From contig OZ219785.1 of assembly GCA_964291285.2 (NCBI GenBank), forward strand, positions 800,001 to 864,000: DNA of 64,000 nucleotides. The letters run 5' to 3'. The notes under the pieces are model-generated. The model saw only the letters and a list, made by a program, of their open reading frames with translations. It did not search any database and was not told where the DNA came from. Shown here one piece after another: positions 1 to 64,000 of the stretch (positions are counted from its first letter, which is position 1; every line of letters starts with the position of its first letter). Both the position numbers and the translations under genes were made by a program. This DNA is from Alphaproteobacteria bacterium (lineage in GTDB: Bacteria; Pseudomonadota; Alphaproteobacteria; Bin95).

Positions 1-10993: not shown

Positions 10994-11328
10994 TGCGTTT
11001 CTCCCGGCTCCGGTTGCAGCCGGGGAACGGGCCCTTGCGACCCGCTTCCCCGACCGCTGCATTTCGGGAGAAAAAACGACGCTATGTCAGATAGTTAGCA
11101 CCCACAGGTGCGGCCGTGGTGTCGTGCGCCTGGCCAGGGCTGAGGTCATAGCGGACCGGCAGGCCGCTCACGTCCGACACGGCGTGGATCTTCGTGGTCA
11201 GTCCGCCACGGGAACGGCCCATGCAACGATCCGGACCCCCTTTTTTGGGGGATTATAGGGCTAGCTAGCCAAAAGTGTTGACATTCGCCGGACCTTCTGT
11301 CAGATTGGCAGCGTCGATGGAGGCAGAC

Positions 11329-12279
11329 ATGGCAAACTCTCCCGGAAAGTCATACCGCAAGGGCATCAGCCTGATTGAACTGGCCGAGATGTTCCCGGAT
11401 GAGGACGCGGCCAAGCGGTGGTTCGAGGAACAGCGCTGGCCGGATGGAGTGCGGTGCGCGCACTGCCAGTCCGACCGGGTTTCGGCCTGCAAGGACGCGA
11501 AGCCCATGCCCTACCGCTGCAAGGACTGCCGGAAGCATTTCAGCGTCCGCACCAAGTCGGTCATGGCCGAGTCGCCCTTGCCGCTCCGCAAGTGGGCGTT
11601 CGCCATCTACCTTTGCGCCACGAACCTCAAGGGCGTGTCGAGCATGAAGCTCCACCGCGACCTGAAAATCGCGCAATCGTCGGCATGGTTCGTCGCGCAT
11701 CGCATCCGCGAAGCACTGGACGGCGATTACGGCCTGCTTGCCGGGCCGGTGGAGGTCGATGAGACCTACATGGGCGGCAAGCGCAAGAACATGCCGGCGC
11801 GCAAGCGCAAGGCGCTGCAAGAGGCCGGAGCGGGCCGGGGAACGGTCGGCAAGGCCATCGTCGCCGGGGCGAAGGATCGGGAGACGGGCAAGGTATCGGC
11901 CCGCGTCATTGAGGATACGACCAAGCCGACGCTGCAAGGCTTCGTCCGCGACACCGCCGCGCCGGGCGCAACGCTCTACACGGATGAGCATGGCAGCTAC
12001 ACCGGAATGCCGGAATACGCGCATGAAGCGGTCAATCATGGCGTCGGCGAGTATGTCCGGGAGATGGCGCATGTGAACGGCATGGAATCTTTCTGGAGCA
12101 TGTTGAAGCGGGGCTATCAGGGAACCTTCCACCACTTCTCCGCGAAGCACCTGCAACGCTATGTCAACGAGTTTGCGACCCGGCAGGGTCTCCGCCCGCA
12201 CGACACGGAAGCGATGATGGGCGAGATTGCCGCCCGGATGATCGGCCGCCGCCTCACCTATGCGCGGTTGACCTCGTGA
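11329..12279 (+). CDS. IS1595-family transposase
   Basis: Zn ribbon CAHC...CKDC; VEVDETYMGG, LYTDE, NGMESFWSMLKRG motifs. Confidence 0.95.
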   Translation: MANSPGKSYRKGISLIELAEMFPDEDAAKRWFEEQRWPDGVRCAHCQSDRVSACKDAKPMPYRCKDCRKHFSVRTKSVMAESPLPLRKWAFAIYLCATNLKGVSSMKLHRDLKIAQSSAWFVAHRIREALDGDYGLLAGPVEVDETYMGGKRKNMPARKRKALQEAGAGRGTVGKAIVAGAKDRETGKVSARVIEDTTKPTLQGFVRDTAAPGATLYTDEHGSYTGMPEYAHEAVNHGVGEYVREMAHVNGMESFWSMLKRGYQGTFHHFSAKHLQRYVNEFATRQGLRPHDTEAMMGEIAARMIGRRLTYARLTS

Positions 12280-13220
12280 GCGCCGTTGTCACGGTCCCTC
12301 CGACCGACAAGACACCGGAGGAAATCGCTCAAACGCTCTTCCACGGGCAGAACCGCGCCCGGACGACCTTGTATCCCGGCGACTGCCGTGAAGTGCTGGC
12401 GGACATGGCGGATGAGAGCGTTCACCTTGTCCTCACGGACCCGCCCTATTTTCTCGACCGGCTGGATGACGGCTGGTGCCCGGATGACATCGAGCGGTCC
12501 AAGCGGAACGCCGACGTCGTGGGTGGCCTGCCTATCGGTATGCGCTTCGACCGGGAGCAAGCGAAGAACCTGCAAGCGTTTCTGGAGCCCGTCGCGGTCG
12601 AGCTTCTGCGCGTCCTGAAACCGGGCGGGTTCCTTCTGCTGTTCGCCGCGCCACGCCTCTACCACCGCGCCGCCGTTGCAATAGAGGACGCGGGCTTTGA
12701 GGTCCGGGACGCCTTCGCATGGCACTTCACGAAAAAGGCGCAGTTCAAGGCGTTCACGATGGACCATTTCGTCAAGCGTCGGGCCGACATGACGGCGGCA
12801 CAGAAAGCCGACGCGCTTAAGTCGCTGGACGGGCGCCGGACCCCGCAGCTCCGCCCGCAGTTCGAGGCGATCCTATTCGCACAGAAGCCCCGAGAAGGGA
12901 CTTTCGTCGATAACTGGCTGGCGCACGAGACCGGCCTTATCGACCCGCGCCACAGCCTGACGGCGCGCGTTCCTGAAACCGTCATGACGGTCGAGAAGGA
13001 AGCGAAGGGACGCTTCAACGGGCATCTGACGCCGAAGCCGGTCAAGCTCTGCGAGCATCTCATCCGGCTGTTCTCTGCCGAGGGCCAGACCGTGCTTGAC
13101 CCGTTTGTTGGCTCTGGCACGACATGCCTTGCCGCGCGTCGGACCAAGCGCCGAAGCATCGGCATCGACATCAACCCCGCCTACATCGACATCGCCCGCA
13201 AGCGGCTGGAGTCGCGGTGA
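12276..13220 (+). CDS. N4/N6 DNA methyltransferase (beta class)
   Basis: GDCREVL, TDPPY (motif IV) preceding TPKP and VLDPFVGSGTT (motif I). Confidence 0.93.
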   Translation: MSAVVTVPPTDKTPEEIAQTLFHGQNRARTTLYPGDCREVLADMADESVHLVLTDPPYFLDRLDDGWCPDDIERSKRNADVVGGLPIGMRFDREQAKNLQAFLEPVAVELLRVLKPGGFLLLFAAPRLYHRAAVAIEDAGFEVRDAFAWHFTKKAQFKAFTMDHFVKRRADMTAAQKADALKSLDGRRTPQLRPQFEAILFAQKPREGTFVDNWLAHETGLIDPRHSLTARVPETVMTVEKEAKGRFNGHLTPKPVKLCEHLIRLFSAEGQTVLDPFVGSGTTCLAARRTKRRSIGIDINPAYIDIARKRLESR

Positions 13221-13804
13221 TGGCCGTCCCTCCGCTGGAGAAGCGCCACGGGCACCGGGGCGTTGCTCATCTGCGCGTCGCGGTCATGGAGGTCCTGTAT
13301 GCCGCGAAGAAGGCCGGAGAGTGCCTTGGAGCGGCTGGCATAGGCCGTCGAGCGGGCATCTTCCGTGAACCCGGCTATGCGGTGAAGCAGGGCAACGACT
13401 ACATCGTGACGGGCGTCCTCAACTCCCTGGTCAAGGACCGGCTGCTGACGAAATGCACCCAGGCCAACAGGCGGCCGGGTTGGGAGCTTACCGACGCAGC
13501 GTTTCAGCGTCGGGATCAGGAAGTCACGGAAATGCCGGATTGGGGCGGCGACAAGCGCATCATCGACGCCTACCGGCTGAAGCAATGGGGATTCTGCCCC
13601 GGCTGCCTTGCGGTGTTGCCGGAGCGCCCCGACGTCGACCATATCCGGGCGAAGGCGCGAGGCGGTTCAGACGAGGCGGAGAACAAGCAATTGCTCTGCC
13701 CGAACTGCAACCGCCGGCGCGGTGCTAAGCCGTTCGCGCAATTCCTCGCCGAGCGGCTGGAGGACGGAAACGAGTGGACCGATTACGAGCCAGAGGATGG
13801 CTAG
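13220..13804 (+). CDS. HNH endonuclease with a probable N-terminal HTH
   Basis: CPGC...VDHIRAKARGGSDEAENKQLLCPNCNRRRG; ATG overlaps the MTase stop. Confidence 0.85.
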   Translation: MAVPPLEKRHGHRGVAHLRVAVMEVLYAAKKAGECLGAAGIGRRAGIFREPGYAVKQGNDYIVTGVLNSLVKDRLLTKCTQANRRPGWELTDAAFQRRDQEVTEMPDWGGDKRIIDAYRLKQWGFCPGCLAVLPERPDVDHIRAKARGGSDEAENKQLLCPNCNRRRGAKPFAQFLAERLEDGNEWTDYEPEDG

Positions 13805-14217
13805 CCAACCCTATAATCCCCCTTTTTTGATCCCGCCGCATGCTGGTGAACCCGGACGCTCGAACTGTCGATCATCTGCACATTGCCGTCGTGAGCCTCC
13901 ACCACCGCATCCATCAACTGATCCCGGATGCCCTTCTTGCGCCAGCGGTTGAACCGGTTGTAGCAGGTCGTACAAGGCCCGTAGTGCTCCGGCAGGTCTC
14001 GCCACGGCGCCCGCGCGCGAAGCACCCACAGAATGCCGTTCAGCACCCGCCGGTCGTCAACCCGCGGCACCCCACGGGTCTTGTTCGGCAGCAACGGCTT
14101 GATCACCCGCCATTCGAAGTCCGTCAGATCGTACCGGCCCATGTCCTCGCTCCCTGAAGTTGGGAGCTTGAATCACAGCTGCGCTGAAGAAGAAACCCCT
14201 TATGGGTACACGACCTA

Positions 14218-14924
14218 AAGCCGATGTGCAGCGCTGGTTCGCCTCGCTTCGCGCGACGCCGGTGGCGGCGGACCGGTCGGCGCCGATCCTGTCCGTCATC
14301 ATGCGCCAGGCCGGGGTTTACGGCTACCGCCCGGAGGGCAGCAATCCCTGCATGGGCATCCGCCGCTACCGGCGCAAGGGAAGAGAGCGGTTCCTGTCGG
14401 AGCCGGAGCTTCGCCGGCTTGGTTGTACGCTCGACGGCCATGAAGCGCGGCATTCGCGCGAAGTGGCGTTCGTGCGCCTGCTGCTGCTGACCGGATGCCG
14501 CAAGAGCGAGATACTGACCCTTGCCTGGTCCGACTGCCGCGAGGGGCGCCTGTTCCTGCGCGACGGCAAGACCGGCCCCCGGACCGTCTGGCTGTCCTCG
14601 CCCGCGCGCGCCGTCCTGGACGGGCTTCCCCGGCAGGGCAAATGGGTCTTTCCCTCGCCGCAGAGGCAGGGGCCGGCATCATCGAGCGTCTTCGAGACGT
14701 TCTGGTGGCGGGTCCGGGAGGAAGCGGACATTGGCGATGTCCGGCTTCACGATCTCCGCCATACATATGCCAGCATCGCCATCATGGGGGGCGAGACCGT
14801 CACGGCGACGGCGCGGCTGCTCGGGCACAACGACGCGCAGACGACACTGAAATACGCCCACCTGTCCGACCGTTCGGTCCGGGAGGCCGCCGACGCTCTC
14901 GGCTCCATCCTCGGGGAGGGCTGA
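14218..14924 (+). pseudogene. Tyrosine integrase A paralogue, N-terminus removed at the IS5 end
   Basis: VQRWFASLRATPVAADRS...HDLRHT...LKYAH aligns with the C-terminal two-thirds of 9869..10993. Confidence 0.85.
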
Positions 14925-14927
14925 TCC

Positions 14928-16076
14928 ACGCCGAGGCGGAAAAGGCTCACCGACGCCGGCATCGCAAGGCTCCGGGCCGGGGCGCGAGAATATACGCTCT
15001 GGGACACCGGGGTCGCCGGGCTCGGGGTCAGGGTCCGCCCCTCCGGCAGCCGGACCTTCATCTACCATCGCAAGACGGCCGACGGGTTGCGGAAGATGTC
15101 CTTCGGTCCGGCAGCGCTTCGCAAGGTCGAGGATGTGCGCCGCGCCTGCATGGAGGCCGCGACCGGAGCCGCCGGTGCGGACGCAGCCTGTCGCGAAAGG
15201 GCGCCGCTGTTCGGGAATTTCGTGGCCGGTCAGTGGAAGGCGGATTGTTTCGAGCGCTGCAAACCGTCCACGCAGAGGAACTTTGCCGGCATTCTGAGAC
15301 GGCAACTGCTTCCGGCGTTCGGGTCCCGGCGCCTCGACCGCATCACCCGCAGCATGGTGCTCCGCTGGTTCGAGGCTTGCAGCCGGACCGCGCCGGGGGC
15401 GGCCAACGCCGCCCTCGCCCTGCTGCGGCAGATACTCAACCACGCCATCGCCTGCGGGTATATGGAAACCAATCCGGTGCGCGGCATCCGCCGCAATCCC
15501 GGCCGGAAGATGACGCGCTTCCTGTCCCGGGAGGAAATCGCCCGGCTTCACCGCGTCCTCGACCGGTATGCGCAAGGAACAGCCTCGCAGGCGCAGCAGG
15601 CCGACATCATCCGCCTGCTGCTGCTCACCGGCTGCCGCAAGGGCGAGATCGTCTGTCTCCGCCGGGAGGAAGTGAAGGGCGACCGGCTCGAACTCGCGGA
15701 TACCAAGACCAGGCCGAGAACCGTCCTGCTGAACGCGCCGGCACGGGAGATCGTCGCGCGCCGGACGCGGCAGGGAAACGGCCCCTGGGTCTTCCCCTCC
15801 GTCAGGGACCCGTCCCGTCCCCGGTCGCACGAGCCCCGCCTCTGGTATCGGGTGCGGCGCGAGGCGGGCATCGAGGATGTGCGCCTGCACGACCTGCGCC
15901 ATACCGTCGCCAGCCAGGCCGCGATGAACGGCGTTCCCCTGCCGGTCGTCGCCCGCCTGCTCGGACACGGCAACGTGCGGATGACGATGCGCTACGCCCA
16001 TGTCGGGGACCGCGAGATCGAGGCGGCGGCCGAACGGGTCGGGCGGGCGATCGGAAGCTATCCGGGCCTGTCGTGA
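14928..16076 (+). CDS. Tyrosine integrase B paralogue (apparent ACG or mutated start)
   Basis: Open frame extends upstream of 15087 to RKRLTDAGIARL; full R-HxxR-H-Y set; no ATG at the expected position. Confidence 0.8.
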   Translation, partial: TPRRKRLTDAGIARLRAGAREYTLWDTGVAGLGVRVRPSGSRTFIYHRKTADGLRKMSFGPAALRKVEDVRRACMEAATGAAGADAACRERAPLFGNFVAGQWKADCFERCKPSTQRNFAGILRRQLLPAFGSRRLDRITRSMVLRWFEACSRTAPGAANAALALLRQILNHAIACGYMETNPVRGIRRNPGRKMTRFLSREEIARLHRVLDRYAQGTASQAQQADIIRLLLLTGCRKGEIVCLRREEVKGDRLELADTKTRPRTVLLNAPAREIVARRTRQGNGPWVFPSVRDPSRPRSHEPRLWYRVRREAGIEDVRLHDLRHTVASQAAMNGVPLPVVARLLGHGNVRMTMRYAHVGDREIEAAAERVGRAIGSYPGLS

Positions 16077-16098
16077 ATCGGGTTGCGCGGCAGCGGAC

Positions 16099-16205
16099 CG
16101 GGCCTGCGTTCTCCTGCCATCGCAGCGCGCCGCGCGGCACAAGGCTGCCTCGGGAGCCGGACCCGGCCGGTGCGCACCCTCGACGCCGAGGGAGAGCCTC
16201 GCGCC
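16099..16205 (-). repeat. Degenerate copy of the autotransporter 3' end (17221..17327); shorter copy at ~42523..42570
   Basis: Encodes LSLGVEGAHRPGPAPE; direct repeat flanking the GIY-YIG gene. Confidence 0.85.
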
Positions 16206-16262
16206 CCAGGTGGTGCGAATGGCGCGCAACGGCGCCCTCGATGCGGCAGTCCCGCAGACTCA

Positions 16263-16394
16263 TACCAACGGTCGTTGATTGGAACCTATAGCAGAGCCTC
16301 CCTCCGCAGCTCGCCCCCTGAGCCGAGGCCTCCTACTGCAAGAGGTAATCTCCGCCGAGAGAGGCTAATCGGTTCTTATCTGTGGCCGGTGGTA
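16263..16394. mobile_element. 132-bp MITE-like insertion
   Basis: Imperfect 24-bp TIRs TACCAaCGGtCgttGATtgGAACC / TACCAcCGGcCacaGATaaGAACC; TCA duplication; empty site GACTCAATT at ~42623. Confidence 0.8.
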
Positions 16395-17204
16395 TCAATT
16401 CCTGTTGAAGCCGAATTCCCCGCGCGATTGCAGAACCCGCTTCCAGTGCGTTTCGCGTTCGACAATCATGGCGTCGGCAATACGGGCGGTATGGCTTTCC
16501 AGAAGCGAAAACCGGAAATGCTCCCGGCAATGGTCCAGGCCGCGATTCCCGAGCAATTGCTTCAGGTCGGCATTGTTGCCATGTCCGGTCGCGCTGTATT
16601 CGCGCCAACGAGACCAGACGCCGCCGTCGCCGTAGGCCGCCCCGACATACAGCCGCCCCGTTCCCGTATCGGTGATCAGATAAACGCCCTTTGCGTTCTC
16701 CAGGGCGCCGCGCCAATCGGGCCGGTCGTTGCGGATGAGCGATTCGAGCTCGCCGAAACCGATGTCGATCCGGTCATGGCCCGGAAAATCGATCCCGGAA
16801 TACTCCTCCTTGAGAATTTCGCTTACCGTGAATTCGTCCAGGCGTTTCTCGAAATTCACGCGGGTTCCCCGTTGGCGCCAGGGAGAATGCAGTTTGAGGC
16901 GTCCGATGAAGCCGCGGCCCTGTTCGGTCAGCGATACGACATATCTGTCCGGCAGCCGCTCCACGACTTCCCACACACCGCCGAACAACCAGATGTCAGG
17001 CTCCCGATGGAAATCGATCACCGAGAAGATATACGGGCGGTTGAAATCGTTGTTTTTCGGTCGATGCTCCTGCCAGCCTTGCCATTCTTCCCGGCTGCGA
17101 ACGAAAACGTCGAGCGGTTGGTTGGACTGGTTGTAGCGGGCGAAGTGCAGCTTGTAGAGAGCCGGCTCCCGTATCGGCCAAATGTCGGTGAGATGAATCA
17201 CCAT
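16395..17204 (-). CDS. GIY-YIG nuclease family protein, copy 1
   Basis: GVYLITD...LYVGAAYG...SRW...ERETHWK...GFNRN. Confidence 0.88.
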   Translation of the reverse strand: MVIHLTDIWPIREPALYKLHFARYNQSNQPLDVFVRSREEWQGWQEHRPKNNDFNRPYIFSVIDFHREPDIWLFGGVWEVVERLPDRYVVSLTEQGRGFIGRLKLHSPWRQRGTRVNFEKRLDEFTVSEILKEEYSGIDFPGHDRIDIGFGELESLIRNDRPDWRGALENAKGVYLITDTGTGRLYVGAAYGDGGVWSRWREYSATGHGNNADLKQLLGNRGLDHCREHFRFSLLESHTARIADAMIVERETHWKRVLQSRGEFGFNRN

Positions 17205-18211
17205 ACGCCCTCAGCCGAGCCGGGCCTGCATTCTCCTACCATCGCAGCGCGCCGCGCAGCATGAGGCTGTCTTCGGGGGCCGGGCCCGGCCGGTGCGCGC
17301 CCTCGAGGCCGAGGGAGAGCCCCGCGCCCATGCGGTAGCGCGCGCCGAGCCGCAGGGTGCGCCCGCCCGTCTCCGCCAGGCTCAAGCCGGCCCAGGGGGT
17401 GAGCACCGCCAGCGGCCCCGGACCGGCAAGGCCGAAGCCGTGGCCCACCTCCGCCTCCAGGCGGCTCTCCGCCTCTGCCGGCGCTGCGGCGGATGCCGCT
17501 GCGGGCAGGCCGTGGTCGAACAGCCGGTCCAGGCCGCTCTCCGTGCGCCCGTGCGCGGGACCGAAGGCGAGGAACGTCCCGCGCCCGTCGGCCCCGGGGT
17601 CGAGGCGCACCAGCGCGCTCACGCCCCATTCGTCGCGGTCCGCCTCGTGCGCCGCCAGAAGCCGCGCGCGCAGCTCCGCCGTCAGACCCGCCGCCGGGTC
17701 ATGCCAGGTCACGCCCGCCCCGGCCTCGAGGCCCGCCCCTTCGGCAACGTCGCCGCCGTCATGGCGCACCCCCGCCTCCAGCGCCGGCGTCAGCGTCGCA
17801 CCGCCCGCCAGCGCGTGCTCGTACGAGCCCTCCAGCAGCAGCCGCAGACGGGTCGTCCTCGCCGTCAGCCCCGCCAGGCCGTCATCGGACCCCGTGCGCA
17901 GGCGCGACGCCGAACCCTCGCCCTTCACCGCAAGGCGCGTCATCCCGCCCGCCATGAGCTCCGCATCCTCGACCAGGACGCTGCGCCCGCCCGCGGACGC
18001 GCTCCACTGCGTCAGGTCCGCACTGCGCGAAGGCGCGCCCTCCTCGGCAACCCGCACCTCGCCGGTCCCGTAGCCGAGGCTCGCCCACAGGGTCGAGCCG
18101 TCCGGCAGCAACCACGCCGCATAGGGATGCACCGACGTGATCGTCGTCTCGTGCACGCCCTTCACCCGGCCGCCGGCGGCGCCGGTCGTCCGCGTGTCCA
18201 GTTCGCCCCGC

Positions 18212-18745
18212 GCATGGGAGAGCGCCGCCCCGGCCAGAAGGTCCGGGCGCACCCGCAGGTCCGCCCCCAGCTGCGCCGACCACAGGCCGCCGTCCCAGGC
18301 GACATCCTTCTCCGAACCCGACAGCGACAGCCACTCGCCCCGGCCCCATACCGCCAACGGCGGCGGGGACGCCTCGCCGTCGGCGCCCGCCGCCAGCGTG
18401 AAGGACGCCCCGTCCAGTATCTCGCTCAGGGTCGGGCCGGGCTCCTCAGGGCGCGGCGGCGCGGACCGGGCGGCCCGGGCATGGGAGAGCGCCGCACCCG
18501 CCAGCAGGTCCGGGCGCACCCGCACATCCGCTCCCAGCTGCGCCGACCACAGGCCGCCGTCCCAGGTGACATCCTTCTCCGAACCCGACAGCGACAGCCA
18601 CTCGCCCCGGCCCCACACCGCCAACGGCGGCGGGGACGCCTCGCCGCCGGCGCCCGCCGCCAGCGTGAAGGACGCCCCGTCCAGTATCTCGCTCAGGGTC
18701 GGGCCGGGCTCCTCAGGGCGCGGCGGCGCGGACCGGGCGGCCCGG
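18212..18745. repeat. In-frame tandem duplication, 2 x 267 bp (89 aa)
   Basis: ARAARSAPPRPEEPGP...LLAGAALSH occurs twice here and once in copy 2. Confidence 0.92.
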
Positions 18746-21700
18746 GCATACCCGACCGGCGACGACGGCAGGGCGCCGAACCGCAGCGAACTGCCCGGCC
18801 TGCCGGACGCCGCCGCCTCGATCCGACCCGTCACCGCCCCCAGCGTCCGCGACATCGCCGCCGCCGCCACATGCGGCAGCACCGCCGCATTCACCCGGTT
18901 CGCCCGTGACACGGACCCCGGCGCACGGTCGCGCAGCACGCCCGCAGCCGTCGCGTCGCTCCCCACCGCGTAGCCCGCACCGTCGTTCAGCGTGATGCGG
19001 TAGGCTTCCGCCCCCTCCGTATCCGCATCGGCCGCCGTCGGGATCGTCACCACCCCCGTGGTGCGCGCCGCGGCGCCGAACACCGCATCGAACGAACGCG
19101 GCCCCGGACCGCCCGGGACGTCACCGGCATCGAAGCCGCTGGCATTGCGCGCCGACAGCGTCAGGCTGACCGTCAGGCTGCCCGTCAGCGCCCGGTCGGC
19201 GGTCACCGCGAGGCGGATGTCGTCGCCCTCGGTCACCGCCGCAGGATCCTGCGCCAGGGTCAGCACCGGCAACAGCGTCGTGTCCGTCACCGTCACCGCC
19301 ACCGGATCGATGGTCACCGAACCGTAGCCGCCGCCCGAGGCGCCGTGCGTCAGCGTCGCCGTGTCGTCCACCGTGTCCTCGTCTCGGGCCGCGCGCACCG
19401 TCACCGTCTGCGCCGTGCCGTAGTTGGCCGTCGTGAAGGTCAGGCTGGCCGGCTCCACCGTCACGTCGCCCGAGGCGCCGCCCACCGTCACCGTGACATC
19501 GCCCGAGGGTTCCGCGTCCAGCACCACCGTGTAGGCCGCGCTGCTGCCCTCCGACACCCTCAGCGCGGTCGGCGTCACCGTCACGCTTCCGTCTGAAGCG
19601 GGTGTCGTACCGCCGCCGCCGCCGCCGCCGGACGGCGGCGCGGGAGCCGCCGGCGCCACAGGCGTCGCCGTCACCGGCGCATCCGGGCCGGCGCCGTTGC
19701 CGGCCCCGTTCACCGCGCGCACCTCGAACTGGTAGGCGGTGCCGTTGGTCAGACCGCTCACCTCGTGGCTGGTGGTGCCCGCACCGGAGCCGGGAATGTC
19801 CTCCCACTCGCCCCACTCGCCGCTGCCGGCCTTCCGCCGCACCTGCCACTTCGTGATGGTCGGGTTGTCCGGGTCCGTCCAGCTCAGCGTCACCGAGCCG
19901 CTGCCCGCCGCGCCGGCAAGACCGGCCGGCTTCAACGGCGCCGCATCCTTCTCCGCCACGCTCACCACCACATCGGCGATGCTCACCGAGCCGTAGCCGC
20001 CGCCCGAGGCACTGTGCGTCAGCGTCACGTCAGGGTCCGTGGTCGTGTCCGTGTCCGTGCCTGCGCTCACCGTCACCGTCTGCGGCTGGTTCCAGTCGGT
20101 CCGGGTGAAGGTCAGCGCGCTCTGGTTGCCGGTCATGACGGCGTCGGTGTCCACCGTCACGTCCCCCGACATGTCCGCCACCGTTATCGTCACATCCGAT
20201 GTCGGCGGCGTGTTCAGCCGCATCGTGTACGTCCTGCTGCCGCCTTCCGCCACCGTCAGCGCCGCCGTCGACACCGTCACCCCCGCGTATCGGCCACCGT
20301 CACGTCCACCGTGCCCGCATCCGGGATCGCATCCGCAGAAGCCCCCGTCAGACGGAAGGCGTGGTCGATCACCGCCGTGCCGTTCGCCACACCGGTCACC
20401 GTCACCGTCCGCGCCGTGTTGTAGTTGGCGGTCGTGAAGGTCAGGCTCGCCGGACTCACCCGCGCCGCCGCCGTGGTGTCGCTCGTGATCCGCAGCGTCC
20501 CCGCATACGCCTCCGTCAGCGCCACCGTGTAGGTCGCCGTGGAACCGGGCGCCACCGTCACCGGCGTCCCGGTGATCGTGAGCGCCGCCGTGGTGTCGTT
20601 CTTGAAGGTGACCGTGCGGATGTTCGACCAGGGGCCATTCAGGACCGCGTCGGATGAATCATAGCCCCTTGCCCGAACCCGGACCTCAACCGAGGCACCA
20701 TCGGGATAATCACTGCCCGGACCAAATCGATTGCTGCGACTCTCGGCTTTAGCTCTGTCACCAGCCACGTTGAAAGTGCGATCCGTCCAGGCGGTTTCGC
20801 CCTTCAGCCGGGTTTCCGCGCCCCACCAATAGAACCTGACCGCGTTTTTCACATAGTCGTCCGCATCCGCCATTTCGTCCGAACCGCCGGCATGGGTCCA
20901 GGTCAGGTCGATCCACCCGCTCGTCGTCGAGGTCGCCGCCGTCAGCACCGGGGCCGCCGGATCGGTCTTCGCCGTCACCTCGTCCGACCACACCGACTGC
21001 ACCCCGGGACTGACCGCCGCAAACAGGCGGAACGTGTAGTCCGTCCCCTTCGTCAGCCCCGTCACCCGGGCGCTCGTCCTGCTCCCGCCCGTGACCGTCG
21101 CGGTCGTGCTCCAGCCGCCCGTGCTCTTGTACTGGTAACCCCAGCTCGTTATCGGAATACCCGACAGGCCGCTCCAGCTCAGGGTGACCGAGGCATCGCC
21201 CCCGGCCGCCGTCAGGACCGGCTTGGGAACCGTATTCGTCGGCGTCGCCTTCACCTGGTCCGACCACACCGACTGCACACCGGGACTCACCGCCGCGAAC
21301 AGCCGGAACGCGTATTCCGTGCCGATCGTCAGTCCCGTCACCGTGGTGCCCGTCGTGCTGCCGCCCGTGACCGTCCGGGTCCTGATCCAGCTGCCGCCCG
21401 CGGGCTTGTACTGGTAGCCCCAGCTCGCAACCGTCACACCCGACAAGGCGCTCCAGCTCAGGGCGACCCTGCCGTAGCCCGCCGCCGCGGCGCTCAGCAC
21501 CGGCTTGGGAACCGCCGCCGACGCCGACGGCGTCGCCCGCACCACCTCCGACTGCGCGCTGTTGCCGCCGCTGTTCCGCGCCCGGATGCGGAAGCTGTAC
21601 TCCACATCGTTGTCCAGACCCGTCACCGTATGGGTCGTGGTGTCCGCGTCCGAACCGGAAATCGCGGTCCAGCTGCCCCAGGCGGCGCTGCCCTTCTTCT

Positions 21701-22641
21701 GCTGCACCCGGTACCCCGTGATCGAATCGTCGTCCGGGTCGGTCCACGTCAGCTCCACCTGACGGTTGCCCGCCTCCGCCGACAACCCCGTCGGCGCCGC
21801 GGGGACAGTCGTGGTGGGGGGATCGTCGTCGTCGGTGATGGTCAGGGTGAGGGTGCCGTCGGTCCAGCCAGACCCCACAGCCGAAGAAACGAGCTTGATG
21901 GTCTCGTTCGGCTCGTCCCGGGTGTCGCCGAGAATGCGCACTTTCTTCGTGCCCATGGTCACGCCTTCGGCGAAGGTGATGTTGGCCCCGTCCGGATGGC
22001 ACCAGTCGGTGTCCGTCGGGTTCAGCGGCGGCGTGCAGCCATCGGACCCCTTGCCGGAGGCTGTGGCCGTGCCGGAGGGAGAGGCAGAAAGAAGGCTGAT
22101 CGAAAAAATCCCCGTATCCGGATCCGTCGCCGGCGCTCCCTCGCCGAGCGTGGCGGTCACCGTCACGTCCGTAAAGCCGGAGTTGCCCTCGGTGATCGAG
22201 GTCGATGTCGCCGACAGGGTGATCGTCTTCGTGGAAGCGGGCGCCGTTGGCGTCGCGGTGACCTGGTTGCTTGGGTTAGCATTAGAGCCGCTGGCGTGGC
22301 GCGCCAACTGGAAGGTGTAAGCAGTGCCGTTGTCCAGCCCCGTGACAGTGTAGGTTCGGACTGAAACCCCGCCGGGGATAACCTGCCAATTGCCGAAGCT
22401 TCCCGTGCCTTTCTTCTGTCGATACGACCAGGAGGGATTGGTGACACCGGCGGGGACATTGGTCCAGGTGAGCGTCACCTGCCCATTGCCCGCCGTGGCT
22501 TTAAGTGTAGTAGCAACAGCAGCCTGCGGCGCGAGGGCGGCGGCCAGCGCGATGAGGAAGAGGGCAGCGAGTCCCGCCTTCAGGCGGCGGGCGGTTCTCC
22601 CGGGGGCGCCCACCGGCTCAGCCCCGCGCCCTGACTCTTGA

Positions 22642-22652
22642 GGGGGGGGGGG
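22642..22652 (-). repeat. Poly-C11 tract in the 5' coding region of autotransporter copy 1 (in frame)
   Basis: G11 on the + strand; reads VVPPPPQESG. Confidence 0.9.
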
Positions 22653-22852
22653 TACAACGAGTTCGGGTTCGCGCGCGCGTGAGGCGCTCACACCCCTCCC
22701 GGACAGCCGCAGGTCATGCATCCCGACATCGCCCGGCATCCGCGTCATGACATCATCCTCCCGTGCCGAATTCCAAACCTGCGCCGCGCCCGCACGGCCG
22801 CAGCGAACCCGCCAGTGCAACCCATAACCCGTCCGCAGGCCGGTTTCAACAC

Positions 22853-22980
22853 GCCGCGTCCGTCTGCTCGGATACGGCAATGTGAGCATGACGCTGCGCT
22901 ATGCCCATCTCGCCGACCGCGACATCGAAGCCGCCGCGGAACGCGTCGGGCAGGCCATGAGCGCCGTGCTGGAGGCTTGA
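22853..22980 (+). pseudogene. C-terminal fragment of a third integrase B
   Basis: RLLGYGNVSMTLRYAHLADRDIEAAAERVGQAM. Confidence 0.85.
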
Positions 22981-23021
22981 TGCACGACCCGGCCCGATGC
23001 TGCCGCTATCGTCGTGTCCGG

Positions 23022-23604
23022 TCAGAACTGTCGCACGAAGGAGAGTTTGGCGCGGTTTCGTTTGTAGTCGAGGGTCTGGGCGTTGGTATCGCGCTGCTCG
23101 CGGATGAGCGAGAGGCGGGGGCTGAAGCCGAGCACGGTGACGGCGCGGTTGTGCACGGAGAGCGAGAGGGTGCGCGTCTCGTCCCGGCGCGGCCTGCGGT
23201 CGATGGTATTGTGGGCGAAGCCCTGTCCCTGGTATGCGGCGCGCTGCAGGGAGGCGCGCAGGCCGAGGGTGAAGCCGGCCGGCAGCGCGAGCGTCGCGCC
23301 GAGGCCGGCCCGGGGTCCGCGGTTGCGCCAGTGTCCGGCATTGGCGCGGGTCCGGTTGTATCCGGCATGGCCGCCGAGGCGCAGGATCGGCAGGGCGGCC
23401 CAGCTTGCGCCGAGCATCGCATCGCCCGCCGGGCCGTCGAGCCAGGCGCAGCCGCGGCAGTTGCGCCGGGTGGCGCTGGCGTGGGCGAACAGGGCGAGGC
23501 GCGGCGTCAGGCGGTGCGCGCCTTCCAGCCGGACGCCGAAGCGGTCGGTCTCGGGCCGCCCGGCGGTCCATTGCCGGTCCACCACCGCCAGCAGGCTCGC
23601 CTCC
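23022..23604 (-). pseudogene. C-terminal beta-barrel half of a SLAM (DUF560/type XI secretion) gene
   Basis: EASLLAVVDRQW...RRDETRTLSLSVHNRAVTVLGFSPRL...YKRNRAKLSFVRQF with terminal Phe; joins 31346..32016 in frame. Confidence 0.85.
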
Positions 23605-25162
23605 TTGCGTCCGCCACCCCGTCGGACACCTCCTGGCAGCGCGTCAGGAACCATTGCAGCGTCCGGCAGGCGAGGCCCGTTTCGCGCGACAGCGTCCGCG
23701 CCGCCGAGGCCGACGGCGCCAGTCCCAGCACCCGCCTCTCTCCCATGCACGACACGGCCCGGCGCAGCATCACCGTCTTGCCGGTGCCCGCATGGCCCTG
23801 CACCCCGACCGCCCGGTCCCGGCTCTCGACGATCAGCCGCACCGCCTCGCGCTGGCCCCCGGTCAGGCCCTCCAGCGCCTCTCCGGGGACGGGAGCTTCG
23901 GAGAGCGCCCTGACAGCACCGATATTGGCGATCGTGCGCTCGCGCACCTCGCGTTCGGCGTTGACCGCCCGCGCCGTCGTCCAGGCCTCGCCCGCCCCGC
24001 GCCGGATCGCCGGCAGCAAATGCTTGTCCCGTCGAAGCTCCGCAAAGGCCCCCTCGATCTCCTCAAGCCGGTAGAGGCCGGGCGAATGCGCCAGCGCCAG
24101 CGCCAGCGCGTCCCGCGCCGGGAAGACGCTCGCCCGCTCCTCCAGCTGCTCAAGAGCCCGCCAGGCGATCTCCAGCGCCGTCGGCGGCGCCGCATGCCGC
24201 ACCCCGATCTTCCGCAGCGTCCGCTTGGCGAGGCCATTTTCCTCGGCAAACGCCCGCCACAGCGCCTCAAGCTCCGCCCGGCGCGGCTCGTTCTTGCGCG
24301 CCCGCGTCGCCAGCGTCGCCGCCTGCGCGGTGTGCGCATCGTAGCGCCAGCCCTTCTCCCGGATGTAGGCCAGGATCTGTTGCCGCCGGCTCGAGAACGC
24401 CTCCAGCACCGCACGCGGCCAGCCCGAGATCTCGAACCCCGGAACCCGCCCGATCATCGACGGACGCAGCGCGAAACCCTCACGGCGCAGACGGTGCGCC
24501 AGCTCGTTGCGGTAGAAGGCCCCGACCAGCTTCTCCGACCGGCGCAGCAGCCCGGTCTCCGCACTCCGCCACTGCCCGCCGTCGCGCGTCATGTTCGCGA
24601 CCACGCAATGGGTGTGAAGCTGCGGGTCGTTGTTGCGGCTCGTGATATGCCGGAAGGTCGCCGCCACCAGCATGGGCGCATTCACCTGCACCGAGCGCCG
24701 TTCCTCACGGCTCCAGAGCCGGGTCCGCAAGAGCCGCGTCTCAATGTAGTCCAGCGTCGCCCGCACCGCCGCATCGTGCGCCCGCATCGCCCTGGCCGCC
24801 CCCGGACCGCCCAGAAGCGCCTCGAGCGACACCGACTTCGGCGCCGAAAACGTGATGTCCGCACCCGGGCGGTGCTCGTGTTCGCCGTCGCGAAGCCGTC
24901 CGAGGCGAATGTTGGTGCCGGGAACGTATCCCTGCAGCACACGCCGGAACTCTCCGGGCTCCACATGACCCGTCAGCCCCAGCGCCGCTGCCCCGCTGCC
25001 CCGCCACCGGCTCGCCTTGCGGTGCTCGTCATCCTTGCGCGCGTAGTAGTCGCCCGCCTCGTCGTCGTTCGCCGGCAGGTTCGGCCCGAGCCCGTGCCCC
25101 TCGCGCCGGAAATAGTGCACCGTCGAGGAAGCCGAGGTCAGGTTGAAAACCGTCGCCACCAT
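23603..25162 (-). pseudogene. N-terminal half of a MOBF (TrwC/TraI-like) relaxase-helicase
   Basis: HYF...DYY tyrosines; DITFSAPKSVS; HITSRNNDPQLHTH HUH motif; Walker A GHAGTGKT; breaks just before Walker B. Confidence 0.92.
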
Positions 25163-25399
25163 CGGCAGAGGTTACCCCATCGCGGACGGCGGCGTGTCAA
25201 CCGTCCGGAGGCCGGTCCAAACCTGACAGGGCCGGGAACGCCACAGTGCGCCTGCCGCCGGGCCGAATTCGATTGCAACGGCCGGGAGCGCCGGGCAGGA
25301 TGCGCTCTGCGAGCCGACGCTTTGGCGGGCGGAACCGGCTTTTCGGCTCGGGATGCCTTCATGCCCTGCCATGGACCCATGCGTTGAGGAGAGAGCGCG

Positions 25400-27721
25400 A
25401 TGACACAGGATATTTCCCGGACCGGCGGTGCTGGCGACGACACCCTGACGGGTGGCCTCGGCAATGACATCCTGAAGGGCGGCCTTGGCGACGACATCCT
25501 GACAGGCGGCGACGGCGACGACACGCTGACGGGCGGAACCGCAAGCCCGGGAGCCGACGCGGACTTTCTCCTCATGAACCCCGGCAGTTCGGACGATGAC
25601 ACTCTGGACGGCGGCGCGGGCGATGACACGCTGGACGGCGGTGCTGGCCATGACACTCTGGACGGCGGCGCGGGCAACGACACGCTGTATGGCGGCGACG
25701 GGGACGACACGGTGGATGGCGGTGCGGGCAACGACCGTCTGGAAGGCGGCCGGGGCGCCGACAGGCTGACCGGCGGCCGGGGCGCGGACTCGCTCTATGG
25801 CGGCAGGGGCCATAGCGTCGACGTCTTTGCGTTCGCGGTCGGCGACGGGGCCGATTACATCGGCGATTTCGAGGCTGGCGACATCATCGAGATTGCCGGG
25901 GTGTCGGGCGGTTTCGGGGATCTTGTGATCGAGCAGAAGGGCTTCTATACCGTCATCCGCTACGGCGACGGCGACACGATCAAGCTGGAGGGCGTGACGG
26001 CGGCCTCCCTTGGCGCGGACGACTTCCGGTTCCTTCCCGTCGAGGCAGCCTCGCCGGAGGACGGCGGCGAGGACGCTCCTGCACAGGGTGCGCCGCCGGA
26101 CGGCAACGATGACGGCGACGATGATGCCTCGAGCGGCGGGCCTTCTGGCGGGGAGGTGCTGAAGGGTAGCAAGGACGCGGACACGCTCACCGGTGGTGAT
26201 GGCGCCGACACCCTGCGTGGCTACGGGGGCGCCGACACGCTGACCGGCGGGGCCGGCGACGACCTCCTCTATGGCGGCCTGGGTGCCGACACGCTGACCG
26301 GCGGGGCTGGCGACGATACGCTGGGGGGCGGCAAGGGCAACGACACGCTGGACGGCGGCGCGGGCGACGACACGCTGCGCGGCGCCAGGGGTGCCGACAC
26401 GCTGCGCGGCGGCGCGGGCGATGACACGCTGGGGGGCGGCAAGGGCGCCGACACCTTCGTGTTCGAGGCGGGAGACGGCGCCGACATCATTACCGACTTC
26501 GGGGCCGGCGACCGGATTCGCCTCGACGGCGTATCCGGCGGGTTCACGGCACTGGTCATCGAGCAGGACGGCGCCGATACCGTCATTCGCTACGGCGGCG
26601 GCGACACGATCAGGCTGTCGGGCGTATCGGCGGACAGTCTGGATGCGAACGACTTCATCCTGCCTGCTGGCGGCGGCGGCGACGATCACGAAAAGGCCGC
26701 TTACGGCGCCAGTACGAGCGACGACGACAACGACGGCGGCAACCCCCTCGACAACGACAACGACGGTGGTGACCCGAATGCCAACAACGGCGGCGGCGAG
26801 GACAGGATCCCGGGCACTTCGGGCGATGAGCCGCTCGACGTTGAGGACTGCGGCGAGACCATTCATGGCGGCGCGGGCGCCGAATCGCTCTTCGGTACCG
26901 CGTGCGACGACACGATCTACGGCAACGAGGGTGACGACAAGCTCTACGGTCGCAAAGGCGATGACATAATCTATGGCGGCGGGGGTAACGACCTCCTCCG
27001 CGGCAATTCGGGTGACGATGAGCTCTGGGGCGGCGATGGCAACGACACGCTGAGAGGTCGTGACGGTGACGACCTGCTGGAAGGCGGCAAAGGCTGGGAT
27101 TGGCTCTCGGGTGGTCTGGGCAATGACACGCTCCGGGGCGGGGAGGGCAACGACTATTTCGTTTTCGGAACGGAGGGCTACGCCAGCAAGTGGGGATTCA
27201 AGGATGGCGGCGACGACACGATCCTCGACTTCGAGGACGGGACGGACTACATCGTCCTCGGCTCGGTCGATGGGGAGTACCGCTTCGACGACCTTGAGAT
27301 CCGGCAGTCCGGCAGTGACGCCGTCATCACCTGGTCCCTGGGGACCATCACCCTGGAGGGGATCCAGGCGTCGCAACTGAGCAAGGCCGATGTCTTTGCC
27401 CACGTCCCGGTCGAATTATACGAGCCCCACTTGATACTCGACGACAGCATGGGCGACGACACGCTCCAGGGCCGCGCGGGCCTCAGCGACCGGTTCGGAT
27501 TCACGTATGGTGGCGACGACACGATCCTCGACTTCGATCACGGGAGGCTCGTGAGGGACCAAATCGCCTTCTATTCGGTCGACTCGGAGCTCGGCTTCGA
27601 CGACCTCGATATCCGGCAGACCGACAGCGGCGCCGTCATCACCTGGTGGTCGGGGACTGTCACCCTGGAGGGGGTCCAGGCGTCGCAACTGACCGAGGCC
27701 GATTTCGACTTCATCGGCTGA
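25400..27721 (+). CDS. Large multi-module RTX calcium-binding protein
   Basis: Dozens of GGxGxDTLx repeats; four copies of a DxIxDF...IEQ/IRQ...DF domain; RBS GAGGAG. Confidence 0.9.
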   Translation: MTQDISRTGGAGDDTLTGGLGNDILKGGLGDDILTGGDGDDTLTGGTASPGADADFLLMNPGSSDDDTLDGGAGDDTLDGGAGHDTLDGGAGNDTLYGGDGDDTVDGGAGNDRLEGGRGADRLTGGRGADSLYGGRGHSVDVFAFAVGDGADYIGDFEAGDIIEIAGVSGGFGDLVIEQKGFYTVIRYGDGDTIKLEGVTAASLGADDFRFLPVEAASPEDGGEDAPAQGAPPDGNDDGDDDASSGGPSGGEVLKGSKDADTLTGGDGADTLRGYGGADTLTGGAGDDLLYGGLGADTLTGGAGDDTLGGGKGNDTLDGGAGDDTLRGARGADTLRGGAGDDTLGGGKGADTFVFEAGDGADIITDFGAGDRIRLDGVSGGFTALVIEQDGADTVIRYGGGDTIRLSGVSADSLDANDFILPAGGGGDDHEKAAYGASTSDDDNDGGNPLDNDNDGGDPNANNGGGEDRIPGTSGDEPLDVEDCGETIHGGAGAESLFGTACDDTIYGNEGDDKLYGRKGDDIIYGGGGNDLLRGNSGDDELWGGDGNDTLRGRDGDDLLEGGKGWDWLSGGLGNDTLRGGEGNDYFVFGTEGYASKWGFKDGGDDTILDFEDGTDYIVLGSVDGEYRFDDLEIRQSGSDAVITWSLGTITLEGIQASQLSKADVFAHVPVELYEPHLILDDSMGDDTLQGRAGLSDRFGFTYGGDDTILDFDHGRLVRDQIAFYSVDSELGFDDLDIRQTDSGAVITWWSGTVTLEGVQASQLTEADFDFIG

Positions 27722-27969
27722 CGCGCGGCGCCAGAGCCATGCGAGAAGCACCGCGCCGAGCGCCAGCCAGAGGGGACAGGAGCGTCGCGGCCCCGACGTG
27801 CGGGCGCCCGGCGGCTGACTGTGGCATGGATGCAACAGGTCGGTAAAATCGGCGTGGGGGTTGGTCCGGGAGGTTGTGCGGTGTCGTGCGGCCGGGTTAG
27901 AGGTTCCGCGCCATCGCAGCGGCGGGTGTATTCGGGTTGACTTCCGAGGCTTTATCACGGAGTAGAATG

Positions 27970-28032
27970 GCGCCTCGCGCCTCGCGCCTCGCGCCTCGCG
28001 CCTCGCGCCTCGCGCCTCGCGCCTCGCGCCTC
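27970..28032 (-). repeat. Tandem heptamer (GAGGCGC) x 9
   Basis: Same unit and context as 1137..1260, with fewer copies. Confidence 0.97.
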
Positions 28033-28368
28033 TTCATGTCTTTCATATGCGGGCTTTTGGCGCCGGTCAGCCGGTTCGCCATCGGGAGAGCTTCTCCCGC
28101 CTGATTGTTGTCTTTCCCGCCTGTGCGTCCTCTGCGGAGGAGCGCCGGGCGCGTGCAGATGACAGGTTGCCGGGCAGCCCGCCGCGCTTGCGGCAGGCCC
28201 GCCTTGCGGGCGGCCCGGCTTTCCCCGGCACGCTTTCTGCCGCGGCCTTTCCGGGGCCGCGGCTTCACCTCCCGTCCCCGGTGACCTGCCGCCCCGTCGT
28301 GCGCCTTCTCCGGCGTGCGGCGGTCGACGGGCGCTGCGGACGGGCTTTCACCTGAAGGAGACGAGACG

Positions 28369-29472
28369 ATGACGACAACAAGACATGGCCCGGCATGGCC
28401 GGGGGACGGCAGGCTGCATGGCGGATGCCGAGCGCGGGGTTTCACGGGCAAGGTTCTTCTTGCGGCCTCGGGTCTTGCGCTTGCGGCGGGTCCTGCGTCT
28501 GCGGCGGAGATGCTGAGCGTGGGCGTCGGCGGCTACATGCAGCAGTGGTTCGGGATGGTCGATGTGGACGACTCGGCGGACGCGACGGTCGAGGGCGGCG
28601 TTGCCCAGCAGTCGGACAGCGAGATCTTCTTCAAGGGCAAGCTGGACGCCGACAACGGCATGACCTTCTCGGTGAAGGTGGAGCTCGAGGGCAACAGTTC
28701 GGGTTCGATGATCGACGAGTCGCAGCTGACGGTTGGCGGCGAGTTCGGCCAGATCACGCTGGGAGCCGAGGACAGCGCGGTGGTTCTCACCCACATGGGC
28801 GTGCGGGATGCCGGTTTCGGCATGGTCTGCGGCGACATGGGCAAATGGGTCAACGGCATCGACGAGTGCAGCGTGAAGGGCCTGGGGACTGCGGGCCACG
28901 GCCTCGGCGACAAGAACCTGGTGAGCTACTTCACGCCGCGGGTGAACGGCGCGCAGATGGGCGTGAGCTACATCCCGAACACCTCGCAGGAAGGCCGCAG
29001 CGCCGCGTTGAAGAACAACGACATGGACGCCTGGTCGGTCGGCGGCAACTACAAGGGCGATTTCGGCAACATGAACCTGGCGTTCTCTGCGGGCCACTAC
29101 CAGAAGAGCCAGATGGACGCCGACGACATGACCTACACGAATGCCGGCCTGCGGGTGGGCATGGGGGCGTTCAGCTTCGATGTCGCCTACGCCACGGCGG
29201 ACGACGGCATGAAGGCGGACGGTCCCGAGGATGTCGAGGTCGTGGCCGCCGGGGTGATGTATTCGGAGGGCGCGATGGCGGTGAGCCTGAGCGGCACGAT
29301 GACCGAGGCCGACGACGGCACGGAGCAGTCGGGCGGCCTGCTTTCGGCGGGCTACACGCTGGCGCCGGGCATTGCCTGGAGAAGCTCGCTGTTCATGGCC
29401 GAGAAGGACCGGGCGGACGGCAGCAATGTCGAGGGCACCGGTTTCGTGACCGGCATCACGCTCGGCTTCTGA
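28369..29472 (+). CDS. Alphaproteobacterial porin, copy 2
   Basis: Signal peptide (LLAASGLALAAGPASA); SEIFFKG...GEFGQITLGAEDSA; SYFTPR; terminal ITLGF. Confidence 0.92.
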   Translation: MTTTRHGPAWPGDGRLHGGCRARGFTGKVLLAASGLALAAGPASAAEMLSVGVGGYMQQWFGMVDVDDSADATVEGGVAQQSDSEIFFKGKLDADNGMTFSVKVELEGNSSGSMIDESQLTVGGEFGQITLGAEDSAVVLTHMGVRDAGFGMVCGDMGKWVNGIDECSVKGLGTAGHGLGDKNLVSYFTPRVNGAQMGVSYIPNTSQEGRSAALKNNDMDAWSVGGNYKGDFGNMNLAFSAGHYQKSQMDADDMTYTNAGLRVGMGAFSFDVAYATADDGMKADGPEDVEVVAAGVMYSEGAMAVSLSGTMTEADDGTEQSGGLLSAGYTLAPGIAWRSSLFMAEKDRADGSNVEGTGFVTGITLGF

Positions 29473-29549
29473 GCGGCGGTCGACGGCACACAGGAACGGT
29501 TCAAACGGTTTGCCCGGTTTGTCCGGGCTGAGAGAAGGAGAAGGGTTCG

Positions 29550-31264
29550 ATGAGAACCATGAGACATGTGGCTCTGGCGGCGATGGCCGCTGCGGGCCTG
29601 GCGCTCGCGGGCTGCGGAGGCGGCGGCGGGAAGAAGCCGTCCACGGCGATGGGCGGCGACCAGCAGATGGAGATGACGCCGGTCGAAAAGGCCAAGGCGG
29701 CCTACGACGCCGCTGCGGCAGCCGAAAAGGCGGCGGAGGATGCCGCGAAAACGGCCAAGATGAAGCGTGACGAGGCCAAGGAGAAGGACGCATATGACAT
29801 CTACACCACCGGCGGCGACAGCGGGGTAGTCGTGAACAACGCCGCGGCCGTGACAGCCGCGAAGGCGGCGGCCGAGAAGGCGCTGGCGGACGCCAAGGCG
29901 GCGCTGACGGCGGCCAGGAAGGCGCAGACGGACCTGAACGCCGTGTCGGGCACGCCCGGCCTCGCGGCGCAGAAGGAGGTGGTCGGTCAGCGGATCAAGG
30001 ACGTGGAAGCGCAGATCAAGCGCATCGAGGGGTATCTCAGAACGATCAACGGCTATGCCGGGAGGGTCGATACCGAGGCGAAGATCAAGAACCGCGCCGG
30101 CGAAACCCCCGCTGGGCCTGCCCGGGGCAACAACGCGAGGCGGGTTCTCGAGATGCTGCAGCCTTTCGATGCGTCGTCCCCCGGCGGCAGAAACAACAGG
30201 GCCAAGATCGAGGCCCGGTGGAACCGGAGGGCGAGCAATATCGAGGATCTCATTGGCAAGATACCGACGAAGCGCATTGCCCCTACTACCGCCACCGACA
30301 CAAGCCCTGGCCGCTCCAAGGCCTACCTCAAGTATGACCTGCGCGGCCTCCCGGAAGACGCCATGACCTGGGAGCAGATCGCCGGAGAGGGGAACCTGGT
30401 CAAGAAGGCTTTCGGCACCGACAACATGGATGTCGATGTCCTGCCCCTTGCCGGGATGCCCCTTTCCGTACTCACCAGCAGCGGTGGAACGGCCGTGACC
30501 AAGCTTCCCGACTTCACCGGCGGCAAGGCCGACGCCCAGTATTACATGGGGGTCAAGGGGACGCTGCATTGCCAGGGCAGCTGCACGGTTGACGAAGGCA
30601 AGCTGATGGGTTCGCTGTTTTTCCAGAAGGCCGGGGAAGAGGTCGCCGACAGCACGCTCTACTACCGGATGAAGCCGACCGACGCCCACTACACGCCGTA
30701 CGGAGCCTATGCCCGCTACGGGTACTGGCTGTATGAAACCGCCGACAGCATCGGGATCCGTCTCTTCGCCCACGCCCCCACCGCCGAGTACGGGGATATC
30801 ACCGAGAAGGCCGGGCTCGCCAAGACCGCCACCTACGATGGCGAGGCCTTTGGCCTGTCGGTGCTGAGACCTTCACCGCCGGCACGCACACGGGGCAGAA
30901 GTCGGGACAGTTCACGGCGGATGTGACGCTCAACGCGACGTTCATGGTTGGCGCCACCAGAGCCAAAGTGGGAGGAAAGATCGACAACTTCATGGGGAAT
31001 GCCGTTCACGAGGACTGGGTCGTTACGCTCCAGGAGACGGCGAGTAAATACGACGACTACATCTCCTTTGACAACGGCGTTGCCCAGGGTGCCGCCCTTT
31101 CCGGCGGCACCGCGCCTCAGGCCGGCGAGTGGAATGCTGAGTTCTATCACGATGGCAGCCCAGAGCGTCCGGTCGGTGCGATCGGCATGTTCAACGCCCA
31201 TTTCTCGAACGGGCACGCTGCCGGCGCCTTCGCAACGAGGATGAAGACGGAGACGGCGGAGTAG
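29550..31264 (+). pseudogene. TbpB-like surface lipoprotein (frameshift ~30866)
   Basis: Lipobox LAGC followed by GGGGG; Ala/Lys coiled coil; C-terminal TATYDGEAFG...GQFTADVTLNATF...GEWNAEFY...GAFATR barrel continues in a second frame. Confidence 0.8.
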
Positions 31265-31345
31265 CCTGCTCCCGGAACATCCGCGTTCCCGGGCCCCGGC
31301 CGCTTCGGGCGGGCGGAGGTTCCCTTTGCACGGACAGGGGTTTTC

Positions 31346-32016
31346 ATGCGCATACCCGCTCTCGTCATTGCCGCCGGGCTGTGCCTGTTCGCCGCCGCCG
31401 CCCACGGCCAGGACGCGACCGGCGAGCGGTTCCGGGCGGGCATGGAGGCGCTTGCCGCCGCGCAGGCCGCCGCGGACCGGAACGCCCGCGACGGGAAGCT
31501 CGACGAGGCGATTGCGGCGTTCCGGGCCATCCTGGTGGACCGCCCGGAACTGGTGCGGGTGCGTCTCGAACTCGCGCACGCCTTCTTCCTGAAGGAGGAG
31601 GACAGCCTGGCGCGGCGGCATTTCGAACAGGTGCTGGCCGGGACGCCGCCAGCGGCGGTGGCCGCCAACATCCGGCGCTTCCTCGACATCATGCGCGCGC
31701 GGCGGCGCTGGGAGGCGCATTTCGGCTTGGCGGTGGCGCCCGACAGCAACCTCAACGCCGCATCGGGGGAGCGCACGGTCTTTCTCGACACGCCGTTCGG
31801 GCGCCTGCCCTTCACCCTCGACGGCGACGTGTCGCGCAAGTCGGGCATCGGCGTCTCGCTGTGGGGCGGCGGCGAATACCAGGTTCCGTTGTCGCCGGCC
31901 CTGCGGCTGCGCGCCGGGGCGGACGCCAGCGCGCGGGAATACAAGGGCGGGGCGTTCGACCGCCATTCGCTCTCGGCCCATATCGGCCCGCGCCGGCTGA
32001 TCGACGGGAGCACGGA
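31346..32016 (+). pseudogene. N-terminal (signal peptide, TPR) half of the SLAM gene
   Basis: DEAIAAFRAILVDRPELVRVRLELAHAFF...ARRHFEQVL, APDSNLN; lies directly after the lipoprotein. Confidence 0.85.
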
Positions 32017-34877
32017 CGCTCGCCGCGCTGAGAGAGCGCCATGGCGGCGCGGTGGTGGTGGTGGACGAGATGTCGCTGGCGGGCACGGCGCAGGCGCGCG
32101 CGCTGCTGCGGATTGCCGAGCGCCTCGATATCGCCCGGCTCGTGCTTGTGGGCGACAGCCGGCAGCTGCGCGGCGTGCAGGCGGGCCAGCCCTTCCGGCA
32201 GATGCAGCAGGCGGGCTTGGGCGTCGCGGAGATGGACGAGGTTCGCCGGCAGCAGGACCCGGACCTGCTGGCCGCCGTCCAGGACATGATCGAGGGCGAG
32301 CCGGGCGCGGCGCTGGAGCGTCTCGGAGGCAACCTGCGGGAACTGCCGGCCGAGGAGATCGCGGGCATGGCGGCCGCGCTCTGGCTGCGGCTCTCGCCCG
32401 GGGCGCGGGCGGGGACGGCGCTGCTGGTTCCGACGCGCGCGCTCAGGGCCGAGGTCGAGGAGGCGGTGCGCGAGGGCCTCGAAGCCGAGGGCGCCCTGCA
32501 CGGGTCCTCCATCGGGATCGAAACGCTCGTGCCCCTCAACCTCACGCGCGCGGAGACGGGCGACGTGCGCAACTGGCGCGAGGGCGACATCGCGCTCTTC
32601 AACCGCGAGCGGAAGAACTACCGCATCCGCAAGGACGACGCCTGCACGGTGATGGAGGTGGAGGAGGACCGGGTGATCCTTGCCCATCCCGATGGCCGGC
32701 CGCGCCACCTGAAGCCCGGCGGCGACCTGCGCTACCGGCTGGACCTGTTCGAGGCGAAGACGCTGCGGATCAGGGAGGGCGAACGGCTGCGCTGGACCCG
32801 CAACGACAGGGAGCGCGGCCTCGTCAACGGCGACCGTGTGGAGGTGGCCGCGATAGGAACCGGAGCGCTCCGCATGCGCCTCTCCGACGGGCGGGAGACG
32901 CGATTCGCGCTCGACGACCCGCAGCTTCGTCATCTTGCATACGCCTATGCGTCCACCGTGCATGCGGCGCAGGGGCAGACGCACGACCGTGTGGTCGCGG
33001 TGCTGGACACGGGCGCGGGGCCGCTGGTGAACCAGCAGACGCTCTATGTGCAGCTGAGCCGGGCGCGCGAGGAGGCGCTGGTGCTGACCGACAACCGCGA
33101 GCAGCTTGTGGAGACGCTGGAGGCGAACACGGGCGAGCGGCTGACGGCGCTGGAAGCCATCGGCGAGGCGGAGACGATGAAGGCGCCGGCGAAGCGTGCG
33201 GTCTCCGGGGAGGCGGCGTCTGCGTTCCTTGACGGCCTGCGCGCGGAGCGGGAGCGCCGCGCCGAAGCGGCGGCGGCCTTGCGCCGGCTGGCGGAGGCCG
33301 AAGCAGCGCTTGCCGCGGCCCGCGCCCATGCGCAGGAAGCCGGATGCGCCTTCGCCGCCCTGCCGGCGGTCGGGCCCGGCGGCGGTCAGACCCTCCGCGA
33401 CCGCATTGCGGCGGCCGAAATCGTGCAGGAAGCGGCGCATGATGTCTCGGCTGCCGCCCATGCGGTGCTGGAGGCGGCGAAGGCGGCGGACCGCGTCCCG
33501 CCGCTCGACGATGCCGCGATGGAGGCGGCGAAGACGGGTGAGGCGGAGGCCGCGGCGCGCCTTGTGGCATACCGGTCGCTGGAGACGGCCGTGACGGCGG
33601 CGAACAGGGCGTCCGGACGGCTGGCGCCCGCAGGCGCGCTCCGCGACAAGGATATCGACGGGGCTTCGATGCAGCGCCATGGCGCCGCCGCCCGGGAGGC
33701 GGCCGCCGCCTTCGACACCCTCGCGCAAAAGGCGCGGGCAGCGGGCGAGGCGGCGCTGGCCCGGCGCGCGCGGGAGAGGGGCACTACCTGCGGCGGAGTG
33801 CGATAGCGAGGCAGCGCTGGCCCGGCGCGCGCGGGAGAGGGATGTCGAAATCTCCGCAGCCGGGCACGCTCGCCGCGCTGGCCCGGCGCGCGCGGGAGAG
33901 GGAGGCGCCCGTCGTCCAGAAACCCTTCGGTGATCGCGCTGGCCCGGTGCGCGCGGGAGAGGGCTTCGGACCTCGGGCTGGCGGCGCTGCACTGGAGCTA
34001 CAGGCTGGCGGGCCACCGGTTCGCGGTGGCGCGGCTGGCCGAGCGGGACATGGCGCTGCCGCACACGGTCGGGGACGTGCGGCGCTGGCAGGACCTGCGC
34101 CGGCGCCAGGCGGACGCGCGGACCGGGGCGGCAGCCGCGGCCGAGGCGGTCGCGCCGGAGAGCGCGGACGCGGCGGCCCGGTGGCGTGAACAGGCGGCGG
34201 ACTACCGCAAGCAGGCCGGCGCGATACGCGGCTCGCTGGCGGAACTGGAGGGGCTGAAGACGCTGGTGCGGACCGCGGAAGCCGCGTCGGACGACGCGGC
34301 GGCATGGAGCGCGGCGGCGGGCGCGGCGGAGACGATCCGGAAAGGCTCCGGCCGGGGTCTGGAGGATGAGGCCGCGCGCGTGCGTGACGAGGAGGCGCGC
34401 CGCCGACAGGAAGGGCGCGAGGCGGCGCGGGCACGTTTCGAGACCCTGAACTCGGAATGGGACGCGTTCGAGAGGGCGGTCAGGGCCGGGGGGCGGGTCG
34501 GCTTTGCGGACAAGCGCAGCCGGCAATATGTCGACCGCGCGCGGCGGCTGGAGGCGGACCCCGATCTCGATGCGGAAGCGAAGGAGACGCTCGCGGCGTT
34601 CCTGCACGAGCACGATGTCGTGCGCCCGAAGGTCGTCCGGCGCTGCCGGGAGCTGTTCGCGCAGTGGAACGCGGTCCGCGCAACGGCAAGGGCCCGCGGC
34701 GTCGGCCGGTTCATCCCTCCGGAGAGCGCGGAGGTCGTTGCGGGGATGCGCAAGCTCGCCGCCGAGAGCCCGGAGCACCTGACGCGCAGACAGAAGGAGA
34801 CATTCGAGACGATCGCCGAGGAATACGTCCTGCATGTCGAGCGGCAGCGGACATGGGTGATGACCATGAGGCCGTGA
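32013..34877 (+). pseudogene. C-terminal helicase half of the MOBF relaxase, interrupted by the repeat-spacer array
   Basis: Walker B VVVDEMSL, LVGDSRQL, YAYASTVHAAQGQT, YVQLSRAR; 32052..33806 and 33930..34877 share one frame. Confidence 0.88.
33753..33963 (-). CRISPR. CRISPR-like mini-array (4 x 28-bp repeats, 3 x 33-bp spacers), no cas genes in window
   Basis: Repeat GCGCTGGCCCGGCGCGCGCGGGAGAGGG at 33753, 33814, 33875 and 33936 (last has one mismatch); three different spacers of exactly 33 bp. Strand inferred from similarity to the type I-E repeat. Confidence 0.7.
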
Positions 34878-35228
34878 GCGAGCGGGCCGGACCCCGGCGG
34901 CGGGCGCTGTTGTCCTCATCGGTCGGACAGCAGGGCGACGGGACGACTGCAACCATGGCCGAAGACCCTGGCAGAAGACGGGGAACGCGTCAGCTTCCGG
35001 GAACGCCGCCTGCCCGCGACGCGAGAGCCGCATGTCCGGCGCTGCAACGGCCATGCAATCCAGGCTCGAAAGCCGCATGATCCACCATGCAATCCGGCAA
35101 TATGCGACACAGTGAATATTGTATATCCATTCCCGATTCAACAATGAAAACAGAATGTTGGTGCCATGACTGAACTATATGATATATCCACAACATCCGT
35201 AACGAAGGCCATATAACCTGCTGTCCGG

Positions 35229-35678
35229 TCATCCTGCGCCGCCCGTTCTCCCGCCACCGGCCCGCATCGCCGCCCGGCGGGCGATGTCGGCAGCGCGCTC
35301 CGGGCCGGTGACCGGCGCCAGCAACGCTTCCATCCCGCTCCTTCGGCCCTCGCGCACCATTTCGTCGAGGCGCGCCTCGAACAGCAGCGCGACGGTCTCG
35401 CGAAGCCCGGTGGGCGCATCGCCGGAAAGGCCCGACAGCGCCGCCGCCGCGCCGAGCACCGCATCGTGCAGGCCGCGTTGCCGCTTTCCGTCCAGCACCA
35501 GCCCATGGCCGGCCTCCCCGGCGCCGATGCCCGTGCGCTTCAGAACCCGGCCCACGATGTATGGCGAGGTCCGCATGCCGGCCCGTTCCGCAAGCTCCCG
35601 CATCCGCGCCCATTGCTGCGGCGTGCAGGAGATCGAATGCGACACCGGGAGCTCTTCGGGAGCCTTCCGCCCCCTCAC
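35229..35678 (-). CDS. Ribbon-helix-helix (MobC-like) protein 3
   Basis: HSISCTPQQWARMRELAERAGMRTSPYIV. Confidence 0.7.
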   Translation of the reverse strand: MRGRKAPEELPVSHSISCTPQQWARMRELAERAGMRTSPYIVGRVLKRTGIGAGEAGHGLVLDGKRQRGLHDAVLGAAAALSGLSGDAPTGLRETVALLFEARLDEMVREGRRSGMEALLAPVTGPERAADIARRAAMRAGGGRTGGAG

Positions 35679-36037
35679 GGCGAACCGTCCCCGAACAGGT
35701 CCGCGCCGCCGCCCGCGGGACGAGAACCGCCGCCGCGCCTGGCACGGCCTTCCTTCCGCTGCCGGAACCGAAGCTCGCTGGCAAGGAATGCGAGCGCCTC
35801 GGCCATCGTCACCCCGCTGCCGGGCAGGGGGCCGGCAAGCCCGTCGCCGAGGGACGCAGGCCGGACCGCGCTGTCGTGCAGGGCGCGCTGCTCGTCGCCC
35901 GTCAGCGCCATCCGGCAGTCCTCGCCCAGCACCTCCCTCAGGATGAAGGCCGAGGTCTTCATCCCCGCTTCCTCCGCCAGCGCCCGGATCGCCCGCCAGT
36001 CCGACTGCGGGCAGGTGATGCAGTATTGCCGGGCCAT
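35675..36037 (-). CDS. Ribbon-helix-helix (MobC-like) protein 2
   Basis: YCITCPQSDWRAIRALAEEAGMKTSAFILR; overlaps the next start. Confidence 0.7.
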   Translation of the reverse strand: MARQYCITCPQSDWRAIRALAEEAGMKTSAFILREVLGEDCRMALTGDEQRALHDSAVRPASLGDGLAGPLPGSGVTMAEALAFLASELRFRQRKEGRARRGGGSRPAGGGADLFGDGSP

Positions 36038-36038
36038 C

Positions 36039-36359
36039 TCAGCCCTCCCGCCCGTCGGCCGCCACAGACGCCTCGGCTTCCTCCACCAGCCGCCGCCAGA
36101 CACCGCCCCGGCCCTCGTCCTCGAAGCGCATGCGCTCCGCCAGCACGAGAAGGCGCAGGTCCACCAGCGCGCGGCGCCTCACCGCCAGGGGGAAGTCTTC
36201 CGGGCTCACCGCCGCCGGCTCCTCAGGCGCGAGCCCGCGCGAGACGAGGTACTCCGAGGCCGACAGGTCCGCCCTGCCGGCGCGGCTGCGGACCAGGCAC
36301 CAGTCGCTGTCGGTCGCCATCACCGAGTGCGGCCTCTTCCTGCCGTCATCCCCCGCCAT
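36039..36359 (-). CDS. Ribbon-helix-helix (MobC-like) protein 1
   Basis: HSVMATDSDWCLVRSRAGRADLSASEYLVSR; RBS GGAGAGG. Confidence 0.65.
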   Translation of the reverse strand: MAGDDGRKRPHSVMATDSDWCLVRSRAGRADLSASEYLVSRGLAPEEPAAVSPEDFPLAVRRRALVDLRLLVLAERMRFEDEGRGGVWRRLVEEAEASVAADGREG

Positions 36360-36454
36360 CACGCCTCTCCCGCCCCGGGACACAGGCATGACCTGTGCCT
36401 CCCGACCGTGAACCACAGAAACGATACATCCGTGCCTATCCGCTTGTTTCATAC

Positions 36455-36748
36455 ACCCTACTACGACCGCACCGCCGACTACGACGCTCTGATGGTCAAA
36501 CGCAACGCCCCCCGCTGGATCCGAATGCTCCGACGATACGGCTACATCGCACCCGTCAACGCGCCAGAACTCAAGGCCGCCTGAGCCTCCTGAAACACGC
36601 CAGACGGCAACGCGGGACTGCTACGGGCCACATCGGGGAAGTCCACCGCTCGTCTCCGCCGAGCCGATCCCGGCCATACCCGCCAACTCCGCAACACGGC
36701 GTTGGAACCGCTCCGCGCGCCCTTCGGCCGAATCTGTTTCACGGCAAA
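36455..36748 (+). mobile_element. Probable IS110-family 3' remnant with non-coding tail
   Basis: PYYDRTADYDALMVKRNAPRWIRMLRRYGY resembles IS110 C-termini; followed by an end-like CACAGCGCAACTTTCT related to 7597..7612. Confidence 0.5.
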
Positions 36749-36839
36749 AACACCACAGCGCAACTTTCTGTGTTCTTGACGCTCAACGGGCGGAAAGTCA
36801 TACTACCCAAGAGAGGGGAATCTTCAGAAGGTTTTCACG

Positions 36840-37634
36840 ATGGCCGGGTTCGAGCAGGCGTTCGATGACGTGGAACAGGCTGCCGAAGCAGCGCGGAAAG
36901 CTGCCGGGCGATTGGCGTCCATTGCAAGCGCGTTGAAAAAGGCTGCGCGGGAAGGCAATGTCGCGGGCATCCGGCGCGGGCCGGACCGACTCGGGAAGGC
37001 GATGGAGGAGGCGCGGCAAGAGGTCGAGCGCGCCGCCGCCAGTTGGCCTTTCTCTGAAACTGAAGAAACCGACTATTTGAAGAACGAATACGCGGCGGAA
37101 TTGCAGGCTGTGTCGGCAGAGAAGGGCCTGAGCCTGTATGAACGCGACGGCCAACTGATATCCCCGCCGTCTATCCTGAGAATCCTCCCCGACAGGCGCT
37201 CCGTTATGCTGGACCGGAAGAGCCGGTCCACGATCCGACCTTCATGGCTCGCGGAGCTTCTGCTTCGTAACCAGGGCAAGTCCAGCGGCTTCACGCCGGC
37301 GCAATTCCTGGAAGCGCTCTATGCCGTTTACGCCGACATAACCGGCCTGTCCTCCTTGATGTCGAAGCAGGGCGGCGGCGTCGTGCCGCTGGCCCGTATC
37401 TACCGGCTGATGACTGCCCTGCCGGGTATCGGCCGCAATTACGACCGGATGGATTTCGGCAGGGACCTGTACATTCTGGATTCGAAAGGACCGCACCGAA
37501 CCAAGAAGGGGGCGGAAGTGTCCTTTTCGTCATCTGGGGGCAAATACCGTCCTCGCGACCTTTTCTATTTCGTCGATCCCAACGGGGTCAGTATAGATTA
37601 TTACGGGATTCGCTTCAGGGAAAATTCCGAATGA
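36840..37634 (+). CDS. Hypothetical protein, first gene of the candidate defence operon
   Basis: Clean 264-aa ORF with helical N-terminus; ATGA overlap with the next gene. Confidence 0.8.
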   Translation: MAGFEQAFDDVEQAAEAARKAAGRLASIASALKKAAREGNVAGIRRGPDRLGKAMEEARQEVERAAASWPFSETEETDYLKNEYAAELQAVSAEKGLSLYERDGQLISPPSILRILPDRRSVMLDRKSRSTIRPSWLAELLLRNQGKSSGFTPAQFLEALYAVYADITGLSSLMSKQGGGVVPLARIYRLMTALPGIGRNYDRMDFGRDLYILDSKGPHRTKKGAEVSFSSSGGKYRPRDLFYFVDPNGVSIDYYGIRFRENSE

Positions 37635-38596
37635 ACAACATGATTGTCCTCGACGACTGGCTTGAGGCTATCGACCGGGAGTATCTGGCCGACTTCATTG
37701 GCGCAGGTGGCGCGGCTGTCAAATTCGCTGTTGCCGAGGAGAAAGGAAGGCTCGCGCTGTCCGCGGCATTGAAGGCTCGCGGCGAGTCGTCAGGGTATCT
37801 GTTCGTCCGTCTGGATGCAGCTACTTGCCGGGCTCATATGCCGCAAGACCTCTTCTTCGGCGTGGCACGGCAGGTCGATTGGCGGTTTCTGGCTCGTCGC
37901 GCTATCCAGAGCTTTCTGGTTGAAGAAGGTTTCGAGGTCGAGGGAGTCGATGCCCAGGAGCCTCGCATGATCGATTCCATTATCGCCGCAAACAGCTCCG
38001 GGCGTGACTATGTAGGTGGTGTGTTGAGGCCGTATCTTGAAAACCGGATTTTCAGAAACGCCGATCTCTCCAAAGCGTTCCGCATCGCTATGCTGCACCT
38101 CTGCCGGTTTGAGATTCAGGATACCGCAGGGATGGAACGCTATCCGGGGCAGGCTCTTCTGGACTGGTTGACGGGCGAAGACAACAGGATCGGGCAGTTG
38201 CGCGATTTCCAGATCAGGACCCGGATCGACCGGACCACGGCTCGATATTTCCTGGAGTCTGCCTGCCACTGGATACGACAATCCGGCTGTTCCGGTATGA
38301 TTCTCCTCTTGGACAATGCCCGCGTGACCGTGGGACGAAATCCGAGGGACGGCTTGAGATACTACACCAAAGCCATGACGCTGGACCATTACGAAGTGCT
38401 GCGGGAATTTATCGACGACGCAGACCGGCTATCGAGCCTCCTGTTCGTCGTGGCGACTGACTATGGATTCCTTGATGAGTCCTCACGGAGTAGCAGAGGC
38501 TGGATCATCTATTCGGCCTTGCGTACGAGAATCATGGACGATGTTCGAGACAGAAATGTTGTCAATCCGGTTTCCTCTCTGGTCAGAATATCCTGA
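37631..38596 (+). CDS. DUF2791/BrxD-like P-loop-fold protein with degenerate Walker A
   Basis: GAAVKFAVAEE in place of the P-loop, LLDWLTGE, GCSGMILLLDN, YEVLREFIDD, YSALRTRI. Confidence 0.65.
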   Translation: MNNMIVLDDWLEAIDREYLADFIGAGGAAVKFAVAEEKGRLALSAALKARGESSGYLFVRLDAATCRAHMPQDLFFGVARQVDWRFLARRAIQSFLVEEGFEVEGVDAQEPRMIDSIIAANSSGRDYVGGVLRPYLENRIFRNADLSKAFRIAMLHLCRFEIQDTAGMERYPGQALLDWLTGEDNRIGQLRDFQIRTRIDRTTARYFLESACHWIRQSGCSGMILLLDNARVTVGRNPRDGLRYYTKAMTLDHYEVLREFIDDADRLSSLLFVVATDYGFLDESSRSSRGWIIYSALRTRIMDDVRDRNVVNPVSSLVRIS

Positions 38597-38616
38597 ATGA
38601 AGGGTAAGCCATAGCC

Positions 38617-39894
38617 ATGTCTACACAATCGAACGGCGACGCAGCAATTATATCCCGACGGGCGATAGAAGCACTGAGAAGCGGGGTGCCCAACCGGGAT
38701 GCAGTGCGTGAGCTCGGCAGCAGCCAGCCGGAGGCGGAGCGGCAATTCATCGAAATGCTGGAACGAAGCACCGGTTTCGGTCGGCCGCTACCGGCAACGC
38801 GCGGGATGCTGGTTTCGGGAGATTTCGGAGCAGGAAAGTCTCATCTTTTGGCTCATTTCGAGCAGCTTGCTCTATCGAAGAATTTCGTTTCTAGCCGAGT
38901 CGTGATTAGCAAGGAGACCCCTCTATACGATCTAGGAAAAGTGTTTACCTCGGCAGTTGAAAAAGGAAAACTTCCTGGGAGAAATGGTCTATTCATGGAG
39001 GAATTATCCTTGGCGCTGAAGCCCGGAACAGAAAACTACGATCTGTTTTCCGGCGCCATTGCCAAGGCGGCGCTAGATGGCCAGATGAGTATGATATTTC
39101 CCGCGACTCGTATCGTGCACGAGCGGTCTCAAGATCAGGATATAATTGGCGAGATTGAGTCTTTTTGGGCTGGGGACAGAATTGCAGTTGCGAGTGTAAG
39201 GAAAGGGTTGTCGTCGATTGGAGAAGCGCAAAATTATCGTTTTCCTGCGCCGAAGGCTTCCGAGTTGCCTTTGCAACGCTTGCGATTCGCTGCCGAACTC
39301 ATACGCGGAGCGGGATACGCCGGTTGGGTCATTTTTCTGGACGAAATTGAGTTGATCGGCAATTATTCGATATTGCAGCGAGGGCGTTCTTACGCCGAGA
39401 TCGCACACTGGGTGGGGCGCGCGCCGGAAACGGACCGGTCGGGGTTAATCACGGTTGGCGCGGTTACGGGCGATTTTGTGCCGGCGGTTATTGACGCAGA
39501 CGGCAAGCAGGATGGGGACAAGATCGTTCCCCGGCTGCAAGGGAGCGCGCGATATGGAAATCTTGCCGCTTCGGCCGAAGCTGGTATGGAAGTGTTGAGA
39601 CAGGATGTCTTCGCATTGCAGCCCGTCGGGGAGATGGATGTTGAAGCGACGCTGGGGAAGCTGCGCGATATTTATGCCAAGGCGTATAAGTGGCGGCCAC
39701 CCTCGGCTTCGGTGGCATCGGGGACCGCCGGTCACATGAACCAGATGCGCTACAAGGTCAGGTCAGCAATCAACGAATGGGACTTGCTCAGGTTGCGTCC
39801 AGGTTATCGGCCGGAAATCGAAGCACAAGAGTTTCAGCATGACTATGGCGAAGACTCCGATCTGGAAAAGCCGGCTGCGGACAATGTGGAATAA
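38617..39894 (+). CDS. DUF2791/BrxD-like ATPase
   Basis: RAIEALRSGVP N-terminus; Walker A GDFGAGKS; Walker B VIFLDEIE. Confidence 0.85.
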   Translation: MSTQSNGDAAIISRRAIEALRSGVPNRDAVRELGSSQPEAERQFIEMLERSTGFGRPLPATRGMLVSGDFGAGKSHLLAHFEQLALSKNFVSSRVVISKETPLYDLGKVFTSAVEKGKLPGRNGLFMEELSLALKPGTENYDLFSGAIAKAALDGQMSMIFPATRIVHERSQDQDIIGEIESFWAGDRIAVASVRKGLSSIGEAQNYRFPAPKASELPLQRLRFAAELIRGAGYAGWVIFLDEIELIGNYSILQRGRSYAEIAHWVGRAPETDRSGLITVGAVTGDFVPAVIDADGKQDGDKIVPRLQGSARYGNLAASAEAGMEVLRQDVFALQPVGEMDVEATLGKLRDIYAKAYKWRPPSASVASGTAGHMNQMRYKVRSAINEWDLLRLRPGYRPEIEAQEFQHDYGEDSDLEKPAADNVE

Positions 39895-39921
39895 AGGGCG
39901 GCATTAGCCGGCCGGACTCCG

Positions 39922-41889
39922 GTGGCCATCGGACGGAATGAAATGGCGGCGGAAGCGAGCATTGTTGCGTGGTTGCGGATAGTACCGTTTAGGGATCGCG
40001 ACGGCGTTTGCACAGCCCTTCTGGAGACTTCACCGGAAGGGGAGCTGCTTGGCTTCGGCGTTGCGGGCGGCGGCGAATGGCGCGAAGCCGGCGGACCGGT
40101 CGCGGCGCTCTTTCGGTCTGCGGCGCATTCGCCAGCGCTGGCGGTCGCCCGCGCGGACGAAGTGTCCGCCAGCATGTTGCGGAAAATTCCTCAAATTACA
40201 GCGTTGTTCTGCCTTATCAGCTCGGCGGACGGACGGCCGGGCGCCGCCGTGTCGTGGGCGGGGGTGCCGCCTGCGCCCGCCTCGCCCGCCGGCCGTACCT
40301 TCGCTGCGCTGATGGCCCGACGTGACCCGTTCGAACCTCTGGAGCGCGTGGCGGCGGCGCTCCGCCTGACCTTCGCCGACGCTCAATTTGGACAGGCCGC
40401 CCACATTCCGGGCCTCCACGTGCAGTTTTCGTTGCCAAGGGACGCCGCCCGTTCCGGCAGCGGCATGGGGCAGGACCTAGCCAGCAGGCTTCGCGCCACG
40501 CTGGCCGCGCCTTCGGGGCCACCGCGGGTCGATGCGAACGCACCGCAGAATTGGGCCGGCGAGTTGATGCCGTTTCAGCAGGACGGGGTGCGGGCGCTTC
40601 TGGAGATGGATCGGCTGTTGCTGGCGGATGATATGGGGCTCGGCAAGACCGTGCAGGCCGTCGCCGCGCTCCGCATTCTGGCGGCGCGGGACAAGGTCGG
40701 CCCTGCCCTGGTGGTCGCGCCGGCGAGCGTGCTCGACCAATGGCGGCGGGAACTTGCCAAATGGGCGCCGGAGCTTTCCGCCATCGTCGTGCGCGGTTCG
40801 ATGGACGACCGGACATGGCAATGGCGGGCGCGCAAGGACGTGACGCTGGTCGGCTACGAGACATTGCGTTCGGACGTCGGTCGCATCCCGGCGCTTCGGC
40901 CGCCGGGAGAAGCCTGGAGCGCGGTCGTCGCCGACGAGGCGCAGCGGATCAAGAACCGCAACGACACCAGCCAGGCGGTAAAGAGCCTTGCCAGAACCCG
41001 GTCCTGGGCGCTTACCGGCACGCCCGTCGAGAACCACGAGGACGAGTTGGCGTCCATCATGGAGTTCGTGGACCATCGCAAGGACGCGCCGCCCGCGCGC
41101 TATCATCCCGGCCCCGCCCTGTTGAAGCGCCACCGGGAGTTACAGCTGCGGCGCAGGAAAGGCGATGTTCTGGCGGACCTGCCACCTAAGCTGGAGACGA
41201 AGCTGACGGTCGCCCTGCGCTCCGACCAGAGGCAGAGCTACGATGTCGCGGAGCAGGAAGGAATCGTCTACCTTAGGTCCCTTGGCGCAAATGTTACGGT
41301 CCAGCATATTCTGGAGCTCATTACCCGTCTGAAACAGATATGCAATTTCGACCCGAAGACAGGCTCATCCAGAAAAATGGACGACATAAAGGATAAGTTG
41401 CAGGAAATATCGGCGCGCGGGAACAAGGCCCTTATTTTCTCGCAATATGCCAACGACATATCAGGTGTCGGGGCAGCGGCTAGGCATTTGCAGGAATTCG
41501 ACCCGCTTGCCTTGACAGGCGAGATTCCGGTGGAGGAACGCTTCTCCATTGTTGAGCGGTTCCGAACTTCGGACAGACACAAGGCGATGATTATATCGCT
41601 GCGCGCCGGCGGTGTTGGGCTGAATTTGCAAGAGGCGTCATATGTCTTCCATCTCGACCGCTGGTGGAACCCCGCAGTGGAGCGGCAGGCGGAGGATAGG
41701 GCGCATCGAATCGGTCAGACGGCTAAATTGAGTGTCATAAAGTATATTTGCGCGGATACCATCGAACAACGCATCGACCGGATACTCGACGAAAAGCAGC
41801 AGTTGTTCGACGAGCTTGTCGACGATGTATCGCTCGATTTGTCGATACGGTTGAGTCGCAAGGAATTGCTGGGATTGTTCGGGCTTTAA
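39922..41889 (+). CDS. SNF2-family helicase/ATPase with unknown N-terminal domain
   Basis: LADDMGLGKT, DEAQRIKN, LTGTPVEN, LRRRK, GGVGLNL, WWNPAVERQAEDRAHRIGQ; start uncertain. Confidence 0.92.
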   Translation: MAIGRNEMAAEASIVAWLRIVPFRDRDGVCTALLETSPEGELLGFGVAGGGEWREAGGPVAALFRSAAHSPALAVARADEVSASMLRKIPQITALFCLISSADGRPGAAVSWAGVPPAPASPAGRTFAALMARRDPFEPLERVAAALRLTFADAQFGQAAHIPGLHVQFSLPRDAARSGSGMGQDLASRLRATLAAPSGPPRVDANAPQNWAGELMPFQQDGVRALLEMDRLLLADDMGLGKTVQAVAALRILAARDKVGPALVVAPASVLDQWRRELAKWAPELSAIVVRGSMDDRTWQWRARKDVTLVGYETLRSDVGRIPALRPPGEAWSAVVADEAQRIKNRNDTSQAVKSLARTRSWALTGTPVENHEDELASIMEFVDHRKDAPPARYHPGPALLKRHRELQLRRRKGDVLADLPPKLETKLTVALRSDQRQSYDVAEQEGIVYLRSLGANVTVQHILELITRLKQICNFDPKTGSSRKMDDIKDKLQEISARGNKALIFSQYANDISGVGAAARHLQEFDPLALTGEIPVEERFSIVERFRTSDRHKAMIISLRAGGVGLNLQEASYVFHLDRWWNPAVERQAEDRAHRIGQTAKLSVIKYICADTIEQRIDRILDEKQQLFDELVDDVSLDLSIRLSRKELLGLFGL

Positions 41890-42014
41890 ATGGCGCTACG
41901 GGCCGGGGCAGAATTTGCGGCGGACCATGACGCTTCACGGCAAACACACACATTGCCGTCTAACCTCCCCGCCCCGATGCGGCGGGCGGGGGGAACAGCA
42001 GGGGAGGCGGGGCC

Positions 42015-42366
42015 ATGCTTGCAGTCGTGATCCCCACCCTGAATGCCGCCGCCGGACTGCCCCGAGCGCTCGAGTCGCTGGCGCCGTGGCAGGAGCGAAT
42101 CGCGGAGATCGTGGTCGCAGACGGCAGCTCGACCGACGGCACGCAGGCCGTTGCGGAGGCAGGCGGCGCGCGCGCTCTATGACGCGGTCGGCGGCTATCA
42201 CGACATGCCGCTGATGGAGGATGTGGACCTGGTCCGGCGCATCGGCCGGCACCGCCTCGCGGCGCTCGACGCCGAAATCGTCACCTCCACCACCCGCTAC
42301 CGCCGTGACGGCTACTGGCACCGGCCGCTGCGCAATCTCACCTGCCTCTCGCTCTACTTCGCGGGG
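42015..42366 (+). pseudogene. GT2 glycosyltransferase (TIGR04283-like) remnant with internal deletion
   Basis: MLAVVIPTLNAA...VADGSSTDGT fused out of frame to VGGYHDMPLMEDVDLVRR. Confidence 0.75.
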
Positions 42367-42525
42367 CCGGTTTGCGCGAGAGCGCCTGTCTGGCCTGTCG
42401 GATGCGCCGCGCAGCGGGCAGCCGCGGCGTCAAGGCGATGAGAGGGTTCAGGAGGTCCTAGATGCGACGCTGAACCGCCGGCCGGCGAAGGCGACGCACT
42501 GGAGCGTGCGCAGCCTGTCGGAAGC
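42367..42525 (+). mobile_element. IS630-family transposase fragment
   Basis: RFARERLSGLSDAPRSGQPR...ATHWSVRSLS. Confidence 0.7.
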
Positions 42526-42625
42526 CGGACCCGGCCGGTGCGCGCCCTCGAGGCCGAGGGAGACCCCCGCCCCAGGTGGTGCGAATGGCGCGCAACGGCG
42601 CTCTCGATGCGGCAGTCCGGCAGAC

Positions 42626-43432
42626 TCAATTCCTGTTGAAGCCGAATTCCCCGCGCGATTGCAGAACCCGCTTCCAGTGCGTTTCGCGTTCGACAATCAT
42701 GGCGTCGGCAATACGGGCGGTATGGCTTTCCAGAAGCGAAAACCGGAAATGCTTCCGGCAATGGTCCAGGCCGCGATTCCCGAGCAATTGCTTCAGGTCG
42801 GCATTGTTGCCATGTCCGGTCGCGCTGTATTCGCGCCAACGAGACCAGACGCCGCCGTCGCCGTAGGCCGCCCCGACATACAGCCGCCCCGTTCCCGTAT
42901 CGGTGATCAGATAAACGCCCTTTGCGTTCTCCAGGGCGCCGCGCCAATCGGGCCGGTCGTTGCGGATGAGCGATTCGAGCTCGCCGAAACCGATGTCGAT
43001 CCGGTCATGGCCCGGAAAATCGATCCCGGAATACTCCTCCTTGAGAATTTCGCTTACCGTGAACTCGTCTAGGCGTTTCTCGAAATCCACGCGGGTTCCC
43101 CGTTGGCGCCAGGGAGAATGCAGTTTGAGGCGTCCGATGAAGCTGCGGCCCTGTTCGGTCAGGGATACGGCATATCTGTCCGGCAGCCGCTCCACGACTT
43201 CCCACACACCGCCGAACAACCAGATGTCAGGCTCCCGATGGAAATCGATCACCGAGAAGATATACCGGCGGTTGAACTGGTTGGTTTTGGGTCGAAACTC
43301 CTGCCAGCCTTGCCATTCTTCCCGGCTGCGAACGAAAACGTCGAGCGGTTGATCGAGCTGGTTGCAGCGGGCGAAGTGCAGCTTGTAGAGAGCCGGCTCC
43401 CGTATCGGCCAAATGTCGGTGAGATGAATCAC
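42626..43432 (-). CDS. GIY-YIG nuclease copy 2 (native ATG and RBS removed by IS1380; GTG remains)
   Basis: Close paralogue of 16395..17204 with clustered N-terminal substitutions. Confidence 0.8.
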   Translation of the reverse strand: MIHLTDIWPIREPALYKLHFARCNQLDQPLDVFVRSREEWQGWQEFRPKTNQFNRRYIFSVIDFHREPDIWLFGGVWEVVERLPDRYAVSLTEQGRSFIGRLKLHSPWRQRGTRVDFEKRLDEFTVSEILKEEYSGIDFPGHDRIDIGFGELESLIRNDRPDWRGALENAKGVYLITDTGTGRLYVGAAYGDGGVWSRWREYSATGHGNNADLKQLLGNRGLDHCRKHFRFSLLESHTARIADAMIVERETHWKRVLQSRGEFGFNRN

Positions 43433-45128
43433 CCTAAATCCGGCAGTTGAGGATGGCTTGGCCTTGCCGAATCCCTTGTAGTCTGCGGGTATGAGCGGCT
43501 TTTCAGGGGCCGAAGAGGCTCACCCTTTGGGTGATTATCCTGGCGCTGTGCGGGATGTCGCCCGAGCGTCGGTGAAGGTGGACACCTTCGGCGGCGCGGT
43601 TCATGTGGAATGGGACCCGGACGCGGCGGTAACGCCGCTGGGGCATCTGGCGTTTTTCGCGAAATACCTGAAGGTGAGCGGTCGCTTTGACGCTTTGGTT
43701 GCGGACTGCCCGCTGCGGTACACGAGCCCGAACGCGCCGTCGAAGCGGGATGTCTTGGGTACGGTGCTGCTGTCGGTTCTGGCGGGGCAATCGCGGTATG
43801 CGCACATCACGTCGTTGCGCGGCGACGGAGTGAACCCTGCGCTGTTGGGAATGGACAAGGTTGCGAGCGAGGATTCGGTGCGGCGCGGTCTGGAGCGGAT
43901 CGGTGCGGAGGCCGGCACATCGTGGCTTCAGGGCCATCTGGACGAGGTGGTCCGTCCGCTGCTGAGGGAGCCGTGGGTTCTGGACTGCGACACGACGATC
44001 AAGCCGCTTTACGGTCGTCAGGAGGGGGCGGTTGTGAGCTACAACCCGAAGAAGCCGGGCCGCCCCTCGCATGCCTGCCATGCGTTCCTGATGGCGGGGA
44101 CGCGGCTTGTTCTTGATGTCGAGGTGGCGCCGGGCAACCATCACCATTCGAGGCGCGCGGCGCCGTCCTTGTGGGCGTTGCTCGACCGTCTCGGTCGGGA
44201 TCGCTGGCCGCGTCTGGTGCGGGGCGACAAGGACTGGGGCAGCGAGGCCAACATGGCGTCGTGCGAGGCTGCGGGTCCGGACTATCTGTTCAAGCTGCGC
44301 CTGACGAAGGGGGCGCGCCGGCTTGCCGAGCGTCTGATGGCGCGGGACGGCTGGGAGGATGCGGGCCAGGGCTGGTCGGGGATCGGGGCCGATCTGCGTC
44401 TGCAGGGCTGGAGCCGGACGCGCCGGGTTGTGGTGCTGCGCCGGCGGCTTCCTGCGACGCTGGCGCTGACGCGTGGCGACAAGGCCCGGGGCGAGTTGTT
44501 CTGGACCGGGGCGCAGCCCGGCACCGGGGTATGGGAGTTCGCGGTGCTGGCGACCTCGCTGGACCTGGAGATACGCTCGCTGGCCCAGCTCTACCGCGAC
44601 CGGGCGGACGCGGAGAACGGCTTCAACGAGTTGAAGAACCAGTGGGGCTGGGGCGGCTTCACCACGCGCGACCTGACGCGCTGCCGGCACATGGCCCGGC
44701 TGGTCGCGCTCATCTACAACTGGTGGAGCCTGTTCGTGCGCCTCGCCGACCCCGACCATCACCGCGAGGCGATCACCAGCCGGCCGCTGCTCCTGCACGG
44801 GGTTGCCCGCCAGACCCACCACGCCGGCCAGACCCGGCTGACGGTGACCTCCCATCACGGGCGTCGCAAGACGGTGATGGCGGCGCTGCGCCGGATCGCC
44901 GGCTTCTTCCGGTCGCTGACGCAAACTGCGGAGCAGTTGAGCGCCGGGGATCGCTGGCGCCGCATCCTCGCCGAGGCGCTCAGGAAATACCTCCATGGCC
45001 GCGAACCGGGGCGTCAACCCTGGCTGCCGCCACCCAGGGCCGCGACCGCGTGCTGAAATCCACGCCCAAATCCGACCGTTCACACTACCCCGAGACAGCG
45101 ATCAAGCCTGTCAACTGCCGGATTTAGG
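43433..45128 (+). mobile_element. IS1380-like element copy 1, intact transposase 43491..45056
   Basis: Perfect 18-bp TIR CCTAAATCCGGCAGTTGA; LDCDTT, VRGDKDWG, YRDRADAENGFNELK. Confidence 0.9.
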
Positions 45129-45653
45129 ATAAACGCCCTTTGCGTTCTCCAGGGCGCCGCGCCAATCGGGCCGGTCGTTGCAGATGAGCGATTCGAGCTC
45201 GCCGAAACCGATGTCGATCCGGTCATGGCCCGGAAAATCGATCCCGGAATACTCCTCCTTGAGAATTTCGCTTACCGTGAATTCGTCCAGGCGTTTCTCG
45301 AAATTCACGCGGGTTCCCCGTTGGCGCCAGGGAGAATGCAGTTTGAGGCGTCCGATGAAGCCGCGGCCCTGTTCGGTCAGCGATACGACATATCTGTCCG
45401 GCAGCCGCTCCACGACTTCCCACACACCGCCGAACAACCAGATGTCAGGCTCCCGATGGAAATCGATCACCGAGAAGATATACGGGCGGTTGAAATCGTT
45501 GTTTTTCGGTCGATGCTCCTGCCAGCCTTGCCATTCTTCCCGGCTGCGAACGAAAACGTCGAGCGGTTGGTTGGACTGGTTGCAGCGGGCGAAGTGCAGC
45601 TTGTAGAGAGCCGGCTCCCGTATCGGCCAAATGTCGGTGAGATGAATCACCAT
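45129..45653 (-). pseudogene. GIY-YIG copy 3, truncated at GVY by IS1380
   Basis: Nearly identical to the 5' part of copy 1. Confidence 0.88.
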
Positions 45654-45684
45654 ACGCCCTCAGCCGAGCCGGGCCTGCATTCTC

Positions 45685-48600
45685 CTACCATCGCAGCGCG
45701 CCGCGCAGCATGAGGCTGTCTTCGGGGGCCGGGCCCGGCCGGTGCGCGCCCTCGAGGCCGAGGGAGAGCCCCGCGCCCATGCGGTAGCGCGCGCCGAGCC
45801 GCAGGGTGCGCCCGCCCGTCTCCGCCAGGCTGAGGCCGGCCCAGGGGGTGAGCACCGCCAGCGGTCCCGGACCGGCAAGGCCGAACCCGTGGCCCACCTC
45901 CGCCTCCAGGCGGCTCTCCGCCCCTTCCGGCGCCGTGCTGTCCGCCGCCGCGGGCAGGCCGTGGTCGAACAGCCGGTCCAGGCCGCTCTCCGTGCGCCCG
46001 TGCGCGGGACCGAAGGCGAGGAACGTCCCGCGCCCGTCGGCCCCGGGGTCGAGGCGCACCAGCGCGCTCACGCCCCATTCGTCGCGGTCCGCCTCGTGCG
46101 CCGCCAGAAGCCGCGCGCGCAGCTCCGCCGTCAGACCCGCCGCCGGGTCATGCCAGGTCACGCCCGCCCCGGCCTCGAGGCCCGCCCCTTCGGCAACGTC
46201 GCCGCCGTCATGGCGCACCCCCGCCTCCAGCGCCGGCGTCAGCGTCGCACCGCCCGCCAGCGCGTGCTCGTACGAGCCCTCCAGCAGCAGCCGCAGACGG
46301 GTCGTCCTCGCCGTCAGCCCCGCCAGGCCGTCATCGGACCCCGTGCGCAGGCGCGACGCCGAACCCTCGCCCTTCACCGCAAGGCGCGTCATCCCGCCCG
46401 CCATGAGCTCCGCATCCTCGACCAGGACGCTGCGCCCGCCCGCGGACGCGCTCCACTGCGTCAGGTCCGCACTGCGCGAAGGCGCGCCCTCCTCGGCAAC
46501 CCGCACCTCGCCGGTCCCGTAGCCGAGGCTCGCCCACAGGGTCGAGCCGTCCGGCAGCAACCACGCCGCATAGGGATGCACCGACGTGATCGTCGTCTCG
46601 TGCACGCCCTTCACCCGGCCGCCGGCGGCGCCGGTCGTCCGCGTGTCCAGTTCGCCCCGCGCATGGGAGAGCGCCGCCCCGGCCAGAAGGTCCGGGCGCA
46701 CCCGCAGGTCCGCCCCCAGCTGCGCCGACCACAGGCCGCCGTCCCAGGCGACATCCTTCTCCGAACCCGACAGCGACAGCCACTCGCCCCGGCCCCATAC
46801 CGCCAACGGCGGCGGGGACGCCTCGCCGTCGGCGCCCGCCGCCAGCGTGAAGGACGCCCCGTCCAGTATCTCGCTCAGGGTCGGGCCGGGCTCCTCAGGG
46901 CGCGGCGGCGCGGACCGGGCGGCCCGGGCATACCCGACCGGCGACGACGGCAGGGCGCCGAACCGCAGCGAACTGCCCGGCCTGCCGGACGCCGCCGCCT
47001 CGATCCGACCCGTCACCGCCCCCAGCGTCCGCGACATCGCCGCCGCCGCCACATGCGGCAGCACCGCCGCATTCACCCGGTTCGACCGTGCAACGGACCC
47101 CGGCGCACGGTCGCGCAGCACGCCCGCAGCCGTCGCGTCGCTCCCCACCGCGTAGTCCGCACCGTCGTTCAGCGTGATGCGGTAGGCTTCCGCCCCCTCC
47201 GTATCCGCATCGGCCGCCGTCGGGATCGTCACCACCCCCGTGGTGCGCCCCGCGGCGCCGAATACCGCATCGAACGAACGCGGCCCCGGACCGCCCGGAA
47301 CGTCACCGGCATCGAAGCCGCTGGCATTGCGCGCCGACAGCGTCAGGCTGACCGTCAGGCTGCCCGTCAATGCCCGGTCGGCGGTCACCGTGAGGCGGAT
47401 GTCGTCGCCCTCGGTCACCGCCGCCGGGTCCTGCGCCAGCGTCAGCACCGGCAACAGCGTCGTGTCCGTCACTGTCACCGCCACCGGATCGATGGTCACC
47501 GAACCGTAGCCGCCACCGCTCGCACCATGGGTCAGCGTCGCCGTGTCGTCCACCGTGTCCTCGTCACGGGCCGCGCGCACCGTCACCGTCTGCGCCGTGT
47601 CCCAGTTGGTGGTCGTGAAGGTCAGGCTCGCCGGTTCCACCGTCACGTCCCCCGACGCGCCGCCCACCGTCACCGTGACATCGCCCGAGGGTTCCGTATC
47701 CAGCACCACCGTGTAGGCCGCACTGCTGCCCTCCGACACCCTCAGCGCGGTCGGCGTCACCGTCACGCTTCCGTCTGCGGCGGGGGTCGTGCCGCCGCCT
47801 CCGCCGGACGGCGGCGCCACCGGCGCCACCGGCGTCGCCGTCACCGGCGCATCCGGGCCGGCGCCGTTGCCGGCCCCGTTCACCGCGCGCACCTCGAACT
47901 GGTACGCGGTGCCGTTGGTCAGCCCGCTGACCTCGTGACTGGTGGTACCCGCACCGGAGCCAAGAATGTCCTCCCACTCGCCCCACTCACCGCTGCCGGC
48001 CTTCCGCCGGACTTGCCACTTCGTGATGGTCGGATTGTCCGGGTCGGTCCAGGTCAGCGTTGCCGAAGCGTTGCCCGCCGCGGCGGCAAGGCCGGCCGGC
48101 TTCAACGGCGCCGCATCCTTCTCCGCCACGCGCACCACCACATCGGCAATGCTCACCGAGGCGTAACCGCCGCCAGACGCGCTGTGCGTCAGCGTCACGT
48201 CGGCGTCCGTCACCGTGTCCGTGTCCGTGCCGGCGTTCACCGTCACCGTCTGCGGCTGGTTCCAGTCGGTCCGGGTGAAGGTCAGCGGCGAACCCGTCAC
48301 CGTCACGTCCCCCGACGCGCCGCCCACCGTTATCGTCACATCCGATGTCGGCGGCGTGTTCAGCCGCATCGTGTACGTCCTGCTGCCGCCTTCCGCCACC
48401 GTCAGCGCCGCCGTCGACACCGTCACTCCCGGCGTATCGGCCACCGTCACGTCCACCGTGCCCGCATCCGGGATCGCATCCGCAGAAGCCCCCGTCAGCC
48501 GGAAGGCGTGGTTGATCACCGCCGTGCCGTTCGCCACACCGGTCACCGTCACCGTCCGCGCCGTGTTGTAGTTGGCGGTCGTGAAGGTCAGGCTCGCCGG

Positions 48601-51600
48601 ACTTACCCGCGCCGCCGCCGTGGTGTCGCTCGTGATCCGCAGCGTCCCCGCATACGCCTTCGTCAGCGCCACCGTGTAGGTCGCCGTGGAACCGGGCGCC
48701 ACCGTCACCGGCGTCCCGGTCAGCGTGAGCGCCGCCGTGGTGTCGTCCTTGAAGGTCACCGTACGGATGTTCGACCAGGGACCCTGAAGGTTGCCCGTTC
48801 CCCCGGCGACACCCGCCATGCGATAGCCCGTTGCCCGAACCCGGACCTCGACCGATGCCCCGTCAGGATAGTTCAGCAGAAGCCGATTGCTGCGAGAGCC
48901 CGGGTTCTGTCTGGCACTGGCCTGGTTGAGACTGCGATCCGTCCAGGCGGTTTCGCCCTTCAGCCGGGTCTGCGCTCTCCACCAATGGAACTTGGCCGCG
49001 TCTTTCACATAGTCGTCCGCATCCGACAACTCGTTCGAGCCGCCGGCATGGGTCCAGGTCAGGTCGATCTGCCCGTTCGTCGTCGAGGTCGCCGCCGTCA
49101 GCACCGGGGCCGCCGGATCGGTCTTCGCCGTCACCTCGTCCGACCACACCGACTGCACCCCGGGACTGACCGCGGCAAACAGGCGGAACGTGTAGTCCGT
49201 CCCCTTCGTCAGCCCCGTCACCCGGACGCTCGTCCTGCTTCTGCCCGTGACCGTCGTGGTCGTGTTCCAGCCCCCCGTGCTCTTGTACTGGTAGCCCCAG
49301 CTCGTTATCGGAATGCCCGACAGGCCGCTCCAGCTCAGGGTGACCGAGGCATCGCCTCCTGCCGCCGTCAGGACCGGCTTGGGAACCTTGTTCGTCGGCG
49401 TCGCCTTCACCTGGTCCGACCACACCGACTGCACACCGGGACCGACCGCGGCGAACAGCCGGAACGTGTATTCCGTCCCGATCGTCAGACCCGTCACCGT
49501 GGCGCTCGTCGTGCTGCCGCCGGTGACCGTCCGGGTCCTGATCCAGCTGCCGCCCGCGGGCTTGTACTGATAACCCCAGCTCGCAACCGTCACACCCGAC
49601 AAGGCGCTCCAGCTCAGGGTGACCCTGGCGTAACCCGGTTCGGCGCTCAGCACCGGCTTGGGAACCGCCGCCGACGCCGACGGCGTCGCCTCCACCACCG
49701 CCGACGCGGCGCCGTTGCCGCCGCTGTTCCGCGCCCGGATGCGGAAGCGGTACTCGCTGTCGTTGTCCAGACCCGTCACCGTGTGGGTCGTGGTGTCCGC
49801 GTCCGAACCGGAAATCGCGGTCCAGCTGCCCCAGGCGGCGCTGCCCTTCCTCTGCTGCACCCGATACCTCGTGATCGAATCGTCGTCCGGATCGGTCCAC
49901 GTCAGCTTCACCTGACGGTTGCCCGCCTCCGCCGACAACCCCGTCGGCGCCGCGGGGACGGCGACGGTGGGGGCCGCCGTGGGTGTGGCGGTGACTTCGT
50001 TGGAGTCAGGATCTGCTGTTGACTGGATCATCGCAGGTGGAGGACTCGTAACTCCGCGTGAGACCTTGAAAGTGTATGCGGCGCCGTTTTCCAGACCTGT
50101 CACGGTGTGCGTTCGGACGGTCTTGCCGCCGGGAATCTCCACGCCAAAGCTGTAGCTTCCGCTGCCTTTCTTCTGCGCGTACCGCCAGTGATCAAACGCC
50201 TCCCCATCGTCGTTGGTATAGGTCCAGGACAACGTCACCTGCCCGTCCCCCGTCGCGGCGGTGAGGGTGATGGTCGGCATCGCGGCCGCGAGGGTCGTGC
50301 CGGTGGCTTTTGCGCGGGAGCCTGGAGGGCATGACGCAGTAGGATCGGGATTGACAGGATGCGTCGCTTGAAGAGCGATCTCGTATTCGGTGCCGGCGTC
50401 CAGGCCGGTCAGCGTGTGGCTGGTCGCGGCGGCATCCGAGATGGTGACAGAGCTCGAACTTCCCCCGGTCTTCTTGTAAGACAATTCCCAGCCGTTGCGT
50501 AAGATATCGGTCGGTGCATTCCAGGTGACGGCAAACCCGTCCGAACGCGGCGCAAGGCTCAGGTTCGTCGGTGCTCCCACGCCAGGGCAGCTGTCCGCAG
50601 GCGTCGCCGTCACCCAGCCCGTGGCGGCGCCGTCGCCGGAGGCGTTCACCGCACGGATCATGAAACTGTATTCGGCGGCGTTGTCCAGACCCGTCACCAT
50701 GTGCCTCACGGTGTTCGCGCCCGAACCCGTCATGGTACCCCACGTGGCGCTGGCCTTTGACGGCGTCTTGGCGTAGCGCAGCTTGTAGCCGGTGATCGTG
50801 CCGGCCGGCTTGGTCCACGTCAGCAACACCTGCGCGGGGCCGCCGGGCGTCGCCGTCAGACCCGTCGGCGCGGCGGGCGTCGTGGTCGTGGCCGCCGTTG
50901 GCGTCGCCGTGGCCGCGTTCGAGTACCCTCCCCCACTAGCGAAGACGGAAAAGTTAAGACCGGCACCTTCCGCCCTTGCCACCTGGAAGGTATAGGAGGT
51001 GCCGGCGTTCAACCCTGTGACCGTGTGGGCTCTGATGGTGGCGCCGCCCGGTATATCGATCCAGTCGCCGTAACCTCCTCCGGTGACCCCCTGTCGGTAA
51101 ACCCAATATCCAAATCCAGTGTTGCCGGTACGAGTCCAGGTGAGTGTGACACTGCCGACACCCGCGGTTGCCGTAAGCGCCGGCTTCGCCTGTGCGGGCG
51201 CGGGGTCGGTGATGGTGACGGTGGTGGAGGTCGTGCCCGCCGTGGCGGTGCCGTCCTGGCCCCTCCAGCTCCAGGTGACGGTATGTGTGCCCTTGCCCAG
51301 ATTGACGCAGGGACTGAGGTTGACGCCGCGCCCCTTCGTGATGCCGGCGGGAGCCTGCGTGATCTCGACGCCGAGGCTCGCGTCGGAGAGCACCGAATGC
51401 GCGGTCACGGCCGTCTTGCCCTGACGCGCCTCCAGGTACGTGGTCGCACCCTGCGAGACCGAAAGCAGGTTGTAGCACACCTGCGTCGTCGTCTCGGCGG
51501 TCCTGATGGTGCTGTCCGGTCCGGAGACCAGCGTCGGGGCCGGCACCTGCGGTGTGGCGCTCACCTGGTTGCTTTGACGGAAAGCTGTATTGGCATCAGT

Positions 51601-52055
51601 CTGCGCGTAGACAATGAACTGATAAGCGGTTCCGTTCGTCAGGCCCGTTACCGTGTGGCTTCTGGTGCCGGAGTTGGAAGCTGGAATAACGATGGGTGTC
51701 CCAGCCCAAGTATATGTACCGCCATTGATCTTGTACCCCCAACCGGTTAGCCCGCTGCCGGTATACGTCCAGTTCAGCGTCACCTGCCCGTCCCCCGCTG
51801 TTGCGGTAAGAACGGGGGTCTGCGCCTGCGCAGCCTGCGGCGCAAAGACGGTGGTCAGTGTGATGAGGAAGAGGGCAGCGAGTCCCGCGCTCAGGCGGCG
51901 GGCGGTTCTCCCGGGGGCGCCCACCGGTTCAGCCCCGCGCCCTGACTCTTGAGGGGGGGGGGGGGTACAACGAGTTCGGGTTCGCGCGCGCGTGAGGCGC
52001 TCCGCCCGAAGAGCCGCAGGTCATGCATCCCGACATCGCCCGGCATCCGCGTCAT
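45685..52055 (-). CDS. Fibronectin type III autotransporter adhesin, copy 2 (poly-C13 puts ATG 52055 out of frame; open from 51924)
   Basis: 2079-aa ORF with about ten FN3 repeats and a C-terminal barrel; the RBS-preceded MTRMPGDVG leader stops after the tract. Confidence 0.85.
51953..51965 (-). repeat. Poly-C13 tract (out of frame)
   Basis: G13 on the + strand, vs G11 in copy 1. Confidence 0.9.
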
Positions 52056-52132
52056 GGCCCCATCCTCCCGTCCCGAATTCCAAGCCGCCGCGCCTGCACG
52101 GCCGCAGCGAACCCGCCGGTGCAACCCATAAC

Positions 52133-53828
52133 CCTAAATCCGGCAGTTGACGAGCTTGATCGCTGTCTCGGGGTAGTGTGAACGGTCGGATTTGGGCGTG
52201 GATTTCAGCACGTGGTCGCGGCCCTGGGTGGCGGCAGCCAGGGTTGACGCCCCGGTTCGCGGCCATGGAGGTATTTCCTGAGCGCCTCGGCGAGGATGCG
52301 GCGCCAGCGATCCCCGGCGCTCAACTGCTCCGCAGTTTGCGTCAGCGACCGGAAGAAGCCGGCGATCCGGCGCAGCGCCGCCATCACCGTCTTGCGACGC
52401 CCGTGATGGGAGGTCACCGTCAGCCGGGTCTGGCCGGCGTGGTGGGTCTGGCGGGCAACCCCGTGCAGGAGCAGCGGCCGGCTGGTGATCGCCTCGCGGT
52501 GATGGTCGGGGTCGGCGAGGCGCACGAACAGGCTCCACCAGTTGTAGATGAGCGCGACCAGCCGGGCCATGTGCCGGCAGCGCGTCAGGTCGCGCGTGGT
52601 GAAGCCGCCCCAACCCCACTGGTTCTTCAACTCGTCGAAGCCGTTCTCCGCGTCCGCCCGGTCGCGGTAGAGCTGGGCCAGCGAGCGTATCTCCAGGTCC
52701 AGCGAGGTCGCCAGCACCGCGAACTCCCATACCCCGGTGCCGGGCTGCGCCTCGGTCCAGAACAGCTCGCCCTGGGCCTTGTCGCCACGCGTCAGCGCCA
52801 GCGTCGCAGGAAGCCGCCGACGCAGCACCACAACCCGGCGCGTCCGGCTCCAGCCCTGCAGACGCAGATCGGCCCCGATCCCCGACCAGCCCTGGCCCGC
52901 ATCCTCCCAGCCGTCCCGCGCCATCAGCCGCTCGGCAAGCCGGCGCGCCCCCTTCGTCAGGCGCAGCTTGAACAGATAGTCCGGACCCGCAGCCTCGCAC
53001 GACGCCATGTTGGCCTCGCTGCCCCAGTCCTTGTCGCCCCGCACCAGACGCGGCCAGCGATCCCGCCCAAGACGGTCGAGCAACGCCCACAAGGACGGCG
53101 CCGCGCGCCTCGAATGGTGATGGTTGCCCGGCGCCACCTCGACATCCAGAACAAGCCGCGTGCCCGCCATCAGGAACGCATGGCAGGCATGCGAGGGGCG
53201 GCCCGGCTTCTTCGGGTTGTAGCTCACAACCGCTCCCTCCTGACGACCGTAAAGCGCCTTGATCGTCGTGTCGCAGTCCAGAACCCACGGCTCCCTCAGC
53301 AGCGGACGGACCACCTCGTCCAGATGGCCCTGAAGCCACGATGTGCCGACATCCGCACCGATCCGCTCCAGACCGCGCCGCACCGAATCCTCGCTCGCAA
53401 CCTTGTCCATACCCAGCAGCGCAGGGTTCACCCCGTCGCCGCGCAGCGACGTGATGTGCGCATAGCGAGACTGCCCCGCCAGAACCGACAGAAGAACCGT
53501 CCCCAGGACATCCCGCTTCGACGGCGCGTTCGGGCTCGTGTACCGCAGCGGGCAGTCCGCAACCAAAGCGTCAAAGCGACCGCTCACCTTCAGCTATTCC
53601 GCGAAAAACGCCAGATGGCCCAGCGGCGTCACCGCCGCATCAGGGTCCCATTCCACATGAACCGCGCCGCCGAAGGTGTCAACCTTCACGAACGCTCGGG
53701 CGACATCCCGCACAGCGCCAGGATAATCACCCACAGGGTGAGCCTCTTCGGCCCCTGAAAAGCCGCTCATACCCGAAGACTACAAGGGATTCGGCAAGGC
53801 CACGCCATACTCAACTGCCGGATTTAGG
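52133..53828 (-). mobile_element. IS1380-like element copy 2, inverted; transposase 52205..53770 has a nonsense codon at 53594..53596
   Basis: Same TIRs; TAC changed to TAG at codon 59. Confidence 0.9.
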
Positions 53829-53991
53829 ATGACACAACATGACATCCCATGACATATCCGCATCCTCTCCCGCGCCCCGCTCCCTCGCCGGAGGCGCGCA
53901 TCTGTCCGCAGCGGCTTCGCATTGCGCAGCGCGGCCCGCTTCTCCCGGCCGCATCGGGGCGCAGCAACGGCGCCGCCGTCCCCGCTCCCGC

Positions 53992-56730
53992 TTACGACCC
54001 GCCTTCCCCCACAAAGCCGCTGACGATCCCGCAAGCCTCCGCCAGCCCGACGCGCTCCAGCGCCACGCCTTCGGGGAAGGCGGCGGCGAGGCGGGACGGC
54101 ATCCTCGGGTCTAGGAGCACGAAGACGCCCCTGTCGTCGCGGCGGCGCACCAGGCGGCCGAAGGCCTGCCGGAGCCGGAGGCGGGTGAGCATGTCGTCGT
54201 AGCCGGCGCCGAAATGCGCGCGCCTTGCCTTGTGCAGGATGGTCGGCCTCGGCCAGGGTACGCGGTCGAACGCGATCAGGCGGAGCGCGCGGCCCGGCAC
54301 GTCCACGCCGTCGCGCACCGCGTCCGTGCCGAGCAGGCAGGAATCGGGCTCGGCGCGGAAGATGTCGATCAGCGTCGCGACGTCCATCCGGTCCACATGC
54401 TGGGCGATCAGCGGGATGCCGGCCGCGTCCAGCGGCGCCGCCAGCAGCCCGTGCACGGCGCGCAGCCTCGCCACCGCCGTGAACAGGCCGAGCGCGCCGC
54501 CGCCCGCCGCCAGGAACAGGCCGCGATAAGCCGCCGCCACCTGCGCGGCCGAGTCCCGGCGCACATCAGTCACGACCAGCGCGCGCGTCTGGGCCGGATA
54601 GTCGAAGGGCGAGGGCGCGGCGGCGCGCACGGCGGGGGCGGCAAGGTGCCCGGCCCCGGTGCGTATTTCCGCCGCCTGCCAGGCTTCCTCCGGCTCGCGC
54701 GCATTGTCCCGCAATGTCGCGGAGGTGACGAGCAGGCCGTGGGCGGGTTCCGCCACCTCGGCGGCGAAGGGCGCGGTCGGGTCGATCCAGCGGCGGTGCA
54801 TGCCGACATCGCGCTCGCGGCCCTGCGCGCGCTCCAGCCCGAACCAGTCCACGAACGCCTCCGGCGGCTCGGCGTCGAGCGCCTCCAGCATGGCCGACCA
54901 GGCCGCAAGCTGCATTTCGGCGCGGCGGTGGAGGCTGCGCGCCAGCGCCTCGATGCGGATGCGTTCGCGGCTCTCGAGGTCTTCGGCCTCGTCCGCCAGC
55001 CGGGCCAGCAGCGCGCGGCGCAGCACGGCGAGCGGTTTGCGCAGCGCTTCCAGCGCGCCGCCGAGGGCGCGGGCGGCCTCGACCAGCCCCTCGACCGGCG
55101 GGCGGCACTCGCATTCGATGCCGTAAGCGCCGTTTGCGCGCCCGGCCGCCCGGGCCAGCACTTGCTGGCGGACGATGGCGAGAAAGCGTTCCACCGCCCC
55201 CTGCGGCGCGCCCGCGGCGAGGCGGCCGAGCCAGCCCTCGGCCGGAAGCGCGGTCGCCGCCCGGCCGGCTTCAGCCAGTGCTTGCGCCGCCTCGCCCCCG
55301 TCCGGCACCAGGTCCTCCGCCCGGCGTTTGAGCCCCCTTGCGCGCGAGCCGCCGCCTTCCGCCCCCAGCAGCCAGCGGCGCAGTTCCGCCGTCTCCAGCC
55401 CGGAGAGCTCGGCCGAGAAGGCGCTGTCGGCCGCGTCGAAGAGGTGGTGGCCCTCGTCGAAGACATAGCGGGTCGGCAGCCAGGCATCGTCGAGCCCGCC
55501 CAGCGCCGCCTGCACCATGACGAGCGCATGGTTGGCGATGACGAGGTCCGCGCGCCGCGCCCGCCTGATGCCGCGCTCGATGAAGCAGCGCTGGTAGTGG
55601 CCGCAGGCGGAATAGAGGCATTCGCCCCGCCGGTCGCCGAGCCCGCGTATGCGCGCCGCCCCCTCCAGGTCCGGAAGCCAGGAGGGGAAGTCGCCGCCGG
55701 TCATGTCGCCGTCGCGGGTCGCGTCCGCCCAGCGCGCGGCGAGCGCGAGCGGCACGGTCTCGTTCGGCGTCAGCCGGGCCGTCCGCACGGCTTCCTCGAG
55801 GTTGAGCAGGCAGAGATAGTTCTCGCGGCCCTTGCGCAGCACGACGCGGCGGCGCTTGGCGGCCGGGTCGGGGATCAGCCGGTCGAGCTCGCCGTCGATC
55901 TGGTGCTGGAGGTTGCGGGTGTAGGTCGAGACCCAGACGGGCGCCTCGTTCGCTTCCGCCCAGAGGCTCGCCGGCGCAAGGTAGCCGAGCGTCTTGCCGA
56001 CCCCGGTGCCGGCCTCGGCCACCACCATATGCGGCTCGCCGGCCCGCTCGCGCGGCTGGAAGGCGCCCGTGGCGGCCGAGGCGTAATCCGCCTGGCCGGG
56101 CCGGTCCTCGGCACCGGGCCCCAGCATGTCCGCGAGCCGGCGGCGGGCCTCCTCCGGCTCGACCGGGTGGTTGGAGGGCTGCGGCTCCGGCGCGAATTCG
56201 GCCCAGAGCGGCAGCCGGTCCCAGACGGCGAAACCGGCCCCGCCGGCCGGCCGGCGCTCCGATACGCCCAGCGCCGCCAGCACGAACGGCCCCCAGAGCC
56301 AGCCGGCCTCCGCCGCATCGCTCGCAAGGTCGGCCGCCGCGCCGCCCGGGTCCTCCATGCGGGCGAGCTCGGCGAGCAGCGCCCGCGCCGCGCCGAACAG
56401 CGTCTCCGCGGCGCGCTCCAGGGTCGCGGGGCGGGGCAGGCCGGCAGCGTCGGCGAGGCCGTTCGGCGTCGGCAGGCAGAATTGCGCCGGGCGCACGAAG
56501 GCGAACAGCTCCAGCAGGTCGTAGGTGCGGAAGGGCCGCGCGTCGGCGTCCAGCCGCCGGGAGGTCGCCGGCCCGTGCACCGCCAGCGGCGGCCGGCCGC
56601 GGGCGCGCACCGCCGCCGCCGTGGGCGCAAGCGTCTCGACCGCGCCGTCCGGCTCCAGCCAGACGGCCCGCGCCGGGCTCGCGACCAGGACGGGCGCGCG
56701 CGGCATGACGATGCTTCTCTCCGACGCCAT
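53992..56730 (-). CDS. DinG/YoaA-family ATP-dependent DNA helicase
   Basis: [50 protein letters not shown]. Confidence 0.93.
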
Positions 56731-56859
56731 GCCGGGTTTGTAGAGCGGTTCCGCGAAAGAGCGAAACGGGGCCGGCGGCGCAATTCCCTTGCATGCCGGC
56801 CGCCGACGGCGCATCTTCCTCCCCGACAACGGCACTGCGCCAGCGGGGAGAGCCGGCTC

Positions 56860-57123
56860 TTGAGCCCCGAACTCATCGCCATACTGGGCGTCGGCATTGC
56901 GCTCGCCGGCCTGATTCTGCGGCTGAACGCGCGTATCGACCGCGTGGAGAGCAATCTGAACGCGCGCATCGACCGCGTGGAGAGCAGTCTGAACGCGCGC
57001 ATCGACGGCATCCAGGCGGAGTTGCGGGAGGTGCGGGACCGGCTTGCCCGGCTCGAAGGCAAAGTCGATATCCTGCGCGACTACATCATGCGCCGCAACG
57101 ACCCCGCCCCGGCCGCCGAATAA
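56860..57123 (+). CDS. Small membrane-anchored coiled-coil protein with 11-aa repeats
   Basis: TTG start after GGGGAG; hydrophobic [17 protein letters not shown], then ([11 protein letters not shown]) 33-bp repeats and LARLEGKVD. Confidence 0.75.
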
Positions 57124-57155
57124 CGGACACGCCCTTGTCCGGCACGCGCCCGCCG

Positions 57156-58727
57156 ATGCCCAATAGTGCTGCAAGCTCTGCCCGCGCCTGGCCGTTCGAG
57201 GAAGCGCGCAAGCTGCTGGCGCGGCTCGGCGGCGCCACGCCGGACAAGGGCTATGCGCTGTTCGAGACGGGTTACGGCCCCTCCGGCCTGCCGCATATCG
57301 GCACCTTCGGCGAGGTGGCGCGCACGGCCATGGTGCGCCGCGCCTTCGCCGAGCTCTCCGATCTGCCCACCCGGCTCTTCGCCTTCTCCGACGATATGGA
57401 CGGCCTGCGCCGGGTGCCCGACAATGTGCCGAACGGCGAAGCGCTCGAGGCCCATCTCGGCAAGCCGCTGACCTCGGTGCCCGACCCCTTCGGCACGCAT
57501 GAGAGCTTCGGTGCGCACAACAACGCCCGGCTCCGGGCCTTCCTCGACCGGTTCGGCTTCGACTACGAGTTCGTCAGCGCGACCGAGTGCTACCGTTCCG
57601 GCCGGTTCGACGAGGTGCTGCTCGGCGTGCTGCGGGCCTATGAGAAGGTGATGGAGATCGTGCTGCCGACGCTCGGGCCGGAGCGCCGGGAGACCTACAG
57701 CCCCTTCCTGCCGGTGTGCCCGAAGACGGGTGTCGTGCTGCAGGTGCCCATCCTGCACCGCGACCCGGACGCCGGCACCGTCGTCTATGAAGACGGGAGC
57801 GGCGCGCGGGTCGAACAGCCGGTCACCGGCGGCGGGTGCAAGCTGCAATGGAAGGCCGACTGGGCGATGCGCTGGCGGGCGCTCGACGTGGACTACGAGA
57901 TGGCCGGCAAGGACCTGATCGACTCCGTCCGCCTTTCGGGGCGCATCTGCCGGGCGCTCGGCGGCCGGCCGCCGGAGGGCTTCATCTACGAGCTCTTCCT
58001 CGACGAGCGCGGCGAGAAGATTTCCAAGTCCCGGGGCAACGGCCTCTCCATCGAGGAGTGGCTGACCTACGCGCCGGAGGAGAGCCTGGCGCTCTTCATG
58101 TTCCAGAAGCCGAAGGCGGCGAAGCGGCTCTATTTCGACGTGATCCCGCGCGCGGTGGACGACTACCGCGCCTTCCTCGCCCGCGCCGCGGGCGAGGAAG
58201 AGGAGAAGCGGCTGGAGAACCCCGCCTGGCACATCCATGACGGCGCGCCGCCGCCGCCGGAGGAGGGCATTTCCTTCTCGCTGCTGCTCAACCTGGCGGC
58301 GGCCAGCGACGCGCGGGACAAGGACACGCTCTGGGGCTTCATCTCGCGCTACGACCCGGAGGCCTCGCCCGAGACGCGGCCGCAACTGGACCGGCTGGCG
58401 GATTTCGCCGTCGCCTACTGCTGCGATTTCGTCGCCCCGCAGAAGGTCTGGCGCGACCCGGACGCAAAGGAGGCGGCAGCGCTGGCGGACCTCGCCGACC
58501 GGCTGGCGGCGCTGCCGCGCGATGCCGGCGGGGAGACCGTGCAGGCCGAAGTCTATGCGGTCGGCAAGGCGCACGGCTTCGAACCGCTGCGGACCTGGTT
58601 CGCCGCCCTCTACGAAGTCCTGCTGGGGCGCAAGCAGGGGCCGCGCTTCGGCTCCTTCGCCGTGCTCTACGGCCTGGCGGAGACCGAGGCGATGATCCGG
58701 AGCGCGCTCGCCCGGACCGCCGTGTGA
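57156..58727 (+). CDS. lysS: Class I lysyl-tRNA synthetase
   Basis: [40 protein letters not shown]. Confidence 0.97.
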
Positions 58728-58823
58728 GGCCCGTGCCTGCCGGTTGGTGTCGTCGCCGCAGCCCCTGCTGCCGGCATTCCATGAAAAATCTCCGGTGTTT
58801 TCTCTTTTTGTTTCCAAAAGAGC

Positions 58824-58851
58824 TTGACTCTGAGCGATCGCGTAGTATGCT
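58824..58851 (+). promoter_or_regulatory. Possible sigma70 promoter TTGACT-N16-TATGCT
   Basis: Good -35 and -10 matches preceded by an AT-rich tract. Confidence 0.4.
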
Positions 58852-58922
58852 GTCACTACAGGGCAGAGGCATCCGGAGCCGCTTCCCCGGATCCGAAAAA
58901 ATACCCGCAGAACCGACGGGAG

Positions 58923-61207
<2,285 letters not shown>

Positions 61208-61213
61208 CGCTTG

Positions 61214-61897
61214 TCAGAACGGAACGCCGAGGGCCTCGGAGAGGAAGCGGACGAAGGGGCCGCCGGCGCGAGCGATGCCGGCGAAGCGGTCGAGGAAGTC
61301 CGGTTCGACGGCGTCGGCCTCCGAAACCTCGGCGCGCGCGATGAAGTCCTTGCGCTTCAGGTCCCCGATCAGCGGGTGGCCGGCGTCGTAGCCGCGCGGC
61401 GGACGCTTGAGCGACTCGCCCATCAGCGCGAAGGTCTCGCAGAACGCGCTGCCCGTGGTCCGCCTCCACACCCGGGGCCGGGCGGCGATGGCCTCGCGGA
61501 TCTGCCCGACCGCCTCGCCGCCGGGGCGCCAGATGCCGCAGCCCGCGAAGCAACGGCCCGGCTCCAGATGCAGGTAGAAGCCGGGCGCATGCGCGTCCCT
61601 GCCGGCGGCATGGCGGAAATGCGCGCCGACATTGGTCTTGTAGGGCGTCTTGTCGCGCGCGAATCGGGTGTCGCGGTAGATGCGGAACAGCGAGCCGCCG
61701 TTCGCCCGCGGATCGGCGCGGAAATGCGGGCTGATCTCCGCCAGCGGCTCGCCGAAGGCGGCGATGAAATCCAGCATCGGCTCGCGCACGTCGGCGATGT
61801 AGCGCTCCCGGTTCGCCTCGAACCACGCCCGGTCATTGTTCTCCTTCAGCTCGCGCAGGAAATCGAACAGCGCGGGCGGGATTGCGGGCGCCGCCAC
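61214..61897 (-). CDS. DUF2461 (TIGR02453) family protein
   Basis: FLRELKENNDRAWFEANR, FRIYRDTRFARDKTPYK. Confidence 0.9.
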   Translation of the reverse strand: MAAPAIPPALFDFLRELKENNDRAWFEANRERYIADVREPMLDFIAAFGEPLAEISPHFRADPRANGGSLFRIYRDTRFARDKTPYKTNVGAHFRHAAGRDAHAPGFYLHLEPGRCFAGCGIWRPGGEAVGQIREAIAARPRVWRRTTGSAFCETFALMGESLKRPPRGYDAGHPLIGDLKRKDFIARAEVSEADAVEPDFLDRFAGIARAGGPFVRFLSEALGVPF

Positions 61898-61905
61898 CGT
61901 CCCGC

Positions 61906-62826
61906 CTACCCGTCCGCCTTCAGCACGGCGTCGATGGCGGCCTTGTCCACCTCGATCTCCACGCCGGCGCGCTCCTGCTGGAGGATGAGGAAGGCGCGGG
62001 AGTCGCGGTCGCCCCAGCCGCGGCCCAGCGCCTCGCTCATCTCGGCGCGGGTCATGTCGATGAGCCGCATCGGCACGCCCATGTCGCGGCCGAGTTCGGC
62101 GGCGAGCGACACGTCCTTGTGCGCGAGGCGCAGCGCGAAGTCGGGCGGGTCGTAGTCGTTGGGCAGGAAATGGTCCGCCAGGCTGTCGAAGCCGCGCTGG
62201 CGTCCGCGCACCCCCTGCCGGATCGCCTCCCAGAGCGCGAGCGGCTCGACCCCCGCCTTGACGCCGGCGGTGAACATCTCGACGACCGCGGCCTGCATCG
62301 CATAGGCGGAGGCGTTGTGGACGAGCTTGGTGACCGCGCCCGCGCCGAGCGGCCCGACATGGCGCACCTGGTCGCCCATGGCGTCGAGCGGGGCGCGGTT
62401 CGCCTCGAACGCGGCCTTGTCGCCGCCGACCAGCACGGCGAGCTTGCCGGACTGCGCCCCGCGCGGGCCGCCGCTCACCGGCGCGTCGAACAGCTCCGCG
62501 CCGATCTCCGCGAACGCCGGATGCAGGCGGCGGATCAGCACCGGCGAGTTGGTGGTGAGGTCGAACCAGACCTTGCCCCTGGCGAAGCCCGCCAGAAGCT
62601 CCGGCGCAATGGCCTCCACCTCGGGCGGCCCCGGCAGCGAGGTCAGCACCACGTCGGAGGCTTCCGCCACGGCGCGCGGGCTCTCGGCCCATGCCGCGCC
62701 CGCCGCCTCCAGCGCGCTCGCCGCCTGGCGGTTCAGGTCGTGGACGGCCATCTCGAAGCCCGCCCTGCGGATATTGAGCGCCATGGGGCCGCCCATGGTG
62801 CCGAGGCCGATGAATCCGATGCGCAT
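61906..62826 (-). CDS. NAD(P)-dependent 3-hydroxyisobutyrate dehydrogenase family oxidoreductase
   Basis: IGFIGLGTMGGPMA, DAPVSGG, KLVHN, FALRLAHKD. Confidence 0.92.
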   Translation of the reverse strand: MRIGFIGLGTMGGPMALNIRRAGFEMAVHDLNRQAASALEAAGAAWAESPRAVAEASDVVLTSLPGPPEVEAIAPELLAGFARGKVWFDLTTNSPVLIRRLHPAFAEIGAELFDAPVSGGPRGAQSGKLAVLVGGDKAAFEANRAPLDAMGDQVRHVGPLGAGAVTKLVHNASAYAMQAAVVEMFTAGVKAGVEPLALWEAIRQGVRGRQRGFDSLADHFLPNDYDPPDFALRLAHKDVSLAAELGRDMGVPMRLIDMTRAEMSEALGRGWGDRDSRAFLILQQERAGVEIEVDKAAIDAVLKADG

Positions 62827-62938
62827 GGTTCCCCTCCCGTCCGGCCGCCCTGTCCTCGGTCGCGGCCGCTGCGGCGCAGGATAGCGCCGGCCATCCCGGT
62901 TTCGTAGCCCTGGCCGGCGGCCGCCGGCGCGGGCGGGC

Positions 62939-64000
62939 TCAGATTTCCGCCGGCGGCTCGACGCCCGACGCGCGGAGTTCGGCGGCGAGCGCGGCCTTGA
63001 GGCGGGCCAGCCCGGCCTCGCCCGCCGCCGCATGGGCTTCGCAGCGCGCCACCAGCGCATCCTGCGTGTTGGAGGCGCGCAGCAGCCACCAGCCGTCTCC
63101 GGTGGCGACGCGCACGCCGTCGGTCGCGTTCACGTCCGCCCCGGCCGCGGCAAGCCGCCCGGCGACCTCGCCCGGCACGTCGAATTTGCGGGCCTCCGGG
63201 CAGGGGAAGCGCAGCTCCGGCGTGTTGATCCACACGGGCAGCGAGCGGCGGAATTCCGCCAGCGTCAGGCCGGAGCGCTCCAGCGCCCCCAGCAGCCGGA
63301 GCGCGGCGTAGAGGCCGTCGTCGAAGCCGTACCAGCGGTCGGCGAAGAAGATATGGCCGCTCATCTCGCCGGCGAGCGGCGTCCCGGTCTCGGCCATGCG
63401 GCTCTTGATGAGCGTGTGGCCGGTCTTCCACATTTCGGGCCGGCCGCCGGCCTCGGCGACGGCGTCGAACAGTGCCTGGCTCGCCTTCACGTCGGCGATG
63501 ACGCCCGCGCCCGGCCGCTCGGCAAGCAGGTCGCGGGCGAGCAGGATGAGCAGCTGGTCCGCCCAGAGCACTTCGCCTTCGCCGTCCACCGCGCCCAAGC
63601 GGTCGCCGTCGCCGTCGAGCGCAATGCCGAGGTCCAGCCCTTCGCGGCGCACCAGATCGACGAGCTGGACCAGGTTTTCCGGCACGGTCGGGTCCGGATG
63701 GTGGGCCGGGAAGGTCCCGTCGATTTCCTCGTTCAGCAGGAAATGTTCGCCCGGCAACAGCGTCGTGAGCCGCGCCATGACGCGCCCGGCCGATCCGTTG
63801 CCGGCGTCCCAGCCGACGCGCAGGCCCGGTCCTTCGCCGACCTCCTCCGCCAGCCGCGCGACATAGGCGTCCTCAACCGCCGCCCCGGCGACCGCGCCCC
63901 GCCCCTCAGTGAAGTCGGCGGCGGCGGCGAGCGGCCCGAGCGCCCGGATGCGCGCGCCGAAAAAGGCTTCGCCCGCCACCACCATCTTGAAGCCGTTGTA
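62939..64000 (-). CDS. Phosphomannomutase/phosphoglucomutase, 5' end outside the window
   Basis: YNGFK, DGDGDR, GEMSGH, RASNT. Confidence 0.93.
   Translation of the reverse strand, partial: YNGFKMVVAGEAFFGARIRALGPLAAAADFTEGRGAVAGAAVEDAYVARLAEEVGEGPGLRVGWDAGNGSAGRVMARLTTLLPGEHFLLNEEIDGTFPAHHPDPTVPENLVQLVDLVRREGLDLGIALDGDGDRLGAVDGEGEVLWADQLLILLARDLLAERPGAGVIADVKASQALFDAVAEAGGRPEMWKTGHTLIKSRMAETGTPLAGEMSGHIFFADRWYGFDDGLYAALRLLGALERSGLTLAEFRRSLPVWINTPELRFPCPEARKFDVPGEVAGRLAAAGADVNATDGVRVATGDGWWLLRASNTQDALVARCEAHAAAGEAGLARLKAALAAELRASGVEPPAEI

What the first reader, a model, noticed from the sequence alone, without database searches (positions are those of the whole stretch)
33753..33963. Cas-less CRISPR-like array grown out of relaxase coding sequence (candidate natural neo-CRISPR)
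Seen: four 28-bp repeats at an exact 61-bp period, separated by three different 33-bp spacers (GCACTACCTGCGGCGGAGTGCGATAGCGAGGCA, ATGTCGAAATCTCCGCAGCCGGGCACGCTCGCC, AGGCGCCCGTCGTCCAGAAACCCTTCGGTGATC). The repeat is in-frame relaxase sequence (ALARRARER). Deleting 3 x 61 bp fuses 32052..33806 and 33930..34877 into one ORF, and spacer 1 brings in the stop codon. Its reverse complement CCCTCTCCCGCGCGCGCCGGGCCAGCGC aligns ungapped to the E. coli I-E repeat (15/28 by my count, with the CCCGCGC..GC.GGG palindrome in register), and 2 of 3 spacers begin with G in that orientation. Known: I-E Cas1-Cas2 duplicates 28 bp, inserts 33 bp starting with the PAM-derived G, and can integrate off-target at repeat-like sites in E. 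coli experiments. Inference: host Cas1-Cas2 hit a pseudo-repeat in a mobile-element gene three times, creating a new array and disrupting the gene; the site could also act as a spacer decoy. Caveats: the mismatched repeat is at the end that would be leader-proximal, and the last 8 bp of spacer 1 resemble the bases before repeat 1.
Basis: partly seen in the sequence, partly recalled or inferred. Interest (0 to 1): 0.92.

Follow-up and report, generated by a model that had tools for sequence, protein, structure and literature searches.

The report
Stray CRISPR spacer insertions inside genes
The bacterium's own CRISPR spacer-inserting enzyme seems to have misfired into look-alike sites inside ordinary genes, breaking them and in one place building a small new repeat-spacer array, which is a rare natural view of how CRISPR arrays may be born.

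Summary
Four copies of a 28-nt sequence sit at an exact 61-nt period in window 33753-33963, separated by three unrelated 33-nt spacers.

- **Empty sites:** the repeat is native coding sequence of a TrwC-family relaxase/helicase remnant. A 97% identical paralogue and 5 orthologues carry it once, with no insert.
- **Host system:** the same genome has an E. coli-like type I-E Cas1-Cas2 next to arrays with the same 28+33 geometry.
- **More events:** a genome-wide scan found two further 61-bp insertions of this form, one in the paralogue and one in a chromosomal dehydrogenase gene. Both have empty sites.
- **Target match:** all three duplicated 28-mers match the native repeat's palindromic core in register, 11-12 of 16 against a background frequency of 0.0018 or less.
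- **Strain variation:** contigs of another sample of the same organism lack the array.
- **Gaps:** no protospacer was found, no leader and no Cas6e-type hairpin.

Most likely this is off-target I-E spacer integration, the "neo-CRISPR" process, acting as insertional mutagenesis. The kind is known; this natural case is unusually well supported.

The parts
33753..33780 (+). Pseudo-repeat copy R1 (28 nt), native trwC coding sequence (ALARRARER)
   Evidence: A single identical copy lies in the paralogue at C4:345628-345655.
33781..33813 (.). Spacer S1 (33 nt). It starts with G on the + strand and brings in the TAG stop at 33804-33806. Its last 8 nt resemble the 8 nt before R1.
   Evidence: No other match in the own genome.
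33814..33841 (+). Pseudo-repeat copy R2, identical to R1
33842..33874 (.). Spacer S2 (33 nt), ends with C on the + strand
33875..33902 (+). Pseudo-repeat copy R3, identical to R1
33903..33935 (.). Spacer S3 (33 nt), ends with C on the + strand
33936..33963 (+). Pseudo-repeat copy R4, one C>T change at position 13 (33948)
   Evidence: The paralogue has C there, so T is derived.
32052..33806 (+). Upstream piece of the trwC-family gene remnant (AAA_30 from profile position 91, UvrD_C_2). There is no TrwC relaxase domain in this copy.
   Evidence: Homology to the C4 copy begins at about 32007-32011.
33930..34877 (+). Downstream piece of the same gene, in frame with the upstream piece once 183 nt are discounted
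32533..32560 (+). Empty site, in the window copy, of the second insertion (event B) that the C4 paralogue carries
   Evidence: table 5c, shows the 31 inserted letters in run X1.
27782..32019 (.). Multicopy element of about 4.2 kb (10 or more copies in the genome at 75-97% identity) that abuts and truncates the 5' end of the window trwC copy

Best explanation
The array is the product of three off-target spacer integrations by the genome's own type I-E Cas1-Cas2 integrase. They went into a 28-bp stretch of trwC coding sequence that resembles the palindromic core of the native I-E repeat.

Each event made staggered cuts 28 bp apart, joined in a 33-bp prespacer, and gap repair duplicated the 28-mer. 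That adds 61 bp per event.

The same process hit at least two other sites in this genome. One is a different 28-mer in the paralogous trwC on contig C4. The other is a 28-mer in a chromosomal D-2-hydroxyacid dehydrogenase gene on C3.

Shown:
- the geometry of the insertions
- the empty sites
- the presence and apparent intactness of Cas1e and Cas2e
- the in-register similarity of the targets to the native repeat
- the excess of such insertions at exactly 61 bp
- the absence of the array from another strain

Inferred:
- that Cas1-Cas2 did it
- that the spacers come from foreign DNA
- that the result is gene disruption rather than a working crRNA array
- that loss of the interference module, through cse1/cas8e split by an IS, made such events tolerable or more frequent
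For: 1. **Geometry.** The array has 4 x 28 nt at a 61-nt period with 33-nt unique spacers. This is the geometry of the native arrays at C3:1389286-1389619 and C3:1392329-1393638, where every full unit is 61 nt.

2. **Cognate enzyme.** Cas1e scores 359 bits on TIGR03638 and Cas2e 103 bits on TIGR01873, next to those arrays. Cas1 aligns end to end with E. coli Cas1 structures at 446 bits.

3. **Empty sites.**
   - Site A: the C4 paralogue (115 mismatches over about 3.4 kb aligned, roughly 97% identical) and 5 genus orthologues have one copy of the 28-mer and no insert.
   - Site B: the window copy is the empty site.
   - Site C: 14 of 16 other genus genomes have the gene without the 61 bp. Thirteen show two pieces sharing the 28-mer, and one is a single alignment 61 nt shorter. 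In G002 the gene is an intact 315-aa ORF.

4. **Genome-wide scan.** I looked for exact 24-36-nt direct repeats with unique intervening DNA at distances 40-100, outside the canonical arrays. There were 4 pairs at 61, 1 each at 54, 60 and 81, and 0 at the other 57 distances.

5. **Target similarity.** Core positions 6-21 match the native repeat, in register with the duplication boundaries, at 12/16 (A), 11/16 (B) and 12/16 (C). Of 12.25 million genome positions, 0.00027 reach 12 and 0.00176 reach 11.

6. **Spacers.** They are unrelated to one another and to the flanks and are absent from the rest of the genome. The 26 native spacers are also absent from the rest of the genome.

7. **Independent contigs and strains.** Public contigs of run X1 reproduce the array without a difference. 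Run X2 (same organism code, other sample) has a contig that skips exactly 183 nt and zero depth over the spacers.

8. **The other system does not fit.** The second CRISPR system in the genome is type II, with Cas9, 36-nt repeats and a period of 65-66.
Against: - **No protospacer found.** S1-S3 were searched in the own genome, 72,556 plasmid records, 50,697 phage records, 61 relatives, 37 genomes of the order and 401 of the class. Exact 22-mers of spacers B and C were searched in viral, genome and metagenome contigs, and of D in viral contigs only. So neither PAM nor source is known.
- **First base.** In any single orientation only 3 of the five 33-nt spacers begin with G, against 25 of 26 native spacers. 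All five have G at the + start or C at the + end, which would fit mixed orientation, but chance gives that about 6% of the time.
- **No leader.** Neither flank of any site resembles the native leader.
- **S1 oddity.** The last 8 nt of S1 match the 8 nt before R1 in 7 of 8 places. The model does not explain this.
- **Mobile DNA.** Sites A and B lie on mobile DNA and could have been hit in an earlier host.
- **No activity data.** Nothing shows that Cas1-Cas2 is expressed or active here, and the cas operon is rearranged.
Confidence: 0.85

Rival explanations
1. The insertions were made by Cas1-Cas2, but not in this cell line or not by this system. The trwC copies ride on conjugative or mobile DNA and could have been hit in a former host by that host's I-E integrase.
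For: Sites A and B are in trwC copies flanked by multicopy elements. Type I-E Cas1 passes its cut-off in only 3 of 17 genus genomes, so the system itself moves about.
Against: Site C is in a chromosomal gene that is 98% identical to the orthologue in G002 and present in 14 of 16 other genus genomes. All three targets match this genome's repeat core in register. A and B are private to each of two paralogues within this genome, and both are missing from run X2 of the same organism code.
Confidence: 0.07
2. It is a working orphan or mobile-element mini-array that borrows the host's Cascade. In that case the coding look of the repeat is secondary.
For: It has a CRISPR-like architecture with unique spacers and sits on mobile DNA. 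Isolated arrays can be active (PMC13142298, abstract and introduction passages seen).
Against: - The repeat is ancestral coding sequence present once in homologues.
- It shares only 14 of 28 positions with the native repeat.
- No pseudo-repeat folds into the 7-bp stem and tetraloop of the native repeat: z-scores run from -0.4 to +1.6, against -3.7 for the native repeat.
- There is no leader-like flank.
- cse1 is split by an IS.
Confidence: 0.04
3. It is a decayed tandem duplication, a replication-slippage product or an assembly artefact.
For: The region is GC-rich and the 28-mer holds an alternating CG run. The 8 nt before R1 recur before R2.
Against: - The spacers align no better than shuffles, while the repeats are 100%, 100% and 96% identical.
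- The same 28+33 form occurs at two unrelated loci and at no neighbouring spacing.
- An independent contig set reproduces the array letter for letter (X1 record 6: 228 nt, 0 differences).
Confidence: 0.02

Closest known systems
Neo-CRISPR arrays from non-canonical spacer integration in E. coli (Nivala, Shipman and Church 2018). The paper itself is not held. I saw it only through citing passages in 10.1101/148544, PMC7054753, PMC6698737 and PMC11788318.
   Same: A type I-E Cas1-Cas2 integrates a spacer-sized fragment outside the array and duplicates the target, which creates a repeat-spacer-repeat unit. This can seed new arrays and may carry fitness costs.
   Different: Those events were seen under Cas1-Cas2 overproduction in the laboratory. 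Natural evidence was described by a citing paper as circumstantial, in two other species. Here the events are fixed in a wild genome, each with an empty site. One locus has grown to three spacers, and the hits disrupt identifiable genes.
[quoted passage not shown] 2020). The paper is not held. Its three proposed routes are quoted in the introduction of PMC13142298.
   Same: One of the three proposed origins is off-target spacer acquisition. This locus is an array far from cas genes in a genome that has them.
   Different: Most isolated arrays carry the same repeat as the cas-adjacent arrays (recalled from that paper's abstract, not seen). Here the repeat is a different sequence taken from a host gene.
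Canonical type I-E CRISPR arrays (E. coli type)
   Same: 28-bp duplicated unit, 33-bp inserted unit and a 61-bp period. The native arrays of this genome have exactly this form.
   Different: There is no leader and no Cas6e-type hairpin. The repeat is only 14/28 like the native one. The first base of the spacers is mixed, and the array lies inside a coding sequence.
Off-target integration by Cas1-Cas2 in vitro at sites resembling repeat or leader-repeat junctions. Type II-A: PMC6895254, passages seen. P. furiosus: PMC6698737, passages seen.
   Same: Integration away from the array is guided by intrinsic recognition of repeat-like sequence.
   Different: Those are other subtypes and mostly half-site events on plasmids. 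Here the products are full-site and repaired in a genome, and the similarity lies in the repeat core, not at a leader-repeat junction.

Membership tests
Off-target (neo-CRISPR) integration by type I-E Cas1-Cas2 | Target-site duplication of repeat length (28 bp) flanking an insert of spacer length (33 bp) | tested here: met
   site A, three times; B; C
Off-target (neo-CRISPR) integration by type I-E Cas1-Cas2 | Empty site: the same locus without the insert and with one copy of the duplicated sequence | tested here: met
   A: paralogue plus 5 orthologues. B: the window copy. C: 14 of 16 other genus genomes. X2 contig skipping 183 nt.
Off-target (neo-CRISPR) integration by type I-E Cas1-Cas2 | Cognate adaptation genes in the same genome, apparently intact | tested here: met
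   Cas1e and Cas2e are above their curated cut-offs. Cas1 aligns full length with E. coli Cas1. Activity was not tested.
Off-target (neo-CRISPR) integration by type I-E Cas1-Cas2 | Target resembles the native repeat | tested here: met
   Core matches of 11-12 of 16 in register, against background frequencies of 0.00176 and 0.00027
Off-target (neo-CRISPR) integration by type I-E Cas1-Cas2 | Spacers derive from foreign DNA next to the system's PAM (PAM-derived G at a spacer end) | tested here: inconclusive
   No protospacer found. G at the + start or C at the + end in 5 of 5 spacers, where chance gives about 0.06. Native spacers: 25 of 26 begin with G.
Off-target (neo-CRISPR) integration by type I-E Cas1-Cas2 | Integration at these sites by the enzyme, demonstrated directly | not testable with these tools
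   Needs an in vitro or in vivo integration assay
Functional type I-E CRISPR array | Repeat equal or nearly equal to the cas-adjacent repeat, forming the Cas6e stem-loop | tested here: not met
   14/28 identity. No hairpin better than shuffles.
Functional type I-E CRISPR array | Leader upstream of the first repeat | tested here: not met
   Flanks of A, B and C against the native leader: anchored identity 0-2 of the last 10 nt. Local scores are within shuffles except C in reverse orientation, at p 0.015.
Functional type I-E CRISPR array | Complete effector (Cascade with Cse1, plus Cas3) available | tested here: not met
   Cse1 profile positions 1-319 lie at C2:533987-534988 and positions 333-495 at C3:1398125-1398622. 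Each piece abuts a copy of a 2.5-kb ISAs1-family element. Cas3 is at C2:453 kb.
TrwC-type conjugative relaxase | N-terminal TrwC relaxase domain followed by an AAA_30/UvrD-like helicase | tested here: not met
   The window copy starts inside AAA_30 (profile position 91) and has no TrwC domain. The C4 paralogue has TrwC plus AAA_30 but is frameshifted by insertion B.

The most novel reading that the evidence does not exclude
This genome may catch CRISPR-array birth in the wild. An I-E adaptation module, cut loose from interference by an IS in cse1, repeatedly seeds repeat-spacer units at pseudo-repeats. One seed has grown to three spacers. The same 28-mer boundary appears to carry a different insert in a third strain (X3: a contig leaves the reference exactly at the end of R1). 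If so, certain coding 28-mers are recurrent hot spots. Cas1-Cas2 would then act as a site-preferring mutagen that knocks out conjugative relaxases and host genes, which would be a measurable natural cost of adaptation and a source of new arrays.
Probability: 0.3. Interest if true: 0.85.

Novelty: new member of a known kind. Interest (0 to 1): 0.7.

Why it matters
Off-target integration has been proposed as one origin of new and isolated CRISPR arrays, and as a hidden cost of adaptation. According to a paper that cites the original laboratory study, the natural evidence was circumstantial.

Here one genome gives three independent, cleanly bounded events, each with an empty site. It also gives a shared target motif that maps onto the native repeat core, a locus that went on to take three spacers, and identifiable broken genes. 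That makes three things directly testable with one strain and its sister isolates:
- what Cas1-Cas2 recognises without a leader
- how a first hit favours further hits
- how often adaptation mutates the host

Tried and rejected
- **Tandem Repeats Finder** did not detect the 61-nt period.

- **Protospacer searches, all negative.**
  - S1-S3 in the own genome: best match 15 nt.
  - Plasmids and phages: only GC-rich partial hits, E>=0.01.
  - 61 relatives, 37 genomes of the order and 401 of the class: only partial hits across the S2/R3 junction or the repeat, in unrelated genes. In one search only 2 candidates per genome were scored.
  - Spacers B, C and D in the own genome.
  - Exact 22-mers of B, C and D in viral contigs: 0 hits each.
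  - The 22-mers of B and C in genome and metagenome contigs: B 0 hits; C 3 hits of 24-28/33 identity. One lies in a leucyl-tRNA synthetase gene, one in a molybdopterin oxidoreductase gene and one in an unassigned ORF, so they are chance matches.

- **Orientation and leader.** Orientation could not be settled from first bases or from full-length identity (+ 14/12/15, - 14/15/15). The leader comparison found nothing.

- **GC content.** Spacer GC (0.64-0.82) does not differ from native spacers (0.655) or the genome (0.682).

- **Older events.** A search for older, degenerate 61-nt events (>=22/28) found none beyond A, B and C.

- **Event D.** C3:1520497 has a 28-nt exact duplication plus 32 nt, a 60-nt in-frame insert that splits the zinc ribbon of a primase-like ORF. 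It is kept apart for four reasons: the size is off by one, it has no G or C end, it scores only 6-7/16 on the core, and no orthologue of the site was found in the genus.

- **Sequencing runs.** No RNA holder was listed for the stretch.

- **Tools and papers.** Nivala 2018 and Shmakov 2020 are not held, and supplements were not consulted.

- **Not done.** I did not compare with the E. coli repeat, which I would have had to type from memory.
Full report
**What is there.** Window 33753-33963 holds four copies of the 28-mer GCGCTGGCCCGGCGCGCGCGGGAGAGGG at an exact 61-nt spacing. Three 33-nt stretches of unrelated sequence lie between them. A search with up to 3 mismatches finds these four copies and nothing else in the window, and none of 100 shuffles gave any match. 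The fourth copy has one C>T change. Tandem Repeats Finder missed the period. The 28-mer is read in frame in ORF 32052-33806. That ORF ends at a TAG inside spacer 1, and the frame resumes in ORF 33930-34877. The three units add 183 nt, a multiple of three, so the gene is broken by the stop and not by a frameshift.

**The gene.** The upstream ORF matches AAA_30 only from profile position 91, then UvrD_C_2. A paralogue on contig C4 (C4:343821-347841) has 115 mismatches over about 3.4 kb aligned. It has the full TrwC relaxase domain plus AAA_30. So the window copy is the 3' two thirds of a trwC-type relaxase/helicase gene. It is cut at about 32007-32019 by a multicopy element of about 4.2 kb. 'Relaxase coding sequence' is right for the family, but this copy has no relaxase domain left.

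**Empty sites.** The 28-mer occurs once more in the 6.13-Mb genome, exactly, at C4:345628-345655. A global alignment of the two paralogues shows a 183-nt gap in C4 at just this place. The left and right BLAST alignments overlap on the single 28-mer. In a search of 61 genomes (G000 included), five other species of the genus (G002, G004, G006, G009, G015) show the same pattern, with left and right halves abutting on one copy. An alignment of eight sequences shows a single, diverged copy of the segment in each. The 28-mer is therefore ancestral coding sequence, and the 3 x 61 nt are an insertion.

**The host system.** The genome holds two cas1 loci.
- On C3 lie cas2e, cas1e, cas6e, cas5e, cas7e and cse2, all above curated cut-offs. 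Next to them are two arrays of 6 and 22 repeats whose full units are all 61 nt. In canonical orientation the repeat is GTGTTCCCCGCTCGTGCGGGGATGAACC followed by a base that is G in 25 of 26 units. That is the 28+33 form with a PAM-derived G.
- Cas1 aligns over residues 11-316 with E. coli Cas1 structures at 446 bits. The GIEG, HTG and YDxAD stretches are kept. That these hold the catalytic residues is recalled, not tested.
- The other locus is type II: Cas9 at C1:152903-155848, with 36-nt repeats and a period of 65-66. It cannot give 28+33.

**More events in the same genome.** I scanned all five contigs for exact direct repeats of 24-36 nt at distances 40-100. The DNA between the copies had to be unique and not part of a shorter tandem, and the three canonical arrays were excluded. 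Result: 4 pairs at distance 61, one each at 54, 60 and 81, and none at the other 57 distances. The pairs at 61 are two from the window array (the third pair has the mismatch) and two new loci.
- **Event B.** C4:344345-344435 has a 30-nt repeat with 31 nt between, that is 28+33 with two ambiguous bases. It lies inside the C4 trwC paralogue, and the window copy (32531-32560) is its empty site. It ends ORF L017:2262-4388 and shifts the frame.
- **Event C.** C3:1772442-1772530 is exactly 28+33, inside a D-2-hydroxyacid dehydrogenase gene. Of the 16 other genus genomes, 13 give two alignments that share the 28-mer, one gives a single alignment 61 nt shorter, and two have no orthologue hit. In G002 (98% identical) the gene is one intact 315-aa ORF with both domains.
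- **No older events.** A looser scan (>=22 of 28) found nothing further at 61.
- **Event D.** The pair at distance 60 (C3:1520497, 28+32) splits the zinc ribbon of a primase-like ORF. It fits the other criteria poorly, so I leave it as a possible, atypical event.

**Target choice.** The three duplicated 28-mers share CC at positions 8-9 and CGCGCGCGG at 13-21, counted from the duplication boundary (registers). Laid on the native repeat in register, positions 6-21 (the two inverted-repeat arms and the loop) match in 12, 11 and 12 of 16 places for A, B and C. Among all 12.25 million positions of the genome on both strands, 0.00027 reach 12 and 0.00176 reach 11. Allowing two orientations, and three registers for B, my rough joint chance figure is about 3e-9. 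The sites were found without reference to this similarity. The reverse orientation gives the better arm matches (IR1 5/6 in all three). Full-length identity is nearly the same both ways, so orientation stays open.

**The spacers.** The three window spacers, B, C and D align with one another and with the flanks no better than shuffles. The one exception among 28 pairs is S3 against D, which I take as a multiple-testing effect. None has another match in the genome, and neither do the native spacers. No protospacer was found anywhere I could search. The three 22-mer hits for spacer C lie in unrelated genes at 24-28 of 33 identity. Each of the five 33-nt spacers has G at its + start or C at its + end. 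A PAM-derived G with leaderless, mixed orientation would give this, but by my estimate chance gives it about 6% of the time.

**Other strains.** One run (X1, 0.92 of sampled words, possibly the source of the assembly) has a 228-nt contig identical to 33751-33978. It also has the 31 inserted letters of event B.
- **X2.** A second sample under the same organism code has a 1067-nt contig that joins 33765 to 33949, skipping exactly 183 nt. It has zero depth over the spacers. A 619-nt contig runs through the B site without an insert.
- That X2 contig carries the C4-type letter at 33717. What is shown is therefore that no copy in X2's contigs holds S1-S3 or B, not which paralogue the contig represents.
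- **X3.** A third sample has a contig ending at 33780 and a 60-nt contig covering 33751-33784 that then continues with 26 other letters. Sixty letters is what a k=31 graph gives for a unique junction between two sequences that each occur elsewhere (my reading of the method, recalled). The junction then falls at the end of the 28-mer.
- This hints at a different insert at the same boundary, but it rests on one short contig.

**Does the array work?** Probably not. The native repeat folds into a 7-bp stem and tetraloop (-15 kcal/mol, z -3.7). The pseudo-repeats, on either strand, fold no better than shuffles. No flank resembles the native leader. The effector is incomplete.
- The Cse1 profile is split between C2:533987-534988 and C3:1398125-1398622. 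Each half abuts a copy of a 2.5-kb ISAs1-family element that has ten or more copies at >=99.5% identity on C1-C4.
- Cas3 lies at C2:453 kb.
- The shared IS copies also tie the contigs to one genome, despite the 4.77% contamination figure.

The visible effect of the insertions is gene disruption: two trwC copies and one dehydrogenase. It is an inference, not a result, that the break in cse1 removed self-targeting costs or changed cas1-cas2 expression.

**What is known.** Off-target integration by overproduced E. coli Cas1-Cas2, creating 'neo-CRISPR' arrays, was reported by Nivala et al. 2018. A citing preprint says that natural evidence was circumstantial in two other species and that its frequency in nature is unclear (10.1101/148544, passages; also PMC7054753, PMC6698737 and PMC11788318, passages). 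Shmakov et al. 2020 list off-target acquisition as one of three origins of isolated arrays (quoted in PMC13142298). Neither original paper could be read here. My literature searches turned up no paper describing several such events with empty sites in one wild genome. They cover only the held library, so this is not a claim of absence.

**Unexplained.**
- The last 8 nt of S1 (GCGAGGCA) nearly repeat the 8 nt before R1 (GCGAGGCG). My estimate is a chance of about 0.01-0.02 after allowing for the ends tested.
- The X3 loose end shares an 11-mer with the start of spacer B.
- It is not clear why one site took three spacers when some 3,300 genome positions score as well on the core.

**Verdict.** This is best filed as a natural, multi-locus case of off-target type I-E spacer integration. 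It is a new member of a known kind, with unusually complete comparative evidence and clear experiments to follow.

Noticed in passing
G000 contig C4:344345-344435 (L017:4346-4436). Empty site in window 32531-32560.: A second, independent 61-bp insertion (30-nt direct repeat, 31 nt between) in the paralogous full-length trwC gene. It frameshifts the gene.
   Followed up: yes
G000 contig C3:1772442-1772530 (L028:2001-2089): A third 28+33 insertion that splits a D-2-hydroxyacid dehydrogenase gene. The gene is intact in relatives.
   Followed up: yes
G000 contig C3:1520497-1520584 (L029:2001-2088): A 28-nt exact duplication with 32 nt between (period 60). It is an in-frame 20-codon insert that splits the CxxC...CxxC zinc ribbon of a primase-like ORF next to a DndB-like gene. 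It is a poor match to the native repeat, and its origin is unclear.
   Followed up: partly
G000 C3:1398125-1401167 and C2:533987-537495 (L016, L018): cse1/cas8e of the type I-E operon is split by a 2.5-kb ISAs1-family element, and its two halves lie on different contigs. cas3 is about 80 kb from the N-terminal half. The IS has ten or more near-identical copies.
   Followed up: partly
G000 C1:152903-158006: A type II system: Cas9, Cas1, and 10 repeats of 36 nt at a period of 65-66.
   Followed up: partly
G000 C3:1388436-1389286: Degenerate older I-E repeat variants and a 769-nt interruption at the far end of the smaller native array.
   Followed up: no
G000, 7 copies, for example C1:787081 and C1:140146: A multicopy element holds an internal 27/28-nt direct repeat at period 62 whose core resembles the I-E repeat (core >=10 in 6 of the 8 hits at that spacing). 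It could be an old integration that spread with its element, or merely IS structure.
   Followed up: no
window 37631-41889: Two BrxC/BrxD-like ATPase ORFs and an SNF2-family helicase lie downstream of the trwC remnant. This looks like a defence-type cargo region.
   Followed up: no
window 25400-27721: A 773-aa ORF with 10 RTX calcium-binding repeat stretches.
   Followed up: no
run X3 on window 33751-33784: A 60-nt contig leaves the reference right after the first 28-mer copy. This may be a different insert at the same boundary in another strain. Its loose end shares an 11-mer with spacer B.
   Followed up: partly
genus survey: Type I-E Cas1 passes its cut-off in only 3 of 17 genus genomes, so the system is patchy in the genus.
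   Followed up: no
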